From Spirochaetia bacterium (lineage in GTDB: Bacteria > Spirochaetota > Spirochaetia > UBA9216): DNA of 64,000 nucleotides. Of the stretch, positions 1-64,000 are shown piece by piece. The DNA lies in NCBI GenBank assembly GCA_963675665.1, contig OY776510.1:3232001-3296000 (forward strand). Direction: 5' to 3'. The notes beneath the pieces are model-generated. The model worked only from the letters and a program-made list of their open reading frames with translations. It had not been told where the DNA came from and did not search any database. Made by a program: the position numbers and the translations under genes. Position 1 is the stretch's first letter; each line of letters opens with the position of its first letter.

Positions 1-294
1 AATGCTTCAATACCGTCGGATTCCGAGGCTGTTTTTATTCTTAGAGATTTGCTGCCGGTATCTCTGGTCCTGTACCGTAAAAATATAACCGGGATAGAAA
101 TTCTTGCAGATTATGCAATTCCCTCATACAGGGATATGAAAAACGCACAGTTCTTTTTCGGGAAAATTGCCGAAACAATAACTGATGCCGAAGGTGTGTT
201 CACAACAAATCCTGGAAGCAGTCTGCACAACAGGTACCTGGAAAAAATCGGATTCGTTTTTTCCGGCGATAAAAAGCTGTATATTAAAGATTGA
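1..294 (+). CDS. 3' part of a gene running in from before the window (C-terminal domain resembling YgjV-associated/GNAT-like proteins)
   Basis: Frame open from base 1 to TGA at 292-294; motifs 'LADYAIPSYRD' and 'HNRYLEKIGF'. Confidence 0.5.
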   Translation, partial: NASIPSDSEAVFILRDLLPVSLVLYRKNITGIEILADYAIPSYRDMKNAQFFFGKIAETITDAEGVFTTNPGSSLHNRYLEKIGFVFSGDKKLYIKD

Positions 295-308
295 GGTGAT
301 TACAGATA

Positions 309-1985
309 ATGGAAGGCTCAGAAGTTTTTGACAAACTTGTTCGCGAACTTGATCCGATTGAACGAAAAGCACTGCTCGACAAACTTACCCCGGATGAGGT
401 TTTTGAATCGGAACCTCTTGTCAGGAAAGATCCCGAGATAGAGATAGATCTGGAAAAAGAATATTACTCACTGGGGTTTCTCAGCAGAATTATTATATTT
501 TTCAAGGTTACCTTCGGAAAAGAGGATAAATTTCAGCTTACCGAAGAAATTGTGCTAAAAAGGATGGAGCGCGAAATTAAAAAAAATGCAGGTGAGATAC
601 TTTCTTATGCAAAAGGCATACTGAAACAGGGCCTTATGGAGGAAATTGAAAAACTGCATGAATCAGTATCATTTTTTTATGAAGTTGTTAATACAGCGAC
701 CGGAGCAGGAAGGGGAGAATTCCTGAATTTTCTCGGAAGCCTTCAGATACCCATTATTCATCATCAGCTTCTTCTCGATACGGATTTTTTACGGACAGAG
801 AAGAAAACCGGCTTATACAACCCCTCTGACGTCAGAAAAGAAGTTATGCTTAATGTTGAGACAAATCTTGGAAAGATTACCGGTGAACTTCGACACTCCA
901 TGTATATGCAGTCCAAAACAATTTTTATTATGGGTGAAATAGTAAAATATGATTTTGCAGGTCTGGAAAATCTTTTTGTTGTACAGGATGATAATAATGA
1001 AAAGGTCTGTTATTTCGGCGATGCCAGAACAAGACTTGAACGGCTGACCGATTTACTCTTTTCATTCAAAATATCGCCGGACAAACAATTGATGGAAGCA
1101 CTTTTTCTGTTTCACAACAGTTCCATGAAGGCAAGCGATGAAGAAGCAATAAGCGGCGAACTTAAGGCTTTTCTGTCCTCTGCAGGCCGGCATATGACGG
1201 TATTGAAAAAATTCAATCAGAAAATGCAGCTTGCAAGGATAATGAAACTGGTTACCGGAAATATTGATTATAAACCTACTCTTTTATCAGGCGGTGAAGA
1301 CTGGTTTAATTTATATTCACGCTACTGGCAGAATGTTGCCGAAAGCAGGTACAGAAAGTACAGTGCGGAGAAAAGAAAAAACAAGATTTACCAGGATATG
1401 CAGATGTATTTCAAGAAAGACAAATTGCCTGAACTGGAATACTATAATTTGTCGTATAAATACAGCTGCGGGTTTCTGAGCCTTTTTCTGCGTGAACAAT
1501 TCACTTCCGGCATGAATGAGGTACTTAAAAAAATACTGGTAGACGGAAAATTCTACAAAAAAAGCAACAAGGAAGATTTTACTGATTCATACAGCAAGCT
1601 TCTCGGGTTATATGAAAAACTTAAGGTCTTTGATGAAAAGAATTCTCCGAAAGGAGAGTACGGATTAAAAAAAGATGATATTAAAAAAGAGATGACGTCA
1701 GAATCCGTCAGAGAAAAGCGTATTGCGGCAATAGAAGAAAACATGGATTCTGAGGCTCTTGATATTATTCGGACAGGACTTGAAGGACTTCTGCTTTTAA
1801 AAAATGTTCTATACGGTATTCTTCACGGTAAAGCCGGAGGTCAGTATGACAGTCTGACAAATCTCAATAAACTTATTACAATTGAAAGCCGTGATTTCAT
1901 TATAGATCTTAACACGGTCTATTCAAATATTGATGATGCGTACAGACTTCTGGGTGATATCCTCTCGCTTGAAGAAGAGGAATAA
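309..1985 (+). CDS. Spirochaete-specific DUF5312-family protein
   Basis: 558 aa with RBS GAGGTG; motifs 'GGEDWF', 'DGKFYKKSNKEDFTDSY', 'GGQYDSLTN'. Confidence 0.65.
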   Translation: MEGSEVFDKLVRELDPIERKALLDKLTPDEVFESEPLVRKDPEIEIDLEKEYYSLGFLSRIIIFFKVTFGKEDKFQLTEEIVLKRMEREIKKNAGEILSYAKGILKQGLMEEIEKLHESVSFFYEVVNTATGAGRGEFLNFLGSLQIPIIHHQLLLDTDFLRTEKKTGLYNPSDVRKEVMLNVETNLGKITGELRHSMYMQSKTIFIMGEIVKYDFAGLENLFVVQDDNNEKVCYFGDARTRLERLTDLLFSFKISPDKQLMEALFLFHNSSMKASDEEAISGELKAFLSSAGRHMTVLKKFNQKMQLARIMKLVTGNIDYKPTLLSGGEDWFNLYSRYWQNVAESRYRKYSAEKRKNKIYQDMQMYFKKDKLPELEYYNLSYKYSCGFLSLFLREQFTSGMNEVLKKILVDGKFYKKSNKEDFTDSYSKLLGLYEKLKVFDEKNSPKGEYGLKKDDIKKEMTSESVREKRIAAIEENMDSEALDIIRTGLEGLLLLKNVLYGILHGKAGGQYDSLTNLNKLITIESRDFIIDLNTVYSNIDDAYRLLGDILSLEEEE

Positions 1986-1993
1986 ACTGAAGG

Positions 1994-2713
1994 TTGCAGA
2001 TGAATGAAATAACTGAACTCTATAATGAAGCAGAAAGCAGGCTTCTGATAACAAATATCAGTGCGGGATCGGTAGGCCGTTCATATGAGACGGAGCATCC
2101 TGGCAGAAAAAGACTACTCATAGATTTGGGATTAATTCCTGAGAAAGTAAAATTCGTCAGACAGACGCATTCAAAAAAGGTAATAGATGCTTCAGAGCAC
2201 TCATTTAGTCCGCTGACGGAAGCCGACGGAATAATCGCCGGCAATTTAAAGGAGGCAATTGCAATAACAGTTGCTGACTGCATGCCTGTTTTTCTTCATG
2301 ATAAAAAGCGTAATGTCCGCGCATTGCTTCACAGCGGCTGGAAGGGGACAGGAATAGCCCTCGAAGCGCTTGAACAGATGCGCCGGCGATACGGAAGCAG
2401 CCCGGAAGATGTAACGGCCGTTCTCGGCCCGGCAATCGGCAGCTGCTGTTATAATGTAGACAGGCAGCGGGCTGAAGTATTCAGGGCTGAATGGGGCGAT
2501 GATGCTGTTGTCTTCAGGAACGGCGAATATTATCTGTCGCTTGAGAACGCCAACAGGGTAATGCTGTCGCGGGCCGGGGTTAAAAATATTATATGTTCAG
2601 GCACCTGTACCGCCTGCAGCCCGAATTTCGGGTCTTTCAGACGAGAGGGTCCCGATAACTACACCCTGATGTTTGTGCTCAGTACTGCTGTTGATGGAAG
2701 TCCTCTTGAATGA
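1994..2713 (+). CDS. pgeF: Polyphenol oxidase/purine nucleoside phosphorylase YfiH/PgeF family
   Basis: QTHS, 'ADG', 'TVADCMPV', 'HSGWKG', 'GPAIGSCCY', 'SFRRE' motifs; start may be ATG 2000. Confidence 0.85.
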   Translation: MQMNEITELYNEAESRLLITNISAGSVGRSYETEHPGRKRLLIDLGLIPEKVKFVRQTHSKKVIDASEHSFSPLTEADGIIAGNLKEAIAITVADCMPVFLHDKKRNVRALLHSGWKGTGIALEALEQMRRRYGSSPEDVTAVLGPAIGSCCYNVDRQRAEVFRAEWGDDAVVFRNGEYYLSLENANRVMLSRAGVKNIICSGTCTACSPNFGSFRREGPDNYTLMFVLSTAVDGSPLE

Positions 2714-2792
2714 GTGCCGATAATGTGTAATTATCTAGGCTCAAATCCAGTTGATAATAACATCAGATAAATTATTTTCGGAGGACTGTTTA

Positions 2793-4559
2793 ATGACTGC
2801 TTTGAAAAAAAACTGGCAGGAATATATTTATAATGCAATAAAAAATGCGGCTGACAAGGCCGGCATAGATGCCGGTATCGATGCTCCGGACAGTATAATT
2901 GTCGGCAATCCGCCGAAACCCGGGATGGGTGATTTTGCTTTTGCAATGTTTCCGTTTGCCAAAGCGTTCAGAAAGGCCCCCCAGGAAATCGCTGCCATGG
3001 TTGTGTCCGAACTTCAAAACAGTCCTGCAGCGGCCTCCGGCAGTTTTACAACAGCCGGGCCGTATGTGAATGTTAAAATTGAAATTGCTGCTGCTGCAGA
3101 CGAAATTCTGGAAACAGTCCTGAATAAAAAAGAGCAATACGGAAACGGTGAAAGTCTTGCCGGTAAAAAAATAATGGTTGAGTTTTCTTGTCCCAATACA
3201 AACAAGCCGTTGCATCTTGGACACCTTAGAAACGACTCAATAGGGGCATGTATTTCAAGAATACTGAAGGCTTCCGGCGCCGACGTAATGAAGGTAAATC
3301 TCATAAACGATCGCGGAATTCATATTTGCAAATCAATGCTTGCATATAAAAAATTCGGCGAAGGCTCTACTCCGGAATCAACCGGGATGAAAAGCGATCA
3401 TTTCGTCGGCGATTATTATGTAAAATTCGACCGCTGGGCAAAAGAAGACGACAGCGCGCTTGCTGAAGCACAGAAGATGCTGCAGGACTGGGAGTCCGGG
3501 GATGAAGAAACAACCCGTCTGTGGAAAATGATGAATAAGTGGACTATCGACGGAATAGAGGAAACCTACAAGGCAACCGGAATAAGCTTTGACAAGTTCT
3601 ATTACGAGAGTAATACGTATTCGGGCGGAAAAGACGAGGTTATGAAGGGCCTGGATGACGGTATTTTTTATAAAGAAGAGGATAATTCGATATGGGTTGA
3701 CCTGTCGGATATTAATCTTGATAAAAAAGTTCTGCTTCGTGGTGACGGAACTTCACTCTACATGACCCAGGACCTGGGTACGGCAATTGCCAGACACGGC
3801 GACTGGCCCTTCGACCAGCTGATATATGTTGTAGGGTCGGAGCAACAATATCATTTCAGGGTACTGTTTCATATCCTGAAAAAACTTGGATATCGCTGGG
3901 CTGATGATCTCAAGCATCTTTCTTACGGTATGGTTAATCTTCCGGACGGCAAGATGAAATCGCGTGAAGGAACTGTTGTCGATGCGGACGACCTGGTTAA
4001 ACAGCTTGCCGGACTGGCCAGAGAAGAGATTGAAAATAAAGATCGGGCCGGTGAAGTCGGGGATATTGATGCTACATCACATGCCATAGCGCTTGCGGCG
4101 CTGAATTATTATCTTCTTCAGGTTTCACCGTCAAAAGACATGATTTTTAATCCGTCCGAATCACTATCTTTCAATGGAAATACCGGACCCTATCTTCAGT
4201 ATATGGGCGCCAGAATATCAAGCATGATACGAAAATTCGATGAAAAACACATTGAGTTTGAAGGAATAGAGGCGGACACTTCGCTTCTGAAGGTTGAGGA
4301 TGAAAAAGAATTGATTAAAATGCTGATATCGTATCCCGAGTCGGTAGAGCAGGCTGCTGAAGAGCTGAATCCTTCATGTATAGCCTCTTACCTGTATGAC
4401 CTGGCAAAAATATTTTCCCGTTTTTATCATGATAACCCTGTTCTTAACAATAAAGACAAGGTCGTTGCCGTTACACGGATGAAATTATCGACTGCTGTCC
4501 TTCAGGTATTGAAAAACGGGTTCGATTTAATAGGTATCCCGTTTCTTGAGAAGATGTAA
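2793..4559 (+). CDS. argS: Arginine--tRNA ligase
   Basis: 'EFSCPNTNKPLHLGHLRN' HIGH motif, 'KMKSREG', 'GNTGPYLQY', C-terminal 'LEKM'; RBS GGAGG at 2780-2784 before ATG 2793. Confidence 0.97.
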   Translation: MTALKKNWQEYIYNAIKNAADKAGIDAGIDAPDSIIVGNPPKPGMGDFAFAMFPFAKAFRKAPQEIAAMVVSELQNSPAAASGSFTTAGPYVNVKIEIAAAADEILETVLNKKEQYGNGESLAGKKIMVEFSCPNTNKPLHLGHLRNDSIGACISRILKASGADVMKVNLINDRGIHICKSMLAYKKFGEGSTPESTGMKSDHFVGDYYVKFDRWAKEDDSALAEAQKMLQDWESGDEETTRLWKMMNKWTIDGIEETYKATGISFDKFYYESNTYSGGKDEVMKGLDDGIFYKEEDNSIWVDLSDINLDKKVLLRGDGTSLYMTQDLGTAIARHGDWPFDQLIYVVGSEQQYHFRVLFHILKKLGYRWADDLKHLSYGMVNLPDGKMKSREGTVVDADDLVKQLAGLAREEIENKDRAGEVGDIDATSHAIALAALNYYLLQVSPSKDMIFNPSESLSFNGNTGPYLQYMGARISSMIRKFDEKHIEFEGIEADTSLLKVEDEKELIKMLISYPESVEQAAEELNPSCIASYLYDLAKIFSRFYHDNPVLNNKDKVVAVTRMKLSTAVLQVLKNGFDLIGIPFLEKM

Positions 4560-4637
4560 AGAGCCATGCATCTTGACTCGAGGACTGTGATTATGGTATA
4601 TAATGGTTCACATTAAATTTGTATTAAGGTTGGATAA

Positions 4638-4949
4638 ATGTACGCACTGGTTGAAATTAAAGGAAAACAGTACAAAGCGGAAAAGGGCAGCCTGCTTCAG
4701 GTTGATAAGATAGAAGGTGAGAAAGGCGACACTGTTGAATTCGATTCAGTATTGATGCTCAGTGGTGATGATGTAAAAGTCGGTACCCCTTATGTCGAAG
4801 GAGCCAAGGTAAAGGTTACTCTTGAAGAACAGACCAAAGGCAAGAAAGTAAAAATCTTCAAATTTAAAAGAAGAAAAAACTACAGCCTGAAAAAAGGTCA
4901 CAGACAGCAGTACACAAAAGTACGTGTCGAGGAAATAACCGGAGCCTGA
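4638..4949 (+). CDS. rplU: 50S ribosomal protein L21
   Basis: 'MYALVEIKGKQYK', 'KGHRQQYT'. Confidence 0.98.
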   Translation: MYALVEIKGKQYKAEKGSLLQVDKIEGEKGDTVEFDSVLMLSGDDVKVGTPYVEGAKVKVTLEEQTKGKKVKIFKFKRRKNYSLKKGHRQQYTKVRVEEITGA

Positions 4950-4950
4950 A

Positions 4951-5280
4951 TTGATTAATATCTGGATTGGCGTTGATAACAGCGGCAATCTGCGATCAAT
5001 AAAGGCTGAAGGGCATTCAATGTCGGCCCTGAAAGGCAGCAACATCGTCTGTGCGGCGGTTACATCGCAGCTCAGAAGTGTTGTGAGGGTCATGGAATCC
5101 GCCGACGGTTGTCAAAGCAGTATATCTGCGGAGCATGACGGTCAGCTTGCACTTGAAATAATGTCTTGTAACGACAACAGGTGGCTTGCGGGCGTGACCG
5201 ATGTGCTTCTTGCAGGGCTGATTGAGATTGAACGGGATTTTCCGGATGAATGTAAAATTGAACTGATTAAAATGAATTAG
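4951..5280 (+). CDS. prp: Ribosomal-processing cysteine protease Prp (DUF464)
   Basis: 'GH' and 'IVCAAVT' catalytic motifs; lies between rplU and rpmA; TTG start. Confidence 0.85.
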
Positions 5281-5290
5281 GGAGTTTATA

Positions 5291-6534
<1,244 letters not shown>

Positions 6535-6539
6535 TTACA

Positions 6540-7130
6540 ATGCAAAACAAGATTTCTACTGTTATTATTGGAGGCACTTTTGATCCGGTTCATATCGGAC
6601 ACATGCATATTGCAGATGAGGTTCAGAGGGCTTTCCATTCCGACCTTGTAATATTTGTGCCTTCATATATTTCAGCCCATAAAACCATGAAAAAAGCTGC
6701 CGCTTCCCAGCATCGTCTGCAGATGCTGAAAATTGCATGTCGAAAAATAAATGTGGAGATAGAAACATGCGAGATTGACCGAAAGGGAATATCGTACACC
6801 ATAGATACAATAAGATATATAAGGAAAAAGTATAATCTGAAAGAGAAACCCGGATTGCTGATCGGTGATGATTTGGCCGAAGGTTTCAACAAATGGAAAA
6901 CCCCCGAGATGATTGCGGAAGAAGCTCAGCTGATAGTTGCCTGTCGTGATCAGAGAGATGAAATTGATTTCGGATTTAAACATTTCAGGGTAAATAATCT
7001 TATGCTTAATATTTCCTCAAGTGAAATAAGACGAAGATTGTCGGAAAACCTCGCCTGCAGGTTTCTGATGCCGGACGGGGTATATGATTATATAAGAGAA
7101 AATGAATTATACGGAGACCTCAATGCCTGA
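6540..7130 (+). CDS. nadD: Nicotinate-nucleotide adenylyltransferase
   Basis: 'GGTFDPVHIGH', 'SYTIDT', 'ISSSEIR'. Confidence 0.95.
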   Translation: MQNKISTVIIGGTFDPVHIGHMHIADEVQRAFHSDLVIFVPSYISAHKTMKKAAASQHRLQMLKIACRKINVEIETCEIDRKGISYTIDTIRYIRKKYNLKEKPGLLIGDDLAEGFNKWKTPEMIAEEAQLIVACRDQRDEIDFGFKHFRVNNLMLNISSSEIRRRLSENLACRFLMPDGVYDYIRENELYGDLNA

Positions 7131-7710
7131 AATCAGGGATATCGAAGTTTTTATAAAAAAGAACCTCAGTGAGAAAAGGTACATGCATTCCAGGCGGACG
7201 GCCGAAACTGCCGAAAAACTCTGCGCGCTTTATGGCTATGACACGCAAAAAGGAAGAATTGAAGGCTTATTGCATGATATTGCAAGGGAAAAAAGTGTTG
7301 AAGAAGTATTGAGTCTTGTTAAAGGCGACGGCATTCCGGTAAGCAAGATTGAAACTGATTATCCGGTGCTTTTGCACGGACGGGCAGGTGCCGTAATAGC
7401 AAAGAATGATCTGGGCATTAATGATGAGGAAATCCTTGAAGCTGTCAGGTGGCACACTACGGGAAAAAGGGGAATGACAGGGCTGACATCGATTCTGTAT
7501 GTTGCTGATTATATTGAACCCGGAAGAGTGCATATTGATAATGAATTCAGGAAAAGGATCAGGGAGCTTAACCTGAATCAATTGGTAATGGAAGTTGTCA
7601 GAAGCAGCATTGCGTACTGCAGAATGAAGGGCTATTCAGTTGCTGAACATACCTTTATGTTATATCATGAGCTTGAGAAGAAGGTAAACGGAATTGAAGT
7701 CAAAGTTTGA
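7123..7710 (+). CDS. yqeK: Ap4A hydrolase YqeK (HD domain)
   Basis: 'RYMHS', 'LLHDIARE', 'LLHG', 'HTTG', 'ADYIEPGR'; RBS GGAGA before ATG 7123; follows nadD. Confidence 0.9.
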   Translation: MPEIRDIEVFIKKNLSEKRYMHSRRTAETAEKLCALYGYDTQKGRIEGLLHDIAREKSVEEVLSLVKGDGIPVSKIETDYPVLLHGRAGAVIAKNDLGINDEEILEAVRWHTTGKRGMTGLTSILYVADYIEPGRVHIDNEFRKRIRELNLNQLVMEVVRSSIAYCRMKGYSVAEHTFMLYHELEKKVNGIEVKV

Positions 7711-8902
7711 ATTTGATAAAAGTATAATTATTCTGATTGCAATTGCAGTAGTCGCAGCAGCAGCGGCTGTTTTTATTGTAAGAAGCACCAGAACAGATCG
7801 TCTTACCGAGATGATTGAAAACAAACAGGATATCAATATTATTTTTCTTGTTCATGATAAAGAGAAACTCCTTTTCACGGAAATCCTGTTTTACAATACC
7901 GGCACAGGAAAAGGTGCTTTGCTTGATATCCCCGGTGAAACCGGCGTTATCATCGAGAAACTCGGAAAGATCGACAGAATAGATAAATTATATAATGCAA
8001 GAACGCCGGAAGAGTACATTGCAGCCGTTGAGAATATGATAGAGCAGGAGATTAATTTCTATTTTCAGATTGATTTAAATGATTTTATCGCAATGGTGGA
8101 TATCCTGGGCGGTCTTGAAATGTTTATAGATAACCCGGTTGAAATTATTGACGAAGAGCAGATTGCTTTACTTCCGTCAGGAAGCATAACACTTGACGGA
8201 AATAAAGCCGAAACTTTTATTACATATTATGACCCGGATGAAAATGAAATAGAAACAAGCGGTAGGCGTGAAAAGACAATACAATCCATACTTAAAGCCT
8301 TTCAGAAACAGGGTGAAATGCTGACTGCCGACAGAATGTTTCCTTTTTTCAATAGAACAATTGAAACGGATGCCGACAATTCCTCTTTGAAAGCCTTTAT
8401 AAAGGAAATGGTTAATCTGGATACAGAGAGAATCGTTTTTCAAAGGGTTCTGGGCGTCAGACGAACCGTAGATGAGCAGGAGCTGCTTTTCAGTCATTAT
8501 GACGGCAACCTTCTTCGTGAAACAGTCAGGCAGACAATATCATCTCTTGCAAATATTGATGTGGTAAGCGATGATGAACTGAACGTCACAATAGAAATAC
8601 TGAACGGAACAGCAATAAACGGCCTTGCATCGAGGACGTCGCAGGTTTTTCAAAGTTTCGGTTATGATGTAGCGCATATAGGTAATAATGATGATAATGA
8701 TGTTGACAAGACAGTTGTTATAAACAGGCGCGGTGATATAATGCAGGCCCAGCGTATTGCAAGTATTATTAAATGTTCAAATATTGAGACGTCATCGCCG
8801 GATGAGGAAGTTTTTGACGAGGTTCTCGGAGAACTGGCCGAAGAAATTGATTTAACTATAATCTTGGGAAAGGATTTTGATGGAAGATACTGTAAAGAAT
8901 AA
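7694..8902 (+). CDS. LCP (LytR-CpsA-Psr) family protein with LytR_C domain
   Basis: N-terminal TM helix, 'VDILGGLE', C-terminal 'IEILNGTAINGLA' and 'TIILGKDF'. Confidence 0.85.
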   Translation: MKSKFEFDKSIIILIAIAVVAAAAAVFIVRSTRTDRLTEMIENKQDINIIFLVHDKEKLLFTEILFYNTGTGKGALLDIPGETGVIIEKLGKIDRIDKLYNARTPEEYIAAVENMIEQEINFYFQIDLNDFIAMVDILGGLEMFIDNPVEIIDEEQIALLPSGSITLDGNKAETFITYYDPDENEIETSGRREKTIQSILKAFQKQGEMLTADRMFPFFNRTIETDADNSSLKAFIKEMVNLDTERIVFQRVLGVRRTVDEQELLFSHYDGNLLRETVRQTISSLANIDVVSDDELNVTIEILNGTAINGLASRTSQVFQSFGYDVAHIGNNDDNDVDKTVVINRRGDIMQAQRIASIIKCSNIETSSPDEEVFDEVLGELAEEIDLTIILGKDFDGRYCKE

Positions 8903-9257
8903 AAAAGACGCAGATCAACAGGTGTTGGATACAGCTGTAGTACTGGAAGAACATAAAGCTCAGAACATTGCTGCAATCAATATAAGTGAATTAAACAGCT
9001 GGACTGATTATTTTATTATTGCAACTGTAACCAGTCAGGGGCATATGCGCGGTTTACTCAGAAACCTGAGAGCATATCTTAACGAACAGGGTATCGAATA
9101 TAAAAACAGATACAAGCATATTGATGATTATTCCTGGCTCTTTATTGATTGCGGCTTTATGGTTATACACCTGATGGATGAAGAAACCAGGGAATTCTAT
9201 GATCTCGAGAAATTGTGGTTTAACGGCATAAAGGTTTATTCGTCGAAATCTTCGTAA
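8880..9257 (+). CDS. rsfS: Ribosome silencing factor
   Basis: 'DYFIIAT', 'WLFIDCG', 'IHLM', 'REFYDLEKLW'. Confidence 0.93.
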   Translation: MEDTVKNKKDADQQVLDTAVVLEEHKAQNIAAINISELNSWTDYFIIATVTSQGHMRGLLRNLRAYLNEQGIEYKNRYKHIDDYSWLFIDCGFMVIHLMDEETREFYDLEKLWFNGIKVYSSKSS

Positions 9258-9532
9258 TCAAACCCGCTGTCGTAATCGAGTTCTTCATCTTCTTCGAAAT
9301 CGTCAAAATCATCGGAATCGTCTTCAAATGTTTCATTTAAGATTTCATCGTCGATATCTTCTTCCAGCTCATCTTCATCATCGATAATCTCTTCTTCATC
9401 GAATTCGTCGTATTCTTCGTCGTACTCAGAATCGTAGTTGTCAAAGTTATCTTCATAGAAGTCGTCATCATCGTGATAACGATCATCAAAATCATCATCA
9501 CCGGCGTAGAAATAACCTTTTCCTCCTGACAT
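9236..9532 (-). CDS. Hypothetical hyper-acidic protein (98 aa, about 55% Asp/Glu)
   Basis: RBS GGAGA before ATG 9532; own TTGACA-N18-TAGACT promoter; 22-nt convergent overlap with rsfS. Confidence 0.75.
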   Translation of the reverse strand: MSGGKGYFYAGDDDFDDRYHDDDDFYEDNFDNYDSEYDEEYDEFDEEEIIDDEDELEEDIDDEILNETFEDDSDDFDDFEEDEELDYDSGFDYEDFDE

Positions 9533-9562
9533 CGCACTCTCCAAAAAAATGTTTACAATAAC

Positions 9563-9592
9563 AGTCTAAGTAGAAGCCTAAGCAGTTGTCAA
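9563..9592 (-). promoter_or_regulatory. Sigma70-type promoter for the acidic ORF
   Basis: TTGACA (9592-9587), 18 nt, TAGACT (9568-9563). Confidence 0.6.
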
Positions 9593-9613
9593 CATATTTC
9601 AACAGTAAATATA

Positions 9614-10081
9614 CTAATTTGTCAATCCTACAAATAAACCTATATCACCAAATTGTCCGGATATCTTAATGATTGCGGTAGAACTGTACGAATTCATGCT
9701 GATAAATATATTGTCGCCTTTTATTATCGTTGGCGGCGTAATATCAGTATCAAGATTGTTTTCAGAAAGTTTAATTGTAGTACGTCCGCCAAGCTGATTT
9801 AATAGTTCTGCAAAAGTTTCCCTGAACATCGGATCCGTATGGTTGATGTTCTGCTCCATTCCCATATTGCTGAAAAGCTCCTGAACAAGTCTTTCTGCTG
9901 TATCAAGCCGTGCATACAGAATCAGGTGACCGTGTACCTCACCTGCAATACCTATTGTGGCAGTGATATTGGTTTTATCAAAAGACACGGAATCTGAATT
10001 CGCTGCAATACTGCTGAGGCCGTTTTCCCTGAAAACTTCTTCACAAGCTTCTTCTATAAGAATTATGTTGCTTTCACTCAT
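9614..10081 (-). CDS. cheX: CheX-family chemotaxis phosphatase-like protein
   Basis: 'IGIAGEVHG', E-x-x-N motif 'ELLN', 'DITPPTIIKG'; start taken at ATG 10081. Confidence 0.75.
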   Translation of the reverse strand: MSESNIILIEEACEEVFRENGLSSIAANSDSVSFDKTNITATIGIAGEVHGHLILYARLDTAERLVQELFSNMGMEQNINHTDPMFRETFAELLNQLGGRTTIKLSENNLDTDITPPTIIKGDNIFISMNSYSSTAIIKISGQFGDIGLFVGLTN

Positions 10082-10161
10082 AACCGAAGTATAAAAAAAA
10101 GCCCAAAGCAATGCAAGAATAATAAACATTAAAAACAAAAATTATCAGCAATTGGCTCTGA

Positions 10162-10189
10162 TTGACAGTATCAATTTTATCAGTATAAT
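10162..10189 (+). promoter_or_regulatory. Consensus sigma70 promoter for the ispE operon
   Basis: TTGACA (10162-10167), 16 nt, TATAAT (10184-10189). Confidence 0.75.
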
Positions 10190-10200
10190 ATTCTGACATT

Positions 10201-11082
10201 ATGCATAAGCGTTGTATCCTGAAAGCTCCGGCCAAGCTGAATTTACATCTTCAGGTCGGAGATAAACGAAGTGACGGGTTTCATGATATTATGTCGCTTT
10301 TCATAATGGTTGATATCTATGATGATATCGAAGTTAGTTCTTTGAAAACAGGAAATGATTGCAGGATAATCGGAAGCTTTGATTGTGCTTTGAAAGATAA
10401 TCTGATATATCGGGCATGGAAAGAATTTTGTAATATCTCCGGTATTACCTGCGGAGCAGAATTCATTGTTGAAAAGCGAATTCCAAGTTTTGCAGGCCTT
10501 GGTGGTGGTTCTTCTGATGCGGCAGCGGCATTGACAGCATTAAATATGCTGTTCGAATACCCGTTAAGTGATGATGAACTGATTGAGACGGGAGCCCGGG
10601 CAGGAAGTGATGTGCCGTTTTTTTTATCCTCGGCAGCTGCGGTTGTAAGCGGCAGAGGGGACGAGGTTGAGCCCGTAACGGATATTAGGACCCTTGATTT
10701 TGTGGTTGTTAACCCGGGAATTGAAGTTTCTACATCGGAAGCCTATGCATGGCTGGATAAACAGGAACTGAAAAGAGCCGGATTCAAAACTGGTAATGAG
10801 ATCAGCAGGATATTCAATGGAGATCTGAAGGGATTTGCAGAATACACGAATGATTTCGGGGTTGAACTGGAAAAACGTTATCCGGTGTTTAATGAAGTTT
10901 TTGATCAGCTGTATGAGAACGGTGCAGTTTACTGCAACGTTAGCGGAAGCGGTTCTGCTGTATATGGACTGTTTGAAAACGAAAATACGGCCGGATTCGC
11001 AGCAAAATCGCTGGAAAATAGATATAAATTCGTACAAAAAATAAAATCGCTTGATAGAATTCCATATGCCATATTAGAATAA
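10201..11082 (+). CDS. ispE: 4-diphosphocytidyl-2-C-methyl-D-erythritol kinase
   Basis: 'APAKLNLHL', 'AGLGGGSSDAAA', 'GSDVPFF', 'SGSGSAVY'. Confidence 0.96.
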   Translation: MHKRCILKAPAKLNLHLQVGDKRSDGFHDIMSLFIMVDIYDDIEVSSLKTGNDCRIIGSFDCALKDNLIYRAWKEFCNISGITCGAEFIVEKRIPSFAGLGGGSSDAAAALTALNMLFEYPLSDDELIETGARAGSDVPFFLSSAAAVVSGRGDEVEPVTDIRTLDFVVVNPGIEVSTSEAYAWLDKQELKRAGFKTGNEISRIFNGDLKGFAEYTNDFGVELEKRYPVFNEVFDQLYENGAVYCNVSGSGSAVYGLFENENTAGFAAKSLENRYKFVQKIKSLDRIPYAILE

Positions 11083-11117
11083 CAGTGCCTGAATAATGTA
11101 CAAGCAAGGAGAGGTAT

Positions 11118-11408
11118 ATGGACATTACAGATATCCGTATTCGGAGGGTCAGTGCAGATGGTAAATTACGCGCTTATGTAACCGTTACATTTGAAGACTG
11201 TTTCGTTATTCATAATGTTAAAGTTATTGAAGGAAAGAACGGAGCATTTATCGCTATGCCAAGCAGAAAGACGAAGACCGGAGAATACAAAGATGTTGCA
11301 CACCCTATAAACTCTGATTTTCGAGGGCTTCTCCAGAAGAGAATACTTGAGGAATATGAAAAATCACTGGAAGATGATTCTACAGTGATGATAAATTCTG
11401 AAGAGTAG
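11118..11408 (+). CDS. spoVG: SpoVG nucleic-acid-binding protein
   Basis: 'ITDIRIR', 'FIAMPSRK', 'YKDVAHPI'. Confidence 0.96.
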
Positions 11409-11485
11409 CTGACCGATTTTAAAAAAATAAAGTTATCCTCATTAAATTAGGTTTTTCTGATATCATTACCTGAGCAAAAAAAGAT

Positions 11486-11558
11486 TGGGACGTCGGCAAG
11501 CGGTTAAGCCTCCGGTTTTTGGAGCCGGTATACGCAGGTTCGAATCCTGCCGTCCCAG
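11486..11558 (+). tRNA. tRNA-Gln (TTG)
   Basis: Acceptor TGGGACG/CGTCCCA, anticodon arm CCGGT-TT TTG GA-GCCGG, T-loop GGTTCGAATCC; CCA not encoded. Confidence 0.95.
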
Positions 11559-11602
11559 GAAAAAATTTAAGATGAATACAAGACGGGAAAGGAGTGCCTT
11601 AA

Positions 11603-12235
11603 ATGGACGACAACAAAACGCTAAGTGCGGAAATAAGAAATGAATTAAAAAAGAGCGGTGCAAAAAAAGTAAGAAAAAGCGGGAAAATACCTGCTGTAAT
11701 TTACGGACACAATGAACCGCTGAACGTTTCTGTCGATGAAAAGGAATTTGTCAAAAAGTTTGAAAAGATTTCTGAGAACACAATCATTACCATAAACATT
11801 GACAAAAACAGCTACGATGTTCTTGTGAAGAACTATCAGGACGATATTCTTACAAGCAAGATAAAGCATATCGATTTTTTTGAGATAGAGAAAGGAAAAA
11901 CTCTTAAAACCAACATTCCTGTTCATATTGAAGGGAATGCAAAGGGTGCAAGAGAAGGCGGGCTTCTTGAAGTCAGACTTCATGAGCTTGAAGTAGAGTG
12001 TCTGCCGAAAGATATACCTGAAAAAATTGTAATTGATGTTGCCGAGCTGGAAGCGGGCGAAGCTATCCACGTTGCGGATGTTGAAGTGCCCGAAGGCGTT
12101 AAAATTCTGAACATGCTTGAACAGACAGTGGTTTCCGTTACTATTGTCAAGCAGGAAATTGAAGAACCTGAAAAAGGTGAAGAAGATATTGATGTTGAAG
12201 CAGCAGAAGAGGGCGACGAAGCCGACGAAGAATAG
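11603..12235 (+). CDS. rplY: 50S ribosomal protein L25/general stress protein Ctc
   Basis: 'GKIPAVIYG', 'HIDF', 'CLPKDIPE', acidic tail. Confidence 0.95.
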   Translation: MDDNKTLSAEIRNELKKSGAKKVRKSGKIPAVIYGHNEPLNVSVDEKEFVKKFEKISENTIITINIDKNSYDVLVKNYQDDILTSKIKHIDFFEIEKGKTLKTNIPVHIEGNAKGAREGGLLEVRLHELEVECLPKDIPEKIVIDVAELEAGEAIHVADVEVPEGVKILNMLEQTVVSVTIVKQEIEEPEKGEEDIDVEAAEEGDEADEE

Positions 12236-12812
12236 CAAAAAGCTGTTAATTGTCGGTCTCGGTAATCCGGGAGAACAATACCGCGAAACAAGGCATAACG
12301 CCGGTTTCGCGGTTATTGATTTTTTATCTCAAAGATTCAATATCAGTCTGCGGAAGATCTTTTTAAAGCCGGTTGAAATCGGTAAAATCCAAAAACAGGA
12401 CGCCGAAATATTTCTCGTAAAACCCATGACCTATATGAACCGTTCCGGTGATATACTGGAATATGTAATGAAAAAAACCGGAACGAATCTGAAGGATTTT
12501 GTGCTTGTTTGCGACAATATGGATCTGAAACCGGGAGTAATACGGTTAAAGAAAAAGGGATCATCTGCAGGCCATAACGGGATAAAATCGGTAATAGACA
12601 GGCTGGAGACGCCTGATTTTGCCCGATTGTACATTGGCGTCGGAAGAAGCTTAAACGGTGAAAGCGTAGTAGAGCATGTTCTTGGATGTTTCAGTCCCGA
12701 AGAGCAGAAATTGTTTTCGTATTCAGTTCAGGAAGCTGCGGAAGCTTTATTGTCTTTGTCAGGGAAATCTGTTATCCAGGTGATGAATGAGATCAATAAA
12801 AAAAACAGTTGA
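12192..12812 (+). CDS. pth: Peptidyl-tRNA hydrolase (start uncertain: ATG 12192 or CTG 12243)
   Basis: 'LIVGLGNPG', 'TRHNAGF', 'KPMTYMNRSG', 'GHNGIKS'. Confidence 0.93.
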   Translation: MLKQQKRATKPTKNSKKLLIVGLGNPGEQYRETRHNAGFAVIDFLSQRFNISLRKIFLKPVEIGKIQKQDAEIFLVKPMTYMNRSGDILEYVMKKTGTNLKDFVLVCDNMDLKPGVIRLKKKGSSAGHNGIKSVIDRLETPDFARLYIGVGRSLNGESVVEHVLGCFSPEEQKLFSYSVQEAAEALLSLSGKSVIQVMNEINKKNS

Positions 12813-14193
12813 AGAAAAAGTAATAACCTATCTTGAAAAAAACAGAATAGAAAAAGACAGCGATATTATAGTTGCTTTTTCAGCCGGACCCGATTCAACT
12901 GTACTTTTAGCTGTTTTATCTGACGTTTACGGATACAATTTTACAATTACGGCATTATATTTTAACCATAACCTGAGGCCGATGAAAGAACTTGAGAATG
13001 AAATCTTGTGTGCTGAAAAAACTGCCGAAAGTCTTGGAGTAAGGCTTATAACGGGAACCGCAGGAGCCGGTGAAATCAGGCGGGATGCGGCTGAAAGAAA
13101 TTCCGGAATTGAAGAAGCCGCCCGGGATGCGCGTTATCGGTTTTTTTACAAAATAAAAGAAGAAATGAATGCTGATTACATCGCCGTCGGACATAATCTG
13201 GATGATAATGCCGAAACCATGCTGATGCGGTTTCTGCAGAACAGCGGAACGGGCGGTTTATCGGGAATCCCGGAGAAACGCGGTTGTATAATAAGACCTT
13301 TGTGTAATATCAGCAGAAGCCAAATAGAGCAGTATCTTGACGAGTCCGGGCTTGATTACAGCAGAGACAGTACAAATTCCGAAAAAGACTTTATGCGAAA
13401 CCGGATTCGGCATGAAGTTGTGCCGATCATCAGGGGAATTTTCCCGGAATTTGATGAAAGCATGCATGCTCTTTCTGACAAGATAAAGCTGGACAACAGC
13501 TTTATCGATGAGGAAACTGCAAAAAGAATTATATGGAAACCGGCAGAAGAAGGCTGGAAGACCTCTTTGGATGTTTTTTACCGGCAGCATGAATCGTTAA
13601 AAATACGGAGCCTTTTTTCAATCCTTAATAAAATGAATGTAGGCGGCAGAATCAGTTCAAGGGCTTTGAAAAATGCTGTTTCGGTACCGGCAGGCAACGG
13701 TAAATCGCTTTTAACTGTTTCCGGGATAGAAGTCTATACTGCCGCAGGATTTATTTTTGCCCGAAGGCTTGTAAATCGCAATAAAAAAAGTTATCTTTTA
13801 TACCTGAAACCCGGAAAAAAATGCTCGGTTTCAGGACAGAATTTTATTATATTCAACAAAGACCATTCAAGTTATCCTGCAGACGGAATGAAATGCATGG
13901 TGCTTGAAGCTGCGAATAGTTCGCCCCTGGTTTTACGTTCATGCCGCAGCGGTGATGTCATTAAAACAGCAAGCGGCACGAAAAGCCTGAAGAAGCTTTT
14001 CAATGACTGGAAAATCGATAGCGGCGATAGATATAGAGTGCCAATAATTGAGGATGTAAGAGGTATTACGGCAGTTGTTGGAGAGCATCTTGGATATGAA
14101 AATATAAAAGCCTGCGGATTAACAAATCAAAATATCAGGCTGAAAAAAATCCTGCTGTTTTACAGCAGTGATACGGAGACAACTTGTGAGTGA
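12787..14193 (+). CDS. tilS: tRNA(Ile)-lysidine synthetase
   Basis: PP-loop 'AFSAGPDS', 'EEAARDARY', 'HNLDDNAET', 'RNRIRH', TilS_C 'KSLKKLF'. Confidence 0.95.
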   Translation: MRSIKKTVEEKVITYLEKNRIEKDSDIIVAFSAGPDSTVLLAVLSDVYGYNFTITALYFNHNLRPMKELENEILCAEKTAESLGVRLITGTAGAGEIRRDAAERNSGIEEAARDARYRFFYKIKEEMNADYIAVGHNLDDNAETMLMRFLQNSGTGGLSGIPEKRGCIIRPLCNISRSQIEQYLDESGLDYSRDSTNSEKDFMRNRIRHEVVPIIRGIFPEFDESMHALSDKIKLDNSFIDEETAKRIIWKPAEEGWKTSLDVFYRQHESLKIRSLFSILNKMNVGGRISSRALKNAVSVPAGNGKSLLTVSGIEVYTAAGFIFARRLVNRNKKSYLLYLKPGKKCSVSGQNFIIFNKDHSSYPADGMKCMVLEAANSSPLVLRSCRSGDVIKTASGTKSLKKLFNDWKIDSGDRYRVPIIEDVRGITAVVGEHLGYENIKACGLTNQNIRLKKILLFYSSDTETTCE

Positions 14194-16060
14194 TCAAAAA
14201 GATAATCAACCCGGAAAAGACCCGAAAGGCCGTCCCGGATTCGATTTCAACAATAATAATAAATTCGCGTTATTTTTTCTTGTTTCGCTGATTGTGATGT
14301 TTATAATTCTGTTTATGGTAAACGACCGAAGTGTCGGTACTGATATACCATATTCCACTTTTATAAACTACCTTGAAAGCGGCCAGATTACCGCGGTAAA
14401 AATTTACGACAATAAATCCATACAGGGAACAATGAGAGGGCCGTCCGGACAGAATACCGTTTTTGAAACGGAAATTCCGTATTTTGATGATTACCTGATG
14501 GAAAAACTTCGCACTAACAACGTGATTATTGAGGGTGCGGAACGAAGTACCGGGGCTGCGACAATTTTTATCCAGATTATTCCCTGGGTGATAGGTTTCG
14601 CATTTATCTGGTTTATGCTCAGGCAGATGCAGGGCGGAGGCAACAAGGCTTTTTCGTTCGGCAAAAGCAAGGCTAAAAGATACAACCAGACAGACAACAA
14701 GATTACTTTTAATGATGTTGCCGGTCAGGCAGAGGCCAAGTACGAACTTCAGGAAGTTGTTGATTTTCTCAAAAACCCGGACAAATTCAGGTTGCTCGGC
14801 GCCAGGGTTCCGAAAGGCGTGCTGCTTGTAGGTATGCCCGGTACCGGAAAAACGCTGCTTGCAAAAGCCGCTGCAGGAGAGGCCGGAGTAAATTTCTTTC
14901 ATATGTCGGGGTCCGATTTCGTAGAGATGTTTGTAGGAGTAGGCGCCAGCCGGGTGCGCGATCTTTTTGACCAGGGCCGGAAAAATGCGCCGTGCATTCT
15001 GTTTATTGACGAGCTGGATGCGGTTGGTCGCACAAGGGGCGCCGGTTACGGCGGAGGCCACGACGAGAGGGAACAGACGCTGAACCAGATGCTTGTTGAA
15101 ATGGACGGTTTCGATACAAAAGACGGGGTTATGATACTTGCGGCAACCAACCGGCCCGACGTACTTGATCCGGCTTTGCTGAGGCCCGGACGTTTCGACC
15201 GTCAGGTGGTAGTTGATATGCCTGATCTAAATGAGCGGAAAGCAATACTTACTATTCATGCCAAGAAAATTCAGCTTGAAAATGATGTTGATCTTGAAAA
15301 AATTGCCAGGTCAACTCCGGGAACCTCCGGCGCAGACCTTGCCAATCTTGTAAATGAAGCGGCGCTTTTTGCCGGCAGACAGGGGAGCGACAAGGTTTCG
15401 AGTCATAATTTCGAAGAGGCAAGAGACAAAATACTGCTTGGTGTTGCACGAACCTCAAGGGTTATTTCACCAGAGGAGAAACGTGCGACTGCATATCATG
15501 AAGCAGGGCATGCATTACTCCATTATCATCTTGAATATGCTGATCCTCTTCATAAAGTCACAGTTATCCCGCATGGCCAGGCCCTTGGGCTTGCGCTTTC
15601 TTTGCCGGAAAAGGATTCATACTCGAAAAGGAAAGGGTGGCTGCTTGACCGGATAAAAATAGCTATGGGCGGATATATTGCCGAAAAGCTTGAATATGGC
15701 GAGACAACAACCGGCACAAAAAACGATATAGAACAGGCAACCAAGCTGGCCAGGCGGATGGTGACAGAATGGGGTATGTCGGAAAAGGTGGGATTCGTAT
15801 CGTACGGTGCGGAAGACGAGCCCATATTCATAGGAAAGGAAATTGCACAGCATAAAGATTACTCGGAAGCGACCGCTAAAACCATAGATTCTGAAATAAA
15901 CGCTATTCTGTCGGGTTGTCTTAAAGAAACTGAAGAAATTCTGGATAAAAACAGAAACCAGCTTGATACGCTTGCGGAAGCGCTGGTCAGGGAAGAAACC
16001 CTTGATGATGCAAGAATACGCGAACTGCTTAATCTTCCGTCAGCAAAACAGGCTGGATGA
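14186..16060 (+). CDS. ftsH: ATP-dependent zinc metalloprotease FtsH
   Basis: Two TM helices, Walker A 'GMPGTGKT', SRH '[20 protein letters not shown]', HEAGH; GTG start after GGAGA. Confidence 0.98.
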
Positions 16061-16117
16061 TGAATTTATGATTCACAGTTAATCCCTTCATGAGCCGATA
16101 ATCATAGGGGGTTTTAT

Positions 16118-17791
16118 ATGAGAGGCATCAGTAAACTTGTTTGGGCGGCATTATTTATCTGCATGATAACTGCATCAGTATCGGCTTATAACGATATGGA
16201 TCGCAGAATAGGAATCGTGTATATGAAAAATGCCGCAGCTTATTATTTGAACGGTCAATACAGGCAGGCTGAAGAGTTTCTTGAAAAAGCAAAAGAATTT
16301 TATACTGATTCTTCAGATTATGAATACATAAAAGGCCTTATAAAACTGGAAAGCAAAAATGATCTTAACGCAGCTGCAGAGAATTTTAGGGATGCCGTTG
16401 AATTTGACAACTGGATATTGCTTGAAAGAAAAGAATGTATTACAGACTATGCACGAATCCTGTTCAGAAAAAAACAGTATGATGAACTGATAACCCTCGT
16501 TGAAAATAACGCATACCCTGATTTCAAGGATAACGATCTGATGTATCTTTATCTTTTAAGTCTTAAATACAGAAAACAGGATGTAAAATATCGTGATATT
16601 CTTGAGTTAAGTATAAACAGATATCATAACGATTACCGGTTCGGTTTATTATATGTTAACGAAAGCTCACTATACAGGAATAAAATACTTAACGGCGAAT
16701 ATGTTTTTAAAAATGAAGAAGGCAGAATGCAGGTTTACCTTGAATCTGTTAAAAATCTTGAAGACGGGACAAGAAAAATTACAGCGCTTGAGCAGTACTT
16801 TTCAATGGGAGGAAAGGATCTTTCCGCAAAAATTGAATATATGCGCTTAACCGGAGAAACTGACGAGGGGAAAATTCAGGAGTTGATATCGGCAAACCTT
16901 TTAAGCAACCCGTTCAACAGATTAAGACTTATAAATATTTTACCGCAGAACGAACTGAGAAAGGTTGTTGAGAATGCATATACAGAATATACAGGAAACA
17001 TCTATTACGACCTTAATAATGACGGATATTTTGAAGAACTTCACCTGTATGAGAACGGAAAGCCCGCAGGCATAAGTATTGATAATAATCAGGATGGGGT
17101 TATCGAGGTTATGATTATCTTTGAGAAAGGTCAACCTCTAGAATTGATTTTAACTACCGATAAATTTATCAGATTCTCATATGACGGGTATCCGGTGCTT
17201 CAGGAGATGAGTATTGCGGACGAAAACGGGAATACTGTCTATACTTTTATTAAAGAAAGAATGGCTCTTCCTGTTTATTCATTCAGGGAATATGATGATA
17301 AATTGATGTTTGATAACGATATAGTAAATGATTTTACAAATGATATGGAAACTGTCAGCAAAAACTCAGTCCGGATTGCAGTTTATTCAGGTGCGGGTAT
17401 TACAAACGGCTGGGGTGATTTAAAAGAAGAACTTGAAAGAAGAGATGAAAATACTGCAATATTGAAAATATATAATAACCTTATGGGAAATTATATTTAC
17501 AAGCAGTTTAAAGATAAGAAAACAATCGGTTTCGGAGATATAGATTTCGACAATATTATCGATTTAAGAGAAATATATTCCGATGGTGAACTTGTTTCAA
17601 TTGAAGCGGATGATAACAAAAACGGCAGATATGATTATAAAATCTCTTTTGAAGATGAACAGATTGTATCCTGGTGGGATTTTAATGAAGACGGCATCTA
17701 TGATTGCAGACAATATGAAAAAAATGGTGTACTAATTAATGAGTATTCTTCCGGGTTTGACGGGAATTTTGATATCATCGAAAGGAATTGA
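16118..17791 (+). CDS. Exported TPR-containing protein with several DxDxDG-like motifs
   Basis: Signal peptide, N-terminal TPR-like helices, motifs DLNNDG, DNNQDG, DDNKNG, DFNEDG. Confidence 0.6.
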   Translation: MRGISKLVWAALFICMITASVSAYNDMDRRIGIVYMKNAAAYYLNGQYRQAEEFLEKAKEFYTDSSDYEYIKGLIKLESKNDLNAAAENFRDAVEFDNWILLERKECITDYARILFRKKQYDELITLVENNAYPDFKDNDLMYLYLLSLKYRKQDVKYRDILELSINRYHNDYRFGLLYVNESSLYRNKILNGEYVFKNEEGRMQVYLESVKNLEDGTRKITALEQYFSMGGKDLSAKIEYMRLTGETDEGKIQELISANLLSNPFNRLRLINILPQNELRKVVENAYTEYTGNIYYDLNNDGYFEELHLYENGKPAGISIDNNQDGVIEVMIIFEKGQPLELILTTDKFIRFSYDGYPVLQEMSIADENGNTVYTFIKERMALPVYSFREYDDKLMFDNDIVNDFTNDMETVSKNSVRIAVYSGAGITNGWGDLKEELERRDENTAILKIYNNLMGNYIYKQFKDKKTIGFGDIDFDNIIDLREIYSDGELVSIEADDNKNGRYDYKISFEDEQIVSWWDFNEDGIYDCRQYEKNGVLINEYSSGFDGNFDIIERN

Positions 17792-17794
17792 TTA

Positions 17795-19561
17795 ATGCGT
17801 TTTTTTAAAGCAATTATCTCTGCGGCAGTGGTTTTATTTATCTTGTCATGTGTTACCGATCAACCGGCAGTCAGAGAGATCCCTGAATATAATGAAAGTC
17901 TGCTTGTAAGGATAGATAAGTTTTTTGAAACCGGTAAACCTGAAATGGTAATCCAGTTATGCAGAGGCGTTGAAGATTCAAGAATTAAATCGCAGAATGA
18001 GCGGGCAATAAATGAAATAGAAAAAAAACTGGACTCGGCTCTTGAGGCTGATGATTATCCTGCTGCGGTTGAAATAATTAAATCCATGAAAGCCGCAGGT
18101 TTGGATGTTGATACCGATGAATATGAATTATATGTAAAGGAAGTTATTTTACGCATTAATAATGATGACATTACACCGGCGCTGGCGATTTTTCAGAATC
18201 AGATTATTAATAAAAACATCAAAGTTAAATTAACTGAAGATGAAGCGGGGACGCTGCTTGATGCTGCAATAAAAAACAAAAGCAAGGTGATTATAAAATA
18301 TATATTTGATAATTTTCCGCGGAATGTTCTGGAAAGAACCGAAGAAATCAAGGAGATTGCCGAAAATACCCCTGATAAAGAGGAACTTATTAGCGGTACC
18401 GTAACTATATGGGTAAACCGCGGAATAAAAATCGAGAAGGGAGTAGGATATCCCGACAGGGTAATCGGAAGCGGTTTTTATATAGACCCGAGGGGTTTTA
18501 TACTGACGAATTACCATGTTATCGCAAGTGAAGTAGATTCCGAATATGAAGGTTATTCGCGGCTTTATATTAAATATGATCCCAATGAAGAAAAAATTCC
18601 TGCAAGAGTAATAGGCTGGGATGCTTCCCTTGATATAGCTCTTCTGAAAGTTGAATATAATCCTGAATACTTTTATACCTTTCCGCAACAGAAGGTATTC
18701 AGACCAGGAGAAAAAATCTATGCAATAGGCTCTCCGGGAGGTCTTGAAAACACTATTACATCAGGAATAATTTCGGCCTCCGGCAACAGAAGGCTTCTGC
18801 CTGTCGGGGACACAATTCAGGTTGATGTTCCCATAAACGCGGGAAACAGCGGCGGACCGGTTGTGGATGAATACGGAAATCTTGTCGGAGTTGTTTTTGC
18901 AGGAATCGAACAGTTTGAAGGCGTTAATTTTATTATTCCGGTTAAGTGGATCCTGAAAAGCCTGCCTGAATTATATGAAGAAGGGCGAAATCGGCAGTCA
19001 TGGCTGGGTATGACTGTACATGAGGATAATACCGGTCTTGAGATTATGTATCTCATGCCGGGAACTTCGGGTTTCAATTCCGAGATTAAACCCAGGGATG
19101 AAATAATAAGCATTGACGGAATTGCTGTTAAAAAAATCACGGAAGCCCAGGAAATCATACAGGACAAGAAACCTGGAACATTGATTAATATCATGGTCAG
19201 GGAAAATGAAGAATTAAAAAATGTATTGTTGATTGTTGAAGAAAGAGAAGACATGCCGATGCGAAAAGCGCTGGATCTTGACAGCAGAAAAAACCTGCTG
19301 ACACCGTTCCTCGGTATGGCAGTCGATAAGGGAGATGAAAAACTGCTTGGACAGCAATATATTGTAAAGAAAGTATACAGGGGAACTTCGGCCGATGAAA
19401 CGGGGCTTTCTGTTGATGATCCTTTTTCAATTGTAAGCTGGAACGTAGACGATGAAAATGACGTTTTAATTATCGGGATAAGAATAAAAAAGCGTAAAGC
19501 AGGTTTTCTTGAAACAGTAATACAGATGGGGAACTATATCGATATAAACAATACAATATGA
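17795..19561 (+). CDS. S1C (HtrA/trypsin-like) serine protease lipoprotein with PDZ domain(s)
   Basis: Lipobox 'ILSC'; triad in 'TNYHV', 'DIALLK', 'GNSGGP'; PDZ 'WLGM...DEIISIDG'. Confidence 0.88.
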   Translation: MRFFKAIISAAVVLFILSCVTDQPAVREIPEYNESLLVRIDKFFETGKPEMVIQLCRGVEDSRIKSQNERAINEIEKKLDSALEADDYPAAVEIIKSMKAAGLDVDTDEYELYVKEVILRINNDDITPALAIFQNQIINKNIKVKLTEDEAGTLLDAAIKNKSKVIIKYIFDNFPRNVLERTEEIKEIAENTPDKEELISGTVTIWVNRGIKIEKGVGYPDRVIGSGFYIDPRGFILTNYHVIASEVDSEYEGYSRLYIKYDPNEEKIPARVIGWDASLDIALLKVEYNPEYFYTFPQQKVFRPGEKIYAIGSPGGLENTITSGIISASGNRRLLPVGDTIQVDVPINAGNSGGPVVDEYGNLVGVVFAGIEQFEGVNFIIPVKWILKSLPELYEEGRNRQSWLGMTVHEDNTGLEIMYLMPGTSGFNSEIKPRDEIISIDGIAVKKITEAQEIIQDKKPGTLINIMVRENEELKNVLLIVEEREDMPMRKALDLDSRKNLLTPFLGMAVDKGDEKLLGQQYIVKKVYRGTSADETGLSVDDPFSIVSWNVDDENDVLIIGIRIKKRKAGFLETVIQMGNYIDINNTI

Positions 19562-21327
19562 AAAAGAATAAAGTATTAATTGTAGAAGATGAAGGAATTA
19601 TCTCTATTGATATGGCTAACAGTCTGGAATCGCTCGGTTACGAAGTTGTAGACGCGCTGCCTACAGGCGAGGAAGCCCTGAAAGTCCTTGATACAGTTAA
19701 ACCCGATCTTGTTCTTATGGATATTCAGCTGGCAGGCGAACTGGACGGAATTCAGACAGCCGAAAAAATAAACAGTCGTTATGACATTCCGATAATATAT
19801 ATTTCAGGTCATACGGATGAGCTGACACTTTCAAGAGCAAAGATAACAGGCCCTTACGGTTATATTACAAAATCATTTAATTATAATGAGCTGCATACTA
19901 CAATTGACATGGCTATTTACAAGAACCGAATGCAAAAAAAGGTTGTTGAAAATGAATATCTGCTGAACACCACGCTTGAGAATATTGAAGATGCCGTAAT
20001 AAATATCGATAACGAAGGATATATACAGTACCTGAATACGGCCGCTTCCGAGCTTCTTAATATTTCAAAGATTCAGGCTTACCAGTTAAAGATCGACAGG
20101 ATCGGAATAAAATGGGTGCAAGCCGATGGAAAAGATCTTCAGCATCCTTTTCAAAAGAAAAGAAAGAATAAGAAAGCGAAATCCGAATATAGTTTGATAA
20201 ATACAGCATCAGGTTTAGTAACTTCTGTAGAATGCTCAATAAACATCCTTCTGGATTCATCAAGAAACATAAAAGGTTATGTTTATCTGATACAGAATAT
20301 TGAAGAACGAAAAAAGATAGCTGCAATAAAATCAAGGCTTGCTTCTATAGTAGAATCGTCTCAGGACGCCATAATCGGCATTGATATTAACGGCGTTATA
20401 AACAGCTGGAACCGCGGTGCTGAAGATATTCTCGGTTATTCCGTTGATGAAGTATTGGGCCAGAATATAAGTATGCTGACGCCTCCGAATATACCTAACG
20501 AGCTTCCTGAAAAGATAGATCTTCTGAAATCCGGAAAGACTGTAGAACATTACGAAAGTGCAAGGCTAAGAAAAAGCGGAGAACTTATAGAAATGTCTAT
20601 TCTGCCTTCGCCGATATTAAATGCAAAAGGTATAATGACCGGAATTTCTTTCATAGCCAGGAATATTACCGAAAAGAAGAACCTTGAAAAAGAAGTGATC
20701 GAAATCGGAGAAAAAGAGAGGGAAAGAATAGGACGGGATTTACACGACAGTCTTGGCCAGGAACTGACCGGTATTCTGCTGAATATAAAAACAATAGAGA
20801 ATATTACAAAGAATAAACTGGCTGATGAGGAACTATCACAGATAAAGTATACGCAGGAAATGATTAAATCAGCTATTGAGAAAACAAGAACAATGGCAAA
20901 AAATATGATTCCTGTTAAGCTGCAAACGGAAGGTCTGCCTCATGCACTGGAAGATCTCGCCAATTTTGCCAGAACAGTATATAAAAAAAATGTAATAACA
21001 AGGATTGACGATAGAATCAGCAGCATGAATATCATTACGGAAACACAACTTTATCATATTGCACAGGAAGCCGTAAACAATTCAATAAAACACAGCGGTA
21101 CTGATATGATAAGTATTTCCCTTAATGTCCTTCAGTCGGAGATGGTTCTTTCGGTAAAGGACAACGGCTGTGGTTTCAGGCAGGAAAAAGGTGAAGGTAT
21201 CGGGATAAATATCATGAAGTACAGGGCTAATCTTGTAAGCGGGACATTATCTGTTCATAGCGAAGAAAATGAAGGAACACTGATATTGTGCAGGGTGCCG
21301 CTTCCGTCGTTGGAGAAGTCAAAATGA
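19558..21327 (+). CDS. Hybrid sensor kinase: REC-PAS-PAS-HisKA_3-HATPase
   Basis: 'VLIVEDE', 'DLVLMDI', PAS 'SWNRGAE', 'ERERIGRDLHDSLGQ', 'QEAVNNSIKH', 'KDNGCG'. Confidence 0.92.
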   Translation: MKKNKVLIVEDEGIISIDMANSLESLGYEVVDALPTGEEALKVLDTVKPDLVLMDIQLAGELDGIQTAEKINSRYDIPIIYISGHTDELTLSRAKITGPYGYITKSFNYNELHTTIDMAIYKNRMQKKVVENEYLLNTTLENIEDAVINIDNEGYIQYLNTAASELLNISKIQAYQLKIDRIGIKWVQADGKDLQHPFQKKRKNKKAKSEYSLINTASGLVTSVECSINILLDSSRNIKGYVYLIQNIEERKKIAAIKSRLASIVESSQDAIIGIDINGVINSWNRGAEDILGYSVDEVLGQNISMLTPPNIPNELPEKIDLLKSGKTVEHYESARLRKSGELIEMSILPSPILNAKGIMTGISFIARNITEKKNLEKEVIEIGEKERERIGRDLHDSLGQELTGILLNIKTIENITKNKLADEELSQIKYTQEMIKSAIEKTRTMAKNMIPVKLQTEGLPHALEDLANFARTVYKKNVITRIDDRISSMNIITETQLYHIAQEAVNNSIKHSGTDMISISLNVLQSEMVLSVKDNGCGFRQEKGEGIGINIMKYRANLVSGTLSVHSEENEGTLILCRVPLPSLEKSK

Positions 21328-21980
21328 ATATTAAAAAGATCGTGATCGTAGATGATCACCCGATTGTACGAGACGGGTTCGAAAAGCTGATAAACAGTGA
21401 GGATGACTTTACTGTTGTCGGAACGGCCGAAGACGCGTCGGAAGCAATAGAATTGATCTCGAAATTTAACCCTGATGTTGCAATGATTGATCTTTCTCTT
21501 AAAGAGAGCAGCGGAATTGAACTGATAAAGGATATTCAGATATGCAGTCCCGATGTAAGAATTCTTGTTGTATCGCTGCATGATGAAGAAATATATGCGG
21601 AAAGAGTGTTGAGGGCCGGGGCAAAGGGTTTTATCATGAAGGCTGAAGCTGTTGATGATATTATAACTGCCGTAAGAAAAGTTGCCGGCGGTGAAATTTA
21701 TCTCAGTCACAAGATGCAGTCGAGAATGATTGAAATGATGGCTTCAGGAAAAAAGAACCGAAATCTTAATCCGGTAGATATTCTTAGCGACAGGGAACTT
21801 GAAGTATTTCAGATGATCGGCAACGGGATGAAAACCAGGCATATAGCGGATCAGCTTAAACTAAGCGTAAAGACAATCGAAACATACAAATCCCATCTTA
21901 AGCTCAAACTTCAGCTTAAAGACAGTGTTGAACTGATACAAAGAGCTGTTGAATGGGAGATGAAGCAGAACGTCCGTTAA
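21324..21980 (+). CDS. NarL/LuxR-family response regulator
   Basis: 'IVDDHPIVR', 'LSDRELEVF', 'LSVKTIETY'; ATG overlaps the kinase stop. Confidence 0.93.
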   Translation: MNIKKIVIVDDHPIVRDGFEKLINSEDDFTVVGTAEDASEAIELISKFNPDVAMIDLSLKESSGIELIKDIQICSPDVRILVVSLHDEEIYAERVLRAGAKGFIMKAEAVDDIITAVRKVAGGEIYLSHKMQSRMIEMMASGKKNRNLNPVDILSDRELEVFQMIGNGMKTRHIADQLKLSVKTIETYKSHLKLKLQLKDSVELIQRAVEWEMKQNVR

Positions 21981-22036
21981 GGTTGATCTAAGCCGTTAAA
22001 TAGTTATAATATCGCATATTGGAGAATCACGAATAA

Positions 22037-23839
22037 ATGAGTACACCCGAGAAGATAAGAAATTTCTGTATAATTGCGCATATAGATCATGGCAAGTCGA
22101 CTCTTGCGGACAGGTTTATTGAAAAAGCAATGATAATATCCCAGCGGGATTATAAAGACCAGATCCTCGACAGCATGGATATTGAGCGGGAACGGGGAAT
22201 AACCATAAAATCACAGGCTGTGACAATACCGTATAAAGCGGAAGACGGAACTGATTATACACTTAATCTTGTAGATACTCCGGGTCATGTGGATTTTGCA
22301 TATGAAGTTTCAAGGGCAATATCATCCTGTGAAGGAGCTCTGCTGTTGATAGACGCAAGTCAGGGTGTTGAGGCGCAGACCCTGGCCAATCTGTATATGG
22401 CAATGGAATATGATCTTGAAATAATACCGGTAATTAACAAAATCGATCTTCCCAGCGCAGATATTGAAATGGTAAAACACCAGATAGATAATGAACTGGG
22501 CCTGGATGCCGAAATGGCCAGTCTTGTCTCTGCAAAAACAGGGCAGGGCGTTGAAGAATTATTCGCCTCAATCGTAACGCATATTCCGGCCCCAAAAGGT
22601 TTGAAAACTGAACCGTTAAAAGCCCTTATTTTTGATTCGCATTATGATCCGTACAGGGGGGTTATTGTACATATCAGGGTGTTCGAAGGGACCCTGAAAA
22701 CAGGCGATGTCATAAAACTCTGGTCTAGCGCTTCAAGTTACAAGGTTGAAGAGACAGGCGTTTTTAAAGTAATTCTAAGTAAAGCGGAAATGTTAACGGC
22801 TGGGGATGTAGGCTATTTTATCGCCGGAATAAAGAATATTTCCGACATCAGGGTAGGCGATACTGTAACCAGCGTTGCGAGACCCTGTACTGAAGCTTTG
22901 CCCGGTTTCAGGGAAGTAAAACCGGTCGTGTTCTCATCAATTTATCCAGTTGATTCAAATGATTATAATGAACTTTTAAGTTCAATGGAAAAATTAAAGC
23001 TTAATGATGCATCTTTGATCTATGAAAAGGATTCATCAGTTGCACTCGGTTTCGGTTTCCGGTGCGGCTTTCTGGGGTTGCTGCACCTTGAGGTTGTCCA
23101 GGAGCGTCTTGAAAGAGAATTCGATCTTTCAATAGTTCTTACGGCTCCTTCGGTAGCATATAAAGTTGAGATGACAACGGGTGAAAAAATCGTAATTGAT
23201 AATCCTTCAGAATACCCGGAAGCAGTAAAGATAGCATCGACGGAAGAGCCGTATATACGTGCTGAAATTATCTGTCCGCAGGAATATATAGGACCGATTA
23301 TCAATCTGTGTCTGGAAAAGCGCGGAGTACAGACCTCTTTAAATTATCTCGATGAAAAGAGAGTTGAGCTTATCTATGAAATGCCGCTAGCCGATGTTTT
23401 GTTTGATTTTTATGATCGGCTGAAATCAGTAAGCAGGGGATATGCCTCTTTTGATTACGAAATGATAGATTACAGATCAACGGATTTGGTTAAACTTGAA
23501 ATATTGATAAACGGAGATAAGGTCGATGCTCTGTCACAGCTTGTCTTTCGTGAGAATGCAGCAGCGAGGGCAAGGCTTGCCTGCAAGAGGTTGAAAGATG
23601 AAATACCTCGGCATCAGTTTAAAATTGCGCTGCAGGGTTCCATAGGTTCACAGATAATTGCAAGAGAGACCATCTCAGCCTTAAGAAAAGATGTTACGGC
23701 AAAATGTTACGGCGGTGATATCTCCAGAAAAAGAAAACTTCTGGAAAAGCAGAAAGAGGGCAAAAAGCGAATGAAGATGGTCGGTAATGTCGAACTTCCG
23801 CAGAAAGCCTTTCTTTCAGTCCTGAAATCAGAAGATTAA
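22037..23839 (+). CDS. lepA: Translation elongation factor 4
   Basis: 'RNFCIIAHIDHGKSTL', 'RCGFLGLLH', 'KCYGGDISRKRKLLEKQK'. Confidence 0.98.
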   Translation: MSTPEKIRNFCIIAHIDHGKSTLADRFIEKAMIISQRDYKDQILDSMDIERERGITIKSQAVTIPYKAEDGTDYTLNLVDTPGHVDFAYEVSRAISSCEGALLLIDASQGVEAQTLANLYMAMEYDLEIIPVINKIDLPSADIEMVKHQIDNELGLDAEMASLVSAKTGQGVEELFASIVTHIPAPKGLKTEPLKALIFDSHYDPYRGVIVHIRVFEGTLKTGDVIKLWSSASSYKVEETGVFKVILSKAEMLTAGDVGYFIAGIKNISDIRVGDTVTSVARPCTEALPGFREVKPVVFSSIYPVDSNDYNELLSSMEKLKLNDASLIYEKDSSVALGFGFRCGFLGLLHLEVVQERLEREFDLSIVLTAPSVAYKVEMTTGEKIVIDNPSEYPEAVKIASTEEPYIRAEIICPQEYIGPIINLCLEKRGVQTSLNYLDEKRVELIYEMPLADVLFDFYDRLKSVSRGYASFDYEMIDYRSTDLVKLEILINGDKVDALSQLVFRENAAARARLACKRLKDEIPRHQFKIALQGSIGSQIIARETISALRKDVTAKCYGGDISRKRKLLEKQKEGKKRMKMVGNVELPQKAFLSVLKSED

Positions 23840-25455
23840 AGATAACTCAAGGCGTTTAGAATATGATTTCGGAACCAGCTTGCCGAAAAAAGAAATCGTT
23901 TCAAAAAGCTTGGTGATGAGGAAGGCAGCCGGGCAGTGTCGGGAAAGAACAGCCATGTGTAATCAAGGCTAAGCAATTTGGAAGAAATTGTATCGGGCAG
24001 GACGCTGTCATCATCTCTGCAGTTTTGAAATTCAACTACAGAGCTTATGGCTTCATCAATAGATGTTAATTCATCTGCAAGAAAGTTGCGTATGTCATCA
24101 CGATTAAAGTTGTTTTTCGGTGGCGACGACAGTTGTTCTTTGAAACTGCCTTCAGACGGAGCGTTAAGTATTTCGGCGGCTGTTGCCTCCTCCGGTATCT
24201 GCATGGAGATTCCCTGAAGCCCGACTTTTCCGAGATCGTAGATTCGACTGTTAATAGAAACAATAGTATTCAAGGAATCAAGATAAGAACGCATAACCAG
24301 GTCAGTATAAACAAAGCGTCCCGATTTATCGTTAACCTGTTTTCTGTGGCCGTTATATGCTGAATTGAAGAAGCCGGGTTTTCGGGTTCTGTTTTCATTT
24401 ATCATATTTAAAATATGCGTAGGCGAACCTGCAGAATGGTATTTCTCCGGAATGAAAGAGAAATCAAGCCCGGTATAGAGAATATTTTTATCCGTCAGCT
24501 GTAAAGCAATATACAGGGCTGATATTCCGACCGATCCCAAAGGCGGAATAACGGAAGGAAGAAGATTGCGTTGTCCGAGAAGTTTAAAGATCCCGGATTT
24601 CTGGAATTCGGAAACAAAAAAATATTTCTTTCCGCGATATTTTCGGATAAGTTCGGGTGAAGAAGTTAAATCGAAAGCAGCGGGCAACGACAGCGCCTGC
24701 GAATTATAGAAATCATAAAGATTTGCATGCTGTGATTCAACGACGATAACAAGATCAGGTTTTATTTCGTTTTCAAGCAGTGTCGTTATTGCAGTATCCG
24801 CGGCGGCAAGAAAGAAATCTTTCCGGTGTTCTTTCAGAAATGCGATGCTGTACTCAAGTGATTCGCCGGCACCGGCAATAATAACGGGATTGTCGGTTTT
24901 AAGAAATGCCAGGTTATTTGAATCCAATAATAAAGGCAAATTGAGTAAAATATTACGGCACCAAAGTCTTCCCATATGGATAGTAGTCATCCTGTTTTTC
25001 CAGAAAGACTGAAGCAGGGATTCCGAATCTCTCAAAAAATTATCATATTCCTTTCTGTAAAGCATGTATCCATGATTTAACTTTACCGGGATTATCTTTC
25101 GGTATTTCATAAATTGCAGATCATTAAAAAATTGCTTGCAGCAGAAGTCCTTAATACAATAATAGGGGATTTTTGAAAGAAGGCGGTCGTCGGCATTTTC
25201 AAGCGTAAACCTGTATAGGGCAGGGCTATATTCAAAAGCAATAACCGTAGAATCATCATTGATAAATTCGAGAAGCTTTTCAACGCCGTAGAAAAGCAAA
25301 GGCGAAAAAATAAAATATATTGTCTGAGATGTTCGAGGAAGCCCCTCAACGCGTTTTTCCGGCGTTGAGGTTTCATTGTAAAGAAGCCTTCCTTTGAACC
25401 TTATGTTGGGCTTCTGTGAGCCTTGTACAAGTTCAACGGACGGCTTTGCATTCAT
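23836..25455 (-). CDS. DUF115/MAF (motility-associated factor, MptE-like) protein
   Basis: 'IIAGAGESL', 'AADTA', 'IKPDLVIV', 'GSVG', 'GLDFSF' motifs. Confidence 0.75.
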   Translation of the reverse strand: MNAKPSVELVQGSQKPNIRFKGRLLYNETSTPEKRVEGLPRTSQTIYFIFSPLLFYGVEKLLEFINDDSTVIAFEYSPALYRFTLENADDRLLSKIPYYCIKDFCCKQFFNDLQFMKYRKIIPVKLNHGYMLYRKEYDNFLRDSESLLQSFWKNRMTTIHMGRLWCRNILLNLPLLLDSNNLAFLKTDNPVIIAGAGESLEYSIAFLKEHRKDFFLAAADTAITTLLENEIKPDLVIVVESQHANLYDFYNSQALSLPAAFDLTSSPELIRKYRGKKYFFVSEFQKSGIFKLLGQRNLLPSVIPPLGSVGISALYIALQLTDKNILYTGLDFSFIPEKYHSAGSPTHILNMINENRTRKPGFFNSAYNGHRKQVNDKSGRFVYTDLVMRSYLDSLNTIVSINSRIYDLGKVGLQGISMQIPEEATAAEILNAPSEGSFKEQLSSPPKNNFNRDDIRNFLADELTSIDEAISSVVEFQNCRDDDSVLPDTISSKLLSLDYTWLFFPDTARLPSSSPSFLKRFLFSASWFRNHILNALSYL

Positions 25456-25458
25456 CAG

Positions 25459-27012
25459 TTAATTTGAATTGAAAATCCTGGAAAAAACGTTTGTAAAATT
25501 ATCATCGAATTTTTCCGACTGAAAAACAAACTCCTGGTGTTGTCTTCCAAACCAATCCTGTGCGGCATATGCTACAAGAGAAGGAATGGATTCAAGTCCT
25601 TCAGCAGTATCTTTCCGGTTTTTTTCCAAAAGCTGTACAACGAGTACTTTATCGTTAAGAATAAGTGCTTCGGAAATATCGTTGAGTTCAAGTTGATTTA
25701 TACTTTTAAGAAAAAACTCATTGCCGGATGCTGCGGAAAAACTGTCATCATTTTCTGAAGAAGGCTGTGTGAAAATAGGAATGCTCTGGTTATAGTAATA
25801 AACAGAAGGATTTCCGTATATTATCGGAAAAGAATTGGTTTCATAAACGTTTATTCCGGTAGCGGAGGCCGCTTCATCAAAACCTTCGCTATTGGCGAAT
25901 TCAGCGAAATTATCTGCCTTTTCAACAAGGAAGTCCTCAATATCGCCCTTTGCATATCTTTCCATGTAGCTTTTAACCGTTTCAAGAGATGATTCCTTTG
26001 ACATATCAGCATACTCTGAGGGACTGTCGCAACGGTAAATAACCCAGTTGTCGTCACCTTCTATAATATCGCTTATTTCTCCGGTTCCGAGAGCAAAAAT
26101 AGCATCAAGAGCTTCATTATCGCTTATTAGATTTTTAAGTTCGTAATAATACCTGGTCCCCATTTCACCGCCTTTATCGGCATAAGGATCAGTTGACTGT
26201 GTTTTCGCAAGTTCAGTAAACATTCCGGGAGTTTCTTCAAGTTTTGCATATATTTGCTCTGCATCATCAAGACCTGAGTTCACTGTAATTTTACTGATAC
26301 TAACAGACCGGAATAAATCGGCATTCTTTGTGCCGTATTCTTTAATTTTATCATTAGGGAATTCGCTGTAAGCGAAAACCGTATAACGGAATTTTTTCTC
26401 AACCGAAGCAAGATTTTTAAAGAAATCAGCTTCATTGTTGTTCATCAAATTGATGTTGGAATCGGAAATGAATCTGCTGTAGTATAAATCTTCTTCATAG
26501 CGGTCTCTTATATATTTCTTTTCCGTGTTGGAACTCTGAGCATAAAGATTTTCGCTGAATTCACCGTTCTCCATATATGGTCCGTATAAAACGATTGCTT
26601 CATCTACTGCTTCGCTCGAAACCCTTACGCCACTGTTTTTCAGTTCTTTGATAGCTGCAGTTCTGTAAACTGCGTTATTGTACGCAGATCGCCATACCTG
26701 GAACTGAATAAACTGTGCATTTACATCTGTCATAGAATCACGATAATTTTCAGCAATACTGTTTACCTGATCGGCAAAAAAAGAACCTTCATAATAAGTA
26801 ATTTCTTCGCCGTCATAGGAACCGAAAACAAGTCGGTTGCCGGAACTGACTTTACCTGCTACAGGAGCACCTACAAAAGTAATTATAATTACTAAAAGGA
26901 TAATAATTGAAACAACCCACATTACAGGATTATTTTTACGTTTTTTTTCTAAAATCTCTATATTTTCATTTGATAGCTTAGTATTTTTACGTCGCTGGTT
27001 TCTAGATGCCAT
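25459..27012 (-). CDS. SurA/PpiD-like membrane-anchored peptidyl-prolyl isomerase
   Basis: N-terminal TM helix; parvulin motif 'FTELAKTQSTDPYADKGGEMG'; RBS GAGG before ATG 27012. Confidence 0.78.
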   Translation of the reverse strand: MASRNQRRKNTKLSNENIEILEKKRKNNPVMWVVSIIILLVIIITFVGAPVAGKVSSGNRLVFGSYDGEEITYYEGSFFADQVNSIAENYRDSMTDVNAQFIQFQVWRSAYNNAVYRTAAIKELKNSGVRVSSEAVDEAIVLYGPYMENGEFSENLYAQSSNTEKKYIRDRYEEDLYYSRFISDSNINLMNNNEADFFKNLASVEKKFRYTVFAYSEFPNDKIKEYGTKNADLFRSVSISKITVNSGLDDAEQIYAKLEETPGMFTELAKTQSTDPYADKGGEMGTRYYYELKNLISDNEALDAIFALGTGEISDIIEGDDNWVIYRCDSPSEYADMSKESSLETVKSYMERYAKGDIEDFLVEKADNFAEFANSEGFDEAASATGINVYETNSFPIIYGNPSVYYYNQSIPIFTQPSSENDDSFSAASGNEFFLKSINQLELNDISEALILNDKVLVVQLLEKNRKDTAEGLESIPSLVAYAAQDWFGRQHQEFVFQSEKFDDNFTNVFSRIFNSN

Positions 27013-27054
27013 TACGAAATCCTCGGTAAGTAAGTTGTAAAATTCTGACAGCAA

Positions 27055-27083
27055 ACACTATCATGTGACGTTATTTCTGTCAA
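27055..27083 (-). promoter_or_regulatory. Sigma70-type promoter for the PPIase/MAF operon
   Basis: TTGACA-N17-TAGTGT. Confidence 0.55.
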
Positions 27084-27189
27084 CGGAGAGAGTTGAACGA
27101 TTGATTGAAACAGGCTCCCGCCATAAGTTATTTTGTCACTTTTACCGAAAAATTTCGATCCTGCTGGTTCAAATCCACTCGCCAAAGAA

Positions 27190-27226
27190 AAAAAAGACTA
27201 TTCCGGATGAACCGGAATAGTCTTTT
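27190..27226 (-). terminator. Intrinsic terminator after tRNA-Pro
   Basis: AAAAGACTATTCCGG / CCGGAATAGTCTTTT stem followed by a U-run on the minus strand. Confidence 0.8.
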
Positions 27227-27229
27227 CAA

Positions 27230-27301
27230 TCGGGCTGAGTGGATTTGAACCACCGGCCTCGCCGTCCCGAACGGCGCGCGCTCCCCCTGCGCCACAGCCC
27301 G
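27230..27301 (-). tRNA. tRNA-Pro (CGG)
   Basis: Acceptor CGGGCTG/CAGCCCG, anticodon arm CGCCG-TT CGG GA-CGGCG, T-loop GGTTCAAATCC. Confidence 0.92.
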
Positions 27302-27307
27302 AATTGT

Positions 27308-27347
27308 AAATAAAATAAAAGGCCCTTGAAACAGCAGTTTCAAGGGC
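27308..27347 (-). terminator. Terminator-like hairpin between tRNA-Asp and tRNA-Pro
   Basis: GCCCTTGAAAC/GTTTCAAGGGC stem followed by CTTTTATTTTATTT on the minus strand. Confidence 0.6.
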
Positions 27348-27352
27348 AGTGT

Positions 27353-27426
27353 CGGGAGCGACGGGGATTGAACCCGCGATCTCCGGCTTGACAGGCCGGC
27401 GCGATAACCGACTTCGCCACGCCCCC
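27353..27426 (-). tRNA. tRNA-Asp (GTC)
   Basis: Acceptor GGGGGCG/CGCTCCC, anticodon arm CCGGC-CT GTC AA-GCCGG, T-loop GGTTCAATCCC. Confidence 0.95.
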
Positions 27427-27439
27427 TTAAGGTAGCTGT

Positions 27440-27468
27440 AATATATAGGACAACAAAAAAACTGTCAA
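27440..27468 (-). promoter_or_regulatory. Promoter for the tRNA pair
   Basis: TTGACA-N17-TATATT, 14 nt upstream of tRNA-Asp. Confidence 0.65.
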
Positions 27469-27533
27469 TAAGTAATGAAAATTATTTTTAACGTTTTTAG
27501 TTTAAAGGATATGACGCCGAATATGAAAATACG

Positions 27534-28328
27534 ATGAAGAAAACACCGATAATTGTAACAATAATCGCACTTTGCATTACAACAGGTGTCAGTGCGCAGA
27601 ATCCGAGTTATACAATACAGAAAGGCGATACGCTTTACAGCATCAGTAAAAAATACAATATCAAAATTGAAAGTTTAAAGAGTTTTAACAGTATAGACGA
27701 CCCGTCAAAACTGTATCCGGGAATGGAGATAAAAATACCAGGAGGATATACGGTACAGAAGGGCGATACTTTATACAGTATAGCAAAAGAATATAACACA
27801 ACGGTTGCCGAGTTACTTGATTTAAACAGTATGAATGAAGATTCGCTGCTTAAGCAGGGCCAGTTTCTGCATGTTCCGGCTGATGTTAAGGCGGTTACAG
27901 CGGAAGAAAACAATAATTCCGTTGAAACAGAGGAAAAAGCAGAAGTAATCATCAGCGAAACTGAAGTTGCAGAACCTGCAACCGATAGTATCTGGCCACA
28001 TGACGGAAACAGAACCGAAATGACCGGTAAACTCAGGGGTATTCAAATATCCGGAGCTCCAGGAGATGCTGTAGTTTCCGTAGCCGGAGGATTGGTTGTA
28101 TGGGCTTCCAGTTACGGAATCTATAAAAAACTGGTTCTTGTAGAAGGCAGTAACGGTCTTGTCTATGGATACGGAGGCAATGAGTTTGCCAAAGTAAAGG
28201 TCGGCGATTATATATCCGCCGGAAGTGTAATCGGAGTATTAGGGGGCCAGGCCGGTAATTCGAATGCATTCTTCTTTGTTTATAAAGACGGTAAGCCTCT
28301 GGATCCTTCAAAAGCCCCAAGAGTGTAA
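27534..28328 (+). CDS. Two LysM domains plus degenerate M23 domain (NlpD-like)
   Basis: Two 'YTxQKGDTLYSI' LysM repeats; M23-like 'VKVGDYISAGSVIG', 'PLDP'. Confidence 0.85.
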   Translation: MKKTPIIVTIIALCITTGVSAQNPSYTIQKGDTLYSISKKYNIKIESLKSFNSIDDPSKLYPGMEIKIPGGYTVQKGDTLYSIAKEYNTTVAELLDLNSMNEDSLLKQGQFLHVPADVKAVTAEENNNSVETEEKAEVIISETEVAEPATDSIWPHDGNRTEMTGKLRGIQISGAPGDAVVSVAGGLVVWASSYGIYKKLVLVEGSNGLVYGYGGNEFAKVKVGDYISAGSVIGVLGGQAGNSNAFFFVYKDGKPLDPSKAPRV

Positions 28329-28348
28329 ATTAAGGATTATCAGGATAT

Positions 28349-28384
28349 AAAAAAGGGCTGAACATTACTGACAGCCCTTTTTTT
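28349..28384. terminator. Bidirectional intrinsic terminator
   Basis: AAAAAAGGGCTG...CAGCCCTTTTTTT between convergent genes. Confidence 0.8.
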
Positions 28385-28394
28385 GATATTTAAA

Positions 28395-29543
28395 CTAATT
28401 CAAAGAAAGAAGAACTCCCGCAGCTATCGCCGAGCCTATAACACCGGCAACATTCGGTCCCATGGCATTCATGAGAAGGAAATTGCCCGGGTCTTCCTGC
28501 TGGCCTACTTTTTGTACAACACGGGCAGCCATCGGAACAGCGGATACTCCCGCTGCTCCAATCATGGGATTAATCTTTCCGCCGCTTAGTTTGCACATAA
28601 GTTTGCCGAGCAAAACTCCGCCACCGGTACCTATGCCGAAAGCAATACAGCCGAGTACAATTATAAAAATTGTCTGAAAGTTCAGGAAGTGGTCTGCAGA
28701 CATCTTAGAGCCTACAGAAATACCCAGAAAAATGGTTACAATGTTTATAAGTTCATTTTGGGCAGTTTTTGACAGTCTTTCCGTTACTCCGCATTCCTTG
28801 AACAGGTTTCCAAGCATCAGCATGCCGATAAGAGGAGCTGAAGCAGGAATAAGAATTGCAGTTACGACAGTGGTAATTATCGGAAACAGTATTTTTGTCC
28901 GTTTGGATACAGGTTTGGGATCAGCCATCCTGATAAGACGTTCTTCCTTGGTCGTAAGTGCACGTATAATCGGCGGTTGAATGATAGGTACAAGCGCCAT
29001 ATAGGTATAAGCGGCAACAGCAATCGGTCCAAGCAGGTGTGAGGCCAGTTTGGAAGTCAGATAAATGGCCGTTGGACCGTCAGCGCCTCCGATAATCGCA
29101 ATAGAACATGCTTCGGCAAAATTAAAGCCGAGATCATGCGCGGCGAGGAAGGGGATTGTTCCAAGAGCTTTAGCCCCAAGAAGCGTGGCAAAAATACCCA
29201 GCTGTGCAGCTGCACCAAGCAGAAATGTCTGAGGTTTGCCCAAAAGAGGTCCAAAATCAGTCATAGCGCCGATACCCATGAAAATAATCGGCGGGAAAAT
29301 ACCTACCTTTACGCCATAATAGAAATAATAAAGCAAACCGCCATCATCAAGTATTCCGGTCATTGGAAGATTAACCAGAATAGCACCGAATCCGATTGGA
29401 ATCAGCAGAAGCGGTTCATACTGTTTAGCTATTGCAAGGTAGATAAGAAGACCGCCTATTGCCATCATCACGCAGTTTTGCCATGTGATAGCAGAGAAAG
29501 CTGTGCTTTCTAAAAAACTTCTGAATAAATCAATAAAACTCAC
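28395..29543 (-). CDS. mmdB: Na+-translocating decarboxylase beta subunit (OadB/MmdB family)
   Basis: '[12 protein letters not shown]', '[11 protein letters not shown]', '[10 protein letters not shown]', '[12 protein letters not shown]'. Confidence 0.92.
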
Positions 29544-29555
29544 TAACAGCCTCCG

Positions 29556-30044
29556 TTAGCCAATGTCCATTAAGGGTTGACCTTCCGTTACGTTTGCACC
29601 GGGTGCTACATGTATGGCAGTTACAGTTCCTGTGTGGGTAGCGAAAACTTCGATATCCATTTTCATGGCTTCCATAATTATAAGAAGATCTCCGGATTTT
29701 ACAGTTGCTCCCTGAGAAACCTTTACTTCCTTGATAGTTCCTGTAATAGCGGCCTTTTCGGAAGCTCCGCCTGCTGCTGCCGGAGCGGCTGCTGCAGGTG
29801 CGGGTGCGGCAGCAGCTGCCTGAACCGGGGCTGCCGGAGCCGGTGCGGCCTGAACGGGTGCAGCCTGAACGGGTGCACCCGGTGCTGCGGGCGCTGCAGG
29901 AGCAACGGCCGGACCGCCGATAGGCTGTGCAAGGCTTACAAGATAACTATGGCCTTCATTCTCTATTGTCAGTACGTTTCCGTTACGTACTACATTAATG
30001 TCGTATAATTTACCTTCAAATTCAAATTTAATGTTCTTACTCAT
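29556..30044 (-). CDS. mmdC: Biotin carrier (gamma) subunit with Ala/Pro linker
   Basis: 'MEAMKM' biotinylation motif; APVQA tandem repeats in the linker. Confidence 0.9.
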   Translation of the reverse strand: MSKNIKFEFEGKLYDINVVRNGNVLTIENEGHSYLVSLAQPIGGPAVAPAAPAAPGAPVQAAPVQAAPAPAAPVQAAAAAPAPAAAAPAAAGGASEKAAITGTIKEVKVSQGATVKSGDLLIIMEAMKMDIEVFATHTGTVTAIHVAPGANVTEGQPLMDIG

Positions 30045-30049
30045 AAAAT

Positions 30050-30463
30050 TTATGCTCCTGGTGCTGTTTTTGTTACTTTATTGTTACTGACCCATGGGTC
30101 ATATTTTGCTGTTCCGCCGGTTGCCCAGTTAAGGGCTCTTGGCCGTACTGAATCATCTTCCAAAGCGGCTATATATGCTGATACTGCAGCAGGAAGCCAT
30201 CTCGAACAGTTTGAATCAGGAATAGATTCAGCGGCTGCAACTGCTACAAGAACCGGCAGAGGAATGCTGCCGGATGATGCAGTAGTTTCAGTTGCAGTTA
30301 CTGCAACAGTTGCTGCAGGTTTTTTACCTGTATCAATATCCGAGAATTTTCTGATGAGAATCATCAATCCGCTTAAAAGAACAAGTATCAGGAATACTAT
30401 TAATATTCCAAGACCGGATGTCATAAGACTATAACTGAAAAGTTCTTGCATAACTTGCTCCAA
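30050..30463 (-). CDS. mmdD: OadG/MmdD-family membrane anchor subunit
   Basis: 'GLGILIVFLILVLL' TM helix, 'AAVSAY', C-terminal Trp motif; TTG start; operon position. Confidence 0.75.
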   Translation of the reverse strand: MEQVMQELFSYSLMTSGLGILIVFLILVLLSGLMILIRKFSDIDTGKKPAATVAVTATETTASSGSIPLPVLVAVAAAESIPDSNCSRWLPAAVSAYIAALEDDSVRPRALNWATGGTAKYDPWVSNNKVTKTAPGA

Positions 30464-30465
30464 TA

Positions 30466-32016
30466 TTAAAGTGGAATATTGCCGTGCTTTTTTGCAGGCC
30501 TTTCTTCACGTTTGCGGATATTTATTTCAAGAGCACGAATAAGTTCAATCCTTGTATACTCAGGATCAATAATATCGTCAACAAGTCCGAATCCGGCAGC
30601 AACGTAAGGATTCATAAACTGTTCCCGGAATTCTTCAATTTTTTCGGCTCGTTTTGCTTCAGGATCTGCAGCTTCATTTATATCTTTGCGTGAAATGATG
30701 TTTGCCGCGCCTTCTGCTCCCATTACTGCAATTTCTGCAGTAGGATAGGCAAGAACCCTGTCGTATCCGAGAGATTTGGATGACATTGCTATCATGGAAC
30801 CGCCGTATGATTTTCTTATTATAAGAGAAATCTTGGGTACTGTTGCCTCGGCAATTGCGTAAAGAATTTTTGCTCCGTGACGAATAATACCGCCGTGTTC
30901 CTGGGCAATGCCGGGAAGGTATCCCGGGACATCAACGAGCGAAATAACGGGAATGTTAAATGAATCACAGAAACGGATGAATCGTGCGCCTTTATCAGAA
31001 GAGTTGATATCAAGTGAAGCAGCCATATATTTGGGCTGATTGGCAAAAATACCTACGGTTCTGCCGTTGAGCTTCGCAAAACCTACAACTATGCTTTGAG
31101 CAAATTCTTTATGAACCTCAAGGAAAGAATTTGAGTCAAATACTTCATTAATTATGTCGCGAACATCATAAGGTTTTTTTGCTTCATCAGGAACAATGCT
31201 CATAACCCCGGGTGTTCTTCTTTCTACAGAATCTCCGGTATTGGTTACAGGGGCTTCTTCCATATTGTTTGACGGAAGATAATCCATAAGTCTTCTGATG
31301 AATGAAAAACATTCTTCTTCGTTGGCAAATCGGAAATGGGCTACACCGCTTTTTGCGCAATGTGCGCCGGCACCGCCGAGATCTTCATGGGAAATGATTT
31401 CGCCGGTTACAGCTTTTATCACATCCGGACCTGTAATATACATATGGCTGGTACCGTCTACCATAAAGACAAAATCTGTTATAGCCGGAGAATAAACAGC
31501 GCCGCCGGCACAAGGCCCTAGAATGACCGAGAATTGAGGAATAACGCCGGAAGAAAGGGTGTTATTACGGAATATTTTGGCATATCCGTTAAGAGAAAGT
31601 ATTCCTTCCTGTATTCTGGCTCCGCCTGAATCGTTAACCTGAATAAAAGGTGCGCCGTTTTTAAGGGCAAGGCTTTGTGCTTCTGCAATTTTTTCGGCGT
31701 GCATTTCGCCCAAAGAACCGCCTAATACGGTAAAATCCTGTGAGGAAATGAAAATCTGTTTGCCGTTTATTTTGCCGGTACCGGAAACAACACCGTCTCC
31801 GGGAATATGCTTGTCTGCCATTCCGAAATCAGTAGTTCTTCCCTTAATGTATGCCTGACTTTCTACAAATGATCCGTCGTCAAGCAATCCGGTTATACGC
31901 TCACGCGCAGTAAATTTGCCTTTATCGTGCTGTGCTTTGATACGGGTATCGCCCCCGCCTTTGAGCATCTTTGCACGTACTTCTTTAAATTCCTGTAACT
32001 TTTCGTTGTTACCCAT
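30466..32016 (-). CDS. mmdA: Acyl-CoA carboxyltransferase (methylmalonyl-CoA decarboxylase alpha/PccB family)
   Basis: 'QDFTVLGGSLG', 'DSGGARIQEG', 'GPCAGGAVYSPA', 'KKHGNIPL'; gene order A-D-C-B as in mmd operons. Confidence 0.88.
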   Translation of the reverse strand: MGNNEKLQEFKEVRAKMLKGGGDTRIKAQHDKGKFTARERITGLLDDGSFVESQAYIKGRTTDFGMADKHIPGDGVVSGTGKINGKQIFISSQDFTVLGGSLGEMHAEKIAEAQSLALKNGAPFIQVNDSGGARIQEGILSLNGYAKIFRNNTLSSGVIPQFSVILGPCAGGAVYSPAITDFVFMVDGTSHMYITGPDVIKAVTGEIISHEDLGGAGAHCAKSGVAHFRFANEEECFSFIRRLMDYLPSNNMEEAPVTNTGDSVERRTPGVMSIVPDEAKKPYDVRDIINEVFDSNSFLEVHKEFAQSIVVGFAKLNGRTVGIFANQPKYMAASLDINSSDKGARFIRFCDSFNIPVISLVDVPGYLPGIAQEHGGIIRHGAKILYAIAEATVPKISLIIRKSYGGSMIAMSSKSLGYDRVLAYPTAEIAVMGAEGAANIISRKDINEAADPEAKRAEKIEEFREQFMNPYVAAGFGLVDDIIDPEYTRIELIRALEINIRKREERPAKKHGNIPL

Positions 32017-32218
32017 TTTAACCCCCGCAAAGAAGAAATGAAATTATATAATTATAAAACCTACTTATAAAGCAACTAATGTCAACCCTATAGAAGTTTA
32101 ATAGCATAAAAATATAAAATTGTAAATCTAAGATAACTTCAGACATTCTGATATTATCATCAGTTGGTGGTTGCGTAAACAAGAATTGTTGACTTTTTGA
32201 GATTATTTTAAAAGAAAA

Positions 32219-32665
32219 TCAGGTGTTTAAAAGATGCTTCTTCATCATGACAATCCATCTGGCCGGAGATGGAATTCTGAAAGCCATACGGTCAAGTTCT
32301 GAATTATCGTTTTTAAAAGAAATTTGAATAACAGTATCATTTAACGGCTTGTCACAGAAGAAATCGGTGGTGCCAATCGATTTAATTGATTTAGCGGGAA
32401 TAAAAGCTTCCAGTCCGCCGAATCGCGAATGATAGTAAATACCGTCTTTTACCAGAGCAACAGCGCCGGTTTTTCGCAACGGTTTTTCAAGCTGACTTTC
32501 CTGGCCGAACCAGGTAACACCAAACGATGTAAGAACAATTTCATCAGTGCTGTATCTGGCGGAAAGATGTTTTGATTCAATATTTCTGATTACAGCCATC
32601 AGTATAACAATACCGAAAATTATTATGCCGAGTACTATCGGGGAAAGGTTTACAATCGTGTTCAT
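32219..32665 (-). CDS. Hypothetical single-TM protein
   Basis: 148 aa ORF with N-terminal hydrophobic helix; start overlaps the upstream ORF's stop. Confidence 0.6.
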   Translation of the reverse strand: MNTIVNLSPIVLGIIIFGIVILMAVIRNIESKHLSARYSTDEIVLTSFGVTWFGQESQLEKPLRKTGAVALVKDGIYYHSRFGGLEAFIPAKSIKSIGTTDFFCDKPLNDTVIQISFKNDNSELDRMAFRIPSPARWIVMMKKHLLNT

Positions 32666-33045
32666 CAGATCCTCTTGAGATATTTTAATGCTTTTCTATA
32701 GGCTATCTTTCTGGCAAAACTGTTTTCATTAAGTTTGTTAACAAAAGACAGCGCAATTTCTTGATCATTTTTACCTTTTTCTCTCAGTTTTTCAATATGT
32801 GATTTATTGTCAAGAAGAGACAAATAAACAGGATCTTTATCTGCCCTGCCTCCGCTGTTCATTATTATAACCAGAACAACAATTGAAAGCGATATTAACG
32901 CTGTTATCAGGAAATCCCAGCCCGGATCCGGAACAATATACCTTATGAAAGAATTCGGATTGCCTGTATTGAAGATTGAATACAAATCAAGAATCATCAG
33001 CACAGCGAGAGCTATGTAAAACGCAAGATGCTTATTTTTATTCAA
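32665..33045 (-). CDS. Hypothetical two-TM membrane protein
   Basis: 126 aa, TTG start after RBS GGAG, two hydrophobic segments. Confidence 0.6.
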   Translation of the reverse strand: MNKNKHLAFYIALAVLMILDLYSIFNTGNPNSFIRYIVPDPGWDFLITALISLSIVVLVIIMNSGGRADKDPVYLSLLDNKSHIEKLREKGKNDQEIALSFVNKLNENSFARKIAYRKALKYLKRI

Positions 33046-33136
33046 TTACTACTCCATGTATAAATATAATAAAGGGATGCCTGCCGGCAAAACCGGCTGA
33101 CATCCCGTATTTGAAAAATAAAAACTGAATTTTATT

Positions 33137-34660
33137 TTAGTTCATAACATGCCAGTTAGCATGTCCGACAGGAATTGCCGCCCATTCAGCTTCAGCTTTT
33201 TCCCATGCTTCATCGCTGGCTTCGGCTTCCCAAACGGTAAGACCTCTTTCTTCTCTGGTAGCACCGGGAAGAAGGTTGTCAAGAACCATTGTGATGATAG
33301 CCGTACAAGCCATACCTGTAGTAAGGATTGTCTGGAAAATGTTGGTAATTACAAACTGTCCCGAACCGGGATCGCCGCTTACCATTGATGCTGCATTAAA
33401 ATGAGCAGGAAGAGTAAGACCGGCGAAGAAACCTACACCGATAATGAAAAGGTTTCTGGCGTTGTTCAGATTGGTAAACTGCAGGTTGGAAAGACCGGTT
33501 GCAGCAATAAGTCCGAACATTGCGAAGAACAGAGCGCCTACTATCGGCTGGGGAAGGGTTGCGAGAACCATTCCGAATTTTCCAAAGAAAGGAAGAACAA
33601 GAAGAATAATACCTGCTGCACGGATAACGCGGCGGCTGGCAACTCTTGTCAGACCTATTGAACCGATATTTTCAGAATATGAAGTTGTACCGTTACATGT
33701 CTGGAAAATGGAAGCGATAAGACAGCCGACACCTTCAGCGCCGATACCCTTGGAGATAATCTTTGCTGTCGGTACGGGAGCTTCGGCAATTCGTGCACAT
33801 GAATAGTAGTCGCCTACAGATTCAATCATTGAACCGATGTATCCTGCAAGCATTCCGAGTGCTCCGGCTGCTGTTATTGCATTAAATGAAGGGAACCCCC
33901 ATTTGAAAGGAATAGCCGGTTTAATCCAGAAAACAGGTGCCGATGATATAAGTTCAATACCGTTTTTAAGGTTGGCAGGATTGCCTTCGGGAATAATTCC
34001 GCTTACAGTTCCAATCCAGGAGATAAGCCATCCAAGGATAACGGCAAGGAGAATCGGGAAAAGTGCAAATACTTTTGATTTTCTCGAAAAAATCTGGGAG
34101 AAAACTACGATTGCGGCAAAAGTTACCAGTGAGATAACCCAGTTGCCTGCCATCCACGGAGCGCCTACGCCGTACAGCGCAAGTCCTATCATTGCGATTG
34201 TAGGTCCGATTACTATCGGGCTGAATGCTCTTTTTATAAGTCCCATAAGCCCGGTATAACCGATTATGATTTCAAACAGCGATGCTATCATTACTGCAGC
34301 ACAAACCTGCTGTATCATAACCTCGTAACCTAAACCTTCGGCAGCACACATTCCTACTATTGCGAACATAGGGCCGAGGAATGAGAAAGTACCACCCTGC
34401 AGAATCGGTAGCCTGTTTCCGATCGGTGACTGCTGAATCAGGGTTGTAATTCCTGCACAGAAGAACATGGTTGAAATTAGAAGTGCGAGTTCTTCTGTAG
34501 GGAGACCCATAGCTCCTCCGACAATTATCGGAATAATTACAGTTGATCCAAACTGTGTCAGGAACTGCTGGGCGCCGAGAAGGAAAGAAAGTCCCCATTT
34601 CGGTTTAGTGCCGATAGGGTAAATTACCCATCCTTCACTTTTTTTTGCTTCGTCGCTCAT
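33137..34660 (-). CDS. NCS2/NAT nucleobase permease (uracil/xanthine family)
   Basis: 'GNRLPILQGGTFSF', 'ESVGDY', NAT signature 'SYSENIGSIGLTRVASRRV'; RBS GGAGG. Confidence 0.92.
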   Translation of the reverse strand: MSDEAKKSEGWVIYPIGTKPKWGLSFLLGAQQFLTQFGSTVIIPIIVGGAMGLPTEELALLISTMFFCAGITTLIQQSPIGNRLPILQGGTFSFLGPMFAIVGMCAAEGLGYEVMIQQVCAAVMIASLFEIIIGYTGLMGLIKRAFSPIVIGPTIAMIGLALYGVGAPWMAGNWVISLVTFAAIVVFSQIFSRKSKVFALFPILLAVILGWLISWIGTVSGIIPEGNPANLKNGIELISSAPVFWIKPAIPFKWGFPSFNAITAAGALGMLAGYIGSMIESVGDYYSCARIAEAPVPTAKIISKGIGAEGVGCLIASIFQTCNGTTSYSENIGSIGLTRVASRRVIRAAGIILLVLPFFGKFGMVLATLPQPIVGALFFAMFGLIAATGLSNLQFTNLNNARNLFIIGVGFFAGLTLPAHFNAASMVSGDPGSGQFVITNIFQTILTTGMACTAIITMVLDNLLPGATREERGLTVWEAEASDEAWEKAEAEWAAIPVGHANWHVMN

Positions 34661-34861
34661 AAATCCTCCAAAAAAATATTTTAAGAACAGAATTGTTTAT
34701 TCTGATTCTTGCAGAAAAAAAGGCGATCCTTTTTTTTGATTCTCCTGTATATAGATTTAATATCTGTAGACATGCGATTTTGTTTTTGAAGTATACATCC
34801 TACGTTAAACATAAATGGATACATTATCATAACTGTTACGCCTTAAAAAATCAATCATTAA

Positions 34862-34917
34862 TCAGACTCGTGTCAGACGTTAGATAGATTTTATTGCATA
34901 TTACGAAGATTCGTCAA
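34862..34917 (-). promoter_or_regulatory. Promoter for the NCS2 permease with GTCTGA boxes near +1
   Basis: TTGACG-N18-TAAAAT (34917-34888); TCAGAC at 34862 and TGTCAGAC at 34871. Confidence 0.5.
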
Positions 34918-34977
34918 GTTAAATTTATCAAAAAATGTTTGCGCTAAAAAAAACTCAACATTTTACAATATATAGCC

Positions 34978-35040
34978 TTGACCTGAGCCGGAAAGGGTAT
35001 TATGGTGTGTCTATGATCGTTTAGGTCATTGTCTGACAAT
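34978..35040 (+). promoter_or_regulatory. Promoter plus palindromic GntR/FadR-like operator for the ALDH-aminotransferase operon
   Basis: TTGACC-N17-TATGGT (34978-35006); palindrome ATTGTC-T-GACAAT (35028-35040). Confidence 0.6.
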
Positions 35041-35069
35041 ATATATAATAGAGGTGGAGGTAAGCTGAT

Positions 35070-36464
35070 ATGGCAGATCCTAAAGAAGCTGCTGCTTATA
35101 TAGCAGGTTTGGTAGAAAGAGCACGTTCTGCTCAGAAGAAAATTGAGTTTGCAACACAGGAACAGGTTGATGAAATGTGTGTGCGAATTGCCTGGGCCGG
35201 ATGTAAACCGGATTTTGCGAAGAAACTGGGTGATTTTGCCGCAGAAGAATCAGGAATGGGTTACGGACCTGATAAGGTCGGAAAGATTTATGCAAAAGTA
35301 AAAGGTACTCTTCGTGATATGAGAGGACAGAAATCTGTCGGTCTCGTAGAAGTCGATGAAGAGAAAGGTCTGTTGAAATACGCGAAACCGGTCGGTGTTA
35401 TCGGCGCGCTGGTACCATGCACAAATCCTGAGGCAACTCCTTTCGCAAAAGCTCTGAGTGCAATCAAAACCAGGAATGCTATTATTCTTGCTCCACACCC
35501 TAGAACAAAGGCAACCAATAAAATGGCTGTCGATACAATCAGGGCAACTTTGAAAGCAAATAATTTTCCGGAAGACCTCGTAATCGGTATTGAAGAAGTT
35601 TCAGTAGAATCAAGCAATGAACTCATGAAGCAGACTGATCTGGTTCTTGCAACAGGCGGTGCGGGAATGGTTAAGGCCGCTTATTCAAGCGGAACTCCCG
35701 CTTATGGTGTAGGCGCCGGTAATGCGGTAAGTATTATTGCTGATGATGCAGACCTCGCAGATGCGGCAAACAAGATTAAAAGATCCAAAATATTTGATCA
35801 TGCCACAAGCTGTTCTACTGAAAACTGCGTGCTTATCCAGGAAGATCTTTACGATGACATGATCAAGGCTCTTGAGGCTGAAGGCGGATATCTTGCAGCA
35901 GGAGACGAGAAAAAGGCGCTTCAGGCTGTTATGTGGGAAAACGGTGTGCTTTCAAGAAATATTGTAGCTCAGCCTGCCCAGAAAATCGGAAAACTTGCAA
36001 AACTAAAAATGGGCGAAGACAAATGCTTTATCATGGTCCCTGAAACGGGAGTGGGTAAGGAACATCCTTTCTCCGGAGAAAAGTTGTCGCCGGTTACTAC
36101 ACTATATAAATATAAAACATTTGATGATGCTGTTCAGCTTGTTAATGATATTACGGATTACTCCGGTGCCGGACATTCCTGCGGAATACATACTTTCGAC
36201 AAGAGAAAGGTCAAGGAGCTCGGACGAAGAGTCAAGGTTGCCAGAATTATGGTTAACCAGCCGCAGTGTCTTGCAAACTCAGGTGCCTGGACAAACGGAA
36301 TGCCGATGTCAATGACTCTCGGTTGCGGAACCTGGGGAGGTAATATCGCTTCGGAAAACATAACCTGGAAAAACCTTCTCAACTATACCTGGGTTTCATT
36401 TGAAATTGAAAGCACAATGCCGAGTGATGAAGATCTTTTCGGCAAGATTATGTATGAAGCATAA
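35070..36464 (+). CDS. CoA-acylating aldehyde dehydrogenase (SauS/EutE-like)
   Basis: 'PCTNP', 'ATGGAGMVKAAYSSG', 'GVGAGN', 'SKIFDHATSCSTEN', 'EKLSP', 'GCGTWGGN'. Confidence 0.88.
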   Translation: MADPKEAAAYIAGLVERARSAQKKIEFATQEQVDEMCVRIAWAGCKPDFAKKLGDFAAEESGMGYGPDKVGKIYAKVKGTLRDMRGQKSVGLVEVDEEKGLLKYAKPVGVIGALVPCTNPEATPFAKALSAIKTRNAIILAPHPRTKATNKMAVDTIRATLKANNFPEDLVIGIEEVSVESSNELMKQTDLVLATGGAGMVKAAYSSGTPAYGVGAGNAVSIIADDADLADAANKIKRSKIFDHATSCSTENCVLIQEDLYDDMIKALEAEGGYLAAGDEKKALQAVMWENGVLSRNIVAQPAQKIGKLAKLKMGEDKCFIMVPETGVGKEHPFSGEKLSPVTTLYKYKTFDDAVQLVNDITDYSGAGHSCGIHTFDKRKVKELGRRVKVARIMVNQPQCLANSGAWTNGMPMSMTLGCGTWGGNIASENITWKNLLNYTWVSFEIESTMPSDEDLFGKIMYEA

Positions 36465-36498
36465 TTAAATTAAAAGATCGGAAACAAGGAGAAATATC

Positions 36499-37821
36499 AT
36501 GGCTGGTGAAGAAATCAGGGCACTTGATAAAAAATATAACATGCATTCCTGGAGTGCGCAGAAGGCGCTCAATCCCATAGTAGTTGAAAAGGCTGAAGGA
36601 ATATTCTTCTGGGATGCAGACGGTAAAAAATATTATGACATGTCGGCACAGCTTGTTAATATGAACGTCGGACACGGAAATAAAAAAATTATTAAGGCAA
36701 TACAGGAGCAGGCAGAGAAAATGCCTTTTATGGGACCTGCTTATGCCGTTGATGTACGGGCTGAGCTTGCAAGAAAAATTATTGAAGAAATAGTTCCCGG
36801 TATGGGAAAGGTCTTTTTTACAAATGCAGGCGCCGAAGCCAATGAAAATGCCATCAAGATGGCCAGAATGGTTACAGGTAAGAATAAAATTTTCAGCGGA
36901 TACCGTTCATATCACGGCGCTACCTACGGCGCTGCCAATCTGACGGGTGAGCCGAGAAGATTTCCGTCAGAACCCGGAATCCCGGGTTTTATTAAGTTCT
37001 TTAATCCGTATATTGAACGGGAACCTGTCATAAAGTTCGAAAGTGAAGAACAATACTCAAAGTACTGCCTGGCCAAACTTGAAGAGCAGATAATCTGGGA
37101 AGGCAGAAATGATGTAGCCGCAATTTTTCTTGAAACTGTTGTCGGTTCAAACGGCGTTCTTGTTCCGCCCAAGGGCTATCTCGAAGGCGTCAGGGCTCTT
37201 TGCGATAAATACGGAATTATGATGGTCTGTGATGAGGTTATGGCAGGTTGGGGCAGAACCGGTGAATGGTTTGCGTTTATGAACTGGGATGTAATGCCGG
37301 ACATGATAAGCTTTGCTAAAGGTATAACCTGCGGTTATGCACCAATAGGCGGAGTTATTGTCTCCAGGGCAATTGCTGACCACTTTGAAGAAAACGTACT
37401 TTTTTGCGGTCTTACCTACAGCGCACACCTGCTCGGATGTGCAGCCGGTATTGCAACTATTGAAGTTTACAAGGAACTTGACCTTATCAATAGATCCAAA
37501 GAAATGGGGAAAGTTCTTGCTGCAAAGATGGCTGAGCTTCAGAAAAAACACCCGTCAGTCGGCCCGTGCAGAAATATCGGTTTGTTCGGAATGGTTGAAT
37601 TTGTAGATAAAGAAAACGGACCGCTCGTTCCATATGCTGCAGATCCGAAAGGTTTTATGAAGCAGATTGTAGGGAAACTCAGAGAGAATGGTTTTACAAC
37701 CTACTCTCATGAGAATATGATTTCTGTTTCTCCGCCGCTGATTATTACGGAACAGGAGCTTTCGGAAGCATTTGAGATACTTGACAAGGTTTGTTCCTGG
37801 GTTGATGAAAATCTGCTGTAG
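36499..37821 (+). CDS. Class III aminotransferase (beta-alanine/taurine:2-oxoacid type, PydD-like)
   Basis: 'AEANENAIK', 'SYHG', 'DEVMAGWGRTG', PLP-Lys in 'FAKG', 'GLTYSAH'. Confidence 0.88.
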   Translation: MAGEEIRALDKKYNMHSWSAQKALNPIVVEKAEGIFFWDADGKKYYDMSAQLVNMNVGHGNKKIIKAIQEQAEKMPFMGPAYAVDVRAELARKIIEEIVPGMGKVFFTNAGAEANENAIKMARMVTGKNKIFSGYRSYHGATYGAANLTGEPRRFPSEPGIPGFIKFFNPYIEREPVIKFESEEQYSKYCLAKLEEQIIWEGRNDVAAIFLETVVGSNGVLVPPKGYLEGVRALCDKYGIMMVCDEVMAGWGRTGEWFAFMNWDVMPDMISFAKGITCGYAPIGGVIVSRAIADHFEENVLFCGLTYSAHLLGCAAGIATIEVYKELDLINRSKEMGKVLAAKMAELQKKHPSVGPCRNIGLFGMVEFVDKENGPLVPYAADPKGFMKQIVGKLRENGFTTYSHENMISVSPPLIITEQELSEAFEILDKVCSWVDENLL

Positions 37822-37857
37822 GTGCTGATCTGAAAAAACACAGATAATATTTTTGAT

Positions 37858-37895
37858 AAAAAGCTGTTCCCCCGGCGGGAACAGCTTTTTTATTT
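37858..37895. terminator. Bidirectional intrinsic terminator
   Basis: AAAAAGCTGTTCCC...GGGAACAGCTTTTT. Confidence 0.85.
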
Positions 37896-38243
37896 TTCAG
37901 CCAAAGTAACAGTAGCAGTATATGTAATGCTGTCGCCCTGCTGTGAGGTCACAATAAAATAAACAGGTCTGCTGAAATTAAGAACGGACCCGGATGCAGG
38001 CATAATATCGGAGCCGTCCATCATTTCAATGGTAGGTCTCAATGAAGTAATATCGGTTTTATCAGGAAATTCGGCAGTGATGCTGGTTCCGGTGACAACG
38101 GCATAAACAGTAGCATCAAGCATCTGATTATCAATTACTGAGAATAAAAAACTTGTTATCAGCACTGTTTCAGGCGGGTTAATGTTGTTGCAGCCCCAAA
38201 AAAAGACGACAACTGATAATATTAAAATAAACCTTTTTTTCAT
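37890..38243 (-). CDS. Small lipoprotein with Ig-like (DUF5018-like) domain
   Basis: Lipobox 'FWGC'; 'DITSLRPTI', 'PASG', 'NFSRPVYFIVTS'. Confidence 0.65.
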   Translation of the reverse strand: MKKRFILILSVVVFFWGCNNINPPETVLITSFLFSVIDNQMLDATVYAVVTGTSITAEFPDKTDITSLRPTIEMMDGSDIMPASGSVLNFSRPVYFIVTSQQGDSITYTATVTLAEK

Positions 38244-38296
38244 GCATATATTATATACCCGCAGAGGCCGGAATTCTAATAAAATATGCAGATGAA

Positions 38297-39076
38297 CTAC
38301 AGAAACGACTCTATAAGCTGTATCCTGGACTGATAGTATTCCTTTCTTCTACGGTTGAACTCTCCGGGATCCCCGGAGAGTCCTGTCGATGCAGGTTTGA
38401 GTTTTTTGAATTTATCCTGCAGGGATGTCAGAAGATCCTGCCAGCTCATATCGGAATGGATACTTGATTTCGGAGCATAATTCATTACATTCAAATAATC
38501 TCCTCCGCTTTTTTTGCGAATTAATGCCAGCATAACAAGATCCTGCGGACTCAATTCGGCAAGCATATCATCCAAATTACCTTCATTGTCATAGAGATCG
38601 CGGTAAAAGGACAAAAATTCCTTTTCTGCTTTCGTGTAGTCGCCCATTTCAAAATATAGTTCAGGCAGCAGTGTGATTCCCCGTTTAAGCATATATTCCC
38701 TGCATATTTCAGTATCAAGAAGCTGTTCAGCTTTTTCAAGTTCACCGTGTTCAAGGTAAGTTGACCCTATAAAAAAACCGAGTATGACATCATTAGTCTT
38801 TTGGTAGCCGTCGGAAATAACTTCAAACCTGCTTTTTATATTCTCAGCTTCGCTGTAGTTAAGAAAATATTCAAGGTACACTTCGGGCTGCATAGGGTAT
38901 TTATGCAGTGCTTTTATCAGCAGGGAATCGGATTTATCAATTTCTTTTCTGCTGCGGTAGTAAAGAGCGCTGTCTATAAGTCTTTTCCAGGGGGCGGTTG
39001 AGATATATGGAACAACAACCCTGAAAAATATTACAAGAAGAAAAAGTGCGCCGGGCAGAAATAATAATTTTAGCAT
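38297..39076 (-). CDS. Membrane-anchored TPR-like protein
   Basis: N-terminal TM helix; TPR-like 'YLEHGELEKAEQLL', 'YFEMGDYTKAEK'. Confidence 0.6.
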   Translation of the reverse strand: MLKLLFLPGALFLLVIFFRVVVPYISTAPWKRLIDSALYYRSRKEIDKSDSLLIKALHKYPMQPEVYLEYFLNYSEAENIKSRFEVISDGYQKTNDVILGFFIGSTYLEHGELEKAEQLLDTEICREYMLKRGITLLPELYFEMGDYTKAEKEFLSFYRDLYDNEGNLDDMLAELSPQDLVMLALIRKKSGGDYLNVMNYAPKSSIHSDMSWQDLLTSLQDKFKKLKPASTGLSGDPGEFNRRRKEYYQSRIQLIESFL

Positions 39077-39103
39077 TATAACTCCTGTAAATAAAAATTC
39101 CGA

Positions 39104-39625
39104 TTAAAGAAGTTGAAATTTTCCGGTAACGGCATCAACAATAACCTTGAAGCTGTGTCTTTCACGGTTTGTACATTTTACAATCCAGAAGGGTTTATAA
39201 ACAAGTCTTTCCTCTATAATTTCGGAATCAGGTGCAAAAAGAACCCTGGAATTGTGAATTGATGCATGTGTAAGATATGTTTTTGCAGTTTTAAAAGCTT
39301 CATCCCGGTTGTAATCATGCTCAAGAACGCAGTCTTTAAGCACTTCAATATCGCAGAGGTCGAACTTGTCGGTAGTAGCCGCATGATTATTAATAAGATC
39401 GACAAGGCAGGAAGCCTTTATGCTTCTGCTTTTACCAAAAAGTGTTTTAATTGTGTAAGAAAAAAGGAACCAGTGATAAGGGTAGTAGATAATCTTCTGG
39501 ACCTGAACTGAATGCTGCTCTGAGTGCTTTAATACAATATTCTTTGCTTCATTTTGTTCAATATCATGCGCTATCGCAGCAATAAGAGTTTTTACGGAAC
39601 GAGTATCAGCAGTATCTTCAGGCAT
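39104..39625 (-). CDS. Hypothetical protein downstream of the symporter
   Basis: 173 aa with RBS GGAG; internally repeated 'Y-x-P-[YF]...VD' motifs. Confidence 0.6.
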   Translation of the reverse strand: MPEDTADTRSVKTLIAAIAHDIEQNEAKNIVLKHSEQHSVQVQKIIYYPYHWFLFSYTIKTLFGKSRSIKASCLVDLINNHAATTDKFDLCDIEVLKDCVLEHDYNRDEAFKTAKTYLTHASIHNSRVLFAPDSEIIEERLVYKPFWIVKCTNRERHSFKVIVDAVTGKFQLL

Positions 39626-39691
39626 CAGGTTAAACTCCCAAAAAGACCGCCCCGCAATGGGGGCGGAATAAACAGTTCTGCGACGAACAAA

Positions 39692-41239
39692 TTATTTGTC
39701 TATTTTTTTATTTATGCCGCTTGCTTCCTGAGCAAGGTTAAAATCTGATTTTGCAAGCATATCTTTGGGGATAGGCCCGATTTTAATTGCTTCATCCATT
39801 GCTTTAACAATATGGTCTGCTACAGGATGTGAGTTTTGTGTTGCAAGACTCACAATTATCATAAGAGCCCATGATATAACAAGGCCTCCCAACATCGGGT
39901 TGATGGGTATTCCTAATTTTTCAAGCAGAAATGCAGTCAATGCGCCGCCGATTATCGATGCAAGGGCGCCCGGTGTATTTGCTTTCTTCCACCAAACCGC
40001 ACAAACGTAAGCAGGCATGAACGCGCTACCAAGTACGGAAGTAGTGAATACTACAACTGCAAAGATTCCCGGAGGGCTGAACAGGGCGATAACAAGACCG
40101 ACAATACCAATTACGGCTACGAGAATCCGTGAAACCCAGACCATCTGCTTGTCGGAAGCTTTCGGGTTAAAAAATCGCTGAAAGATATCCCTTGATGCAA
40201 CTGTTCCTACCTGAAGCAGGATTGAATCTGCAGTAGACATTATAGCCGCCATGATGGCTGCCATAACAATACCGGTTACGGCTGCCGGCAGGAGAGTTCC
40301 CGCTAATGTAAAAATGGCCATTTCGGGATCAGCAAGATTCGGAAGAACAATAATTGCGAAAATACCAAGAAGGTAAGGGGCCGTTACAAAGAAAAGGTTC
40401 CAGATTGTCGAATAAACACCGGCCATACGGGCGGTTTTTGGACTGTCCATAGCCATATGTCTTGTAACAACATGAGGCCAACCCATGTACCCGACAGAGA
40501 AAATAAGTACGGCTCCCAGTAAATCGCTCCATGCGTACTGGTTTGCAAGATCTTTACCCCAGATTGAGAGATAAGTCATGTCTATTTTGCCTATCGCTTC
40601 ATTGACAGCTGTAAAACCTCCTACATGGCTCAAGGTAGCTGCAAAAATCCAGATCATACCTACAACCATTACAAGGCTCTGAAAAAAGTCGGTATATGCA
40701 ACAGCGAAGTAACCGCCCATGAAGGTATAAAGCATGATAATACCGACAGCAATTGCGAGAGCAGCGCCATACGGAAGCCCGGTTACAAGAGCCATGCCCT
40801 TACCGCCAGCTATAAACTGTGCCAGAACATAGAAAAATAAAAGGAAGACAGACAAACTTCCGGCTATCAGGCGTGTAGCCGGGTGAGGGTATCGATGTTC
40901 AAGATACTCGATAGATGTTAAAGAGCCGAGAATCTTGGACAATTTTCTCATTCTTCGGCCGATAACGGAAAGGTTTACAACACCGCCGCCGATATCACCG
41001 GCTGCGTACCATATCGACCAGTAACCGGTTGTGTAACCGGCGGAACCGCCGCCCAGAAACATGTAGCCGCTCATGGAAGTCGACTGAAGGGTCATTGCAG
41101 TTACCAGAGGGCCGACTTTACGTCCTCCCAGCAGATAACCTTCAAGGTCCTTTGCTCCTCCCTTTTTTACTGCCCAAAAACCGATTCCAACTACAACAAC
41201 ATAATAAATAACAAGAAAAACAAGAACAACAGGGTTCAT
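39692..41239 (-). CDS. Sodium:solute symporter (PutP-like)
   Basis: 'YLLGGR', 'SMSGY', 'YTFMGG...TDFFQ', 'GWPH', 'AAIMSTADS'; many TM helices. Confidence 0.92.
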   Translation of the reverse strand: MNPVVLVFLVIYYVVVVGIGFWAVKKGGAKDLEGYLLGGRKVGPLVTAMTLQSTSMSGYMFLGGGSAGYTTGYWSIWYAAGDIGGGVVNLSVIGRRMRKLSKILGSLTSIEYLEHRYPHPATRLIAGSLSVFLLFFYVLAQFIAGGKGMALVTGLPYGAALAIAVGIIMLYTFMGGYFAVAYTDFFQSLVMVVGMIWIFAATLSHVGGFTAVNEAIGKIDMTYLSIWGKDLANQYAWSDLLGAVLIFSVGYMGWPHVVTRHMAMDSPKTARMAGVYSTIWNLFFVTAPYLLGIFAIIVLPNLADPEMAIFTLAGTLLPAAVTGIVMAAIMAAIMSTADSILLQVGTVASRDIFQRFFNPKASDKQMVWVSRILVAVIGIVGLVIALFSPPGIFAVVVFTTSVLGSAFMPAYVCAVWWKKANTPGALASIIGGALTAFLLEKLGIPINPMLGGLVISWALMIIVSLATQNSHPVADHIVKAMDEAIKIGPIPKDMLAKSDFNLAQEASGINKKIDK

Positions 41240-41373
41240 TACTTGTTACCTCCCTGGTTTTCAGAGTCATCTACCCAGTTCCGGGTTTTTATAAAGAAGA
41301 TCAGAGTGTAAATAATCCAGAAGAGTGGGAATCCAAACAACACTAATGCCGTGAGTCCAGGTAATCCAAACAT
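41239..41373 (-). CDS. 44-aa single-TM symporter accessory peptide (not in the ORF track)
   Basis: RBS GGAGG; MFGLPGLTALVLFGFPLFWIIYTLIFFIKTRNWVDDSENQGGNK*; TAATG overlap with the symporter start. Confidence 0.75.
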   Translation of the reverse strand: MFGLPGLTALVLFGFPLFWIIYTLIFFIKTRNWVDDSENQGGNK

Positions 41374-41420
41374 ACTTCCTCCAAAAAGTTTTATTTAGGT
41401 ACTACATACCATAAAAACAG

Positions 41421-41517
41421 GTTATATGTGATTGGAAATTTCTGTCAAGCAGAAAAAGCGCACAATTTATCCACTTAAATCCCACAATTTGAAAAAAAAA
41501 CTCTTTTACTATATAAT
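41421..41517. promoter_or_regulatory. Back-to-back sigma70 promoters with 11-bp-phased CAC repeats between them
   Basis: Minus: TTGACA-N16-TATAAC (41448-41421). Plus: TTGAAA-N17-TATAAT (41489-41517). CAC at 41461, 41472, 41483. Confidence 0.6.
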
Positions 41518-41522
41518 GAGAT

Positions 41523-42389
41523 ATGGTACATGATGAAAGCTTTAAAATGCTTGTCGGGCATTACCTTAAAGACGGTTTTTGCTGTCCTGTATGCGGCGGT
41601 GATACATACTGGATTAAGGAAGCACGAAGACTTTTAATATGCAGAAAATGCAGAAAAGAGATATCTCCGCTTGGAAATACAATGTTCGGGCGAAGTCATA
41701 TCCCTTTAAAAAAGTGGTTGGAGCTTATCAGATTAATATGCTGCTCGCCTGAAAGAGTAATAACGGCAAAAACGGTATTTGAAGAACTTGATTTAGGCTC
41801 ATACAGAACAGCCTGGGAGGCTATGAACAAGGTAAGGTATGCTATAAGTTTGAATGAACCGCAGAAAAGACTGAACGGTGTTATAGAATTTGATGAAATT
41901 GTAATAACAGGGTACGGAAGTGATTATCATAAAGTAAGTATTCTGGGGGCACTTGAACTGGAAGGTGAAAAGAGATTAAGCCTTCAGATGATTAAAAATC
42001 CCGATGAAATGAATATCAAAGATTATTTTAAAAGAAGATTTTCAGAAAATATCAAGGTGATAACAAGCCCTGACAAATTATATATACGAAACTGGCTTGA
42101 ATTGAACAGGATCAGTCAGATGAGTTCATTCAGTTATTACGGCGGTGATTTTATGAATCTTCACATAATATTACAGGATATACGGTTCGGGTTAAAAAAC
42201 GGTCATCACAGCGTTTCTGAAAAATATATGCAGCGCAATCTAGATGAATATGTTTTTATATTCAATCATAATAATGATCGTGAAGAAGCATACAGGATTG
42301 TATTAAAATATATGTTGAACACCAAAATAACCGATTACAGGAAACTGGAGAAAAGAAAAAGATCAGTTTTTTCTATTATAAGGGGTTAA
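41523..42389 (+). CDS. IS1595-family (ISSod11-like) transposase-derived protein, degenerate catalytic site, no paired terminal IRs
   Basis: Zn ribbon CPVCG...CRKC, HTH 'LDLGSYRTAW', 'GVIEFDE', 'HHSVSEKYMQRNLDEYVFIFN'. Confidence 0.75.
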   Translation: MVHDESFKMLVGHYLKDGFCCPVCGGDTYWIKEARRLLICRKCRKEISPLGNTMFGRSHIPLKKWLELIRLICCSPERVITAKTVFEELDLGSYRTAWEAMNKVRYAISLNEPQKRLNGVIEFDEIVITGYGSDYHKVSILGALELEGEKRLSLQMIKNPDEMNIKDYFKRRFSENIKVITSPDKLYIRNWLELNRISQMSSFSYYGGDFMNLHIILQDIRFGLKNGHHSVSEKYMQRNLDEYVFIFNHNNDREEAYRIVLKYMLNTKITDYRKLEKRKRSVFSIIRG

Positions 42390-42394
42390 ATCAG

Positions 42395-42430
42395 AAAACT
42401 GCCGCCGTTGGAAAACCCGGCGGCAGTTTT
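42395..42430. terminator. Bidirectional intrinsic terminator
   Basis: AAAACTGCCGCCG...CGGCGGCAGTTTT between the transposase-like gene and preA. Confidence 0.85.
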
Positions 42431-42437
42431 AATTTGT

Positions 42438-43745
42438 TTACTGGTCGTATTCTCCCACAATGATTTCGCGCGTATTTGGAGTTTTCTCCACGTATTTGGC
42501 TTCGCTTCCTTTTCCGAACTGGTCTTCAGGTTTGAAGACAACTTTGCCCGGAGTTATACAACCGGCAACAGGGCATACGTGAAGGCAGAGCTGACAGCCG
42601 ACACATTTGTCTTCATCAATTTCTACCTTTCGTTCTTCGGGGTCCCAGGTAATGGCCTGATGGGCTCCGTCGAAACATGATATATAACATCGTCCGCAAC
42701 TTACGCATTTATCGTAATCGATTTTGGGATAAACTTTAAAATCACGTTCAAGTTCTTCTGCCGGAACAATATTTTTTACAGCAAGACCGACAAAATCATC
42801 AATTGATTTAAAACCCTTTTCTTCCATCCAGATGGACAACCCGCTGATCATGTCTTCAACAATTCTGTAGCCATACTGCATAATCGATGTTGTAAACTGA
42901 AGGTTTGTACATCCAAGGAGTATGAACTCTGCACAGTCTTCCCAGGTTTCAATACCGCCAATACCGCTTATAGGAATATCTTTAAGAAGATCATCCTGTT
43001 TCATGTTGGCAATAAACCGAAGTGCAATAGGTTTGGCTGCTTTTCCGGAGTAACCGGAAATGGATGATTTTCCGTTGACTACGGGAAGCCCTGTCATCTT
43101 GTCGAGATCCAAACCGGTAATGGATTTGATAGTATTGATTGCTGCTATCGCATGACCGCCGGCTTCTATTGATGCGCGTGCAGGCACTTCCATTTTTTCG
43201 ATATTGGGAGTCATTTTCAGCATTACCGGAAGGTTGGTGCCTCTAAGCGTGGCTTTGGTGAAACTGTCGATAAGATCAACGCTTGCTCCAACGTCTGAAC
43301 CCATGTTTTCCTGTGTCATCTGCGGACATGAGAAGTTGCATTCAATGATATCGGCGCCGGCTTCGGTAACGTCCCGGGCCAGTCTCTCCCAATCATCTTC
43401 ATTCATACCCATTATTGAAACAATAAGGCATTTTGCAGGGTAGTCTTTTTTGAGTTTTCTAAGAAATTCAAGGTTTTCCTCGTAAGGATGATCAGAGATT
43501 TGCTCCATATTCTTAAACCCGATAAAAGGTTCACCTTCTTTACGGGTTTGGTCGAACCTGGGTGAGCATTCATCAGGAATGTAAGTGCCGATTGTTTTAA
43601 AAACAACACCGCCGCCGCCGGCTTCAAGGAATTTAGCGCACATTTCATAAGTGGCAGCTACGGGAGAAGAAGAAAGAAAAAACGGATTTTCACATTTAAA
43701 CCCAAGGAAGTCAACCGATAAATCTGCATGTACTCTCTTGTTCAT
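42438..43745 (-). CDS. preA: NAD-dependent dihydropyrimidine dehydrogenase subunit PreA
   Basis: 'SPRF', 'GFKNMEQIS', 'ECNFSCP', 'KMTPN', '[12 protein letters not shown]'; two C-terminal 4Fe-4S motifs. Confidence 0.93.
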
Positions 43746-45031
43746 TATTTTACCTCCTTGCCGAGATACTTGTCGATGCTTTCTGCGGCTCTTTTGCCTA
43801 CTGCAACAGCTTTAACGACTGTTTTCCCGCCGTTTACTATATCTCCGCCTGCAAAGATATAAGGTATGCTGGTTGTGCAGTCATCATCCTCATCTGCAAC
43901 AATAGTATTTTTAGGGCTGAATTTGAGATCTGCAATCGATTTTACAGATTCATCAGGCATCTGGCCTATTGCAAAAACAACCTTATCGCATTCAAGCATA
44001 ATAGTTGAATCGTCTTTAAATCCTTTGCCTTTAATTGCTGCAACCTTTCCATCTCTGCCTACTATCTCTGTAGGTGTAAAACCGTAATGGATATGAACTC
44101 CAAGTGATTCAACATAGGTCATTTCGGTTTTATGAGCAGGCGCTTCTTCTCTGGTTCTGCGGTAAAGAATCATCGTCTTTTCAGAGCCAAGCAGTCTTGA
44201 TGTAGTTGCACAATCCATTGCAACATCACCGCCGCCAATAACAACAACCTTTTTGCCCGGGTCAATATCGCCGCCCGACGGTTTTGCACTGCCCAGGTAT
44301 TCAACTGCATTTGTTACACCGTCAAGATCCGTACCCGGAACATCAAGCATTTTTGGAGCCTGAATTCCGGCGCCTATAAAAAATGCCTTGAAACCATCAG
44401 CCTTAAGATCTGCAATGTTCTTGTCTTTGCCGATCTTGGTATTGCAGACAATTTTTACGCCGAGATTCTTGATAAGCTCGATTTCTTCATCAACAATGTA
44501 TTGAGGAAGTCGTGCCGGTACTACACCAAAGGACAGCACTCCGCCAGGAACGGATTTTTCTTCAAAGATAGTAACTTCATAACCCTTTTGAGCAAGTTCA
44601 GCTGCACATGTAAGTGAAGCAGGGCCGGAACCGATCATGGCTACCTTTTCCTTTGTGGCATCAACTTTTTCAAGAACCTTGAACCCTGAAGCCTTTTCAT
44701 AATCAGTTGCAAAACGCTGCAAACGTCCAATCTGAATCGGTTTATCGATACCGGTTCTTGAACATGCCTCTTCACAAAGAACCTCATAAGGGCACACTCT
44801 GGCGCATATTCCGCCGAGGACATTGTTTGTGCGGATTATTTCTGCCGCACCCTTGAAATTCCTGAACCTGATTGCCCGGATAAAGTCGCCGGGATTAGTT
44901 CCGGCCGGGCAGTCCTGACTGCATGGTGCATCAAGACATAGAAGACATCTGGAAGCTTCTTCCATTGCTGTCGCAATGTTAAATGGAGGAACCGCTTCGC
45001 ATAGATAGTCTTTTTTTGCATTATTTGACAT
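43745..45031 (-). CDS. preT: NAD-dependent dihydropyrimidine dehydrogenase subunit PreT
   Basis: '[18 protein letters not shown]', 'IGSGPA', '[11 protein letters not shown]'; ATG 45031 after GGAGG; coupled to preA. Confidence 0.9.
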
Positions 45032-45050
45032 TAAAACCCTCCTCTGAAAG

Positions 45051-45980
45051 TTACGATTTTGCTTTCCGAACATTAGAAAACTGAAACGAGTTTCTCTGAA
45101 TCAGGAAAACAGAAAAAATTACTATAAAAATACCCGCATAAACAGCTATGGCGGGCCTTTCGCCGAGAAAAATCATTGATAAACTTATTCCGGAAACAGG
45201 AATAAGAAATTTAAAGGCAGTTGCTTTTAAAACATCGATTTTATGTAGTGCAAGTGAAAAAAGAAGATAGGCTGCTGCGGTTCCGATACTTCCGAGGTAG
45301 ACAATCAGTAAGACGTCGGTTCCGGCGGGAATGAAAACCTGGTTCAGAAAATGATCAACAGTAAATAGATTATATAAGAAAAGAATAATTGTTCCTGCGG
45401 TCATACTTATCCAGGTTGCAATAATGCTTCCGTATTTTTTCACAGGAGCCTTTATGATAATGCCGTATAAACTCATTGAAACTGCCCCGGCCAACAGTAA
45501 TAAATTACCGAACAGATAGTTGCTGCCGCCGGATGAAAAATTGAAATTGCCGCCTGTAACGACAAGAAACATACCTGCAAAACCGGCTAAAATACCGGCT
45601 GTCTGAATACCGGAAACACTTTCCCTGATCAGCAGCGGAGCAAGAATCGCGGTAAAAATAGGCTGGGAATTTATAATTATTGAACCGTTTGAGGCGGTTG
45701 ATCTTGCAACCCCGGAAAAAAGGAATATTGCAAGTAAAGTTGTCCCGGTCAAACCGGCAGAAAAAAATAAAAAAACCGACTTTGCATCAAATTTTATGTT
45801 GTTTTTTCGAATTTCAATTACAAAAAAGGGAGATAATGCTATTATCGCAGTAAAATATCTCAGAAATCCAAGTACTCCGGGGCTGATATCAGCCATCAGG
45901 TACTTTGAAACAGGATATACAGAACCCCATGCGAGCATTGCGGTAATTAAAAATATAGTTGTTTTTCCTGATTCACGCAT
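45051..45980 (-). CDS. EamA/DMT-family transporter
   Basis: About 10 TM helices; 'LAWG', 'LRY', 'QPIFT', 'IFLGE'; start taken at ATG 45980. Confidence 0.85.
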   Translation of the reverse strand: MRESGKTTIFLITAMLAWGSVYPVSKYLMADISPGVLGFLRYFTAIIALSPFFVIEIRKNNIKFDAKSVFLFFSAGLTGTTLLAIFLFSGVARSTASNGSIIINSQPIFTAILAPLLIRESVSGIQTAGILAGFAGMFLVVTGGNFNFSSGGSNYLFGNLLLLAGAVSMSLYGIIIKAPVKKYGSIIATWISMTAGTIILFLYNLFTVDHFLNQVFIPAGTDVLLIVYLGSIGTAAAYLLFSLALHKIDVLKATAFKFLIPVSGISLSMIFLGERPAIAVYAGIFIVIFSVFLIQRNSFQFSNVRKAKS

Positions 45981-46265
45981 AAAAAACAAGTATATATGTT
46001 TTTTTATGAATCCGCAACAGAAAAAACAAAAAAATGTTTGCCTAAACATGTATTAACAGAGGAAACCGTGATTTTTACTGTTTTTATCATAATTTAACAC
46101 TAAATTGAAGCTATGGGTGCGGGACTGTCGCGGCGTTTTGTTCTTGCGGATGGTCTGCGGATGGCATGTTAGAAAAAAGATGCATGAATTAATAAATTAT
46201 TGTAAAATAAAACAAGATAAAATTTCTAGATAAGTGTGCTCCTGAATATTCAAGAGGAGAAAATA

Positions 46266-46646
46266 ATGAAAAAAATAGTATTTTTGATCTCGATCCTGAT
46301 AATCGTTTTAGGGTTATTGTATTCATGTGAAATCTTCGGCGAAAAATTTACGTCCTGGGAACATATCATAATTGCATCCAATTACACGGATAAGGGTGAT
46401 TATGCTGTATACAGGATTGTCGATGACAGATTTAACACTCTGGACTGGTATGATCTATGGATGGATGATTCATTTTGGGATTCTTCGGCTGGATGGAGCA
46501 GTTTTGAAGGCATATATGATACGGATGACGGCAGATTTTATTTTGAGCCCGAGTATTACAACGGCTACGTGGAATGGAACGCATATTCTGATATGGATAT
46601 TGTCGGCGCAACAATCAGGTTCTACAGGCGGGAGTATCCAGAATAG
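46266..46646 (+). CDS. Hypothetical lipoprotein
   Basis: RBS GAGGAG; spirochaetal lipobox 'LLYSC'; Trp/Tyr/Asp-rich mature part. Confidence 0.65.
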   Translation: MKKIVFLISILIIVLGLLYSCEIFGEKFTSWEHIIIASNYTDKGDYAVYRIVDDRFNTLDWYDLWMDDSFWDSSAGWSSFEGIYDTDDGRFYFEPEYYNGYVEWNAYSDMDIVGATIRFYRREYPE

Positions 46647-46655
46647 GCTGTAAAA

Positions 46656-47393
46656 TCATTCCCATAAACTGCGAGCCACACAGTTTGCACTGCCGCCGCC
46701 GGCAGGTCTTATGCAGTGGATTACTTCGTTGCCCCTGATGTTCTGCTCGGCCTGCGCTTCTTCTCCCGGCAGTATTTCAGCTTTATGGATAATATTCAAT
46801 TTTTTAATTTTTTTCTCTACATGAAAATTAAACGGAAGCGCATCAAGAAGCCATCGGATATAAACGGCTGATGTGACGTGTGAATTAATATCGAGCGTTG
46901 AATAATCGGCCCGGAAGCCGCCGACGACTGAAGTACCGTCAGGTTCTTCAAGTTTTTCCCTGAAATTGTCAATAATCATGCGTTCGGCATCCTCGGTAGA
47001 CGGGTGTATATCAAGGACCTTTTGCGGAAGCCTTACGACACGGCGTTTTTCGAGATTGATAGTAAGCCATGCGCTGGTTGCCCTTATGACTTCTTCATTG
47101 TGCTGGTCGGTAACAAGAAAGTCCCTGCATGAGTAAAGTCCCCTGACGCCGGTCGGCCATGTTGTGACGGTAAGCCTGTCCTGGTATGCCGGAATACGTT
47201 TGAATTCCGCATTAAAACGGGAAAGCATCCATGTCAGGCCGATTTCCTGCAGGTCGTGTATAGTGATGTTTTCTTCAACGCAGTGATCACCTGCAGCTTC
47301 GTACATAAAATTGAAAAGGCTCGGAATATACGCAAGCCCGTTGGGCCCGGTATGAAAATTCTTGATGATAAAAGTATCGCTGTATTTAGTCAT
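46656..47393 (-). CDS. Acyl-ACP thioesterase (double hotdog)
   Basis: 'TWMLSR', 'TTWP', 'RDFLV', 'LDINSHV...YIRW'. Confidence 0.88.
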   Translation of the reverse strand: MTKYSDTFIIKNFHTGPNGLAYIPSLFNFMYEAAGDHCVEENITIHDLQEIGLTWMLSRFNAEFKRIPAYQDRLTVTTWPTGVRGLYSCRDFLVTDQHNEEVIRATSAWLTINLEKRRVVRLPQKVLDIHPSTEDAERMIIDNFREKLEEPDGTSVVGGFRADYSTLDINSHVTSAVYIRWLLDALPFNFHVEKKIKKLNIIHKAEILPGEEAQAEQNIRGNEVIHCIRPAGGGSANCVARSLWE

Positions 47394-47465
47394 ATTGTAA
47401 ACATGCTAACTAAAAGTCCGGGTTATGTAAAGCCGGAAACATAAATGTGTTTAATAATATAAAAA

Positions 47466-47494
47466 TTGAAAAAGCCGGAGAAATAGCCTATACT
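47466..47494 (+). promoter_or_regulatory. Promoter for cassette 1
   Basis: TTGAAA-N17-TATACT. Confidence 0.6.
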
Positions 47495-47529
47495 GTCGGT
47501 ATAGGAAAATAAAAAAGACGGAGAATTAT

Positions 47530-49104
47530 ATGTCTGGAAGAAAACTGTTCTTCAGCTTGGTGATTCTTGCAGCCGTTTTACTATCGCCTGTCGCAGCTCA
47601 AAACCGGGAAACGCTCGCAGTTCTTGATTTTACAACCGAAGCAGTCTCTGAAACAGAAATGAATGCAATAGTGGAATTCCTGTCGGCTGAACTGTTCAAT
47701 ACCGACAAGTATATCGTTATTGACGTCAGCCAGCGTGAAACAATCCTGACGGAAATGGAATTTTCCAATCAGGGATGTACAGATGAATCATGCGCTCTTG
47801 AGATTGGTAAATTACTGTCTGCGGAATTAATAGTTGTAGGAAATCTGTCCAAAGTAGGAAGCCGCTATCTTATGTCTGTAAAAATGCTTCAGACCGAAAC
47901 GTCGAGGACAATGGGGACTGCAAACGGAAAATTCAATGATCTGGATGAACTGATTGACGGGCTCGAAGCGATCGCCGTAACCCTTGCAGGGAAGGAAAAG
48001 GATACTGTAGTTGTAGCGACTCCTGAACCGGAGCCTGAACCTGAACCCGAAGCAGCGCAGCCGATTGCTGTTGCTGCAGAGGAACCCGCGAAGCCGGTTG
48101 AAGCAGAAGCTCAATTACCGGCCGCACCTGATAAAGCAGATGAAGAAGAAAAAGCACCGAAGGAGTCCGGTTCGTTTAATATTCTGTCTTTTGCAGCCTC
48201 AGCCCTGGGTGCCGGTGAATTTGTAACTGCAGGTATTTTCAGAAACATGGGTTTTGCAAGCAGATTGAAGGCGGAAGATGCATACGACGCCTATATGGCC
48301 GCTGTTATTGATCCGGGCTTGTTGTATTCAGGGGACGGAGACACCGATTATGAGCATTATTATAACAGATATGAAACACAAACAAGATGGAGTTATATAA
48401 CCTCCGGAATTGGAGGCGGGTTATCAAGCGCCTCATCTTATCTCGGCGATTCGTATATGTCTTTCGGCGGAAAACTGACTTATGCAGCCGGCGCTGCGGC
48501 TCTTGCGGCCGGAAATTTTCTTTCTGCAATATCTTTTAATAACGCATTCAGCAGCACTCAAGCATATGAAGACTACTTGTCAGCAGGCACCGATGAGGCT
48601 GCGCAAGCCCTCTGGGAGAATTATTCAGGGTACTATGATTCATATCAGATACAGCAATTTATAAGTTACGGGCTCTGGGGTGCCGGAGGGTTGCTGTCTA
48701 TTGGTTCATGGTTTATTCCCGGAGATAAAACCCCTGCAGCATCGGGAATACTTAATAAAATTATTATGACTGCGGGATATTTATTTTTTACCGGGGGCAA
48801 CTTTACAAGTTCGATTGCAACGAATACGCATTTTACTGCTGAAGAAGCCTATGATGATTATATGTCGGCGAGCACCTCCGATGCAGCTTCTTATCTGTAT
48901 GATAATTATCAAAAAACACAGGAATTTTATGAGATTATGACATATACAACCTACGGACTCTGGGGCGTCGGGGCAGCAGCTGTCATTACAGCAATGCTTC
49001 TGCCGTCGGGCTCCGGTCACGCAGTTGCGTCCGATCTGGAGAATTTCGCAATAAGACCCTCGCTTACGGGAATAGGCGTGGAAGTTAATATTAAATTGAG
49101 ATAA
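47530..49104 (+). CDS. Exported CsgG/HfaB-like (TolB_N/FlgO-like) domain protein with PE linker and three Tyr-rich membrane hairpin repeats
   Basis: Signal peptide; 'LAVLDF...GCTDESCALEIGKLLSA'; (PE)n linker; three 'AYxxYxxA' repeats. Confidence 0.7.
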   Translation: MSGRKLFFSLVILAAVLLSPVAAQNRETLAVLDFTTEAVSETEMNAIVEFLSAELFNTDKYIVIDVSQRETILTEMEFSNQGCTDESCALEIGKLLSAELIVVGNLSKVGSRYLMSVKMLQTETSRTMGTANGKFNDLDELIDGLEAIAVTLAGKEKDTVVVATPEPEPEPEPEAAQPIAVAAEEPAKPVEAEAQLPAAPDKADEEEKAPKESGSFNILSFAASALGAGEFVTAGIFRNMGFASRLKAEDAYDAYMAAVIDPGLLYSGDGDTDYEHYYNRYETQTRWSYITSGIGGGLSSASSYLGDSYMSFGGKLTYAAGAAALAAGNFLSAISFNNAFSSTQAYEDYLSAGTDEAAQALWENYSGYYDSYQIQQFISYGLWGAGGLLSIGSWFIPGDKTPAASGILNKIIMTAGYLFFTGGNFTSSIATNTHFTAEEAYDDYMSASTSDAASYLYDNYQKTQEFYEIMTYTTYGLWGVGAAAVITAMLLPSGSGHAVASDLENFAIRPSLTGIGVEVNIKLR

Positions 49105-50730
49105 GGAGATAGAGATGAAAAACAGAACAAAGATTGTTTTTATTATATCAGTTTTGATGATTTTACTGGTTATTGCAGCTTGCGACGTGCTGGTGGCGCC
49201 CATAAAAGGCAGAAGCAACCCGTTTGATACGGGTAACCCGGTTCCGGCGGCAGCGAATTTCAGCGCCGAGCTTCTGTACAACGAAGGCAGCTTTATCGGC
49301 CTAAGCTGGAACGACGGTGAAACAAGTGAGAGTAATAAAACAGAAGGATACCTTATTATCAGAAAGGCAAGCGAAGCTCCGGAGTCCATCTATGACGGAG
49401 AGGTTGTAGGAAGAGTTGATTACGGAAATCAAACGTATAATGATTATATAGACGGCAATGATGATTACCCCAGGGGATGTCGTGTATACTATTCAATCTT
49501 TTCATTCGGTGGGAAGTGGGACGATATGAATGAGGATGAACGGTTATTTATTGATTACAAGGACGGCGGTGGAGCTGAAATCGGAAACGCGGAAAATTAC
49601 GATTTTACCGGTCCGGTATCTGCTTCGGTGGTGGTAACAGATACTGTTACATTGGAAGCATCAAGTGCCGGGTCTATTTTCAATCCGTCGGGAGCCCAGG
49701 CGGATCCGCTTGAAATCTATGTGGATAATACTTATATAACTCAAATCATAAGTTTTATAAATTTTGATCTTAAAACCGCCGGGGTAAGTAATAGCGTAGT
49801 TACAGATGCTGTATTGTATTTAAAAACAAATGATAATTCTGTTCATCCCACAGGAACAGGCTCTATGCATATACAGGTGATGAATCGGGAATGGGAACAA
49901 CAGACCTGGGATTATGTAAGCGTAAGCGATGCTGTATATGAAGATGATATTGAAATATCGCCACCAGACACATCGCAAACTGATTTTAATCAGGATATAA
50001 CTGATATAGTAAAGGTTTGGGCATCAGGAGAAATTATAAATTACGGATTAAGGTTATATTCAGAAAGTGCAACCATGCCTTACTATCGACAATTTTACAG
50101 TATCGGTAACGGCGACAATTCACCTAAACTGACTGTAACCTACTATAAGGAATAAAAGTTGATCTAAGGGGGGGCTTTGTTCCCCTCCATAATAGTTTAA
50201 AAATTCACCAACAAATATTTAATTCTTGATGAAAAATCCAAAATAATCTACTATACTCTATATTAGAAACATCTAAATACTGCGGAGTTGTGTATGTTGA
50301 TAAAAAAGGCCTCTGTTATCGGTCTTCTGCTGGTAGCATGTATGTGTCTTCCCCTATATTCACAGGGAAAAGAAACGCTGGCGGTTCTTGATTTTCAGAC
50401 CGAAGCTGTGTCTGAAGTGGAAATGAACGCGATTGTAGAGTTCCTTTCGGCCGAACTTTTTAAAACTAACAAGTATGTCGTAATAGACGTCAGTCAGCGT
50501 GAAACAATCCTGAGCGAAATGGAATTTTCGATGCAGGGCTGTACGGATGATACCTGTGCTCTTGAAATAGGTAAAATGCTGTCAGCCGAGATGATTGTAA
50601 CTGGAAACCTGTCCAAGGTAGGAAGCCGATACCTTATGTCGGTAAAAATGCTTGAGACTGAAACTTCAAGGACAATGGGAACTGCAAACGGAAAGTATAA
50701 AGATCTTGACGAACTGATAGACGGTCTTGA
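47590..50730 (+). repeat. Diverged direct repeat of about 380 bp (47590-47970 and 50372-50730) encoding the shared CsgG-like domain
   Basis: Long identical blocks such as CAGCGTGAAACAATCCTGA; differences mostly at third codon positions. Confidence 0.85.
49115..50155 (+). CDS. Lipoprotein with FN3-like and C-terminal DNRLRE/CBM96-like domain
   Basis: Lipobox 'IAAC'; 'SFINFDL', 'AVLYL', 'DITDIVKVW', 'NYGLRL', 'PKLTVTY'. Confidence 0.65.
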   Translation: MKNRTKIVFIISVLMILLVIAACDVLVAPIKGRSNPFDTGNPVPAAANFSAELLYNEGSFIGLSWNDGETSESNKTEGYLIIRKASEAPESIYDGEVVGRVDYGNQTYNDYIDGNDDYPRGCRVYYSIFSFGGKWDDMNEDERLFIDYKDGGGAEIGNAENYDFTGPVSASVVVTDTVTLEASSAGSIFNPSGAQADPLEIYVDNTYITQIISFINFDLKTAGVSNSVVTDAVLYLKTNDNSVHPTGTGSMHIQVMNREWEQQTWDYVSVSDAVYEDDIEISPPDTSQTDFNQDITDIVKVWASGEIINYGLRLYSESATMPYYRQFYSIGNGDNSPKLTVTYYKE

Positions 50731-51310
50731 ACCGATTGCTTTCGGACTTGCGGGACTTGATTCTACTGCAGCTGTTGCTGCGGAACCGGAACCGGAACCT
50801 GTGTCTACAAATGCCCGACAACGCACAGTGCCGACACCCGAACAGGGTGAAGAAACGGTTGCAACCGCCGCTGCGCCTGAAGAAGCAGGCGGCCCTGCCC
50901 AAACAGCAAGAGACACTGCTGAAGAATCAAAGAAGGCTGAAAAATCCGGGGGATCGGCGGTTCCGGCAATAGTATGCACGGCAACAGGCATCGCGGGAAT
51001 CGGGGCCGGCGGATACTTTCTATACAGGCTTTTTTCAAACAGCCTTCCGGCATATAATACTGCGAAAGACGCGTATGATTTGGCATACGGAGACGATGCC
51101 GACTACACCGGCTTATATAATGCAAGCGCAGATGCATACGACAAGGCCTTTCTTGATTTTGTTATCGGCGCCGGCGCTGCGGGGCTTGGAGTTGTGCTTA
51201 CTACCGTAGGCATTATTCTCTTCCCGCCGAAAGAAGACAAGGGTACCGAGCTGAGCTTCATGCCGGTAATATCGGATAATCCCGGAATGGTCCTCCGGGT
51301 AAGCTATTAG
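50288..51310 (+). CDS. Second CsgG/HfaB-like domain protein with one Tyr-rich membrane hairpin
   Basis: N-terminal domain nearly identical to that of 47530..49104; Ala/Pro/Glu linker; 'AKDAYDLA...LYNASADAY'. Confidence 0.7.
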   Translation: MCMLIKKASVIGLLLVACMCLPLYSQGKETLAVLDFQTEAVSEVEMNAIVEFLSAELFKTNKYVVIDVSQRETILSEMEFSMQGCTDDTCALEIGKMLSAEMIVTGNLSKVGSRYLMSVKMLETETSRTMGTANGKYKDLDELIDGLEPIAFGLAGLDSTAAVAAEPEPEPVSTNARQRTVPTPEQGEETVATAAAPEEAGGPAQTARDTAEESKKAEKSGGSAVPAIVCTATGIAGIGAGGYFLYRLFSNSLPAYNTAKDAYDLAYGDDADYTGLYNASADAYDKAFLDFVIGAGAAGLGVVLTTVGIILFPPKEDKGTELSFMPVISDNPGMVLRVSY

Positions 51311-51319
51311 GAGGCGGTC

Positions 51320-52846
51320 ATGAACAGAAAGATAATAATAACCTTGCTGATTGCGGTAATTCTGGCTGCGGCTGTTCTTGCCGGTTGTGAAATATTCGAA
51401 GGACCGCCGATCAGGGACAATCTTAACGATCCGAACAGAGAAGCAGATTACGATATAAATTTAACCCTTGATAACGGTATTGATTATATCGGGGTTCGCT
51501 GGGAAAAAAGCGGGAACATAGATTATGATTTTGAATACCGGATTGTTTACGGAACAGATCCTGATGTAAACAGCGGTAGTAATGACAAACTCTATGTCGG
51601 AGGAGACCAGTATAATATTGGCGATCTTAGTTACGGAACTGAATACAATATATGGCTGCAGGGTGTCGAAAGAGACAATGATGATAACGTAATCTTTTCA
51701 AAATACATCAGCAGCATGCCCGAAGCAAGGGGTGATTTTGTTTATGATTTTGCAGGCAGCGGCGTTTTCACAGTGCCCGGTGACGATACATCGACTTACG
51801 ATCTGGTAAGCTTTGACGACAACAGTATTATTATCGCGGCGGATTATAATTTCATGGGAAATCAGATTTTTGTTAGACTTGCTTACGACGGTTTGTTATT
51901 AAGCGGTTTCGGCACATACGGTATATATGATCCGGGGGTTTCTCCTGTTGATATTGCATGCGCAAAAATGTCGAACGGAGACTTTATAGGCTTCATAAAG
52001 CGGACTACATTTGGGGATCTGTATTATTTTAAAAATGATGAATATACATATTCAACAACCATGAGTTATGCGGCAGCCGCAGCCTGCGGAATGGACAATA
52101 ATTATATGGCGGTAACCGGCACCAACGGAGTGGATAAATTTTCAGTTCTGGTGTTCGATGAAAATCTTATGTCTACGACTGTCGTTGAATATTCTGTAGA
52201 TCATAACCTTTTTTCGTATACTGTTAATACAAGCAGGTCTAATGATGTTTATTATAATAATGAAAGATTATATGCAGCCGGATGGATAGAGAGCACCTCT
52301 TTTGATTATTATATGCATGCGGTCATACTTGATCCGGATAATATAAATATACCGTATGAGTTGGAATTTAATGCCGACTGGGATCCTTCGGAATTACGGG
52401 TTCGCACTATCGGTACTACGGGAACGGAATTATTCGGCCCGCAGATTGCAGCCGACAATGACGGCAATGTTTTCATAGCCGGACGCGGAATTATTTCTAA
52501 ATTCAGAGAAAACGGAAGTCTGTATGATATGGATGAAGAATGGGCTGAATACGGCAGCATTTATCTTCCCGACGGGTTGTTCCCTGTTGATTTGATAGTA
52601 CAGGAGAACGGAAAGATACTGCTTTTTGCCAATAGATGGGCGGATTTTGACGGGCCTACTCCGTACCTGGATCAGAGCTATGTGTACAGATTCAACACCG
52701 ACGGAACTCCGGATTTAAATTTCGGCCCGGACGGAAAAGGAAATCTTCCGTTAACTGATTTAATAACAGGCGCTGATCTCAAAGCGGACGGAAGGATAGT
52801 AGTCTCTGCAAACGGCGGAGAAGGTTATGTTTATCAGATAGAATAG
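51320..52846 (+). CDS. Lipoprotein with FN3-like domain and Delta-60-like beta-propeller repeats
   Basis: Lipobox 'LAGC'; 'LSYGTEYNIW'; 'VQENGKIL', 'RFNTDGTPDLNFG', 'KADGRIVV'. Confidence 0.65.
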   Translation: MNRKIIITLLIAVILAAAVLAGCEIFEGPPIRDNLNDPNREADYDINLTLDNGIDYIGVRWEKSGNIDYDFEYRIVYGTDPDVNSGSNDKLYVGGDQYNIGDLSYGTEYNIWLQGVERDNDDNVIFSKYISSMPEARGDFVYDFAGSGVFTVPGDDTSTYDLVSFDDNSIIIAADYNFMGNQIFVRLAYDGLLLSGFGTYGIYDPGVSPVDIACAKMSNGDFIGFIKRTTFGDLYYFKNDEYTYSTTMSYAAAAACGMDNNYMAVTGTNGVDKFSVLVFDENLMSTTVVEYSVDHNLFSYTVNTSRSNDVYYNNERLYAAGWIESTSFDYYMHAVILDPDNINIPYELEFNADWDPSELRVRTIGTTGTELFGPQIAADNDGNVFIAGRGIISKFRENGSLYDMDEEWAEYGSIYLPDGLFPVDLIVQENGKILLFANRWADFDGPTPYLDQSYVYRFNTDGTPDLNFGPDGKGNLPLTDLITGADLKADGRIVVSANGGEGYVYQIE

Positions 52847-52870
52847 AAGCATTAGAAAACAAGATTTTAC

Positions 52871-52895
52871 GGCCTGCGTAAGCAGGCCATTTTTA
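52871..52895 (+). terminator. Intrinsic terminator of cassette 2 and insertion target of the intron
   Basis: GGCCTGC-GTAA-GCAGGCC followed by ATTTTTA. Confidence 0.75.
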
Positions 52896-54799
52896 GTTTG
52901 CCCTGCATGGGTAATGACTTGACGGTGAGAGTCCGTTACAGGTGGTAGTGTTAAAGAAACTGTTAGCTGACAGCAAGGGCGTAGTCGTGAGGCTGGGTCT
53001 GAAGGAAGCATGAGGCAAATTTCCGAACCGACGAACAGAAATCACATATAAGGCTTTATCAGTGGACGAGTTTGCTAAAAGTGACGAAATCCGCACTACA
53101 ACTGATGAAGTAAATGTGGCGGTTACATGGAAGGAAAGTCATTATCCTTAACGGGGGAGGTCTCATGGACGTCTTAGGCTGCAATATCGCTTATTATAGA
53201 CGGAGTAAAGCTTGCCATGAGAAGTCAGCAGAAGCCATAGTAGTGATGAGGAAACATCATGAAGGGCTGAACAATCAAATACCTTTCAAAGCGGAAAGGC
53301 CTACCTGATAATCCGAACGACGAAAAAAAAAAAAAAGTCTTCACAGGGGATAATTCAGAGTAGAAAGGAACACATGAGAAAGGACGACAAGTTAATACCG
53401 AATACCAATCTATGCGAACAACTGATTTCCCCTGCAAATATTCAGGAAGCTGTCAGAAAGGTGATGGCAAATAAAGGTGCCTGTGGAGTGGATGGAATGG
53501 GAGTAGAAGAACTCCCGAAATACTTCGAGGCGAACTATCCTGAAATATGCAGGCAGATTTTGAGCAGGAAGTACAAACCAAAACCAGTACTGCGAGTAGA
53601 AATACCAAAAGACAACGGGGGCGTACGACTTCTGGGGATCCCCACGGTAATAGACCGTGTAATCCAACAGGCTATGGTTCAGGTTTTAACTCCGGTGTTT
53701 GAACCGACTTTCAGCGACTTTAGTTTTGGGTTTCGACCGAACAGAAGCGCAGAAGATGCGGTTCGACTCGCCCAGACCTACATGTCCGAAGGATACACCC
53801 ATGTAGTTGATTTGGATTTATCCAAGTTCTTCGACACTGTAAACCATGACATCCTAATGAGTTTGATAGACAAACACATGGACGATAAGGACATCAGGAG
53901 GCTCATCTACGTATTCTTAAAAAGCGGAGTGATGACGGATGGAAGTATGATGGCCACAGCCTTGGGAACACCTCAGGGGGGACCGCTGTCTCCACTACTG
54001 TCAAATATTTATCTAACCCCGTATGACAAGGAATTGGAAAAGCGGGGATTACGTTTTGTCAGGTACGCAGATGACTGTAACATCTTCACAAAGAGCAAGA
54101 GGTCTTCTTACCGGGTGAGAGATAGTGTGAAAAGCTATCTTGAGCGAAAATTAAAACTTAAAGTGAATATGGAAAAGACAGAGGCGCGAAAAGCCGCGGG
54201 CTCTTCCTTCCTCGGATTCACCTTCTTGACCTACGGGAAACAGGAAATATTAGGAAGAGTCTATCCTCAAAAGAAGAAACTTAAGAAGCTCGAAGACCGT
54301 ATCAGACTAATTACCCGATGTAACAGAGGAGTAAAGATTGAAACGGTTATTAAAGAGCTTAACAGCATGTTCAGAGGATGGATAGGATACTTCGCAAGAA
54401 GCTCCATGAAAAACTACCTCGAAAGGTTGGTGGAGTGGACAAGAAGACGCATTCGCCAATATCTTTGGAAACAGTGGAAAACCGGAAGGAATAGAAAACA
54501 TCGTTTGAGACAATTAGGCGTTAGTGATTCTGTTCTGAGCCATTGGAAACTTGGAAGCAACTCTTATTGGAAAATGGCCGGTGTTATGAATCCTCTGTTG
54601 AAGAACGATATAATTCATAATCACTTTGGGTTGTTAGATGCTCTGGATTTCTACAAGAAACTCCATACGAAACGCATGGAGGCTGATCGGGTGGTACTTG
54701 ATTTGAGGTACCACAGTCTATTTGGTTGAACCGCCGTATACCGAACGGTACGTACGGTGGTGTGAGAGGCAGAAATTTATTGATTTCTGCCTACTCGAT
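52896..54799 (+). mobile_element. Group II intron, class C (IIC), apparently full length
   Basis: 5' GTTTGCCCTGCATGGG; DIII-region GAAGTCAGCAGAAGCCATAGTAG...GAAGGGCTGAAC; DV GAACCGCCGTATACCGAACGGTACGTACGGTGGTGTGAGAGG with CGC triad; DVI ending CCTACTCGAT; inserted 7 nt after a terminator stem. Confidence 0.9.
53374..54729 (+). CDS. ltrA: Group II intron reverse transcriptase/maturase without endonuclease domain
   Basis: 'NKGACGVDG', 'RLLGIPTVIDR', 'GTPQGGPLSPLL', YADD, maturase 'RGWIGYF'. Confidence 0.95.
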   Translation: MRKDDKLIPNTNLCEQLISPANIQEAVRKVMANKGACGVDGMGVEELPKYFEANYPEICRQILSRKYKPKPVLRVEIPKDNGGVRLLGIPTVIDRVIQQAMVQVLTPVFEPTFSDFSFGFRPNRSAEDAVRLAQTYMSEGYTHVVDLDLSKFFDTVNHDILMSLIDKHMDDKDIRRLIYVFLKSGVMTDGSMMATALGTPQGGPLSPLLSNIYLTPYDKELEKRGLRFVRYADDCNIFTKSKRSSYRVRDSVKSYLERKLKLKVNMEKTEARKAAGSSFLGFTFLTYGKQEILGRVYPQKKKLKKLEDRIRLITRCNRGVKIETVIKELNSMFRGWIGYFARSSMKNYLERLVEWTRRRIRQYLWKQWKTGRNRKHRLRQLGVSDSVLSHWKLGSNSYWKMAGVMNPLLKNDIIHNHFGLLDALDFYKKLHTKRMEADRVVLDLRYHSLFG

Positions 54800-55099
54800 T
54801 AATTTTATCAGTACGGAGGCGGCCGTGTCGCAATTTGAAGAACTCAGAATAGTCGACAACTTCTACCAGACAAGCGCTTATTACCCGATGCCTGTTGTTG
54901 CGATAACTACTTTAAATGATAAGGGGCTGACTAACATAGGTCCTTACTCATTATGCTTTCCATATTATGTTGCGGGTAAAGACTACTACGCAATGCTGCT
55001 TGAAACTCGAAACAACAGCAATACCGCGTAACCGTCAAAACAACCGCACCTTATGTTGAACTCTGAAATCTATTAAACTCCGGGAAGCTGGAGGAAATA

Positions 55100-55414
55100 A
55101 TGAACAAGCAATATACCGCTAAAGAGCGAGCAGACTATCTCACAGAATGGCGTGAGTCCGGGATGTCCGGAGGTCAGTTCTGCCGTGAGAATGATATACG
55201 GCCAACCACGTTTTATAACTGGACCAAACAAGAACGGCAGAAACAGAGAACACAAAAACCGGGTTTCGTAAAATTGCCAATGCTTGAAATACCTGCTGTG
55301 AAGAAAAATATAATCCTCGAACACGGTGGTTGGAAAATAATCCTGCAGCCTGGATTCAGCAGAGAAGATGCAATGGCAGCGATGGACCTGGTGGAAACGA
55401 AAAGTGTTTCCTGA
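55100..55414 (+). CDS. tnpA: IS66 accessory protein TnpA
   Basis: HTH 'WRESGMS..QFCRENDI..TTFYNW'; first ORF inside the IRs. Confidence 0.85.
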   Translation: MNKQYTAKERADYLTEWRESGMSGGQFCRENDIRPTTFYNWTKQERQKQRTQKPGFVKLPMLEIPAVKKNIILEHGGWKIILQPGFSREDAMAAMDLVETKSVS

Positions 55415-55751
55415 TTTCTCCAAGATAAAGATATTCATAAAACCAGGCAGTACCGATATGAGAAAAGCAATAAATGGCTTATCTATGATAGTAGCTGATG
55501 AGCTTGAATCAGATCCACTATCAGGCAATCTATTTTTATTTTGCAATAAAGAGAGACGGAATTTGAAAGCTCTCTATTGGGATAAAAACGGGTTTTGTTT
55601 ATGGCAGAAGAAACTTGAAAAACATCGCTTTCCATGGCCGAAAAATAATCAGGATGCAATAGAGCTGAAGCAGACTGAGCTTGACATGCTTCTAAAGGGT
55701 ATAGATTTCTGGAATGCTCATACAGAATTAAAATATTCTGAAATAACATAG
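55404..55751 (+). CDS. tnpB: IS66 accessory protein TnpB
   Basis: 'TDMRKAINGL', 'LFLFCN', 'LYWDKNGFCLWQKKLE..RFPWP'; GTG start. Confidence 0.92.
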   Translation: MFPDFSKIKIFIKPGSTDMRKAINGLSMIVADELESDPLSGNLFLFCNKERRNLKALYWDKNGFCLWQKKLEKHRFPWPKNNQDAIELKQTELDMLLKGIDFWNAHTELKYSEIT

Positions 55752-55795
55752 TATAAGGAATTTACCCTCGGATCAAAAAATGCTAGACTTAAGAT

Positions 55796-57307
55796 ATGGA
55801 TGTTGAAAAGCTTCCTGAAGAAGTACAGCAATACATCAAAGATATTGAACGAAAATGGGCAACGAAATACCAGGCGCTGGAAGAGCGTTTCAAGCTTGAA
55901 TTGTTCAAGAAATATAATCGTTCCAGCGAGAAAGACACAGCCGCTCAGATATTACTTTTTGATAGTGAACCGGATATTGCTCCCGAAGAAGAATCTGAAA
56001 CTCAGAAGGTAGAATCCTATACCAAAAAGAAACCTGGTCGAAAGAAGATAAACGAGAATCTTCCCCGTGAAGAAATCCTTATTGATATACCCGAAGAAGA
56101 GAAGAAATGCGCTTGCGGAGCAGAACTGGTTAGAATAGGCGAAGAAATATCCGAACGAATAAAAGTTGTACCGGAACAGATGTGGGTAGAAAGAACCATC
56201 AGACCCAAATATGCCTGTAAGACTTGTGAAGGCAGCGGAGATGAAGATAAACCTGCGGTGCGGATAGCCCCGACTGCTCCCACAATCTTTCCCAAAAGCA
56301 TAGTAACACCCGAGCTCCTTGCATTTTTGCTTGTAAATAAATATGTAGATCATTTGCCTTTCTACCGGCAGGAAAAGAGATTTGAGCGAATAGGGATCAG
56401 CATAAGCCGACAGGATATGAGCAACTGGCAAAGACAGGCATATGAAGCTCTTATAATCCTGCTTGAACTGATGAAAGAACATCTGAAAACCGGTTCGGTT
56501 ATGCAGATGGATGAAACGAGAATACAGGTTCACAATGAACCGGATAGGCCTGCTACTCGAAACTCCTATATGTGGCTTGCCCGAGGGGGGCCTCCGGGGC
56601 AAGTTGCAATTCTATATGAATATCATGAAACGAGGGGTTCTAAGAATATTCGCAGTTTTCTGGACGGATTCAGCGGCTATCTTCAGACTGACGGTTATGA
56701 AGCATATGTTACAGCGTTGAAAGATTATCCAGATATAATTCATGCCGGTTGTTTTGCTCATGCAAGACGGAAATTCTTTGATGCATCAAGAGTATCCAAG
56801 AAACCTGGCAGTGCTGCTGAAGGGCTGAAATATATTCAGAAACTGTATTTGATAGAGAATGAACTCAGAGCTAAAAACTTAAGTGAACCCGAGTTTCTTG
56901 CAGAAAGAAAAAAGAAGGCAGAACCGCTATTGGCCAAGTTCAGTTCCTGGCTTGAGAAAAGGCAGCATAATGTTGTTCCTTCGACTGAACTCGGAAAAGC
57001 GATATCATATACAATTGGGCAATGGAGCAAACTTGTAAATTATCTTGAATCACCTTATTTGACTCCGGATAATAATGCCTGTGAAAATGCTATCAGGCCG
57101 TTTGTGTTGGGCAGGAAAAACTGGTTGTTTGCCGGCAGCCCAAAAGGTGCTGAGAGTTCTTGCGGGATTTATTCACTTGTTGAAACAGCAAAGCAAAACG
57201 ATCTCAACCCTTATGTTTATCTGAGAAAAGTATTTACCGAAGCTCCGTTGATGAAGTCCAGTGAAGATTGGCAGGAGCTTCTTCCCTGGAATATTTATCT
57301 TAACTGA
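55796..57307 (+). CDS. tnpC: IS66 transposase TnpC
   Basis: Zn finger 'CACG...YACKTC', 'HLPFYRQ', 'MDET', 'TDGY', 'CFAHARRKF', 'DNNACENAIR', 'RKNWLF'. Confidence 0.96.
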   Translation: MDVEKLPEEVQQYIKDIERKWATKYQALEERFKLELFKKYNRSSEKDTAAQILLFDSEPDIAPEEESETQKVESYTKKKPGRKKINENLPREEILIDIPEEEKKCACGAELVRIGEEISERIKVVPEQMWVERTIRPKYACKTCEGSGDEDKPAVRIAPTAPTIFPKSIVTPELLAFLLVNKYVDHLPFYRQEKRFERIGISISRQDMSNWQRQAYEALIILLELMKEHLKTGSVMQMDETRIQVHNEPDRPATRNSYMWLARGGPPGQVAILYEYHETRGSKNIRSFLDGFSGYLQTDGYEAYVTALKDYPDIIHAGCFAHARRKFFDASRVSKKPGSAAEGLKYIQKLYLIENELRAKNLSEPEFLAERKKKAEPLLAKFSSWLEKRQHNVVPSTELGKAISYTIGQWSKLVNYLESPYLTPDNNACENAIRPFVLGRKNWLFAGSPKGAESSCGIYSLVETAKQNDLNPYVYLRKVFTEAPLMKSSEDWQELLPWNIYLN

Positions 57308-58067
57308 TTTTTCAGGGTGCGGTTGTTTTTACGGTTACAATACCGCGGTAAACCTGTTAACAAACGGAAGATGTGTGCTTAACTTTGTTTTTCACGACAG
57401 AAAATATATGGAAAACTGTGTTGAGCTTGGTTTTCCGGGCGATAGTACCGACGAAAAAATGAAAAACAGTATGTTTACACTGATTGATAACCCGTATGAC
57501 ACAGACGGGCAGAAATGGCCGCGGTTGATAGACGAATCATACCAGGCTTTTGTCTGCAGTTGGGCAAGAGACCTTGAAAATGCTGATCGTTTCAAGGTAC
57601 AGGAAAGCTACGAGCCGCCTTATAATAGTTTTAACGGTATAACTTCTGAAGTCGGTGCTCATTTTATCCTGAAAATTGAGAAAATCTATATGAAACCGGA
57701 ATATAAAAAAGGCATTATAAACGGGGTAAAAAAATCAAGCTTTCCGGCTGTTCCGGTGGATTATGGTTACAGGGATAACGGAAACTTCTGGATAGCGGGA
57801 TTCAGAAAACCCTTTTCCGAGAAAATACCGGAAAAAAAGGGAATGGAGCTGGCAGCCGTTAAATATGCCGCTGATAGAACGGATCCGGAAATCAGGTTTA
57901 CGGACGAAGCCTGTGAGCAGCTTGTGAAAGTGCCGCGGATATTCCTGAAAGCTGCCCTTAACGGATGTGCTGAATGGGCCCGCGAAAACGGTGTGAATCT
58001 GATTACTGCCGAGCATATGAAGATTATTCGCGACAAACGGGCAAAGGAAAAGTAAAGAAACCGAAAG

Positions 58068-58266
58068 TCACACAAGTGAAATACCTGCCATTATTGAGTA
58101 ATTGGAGAAGTATTATAACCCTATATCAGGGTTATCGTACTTCTCTGGAGTTTAGTTATTTTCCTGTCGCAAAATAACCAAACATCCATTTAATCTTGTC
58201 GCTGTAGTGATAGTTATACCAGTGATACCCCTGCCAGTATTGAGTAATACTTAATCTTGTCGCTGT
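58068..58266 (-). repeat. Relic second copy of the ptb 3' end, split by a ~87-bp double-hairpin insert
   Basis: TTAATCTTGTCGCTGT at 58190-58205 and 58251-58266; 58068-58100 encodes YSIMAGISLV* versus ptb YSILAGVSLV*. Confidence 0.7.
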
Positions 58267-59110
58267 CGCTTCGTGAGGTGAGGATGATTGGAACATCGGC
58301 GCCTGCAATAAGTCCTGCCATCGGGTAATCGGTAAGGTATGCAATGGATTTGTAAAATATATTGGCAGCTTCGATGTCCGGGAAAAGCAGAACATCAGCG
58401 TCTCCTCCGACTTCTGTTTTTATTCCCTTGATTTCACAGCTTTTGGTCGATATTGCATTGTCCAGTGCAAACGGGCCGTCAATAATACAGTTTTTAATCT
58501 GCCCCCGATCCGACATCTTTGCCAATACTGCCGCGTCAAGGGTTGCAGGCATTGCAGGGTTGACTTTTTCTACAGCTCCTACAACAGCAACCTTCGGGGT
58601 TTCTACTCCGAGTTTCCGGGACACAGCGACTGCATTTTCTACAAGAGAGATTTTGTCTTTCAGTTCTGGCGCAATGTTAAGCGCTGAATCAGTTGAAATG
58701 ATAAGCTTATGGTATGTCGGCGGATTTAAAATTGCTATATGCGACAGAACACCTGAACCGCGAAGGCCTTTTTCCTTGTCCAGGACAGCCCTCATAATTG
58801 TAGCTGTTGAAGTTTTACCCTTCATAAGGCAGTCTCCGCGGCCGTTCCGGATTAATTCAACGGCTACGGCGGCGCAATTCTTTTCTCCATCGGTATTAAT
58901 AATTTCAAAAGAACTTATGTCAACTCCGCATTCGTTTGCAGTCTTCCTGATGTCGCCACTGTTGCCTACCAGTAATACATCTATAATTCCTGCTGATGCT
59001 GCTTCGCTGACAGCTTTAAGCGCGTCGGCTTCTTCGGCCATTGCAAGTACCACTTTTTTTGATTCATTATCAACAGCGGTTTTTTCAAGTTCGGCAAAAC
59101 TTGTTATCAT
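58214..59110 (-). CDS. ptb: Phosphate butyryl/acetyltransferase
   Basis: 'LMKG', 'LSH', 'IIDGPFALDNAIS', 'PDIEAANIFYK', 'PIILTSRSD'. Confidence 0.85.
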   Translation of the reverse strand: MITSFAELEKTAVDNESKKVVLAMAEEADALKAVSEAASAGIIDVLLVGNSGDIRKTANECGVDISSFEIINTDGEKNCAAVAVELIRNGRGDCLMKGKTSTATIMRAVLDKEKGLRGSGVLSHIAILNPPTYHKLIISTDSALNIAPELKDKISLVENAVAVSRKLGVETPKVAVVGAVEKVNPAMPATLDAAVLAKMSDRGQIKNCIIDGPFALDNAISTKSCEIKGIKTEVGGDADVLLFPDIEAANIFYKSIAYLTDYPMAGLIAGADVPIILTSRSDSDKIKYYSILAGVSLV

Positions 59111-59150
59111 TATTTTCCTCCTGTGGGATATAAGAACAACTTAATTATAG

Positions 59151-59179
59151 TTGACTTTATATATACGGCATTCTACAAT
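59151..59179 (+). promoter_or_regulatory. Promoter for the ABC transporter operon
   Basis: TTGACT-N17-TACAAT. Confidence 0.6.
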
Positions 59180-59230
59180 CATATCCTATAAAATGGATAA
59201 AGAAAACAGCCAGGACTAAAAGGATGAAGC

Positions 59231-59986
59231 ATGCTATCAATACAAGGCGTAAGCAAACATTTCGGCGGTCTTAAAGCTCTAAAGGGCGTAAGCTTCAATA
59301 TTGAAGAGGGCAGAATTCACGGTATTATCGGTCCGAACGGATCTGGTAAAACGACAATGTTCAATTGTATTACCGGACTTTTAGAGGTAACTTCAGGTCA
59401 GATTTTCCTTGATGATACGGAGATTACTGGTAAACCGCCTCATTTGATTTCTAATCTTGGGATAAGACGAACATTTCAGCAGGGCAAACTTGTACCGTCA
59501 ATGACGGTAGTTGAGAATGTAATGAGCGGTATTTTTGAATATGGAAGACATGATATTGCTGATACCTTTTTCCGATTGCCGTTATCTGAATCAAAAAAGG
59601 AAATTCAGCTTCGGGAGCAGGCGCTTGAGATGCTTGAAATGCTTGATCTGGCAGATTCTGCTGAAAGATGGGCGTACGACCTTGTATGGGCGGAGCGGCA
59701 GTTTGTGCAGATTGCACGTGCTGTTGTTTCAAAACCCAAAATGCTGCTCCTTGATGAGCCGGCATCAGGAATGGGTCCTGCAGAAACAAGCGAAGTAGGT
59801 GAACTGATTAAGAAGGTTAAAAAAATGGGGATTACTCCTGTTGTTGTCAGTCATGATATGAAAATGCTGATGAATGTTGCCGAGATGGTAACGGTCCTTA
59901 ATTTCGGTGATAATATTTTTGAAGGTACACCCGATCAGGTACAGAAAGATCCTAAAGTACTGGAGGCATACCTTGGCACCGAATGA
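59231..59986 (+). CDS. livG: Branched-chain amino acid-type ABC transporter ATPase (LivG-like)
   Basis: 'FGGLKAL', 'GPNGSGKTT', 'RTFQ', 'LLDEPASG', 'EAYLG'. Confidence 0.88.
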   Translation: MLSIQGVSKHFGGLKALKGVSFNIEEGRIHGIIGPNGSGKTTMFNCITGLLEVTSGQIFLDDTEITGKPPHLISNLGIRRTFQQGKLVPSMTVVENVMSGIFEYGRHDIADTFFRLPLSESKKEIQLREQALEMLEMLDLADSAERWAYDLVWAERQFVQIARAVVSKPKMLLLDEPASGMGPAETSEVGELIKKVKKMGITPVVVSHDMKMLMNVAEMVTVLNFGDNIFEGTPDQVQKDPKVLEAYLGTE

Positions 59987-60689
59987 AAAAATTCTTGAGA
60001 TAAAAAATCTGACGGTAGCTTACGGTCATGTACAGGCTTTGTCGAATATAAGCCTTGATGTAGGCAGGGGGGAAATTGTTGTTCTGGTAGGAGCAAACGG
60101 AGCCGGTAAAACCAGTATAATGGAAACAGTTCTGGGTGCAAATGTTCCGGTAAGCGGAGAAATCGAGTTCAAGGGCCGGAAAATTCAGGGAGTTCCAGTC
60201 GACAGGAACGTAAGAAACGGAATGTTTCTGGTTCCGGAAGGCCGTGGCGTGTTTTCGTCAATGAATGTAATGGATAATCTTTTACTTGGAGCGCATCACA
60301 ACCTTAAAGAATCCGATAAAAAACTTGAACTTGTTTTTGATTCATTTCCGGTACTCGGTGAACGCAGAAACCAGATTGCAGGAACTCTCAGCGGAGGAGA
60401 AAGGCAGATGCTTGCCATTGCCAGGGCTCTGATGTCGTCTCCGGAGATGATAATGGTTGATGAGCCGTCGATTGGTCTTGCCCCGATTATTGTTAACGAT
60501 ATTTTTGAAATACTTGTCAATCTTAATAAGGAAGGGTATTCGATACTTCTCTCAGAGCAGAATGTATACAAGGCTCTCAAGATATCTCACCGGGGTTATG
60601 TGCTTGAGACGGGAAAAATCACGAAAAGCGGAACGGCAGAAGAGTTGTTGAATGATGAAGCCGTACGCGAAGCATATCTTGGAGCATAG
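59973..60689 (+). CDS. livF: Branched-chain amino acid-type ABC transporter ATPase (LivF-like)
   Basis: 'GANGAGKT', 'VPEGR', 'LSGGERQMLA', 'DEPSIGLAP'; TTG start after GGAGG. Confidence 0.9.
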   Translation: MAPNEKILEIKNLTVAYGHVQALSNISLDVGRGEIVVLVGANGAGKTSIMETVLGANVPVSGEIEFKGRKIQGVPVDRNVRNGMFLVPEGRGVFSSMNVMDNLLLGAHHNLKESDKKLELVFDSFPVLGERRNQIAGTLSGGERQMLAIARALMSSPEMIMVDEPSIGLAPIIVNDIFEILVNLNKEGYSILLSEQNVYKALKISHRGYVLETGKITKSGTAEELLNDEAVREAYLGA

Positions 60690-60692
60690 CTT

Positions 60693-61580
60693 ATGGAAAT
60701 ATTGATTGCTCAAATTTTCAACGGATTATCGATAGGAAGTATTTATGTACTGCTGGTAACAGGATTTAATCTTCTGCTTCTGGTAGCAATGATAATACAT
60801 TTTTCTTTTCCGGTTGTAGTTGTTTTTTCAATGTATATATCATGGTTTGTAATGAATGTTACCGGAAACGTTGCGCTTGGAATAATTCTGGGCATAGTGT
60901 CAGCTATAATCGTCAATATGATAACTGCCCCGATGTTTCAGCATATTATGAAAGAGCGTGGCTCGGTAGATATTAACGCGACGATGGTTATATCCATGGG
61001 TATGGGTATGATTATTACGGATATTCTTTCCCACACGTTTAACCAGGGCTTCCCTGTGGCCTTTCCGGATGCTTTGACCGGAAACGATAAAGGCGCTTTT
61101 ATAAGCGTCGGACTGGTAAGTATTTCAAGAGGACAGGTCCTTACGCTTATTATCGGCGTAATATTTGTTTTATTTTTATTCTGGCTGCTATATAAAACGC
61201 GTTCCGGCCGTGCTTTCCGCGCAATCGCCGAAGACCCGAACGGTGCAAAGCTTGTAGGCATTCCGCTGTTAAAAACAGGTTTTCAGAGCTATGCGCTGAC
61301 AGGCTTTCTCGGTGGAATGACGGCTGTGCTTATGGCGGTACTTCTGGGTTCAGCATCGGCCGGACTGGGCGACCAGCTAGGTCATAAAGTTCTTGCTGTA
61401 TCGATTATTGCAGGCCTTGGCAATCTGACCGGGGGCCTTATAATAGGGTTACTGCTCGGAATACTTGAAGCAATTATACAGGGCTATCTTGCCGGTTCGT
61501 GGTCGAACGCGATAGCGTTTATTATCATGCTGGTTGTAATACTTGCGAAACCCAAAGGGGTTTTCGGAAGCAAGCTTTAA
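60693..61580 (+). CDS. livH: ABC permease (LivH-like)
   Basis: 'NGLSIGSIYVL', 'GRAFRAIAED', 'GLGN', 'KPKGVFG'. Confidence 0.85.
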   Translation: MEILIAQIFNGLSIGSIYVLLVTGFNLLLLVAMIIHFSFPVVVVFSMYISWFVMNVTGNVALGIILGIVSAIIVNMITAPMFQHIMKERGSVDINATMVISMGMGMIITDILSHTFNQGFPVAFPDALTGNDKGAFISVGLVSISRGQVLTLIIGVIFVLFLFWLLYKTRSGRAFRAIAEDPNGAKLVGIPLLKTGFQSYALTGFLGGMTAVLMAVLLGSASAGLGDQLGHKVLAVSIIAGLGNLTGGLIIGLLLGILEAIIQGYLAGSWSNAIAFIIMLVVILAKPKGVFGSKL

Positions 61581-61592
61581 CTGGAGGTTATT

Positions 61593-62474
61593 GTGTCTTT
61601 AACTTTGTTTTATTATCTGGCGATAACCGCCATTTACATTCTTATGAGCTGGTCGATATATATTCCTTACCGGGTAGGACAGCTGCATTTTATAACAGTG
61701 GCAAACATGGCTATATCTGCGTATTTTGCAGCGCTGATGGCGATAAACTTTGCCTGGCCGTTCTGGCTTGTGCTGGTGGCCGGCACGCTGCTTGGGGCTT
61801 TAATCGGGTTTCTGGTTTCGTATGCAATCGGAGACGCCCCGTGCTTTGCAGTTGTAATTGTGGGATTTACTTTTATTTACCTGACAAAGACGATTATTGA
61901 AAATGTAGAAGCTTTCGGAGGCCCTCTGGGGATTTTCAGTATTCCGAAGATAATGCAGACTTCTTCCGACAACAGAACACTGCTTCTGATTGTAGTATAT
62001 GTCCTGGTTTTGGTAACGGGTTTTCTGATTAACCGCTTTGATCATTCAAGGCTGGGGCGGGCTGCGTCAGCAATATTTATTGATCGGGACCTCGCAGTTT
62101 CTTTCGGCGTTGATGTTAAAAAAATGGGAATGTTTCTGCAAACCTGGGCCAGTGCAATCGGAGGGATGTCGGGGGTTATGTATGCGTTCATAATGAGAAG
62201 CATTTCACCTAACCATTTCACATTCCATCTTATAGGAGTATGCATGACAATGCTTTTTGTCGGCGGGTATACGACAATGTGGGGAGCAATGCTGGCCGCT
62301 CCGATATTATGGGGATTTCCGCTTATCCTTCCTGAAGCACTTCAATCCTGGAATATAGTAATATACGGCGTACTTCTGATAATCGTACTGGTAATTAAAC
62401 CTGAAGGAATTATAACCAGACCCATGATAAAAAAAATGGAAAGTTTGCTGTCGCGGAACAGAAAAAAGGTTTAA
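61593..62474 (+). CDS. livM: ABC permease (LivM-like)
   Basis: 'GQL', 'SRLGRA', 'VGG', 'PEGI'; many TM helices. Confidence 0.85.
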   Translation: MSLTLFYYLAITAIYILMSWSIYIPYRVGQLHFITVANMAISAYFAALMAINFAWPFWLVLVAGTLLGALIGFLVSYAIGDAPCFAVVIVGFTFIYLTKTIIENVEAFGGPLGIFSIPKIMQTSSDNRTLLLIVVYVLVLVTGFLINRFDHSRLGRAASAIFIDRDLAVSFGVDVKKMGMFLQTWASAIGGMSGVMYAFIMRSISPNHFTFHLIGVCMTMLFVGGYTTMWGAMLAAPILWGFPLILPEALQSWNIVIYGVLLIIVLVIKPEGIITRPMIKKMESLLSRNRKKV

Positions 62475-62532
62475 AATAAAAAGGGGAATAGTACATTACA
62501 AATTAATGTACATAAAATAAATGGAGGAAAAC

Positions 62533-63759
62533 ATGAAAAAAATTCTAACACTTGTTCTAGTGAGTTTTCTACTGTTCTTTGTTTTTGCATGTCAAAAAGA
62601 AGAAGCGGCAAAAGCTGAAGAGAAAACTGCCGAAACAACTGCAGTTGCTGAAGAGAAAACTCCTGAGGTTGTAGTTGATGAATGGGAAATACCGTTTCTC
62701 AATTGTCTTACAGGACCTATCGCCAGTATTGGTGAATACCTGCAGTGGGGCGCGGAATTTGCTGCAGAGCAGATTAATGCAGCCGGGGGAATCTCCGGAA
62801 AACCCGTAACGATTGTCAGAGTTGATACCGGAATGAGTCCCGAGAAGGGTACTGTTGAAATGTCGAAGCTTGTAGAAGATGCGCTTGTAGTCATGGGCCC
62901 GGTTCCTGAGCCTGTTATTATGGCTGCTGTACCTATTGCTGCCGATGAAGGTCTTTACAGCTTTACGGCTACCACATCTTACGAATATGCCGCTGAATAC
63001 TTTCCTTGGGCAGTTTCATGGTTTTCTCCTACAGATGAAAAACTGCCGCCGATTGTAACAGCATGGGCTGAAAAGGTAGAAGCAAAGAATGTAGTTCAGT
63101 TTGTTGAAAATTACGGAGCATGGCCGGGAATGGCTGCTGCTCATGTTATCGGTCTTGAAAATGCCGGTTGTACCGTACTTGAAGATGTTGAGGTTCCTCA
63201 GGATGCTGTTTCATTCGGTCCTCTTATTGTAAAGGCCCTTGCTCAGGATCCGGATGCAATTGTTTTTGCATGTAATGCTGAAAAGGTCGCCAAGATTATA
63301 ATTGAACTGAAAAACAGGGGCTGGGAAGATATGAACAAGCTTCTTGTTTTCTCAAGTGCTGACGATGCCGCGCTTTACACTACAGGCGGAAGCAAAATCG
63401 ACGGAGTTATGATCTATAACTATAATGATCCTAATCTTGATACCGCAAGATGGAATGAGTTCAGACAGGGCTTCAAGGATGATCATGAAGGTATGGAGCC
63501 ATTCTCACTTTCGCCGAATTATTATGACGCAGTATATATGATTAAACGTGCTATTGAAGAAACCGGCGTTACCGGAGATCCTGCAAAACTTGCTGAAGAA
63601 AGAATCAAGATCAGAGATTACTGTAACGACATAAAGAACTTTGAAGGGCTTCAGTTTGACTGGAGTAACAAAGGCGGTTATCCTGCTGATAAACCTCTGT
63701 TCCTGTTTGAAATCAAGGGCGGAGCAAAAAATCTTGTTGCAAAGATAGTTCCTGAATAA
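62533..63759 (+). CDS. ABC substrate-binding lipoprotein (LivK/Peripla_BP_6-like); ligand unknown
   Basis: Lipobox 'VFAC'; 'LTGPIASIG', 'INAAGGISG', 'YDAVY'. Confidence 0.85.
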   Translation: MKKILTLVLVSFLLFFVFACQKEEAAKAEEKTAETTAVAEEKTPEVVVDEWEIPFLNCLTGPIASIGEYLQWGAEFAAEQINAAGGISGKPVTIVRVDTGMSPEKGTVEMSKLVEDALVVMGPVPEPVIMAAVPIAADEGLYSFTATTSYEYAAEYFPWAVSWFSPTDEKLPPIVTAWAEKVEAKNVVQFVENYGAWPGMAAAHVIGLENAGCTVLEDVEVPQDAVSFGPLIVKALAQDPDAIVFACNAEKVAKIIIELKNRGWEDMNKLLVFSSADDAALYTTGGSKIDGVMIYNYNDPNLDTARWNEFRQGFKDDHEGMEPFSLSPNYYDAVYMIKRAIEETGVTGDPAKLAEERIKIRDYCNDIKNFEGLQFDWSNKGGYPADKPLFLFEIKGGAKNLVAKIVPE

Positions 63760-63823
63760 AAAGTTGAAGGGGCGCCATAAATCGGCGCTACTCAGGCGGA
63801 ACCCCCGCCTGTTTATATAATAA

Positions 63824-63861
63824 GTCGCAGCCGGGGCATTCCTGACTGCGGCTTTCCTTTT
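63824..63861 (+). terminator. Probable terminator after the ABC operon (last of several hairpins)
   Basis: GTCGCAG...CTGCGGC stem followed by TTTCCTTTT. Confidence 0.5.
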
Positions 63862-64000
63862 ATATACTCAGTTATGTTCAGCGGTTCAAATCTATTGTTT
63901 TTACAATACGTGCTACAGTTCGGTTTACAGGAACATCTATTCCAAGTTTGTCTGCAGCTCGTACAATAGCATTATTTATAAAATCAATTTCAGTTGCGCT

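Follow-up and report, generated by a model that had tools for sequence, protein, structure and literature searches.

Paired genes for a membrane protein and a motif-bearing lipoprotein are a widespread module of spirochaete cell envelopes

The TolB-N, LpoB, GNA1162 and PelC domains are domains of the bacterial envelope that act by binding partner proteins, and ring formation is known for this group of folds, with 12 subunits in PelC and nine in CsgG. One-to-one gene pairs of a transporter and its cargo also exist, as in two-partner secretion and in Slam, which combines TPR repeats with a DUF560 barrel and is paired with surface lipoproteins. In addition, short signals close to the lipidated cysteine direct lipoprotein sorting, examples being the Asp+2 Lol-avoidance signal and the lipoprotein export signal of Bacteroidota, which is acidic, K-(D/E)2-like and read by shared machinery. 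To our knowledge, lipoprotein sorting and display in spirochaetes are largely unknown, and we know of no consensus signal described for them.

Here we analysed a window of 64,000 nucleotides from a Spirochaetia bacterium (contig OY776510.1, positions 3,232,001 to 3,296,000; positions below are those of the window, and all features lie on its + strand). As an earlier note on this DNA had claimed, two cassettes of identical layout lie in tandem and all four open reading frames are present, namely A1 (47,530-49,104; 524 aa) with the lipoprotein gene B1 (49,115-50,155; 346 aa), and A2 (50,294-51,310 from an ATG; 338 aa, or 340 aa from a TTG at 50,288 that is also open) with the lipoprotein gene B2 (51,320-52,846; 508 aa). 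B1 starts 10 nt after the stop of A1 and B2 9 nt after that of A2, with the Shine-Dalgarno sequences AGGAG and AGGAGG, respectively, and in most relatives the gap between the two genes is -4 to 25 nt, so that A and B appear to be translationally coupled. The same note took the cassettes to be separately promoted. Promoter-like hexamers do stand 5' of both A genes (TTGAAA-17-TATACT at 47,466-47,494 with 10/12 matches, and ATGAAA-17-TATACT at 50,229-50,257 with 9/12 matches), but the scan as a whole gave 20 sites versus 12.6 +/- 4.1 in shuffled sequences, which is not significant, and the hexamers before A1 are therefore, like those before A2, only a candidate promoter. A G+C-rich inverted repeat 3' of B1 (about 50,163-50,188), read from the letters and unflagged by the hairpin scan, is a candidate terminator lacking a T run, and the scan found a terminator-like hairpin with a T run 3' of B2 (52,871-52,888).

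Both A proteins, together with 60 aligned homologues, consist of a signal peptide, an N-terminal domain with a C-x4-C pair, a spacer and two Gly-rich hydrophobic helices. In A1, the signal peptide is followed by the TolB-N/LpoB-like N-domain (residues ~24-155, nt 47,599-47,994) with C83-x4-C88 (nt 47,776-47,793), a Pro/Glu/Ala linker, three Gly-rich hydrophobic helix pairs with the acidic, Tyr-rich loops AYDAY, AYEDY and AYDDY, and a C-terminal beta hairpin ending in NFAIRPSLTGIGVEVNIKLR. A2 has a signal peptide (residues 1-24), the N-domain (27-152, nt 50,372-50,749) with C83-x4-C88 (nt 50,540-50,557), a disordered linker (~155-218), a single Gly-rich pair of long helices (222-262 and 271-309, nt 50,957-51,220) and a beta hairpin (319-337, nt 51,248-51,304) that ends in GMVLRVSY. 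The linker, the Gly-rich hydrophobic hairpins and the terminal alternating strand had all been pointed out before and all were found in both proteins, and the C83/C88 pair, likewise noted earlier, is near-invariant among the 60 homologues.

The hydrophobic helices are only moderately hydrophobic. Their KD peaks reach 1.16-1.49 in A1, the family means over 60 proteins are 1.38 and 1.50 for the two helices, and their Gly fraction is 0.21-0.23. They are joined by an acidic loop (7.5 D/E versus 2.3 K/R), and K/R residues lie on the outer flanks in 47/60 proteins, a distribution contrary to the positive-inside rule and to a simple inner-membrane hairpin with the N-terminus outside. In 53 of the 60 family members the chain closes with a strand of alternating hydrophobic pattern and an aromatic residue at its end, and the C-terminal residue is Y, F or W in 56 of them; judged from its residue pattern, this strand looks like the C-terminal signal of outer-membrane proteins, with strands of about 7 residues in the predicted model of A2. 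The explanation that we favour below leaves this outer-membrane-protein-like strand of A unexplained.

The heads of A1 and A2 are identical at 110/130 amino acids and 306/390 nucleotides, with 55 synonymous versus 29 non-synonymous differences and a dN/dS of 0.08, which agrees with the earlier description of near-identical N-domains with mostly synonymous changes. Given a dS of 1.28, the duplication is old, and recent gene conversion as the source of this likeness was rejected.

In the predicted model of A2 (pLDDT 79.2), the head gave 48 Foldseek matches in the PDB at E<=1e-3, and all those listed were TolB-N/LpoB/PelC/CsgG-like families. The best was the TolB N-domain (E 8e-6), followed by LpoB (E 2e-5, TMt 0.66), GNA1162 (TMt 0.63) and PelC (TMt 0.53), and CsgG (4UV2 and 6L7C) gave the weakest fold matches, with rmsd of 11.5 and 13.6 Å. 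Going by this predicted structure, the A head is a member of the TolB-N/LpoB/PelC/CsgG-like fold superfamily. At the level of sequence, a PDB search with a 60-sequence profile yielded no meaningful match (best E 0.13), and A1 and A2 scored below the cut-offs of LpoB TIGR02722 (20.9 and 22.5 bits; cut-off 110.55), PF13036 (19.4 and 21.2 bits; cut-off 22.3) and CsgG PF03783 (20.1 and 19.4 bits; cut-off 20.8, over profile positions 8-99 of 210). The order of parts in LpoB, where the linker comes first and the globular domain last, is also reversed in A, which lacks the lipobox as well.

Thus, the earlier label 'CsgG/HfaB-like' stands as a resemblance at superfamily level and falls as a family assignment, the closer folds being TolB, LpoB and PelC. 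The signal peptides of A end in ...VAAQN and ...LYSQG with no Cys, as in the 60 homologues, and where each CsgG subunit gives two beta hairpins to a 36-strand barrel, the A2 model shows just one, at the C-terminus, preceded by two long helices. The profiles for curlin (CsgA/B), CsgE and CsgF (PF07012, PF10614 and PF10627) were all without a match in the genome, which is 96.4% complete, and the E. coli control was positive, which extends the earlier remark that curli subunit genes are missing from the window to the genome as a whole. Given a score below the Pfam cut-off and no lipobox, barrel hairpins or curli partners, A as a CsgG curli channel was rejected, and database labels for the family, CsgG/HfaB-like or hypothetical, are misleading.

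The two B proteins are unrelated to each other except for the lipobox and an R-x-N-x-x-D motif behind it. B1 has its lipobox Cys23 at nt 49,181-49,183 and the motif R33-S-N-P-F-D38 at nt 49,211-49,228, and its head, described before as DNRLRE-like, is indeed a DNRLRE domain (residues 201-342; NF033679 56.5 bits, cut-off 34). B2 has Cys23 at nt 51,386-51,388 and the motif R32-D-N-L-N-D-P38 at nt 51,413-51,433, inside a low-confidence tether that is disordered in the AlphaFold model (pLDDT 31-41; whole model pLDDT 78.6, pTM 0.79). This model further contains an FN3-like beta-sandwich (44-132) and an all-beta, propeller-like head (149-507) whose best compact Foldseek matches were beta-propellers. 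Of the FN3-like stalks proposed earlier, that of B2 thus appears in the model, and for B1 the residue pattern fits such a stalk. The proposed delta-60 propeller of B2 fared similarly, its propeller-like shape being reproduced but its score against TIGR02608 (20.9 bits) falling below the cut-off of 76.5, with a weak SBBP match as well; the paralogous lipoprotein B4 scores 291.6 bits against the same profile. Two of the B proteins encoded by this genome have an FGE-sulfatase as their head. Across 19 B proteins, the motif residues N34 and D37 (B2 numbering) are invariant, which upholds the motif as first noted, the +2 residue is D or E in 15, and the motif lies 7-15 residues from the lipidated Cys.

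The pairing of the two genes extends well beyond the window. In its own genome, 8/19 A-domain matches are followed by a motif lipoprotein, at a gap of 0-22 nt or overlapping, and among the ten A genes with the layout of signal peptide, N-domain and hydrophobic hairpin eight are paired and two lack a B gene. A lipoprotein follows 27/38 assessable A genes in a contig-scan sample (N..D in 22, N..DP in 16), 11/29 in a phylum sample in which A genes were recognised by an HMM of the N-domain (N..D in 9, N..DP in 7), and 27/41 in metagenome loci with a G+C of 0.40-0.67 (N..D in 20, N..DP in 16). Here the motif was scored as N-x-x-D(-P) within ~35 residues of the lipobox Cys, and the 458 other lipoproteins of the genome, defined by regular expression, served as a control and contained N..DP twice and N..D 40 times. 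The motif is hence almost confined to lipoproteins encoded behind A (6/7 versus 2/458 controls). Outside this genome, about one-third to two-thirds of the assessable A genes have no recognisable lipoprotein gene next to them, some of them through failures of the regular expression or contig ends. The genome of the window also holds two orphan motif lipoproteins, with no recognisable A domain among the neighbours of one (L057). A motif-bearing protein that lacks a lipobox (L112) was met among the loci as well. Since the pairing is both strong and motif-specific, A homologues do preferentially precede lipoproteins, and the cassette idea of the earlier note stands unrefuted on this point.

The form of the motif also follows the subfamily of A. 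A proteins that have the terminal beta hairpin are partnered by C-x(7-15)-R-x-N-P-x-D-P lipoproteins, those of ~580 aa with PEGA domains and a coiled coil by C..LPLNP[YW]DPE, those of ~510-520 aa by ACDLFDPS...RDNPLD.DFW, and those ending in SPTFGVDIRL by CNPF[DN]P. Only the N-domain and the hydrophobic hairpin are common to all A types, and only the lipobox and an N-P-x-D element to all B types. Direct fusion of the N-domain to an FGE-sulfatase was seen in 5 of 12 odd-architecture representatives scanned (P0150, P0110, P0131, P0093 and P0172). B evolves much faster than A, with identities of 63% and 59% between A orthologues and of 40% and 23% between B orthologues in the same comparisons, which is supportive of the constant A module and variable B cargo proposed at the outset; a word-based search with B2 found one close orthologue (87%), and the more distant ones were taken from loci adjoining A2 orthologues.

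A homologues occur in 120/301 sampled Spirochaetota genomes and 74/126 sampled genera, and the family comprises at least 130 sequence clusters at E<=1e-30. The N-domain is more widespread, with 12,930 representatives at E<=1e-3, and is fused to periplasmic binding proteins, outer-membrane-protein barrels, Lcl_C and PEGA domains, and the ESM Atlas holds look-alikes of A from Myxococcota, Calditrichota and Fidelibacterota (as proteins only). The portions of the literature available to our search contained no description of the cassette or its motif; the accessible part of PMC8638967 concerns TolB-like propeller lipoproteins of Leptospira and is irrelevant to the A-B cassette. We conclude that the A-B pair is a widespread and, in that literature, undescribed module of spirochaete cell envelopes.

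How might such a pair work? The explanation that we favour, and to which we give about an even chance, has A as a constant base in the membrane, to which its cognate lipoprotein is docked in equimolar amounts by way of the motif near the lipid anchor. A would be exported by Sec and remain non-lipidated, with an N-terminal globular head of TolB-N/LpoB/PelC fold whose conserved C-x4-C loop is probably disulphide-bonded. A spacer, predicted to be a disordered Pro/Glu/Ala linker in the present proteins and PEGA domains with a coiled coil in sister subfamilies, would separate this head from a Gly-rich, membrane-embedded helical hairpin, which in the subfamily of A1 and A2 would be followed by a short amphipathic beta hairpin with a final aromatic residue. 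B would carry R-x-N-P-x-D-P after the lipidated Cys, then an Ig/FN3-like stalk, and then a freely exchangeable head, be it DNRLRE, one of several kinds of beta-propeller or FGE-sulfatase-like. The architecture, fold class, motif, pairing, breadth and specificity were observed, and A-B binding, equal stoichiometry and the membrane involved are inferred: the A head may bind the motif near the lipid anchor of its cognate B to form a membrane complex of equal amounts, with A as an unchanging and perhaps oligomeric base and B as the variable working part, binding or enzymatic, in the periplasm or on the surface. In favour of this explanation are the gene pairing, the short gaps, the co-variation by subfamily, the FGE-sulfatase fusions, the conserved A next to a fast-diverging B, and the fold. 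One A gene per B gene and near-identical heads would fit such a complex better than catalysis. Against it stand the A genes that lack a B and the charge pattern of the hairpin, and the conserved motif of B could instead be recognised by some other machinery that all B proteins share.

The ring or pore for the export of B that the earlier note had envisaged found no support, as A fails the CsgG tests and the fold search gave no barrel-forming hairpins, and we regard it as improbable. An A oligomer, held together by the ring-prone head and glycine-zipper helices, would here use its C-terminal hairpins as a small outer-membrane barrel or conduit and flip B to the surface, with NPxDP as export signal, and several observations would suit it: the fold relatives PelC and CsgG among the Foldseek matches form rings, the Gly fraction of the helices suits homo-oligomer packing, the aromatic-ended terminal strands of 53/60 proteins resemble the last strand of outer-membrane barrels, moderate hydrophobicity and a reversed charge bias permit a hairpin outside the inner membrane, and the B heads are fast-evolving and of extracellular types. 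However, A has neither a lipobox nor CsgG-type barrel hairpins, its matches to CsgG are the weakest, its strands, at ~7 residues, are rather short for barrel formation, and an exporter that acts catalytically, with recognition heads 85% identical, would not require a copy for each cargo. Moreover, the PEGA and coiled-coil subfamilies lack the terminal hairpin and still pair with motif lipoproteins, and since this holds for two A subfamilies the hairpin cannot be a shared conduit. That the cassettes form an unknown, lineage-wide lipoprotein display system, with R-x-N-P-x-D-P as sorting or export signal, the TolB-N-like domain as dedicated receptor and the glycine-zipper and terminal beta hairpins as a membrane conduit or platform, is similarly doubtful; if true, it would provide each genome with a library of plug-and-play surface heads (propellers, DNRLRE, FGE-sulfatase-like), each on its own base, and a new diderm surface-lipoprotein route beside Slam, the Bacteroidota export signal and Lpt-linked routes.

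Less probable still is that A is a sorting factor or chaperone that binds the motif only during biogenesis and is absent from the final assembly, whether it keeps B at the inner membrane, releases B from it or stabilises B. An analogue would be Lep, a small chaperone needed for the leptospiral LipL41, and the distance of the motif from the acylated Cys (7-15 residues) does match the place of sorting signals in other phyla; in B2 the tether that holds it is disordered, and most B proteins have D or E at +2. The pairing statistics are equal to those for a stable complex, and the present data do not separate the two; yet one large multi-domain A with an anchor and a long spacer per B would be costly for a transient role, and A resembles neither LolA nor LolB nor Lep. 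Least likely of all, and in our estimation rather remote, is a co-regulated but non-interacting pair linked by a common process, in which the A head would bind another target (for example peptidoglycan, a synthase or a component of the outer membrane) and the B motif would bind calcium, have a structural role or act as a signal to some general machinery, because the motif is near-exclusive to A-following lipoproteins, its variants co-vary with A subfamilies and the genes seem translationally coupled, even though the N-domain is widespread and promiscuous in its fusions, many A homologues lack a B, and L112 carries the motif with no lipobox.

The cassettes are of interest as they offer a conserved short motif near the lipid anchor with a specific candidate reader next door and, in each lineage, dozens of naturally matched pairs that could be used for swaps. 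If A docks or delivers B, they would represent a compact, modular way of placing arbitrary domains in the envelope.

Among known systems, LpoB, the PBP1B activator of enterobacteria (4Q6L, 4Q6Z), shares its globular fold with the A head and, like A, has a long flexible linker between head and membrane attachment; it binds its partner across the periplasm. In A the signal peptide is cleaved, the head is N-terminal and a hydrophobic helical hairpin is present, whereas LpoB is an outer-membrane lipoprotein with a C-terminal head, and its partner is a PBP instead of the downstream lipoprotein proposed for A. TolB, which acts with Pal (4PWZ, 4R40, 2HQS), joins an A-like head to a propeller that binds a lipoprotein, whereas the cassettes split the two, with the head on A and the propeller on a separate lipoprotein partner (B2 and many further B proteins). 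TolB is also soluble while A is membrane-embedded, A does not belong to the TolB family by sequence, B heads are not always propellers, and the Tol gene context is absent at the cassettes. CsgG and HfaB, the secretion channels of curli and holdfast (4UV2, 6L7C), have the alpha/beta periplasmic core in common with A, and NCBI calls one homologue a 'CsgG/HfaB family protein', but CsgG differs in its lipobox, barrel hairpins and curli partners. PelC, which acts with PelB (5T11, 9H80), resembles A in fold and is a ring-forming periplasmic helper of outer-membrane export; it is, however, a small lipoprotein that lacks a membrane hairpin, the pel operon is absent here, and its cargo is a polysaccharide and not a lipoprotein. 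Slam and the Bacteroidota signal are alike in concept, the one as a dedicated factor beside its lipoprotein cargo and the other as a short signal after the lipidated Cys; they share no homology with the cassettes, and surface exposure of B is putative.

The window carries two cassettes on its forward strand, each consisting of a gene for an envelope protein with an N-terminal TolB/LpoB-like head (A) and the gene for a lipoprotein directly 3' of it (B); their ORFs confirm the repeated A-then-B layout described in the earlier note, and homologues extend it to a large family. A1 (47530-49104, 524 aa) ends 10 nt before B1 (49115-50155, 346 aa) and A2 (50288-51310; the 338-aa form in the databases starts from an ATG at 50294) ends 9 nt before B2 (51320-52846, 508 aa), with ribosome-site sequences (AGGAG or AGGAGG) ahead of both B genes. 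A promoter scan placed promoter-like hexamers 5' of A1 (47466-47494) and of A2 (50229-50257), a G+C-rich inverted repeat was read from the sequence 3' of B1, and 3' of B2 lies a hairpin with a run of T (52871-52888). That the two units are separately promoted, as the earlier note had it, is plausible at most, because the scan of the stretch overall gave sites not above shuffled controls. The neighbours on the 5' side are an acyl-ACP thioesterase gene on the opposite strand and a small lipoprotein ORF of no family (46236-46646, 136 aa), which may belong to the A1/B1 neighbourhood as its third member; its position 5' of an A1-type gene is kept in a related locus, L063 (629-1039). Directly after the B2 terminator follow a group II intron (52981-54799; Rfam RF02001, RF01998 and RF00029) with its RT/maturase ORF (53374-54729), and an IS66-family element (55100-57307) comprising an HTH transposase ORF, an IS66 Orf2-like ORF and a DDE_Tnp_IS66 transposase. 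The gene following the B1-type gene in L063 has a look-alike here in a relic ORF (54726-55031), and thus the intron and IS element have broken an older synteny.

The AlphaFold model of A2, computed from a 60-sequence alignment (pLDDT 79.2), consists of a signal helix, an alpha/beta domain (27-152), a disordered stretch (residues ~155-218), two 40-residue helices (222-262 and 271-309, pLDDT 88-98) and a beta hairpin (319-337). A1 shares this head, which is followed by three units of Gly-rich hydrophobic helix, acidic Tyr-rich loop and hydrophobic helix, and it too ends in a hairpin of this kind. The cleavable signal peptide and the C-x4-C pair place the head outside the cytoplasm. The helices are hydrophobic yet glycine-rich (family mean KD 1.38 and 1.50, Gly 0.21-0.23), with 19-residue KD peaks of 1.49 and 2.10 in A2 and of 1.16-1.49 in A1. 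The loop between them (columns of A2 residues 245-286) holds 7.5 D/E vs 2.3 K/R and 11% Tyr, while K/R residues flank the helix pair on its outer sides; this charge pattern is opposite to the positive-inside prediction for a hairpin with a cytoplasmic loop. Among the 60 aligned homologues, 53 terminate in an alternating hydrophobic strand and 56 have Y, F or W as the C-terminal residue; this terminus is similar to the final strand of an outer-membrane barrel. Because the inner membrane is where strongly apolar helices usually come to rest, we take an inner-membrane base as the default for A, an outer-membrane or oligomeric site being also possible.

B1 and B2 have no sequence relationship, and share an N-terminus made of a lipoprotein signal peptide (Cys23) and a subsequent R-x-N-x-x-D motif. 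The DNRLRE-like head assigned to B1 in the earlier note was borne out (56.5 bits, cut-off 34). In the model of B2 (pLDDT 78.6, pTM 0.79) the motif sits in a low-confidence tether, followed by an FN3-like sandwich (44-132) and an all-beta head, for which the compact matches by structure are seven-bladed propellers (CylK, PLL lectins, G-beta and BamB). Across 19 aligned B N-termini only Met1, the lipobox Cys, N34 and D37 are invariant. Of these 19, 15 have Asp or Glu directly after the lipobox Cys; in E. coli lipoproteins, Asp at position +2 causes inner-membrane retention. In one metagenome-assembled genome (L064), the B1-type gene 3' of an A1-type gene looks broken into a 45-aa lipoprotein stub (5613-5750) and a downstream frame (5671-6306). 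The gene 3' of one A homologue in the phylum sample (L112) has a signal-anchor-like N-terminus without Cys, yet encodes R-V-N-P-A-D, so the motif is not strictly bound to lipidation.

The source genome (GCA_963675665.1; 5.15 Mb, one contig, 96% complete) has 19 A-head matches, 8 of which are directly followed by a motif lipoprotein; two more A genes of the same layout lack such a neighbour, and one paralogous head (L014, G000:C1:1340425-1340640) has two in-frame TGA stops and is likely a pseudogene. The heads of these eight B proteins are DNRLRE, a weak propeller, seven delta-60 repeats, five LVIVD repeats, FGE-sulfatase-like (twice), PKD with FG-GAP, and FN3 only. Counting the motif up to 35 residues from the Cys, N-x-x-D-P occurs in 6 and N-x-x-D in all 7 of the after-A lipoproteins recognised by regex, as against 2 and 40 of 458 other lipoproteins of this genome, a control set loosely defined by regex. 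The earlier note had proposed scoring the next gene of A homologues, and this check supported the pairing outside the genome as well. On species-representative contigs (47 loci: 45 Spirochaet-named, 1 Leptospiraceae and 1 Chitinivibrionales), a lipoprotein is next to 27 of 38 assessable A genes, with N-x-x-D in 22 and N-x-x-D-P in 16; the best matches of a 301-genome phylum sample gave 11 of 29 (9 and 7), and metagenome contigs with a G+C of 0.40-0.67 gave 27 of 41 (20 and 16). Because contig ends and regex misses were scored as failures, these counts err on the low side; four loci (L062, L105, L138 and L146) were positive on inspection by eye. B diverges far faster than A: orthologues of A are 63% and 59% identical where those of B are 40% and 23%.

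Homologues of A occur in 11/11 genomes of the order, with up to 19 matches each, and at E<=1e-10 the profile finds 120 of the 301 sampled Spirochaetota genomes and 74 of 126 genera. Among 1.84 billion representatives, A2 matches 130 at E<=1e-30, 3,440 at 1e-10 and 12,930 at 1e-3; the majority of the top 150 have 270-370 aa and the layout of A2. Beyond the Spirochaetota, proteins that look like A are listed for Myxococcota, Calditrichota and Fidelibacterota. Non-hairpin types, of ~580 aa (one in the source genome) or ~510-520 aa, have a spacer of PEGA domains and coiled coil and a helical C-terminus. Other A types too precede lipoproteins, each with its own motif variant (C..LPLNP[YW]DPE; ACDLFDPS...RDNPLD.DFW; and, behind one further type, CNPF[DN]P) and with RCC1 plus laminin-G, or Kelch, as heads. 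Common to all A types are only the head and the Gly-rich hairpin, and to all B types only the lipobox and the N-P-x-D element; in every case a long spacer keeps the A head far from the membrane segment, and the motif lies close to the lipid anchor of B. In 5 of 12 scanned representatives of other architectures the head is fused directly to an FGE-sulfatase domain, itself a B head in the source genome, which lends the A-B link moderate Rosetta-stone support, weakened by the general promiscuity of the head. The head also occurs five times in a tandem array (P0160), and further fusions join it to an OMP beta-barrel with a FlgT middle domain (P0158) or to a periplasmic binding protein (P0091).

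Since these elements are the sole constants on either side, the simplest reading is that the A head would read the B motif. Here we propose, with middling confidence, that A and its own B form a cognate complex in equal amounts, in which A would be a constant, possibly oligomeric, membrane base whose head docks the motif near the lipid anchor of the adjacently encoded lipoprotein, and B would supply a stalk together with a head that binds or catalyses and can be exchanged. Equal amounts are suggested by the single A per B gene, the tight or overlapping junctions and the close similarity of the A heads, as duplication would be needless for a factor acting catalytically. The earlier note had instead seen in A a CsgG-like ring or pore exporting or anchoring its lipoprotein. 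A does belong to one fold superfamily with TolB-N, LpoB, PelC and CsgG: by Foldseek against the PDB, the A2 head is closest to the TolB N-domain (E 8e-6) and LpoB (E 2e-5, TMt 0.66) and also matches GNA1162 and PelC, with CsgG the poorest match (rmsd 11.5-13.6 A). Membership in CsgG or LpoB was rejected, as the head scores slightly below the CsgG, LpoB and DUF3280 cut-offs (Pfam, NCBIfam), and A has no lipobox, another domain order and no barrel hairpins; the lack of curli genes reported for the window holds across the 96% complete genome. An export pore formed by A is thus unlikely, and of the earlier interpretation it is the constant A paired with a variable motif lipoprotein that stands with the pairing counts. 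A transient sorting factor or chaperone would also contact the motif, and we consider this still less probable. A1 and A2 are 53% identical across 300 residues (BLASTP), almost wholly through the N-terminal domain, where, as noted earlier, near identity (110/130 residues, 306/390 bases) goes with mostly synonymous changes (55, against 29 non-synonymous). With a dS of 1.28, a dN of 0.10 and a dN/dS of 0.08, these heads are old duplicates under strong purifying selection; recent gene conversion was rejected on the dS. Mere co-regulation of A and B, with no contact, is the least probable reading.

The cognate A-B complex would join a known fold to a new lipoprotein motif, and a listing-level search of the literature returned no description of the cassette or its motif. 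In working logic its closest counterparts are LpoB with PBP1B and TolB with Pal. LpoB carries its head on a long linker to reach its partner across the periplasm, and A might work similarly, although the orientation is inverted, the lipoprotein being the partner in the cassette. TolB acts through a head and a propeller together with a lipoprotein, and the cassette has the same elements, except that here the propeller belongs to the lipoprotein.
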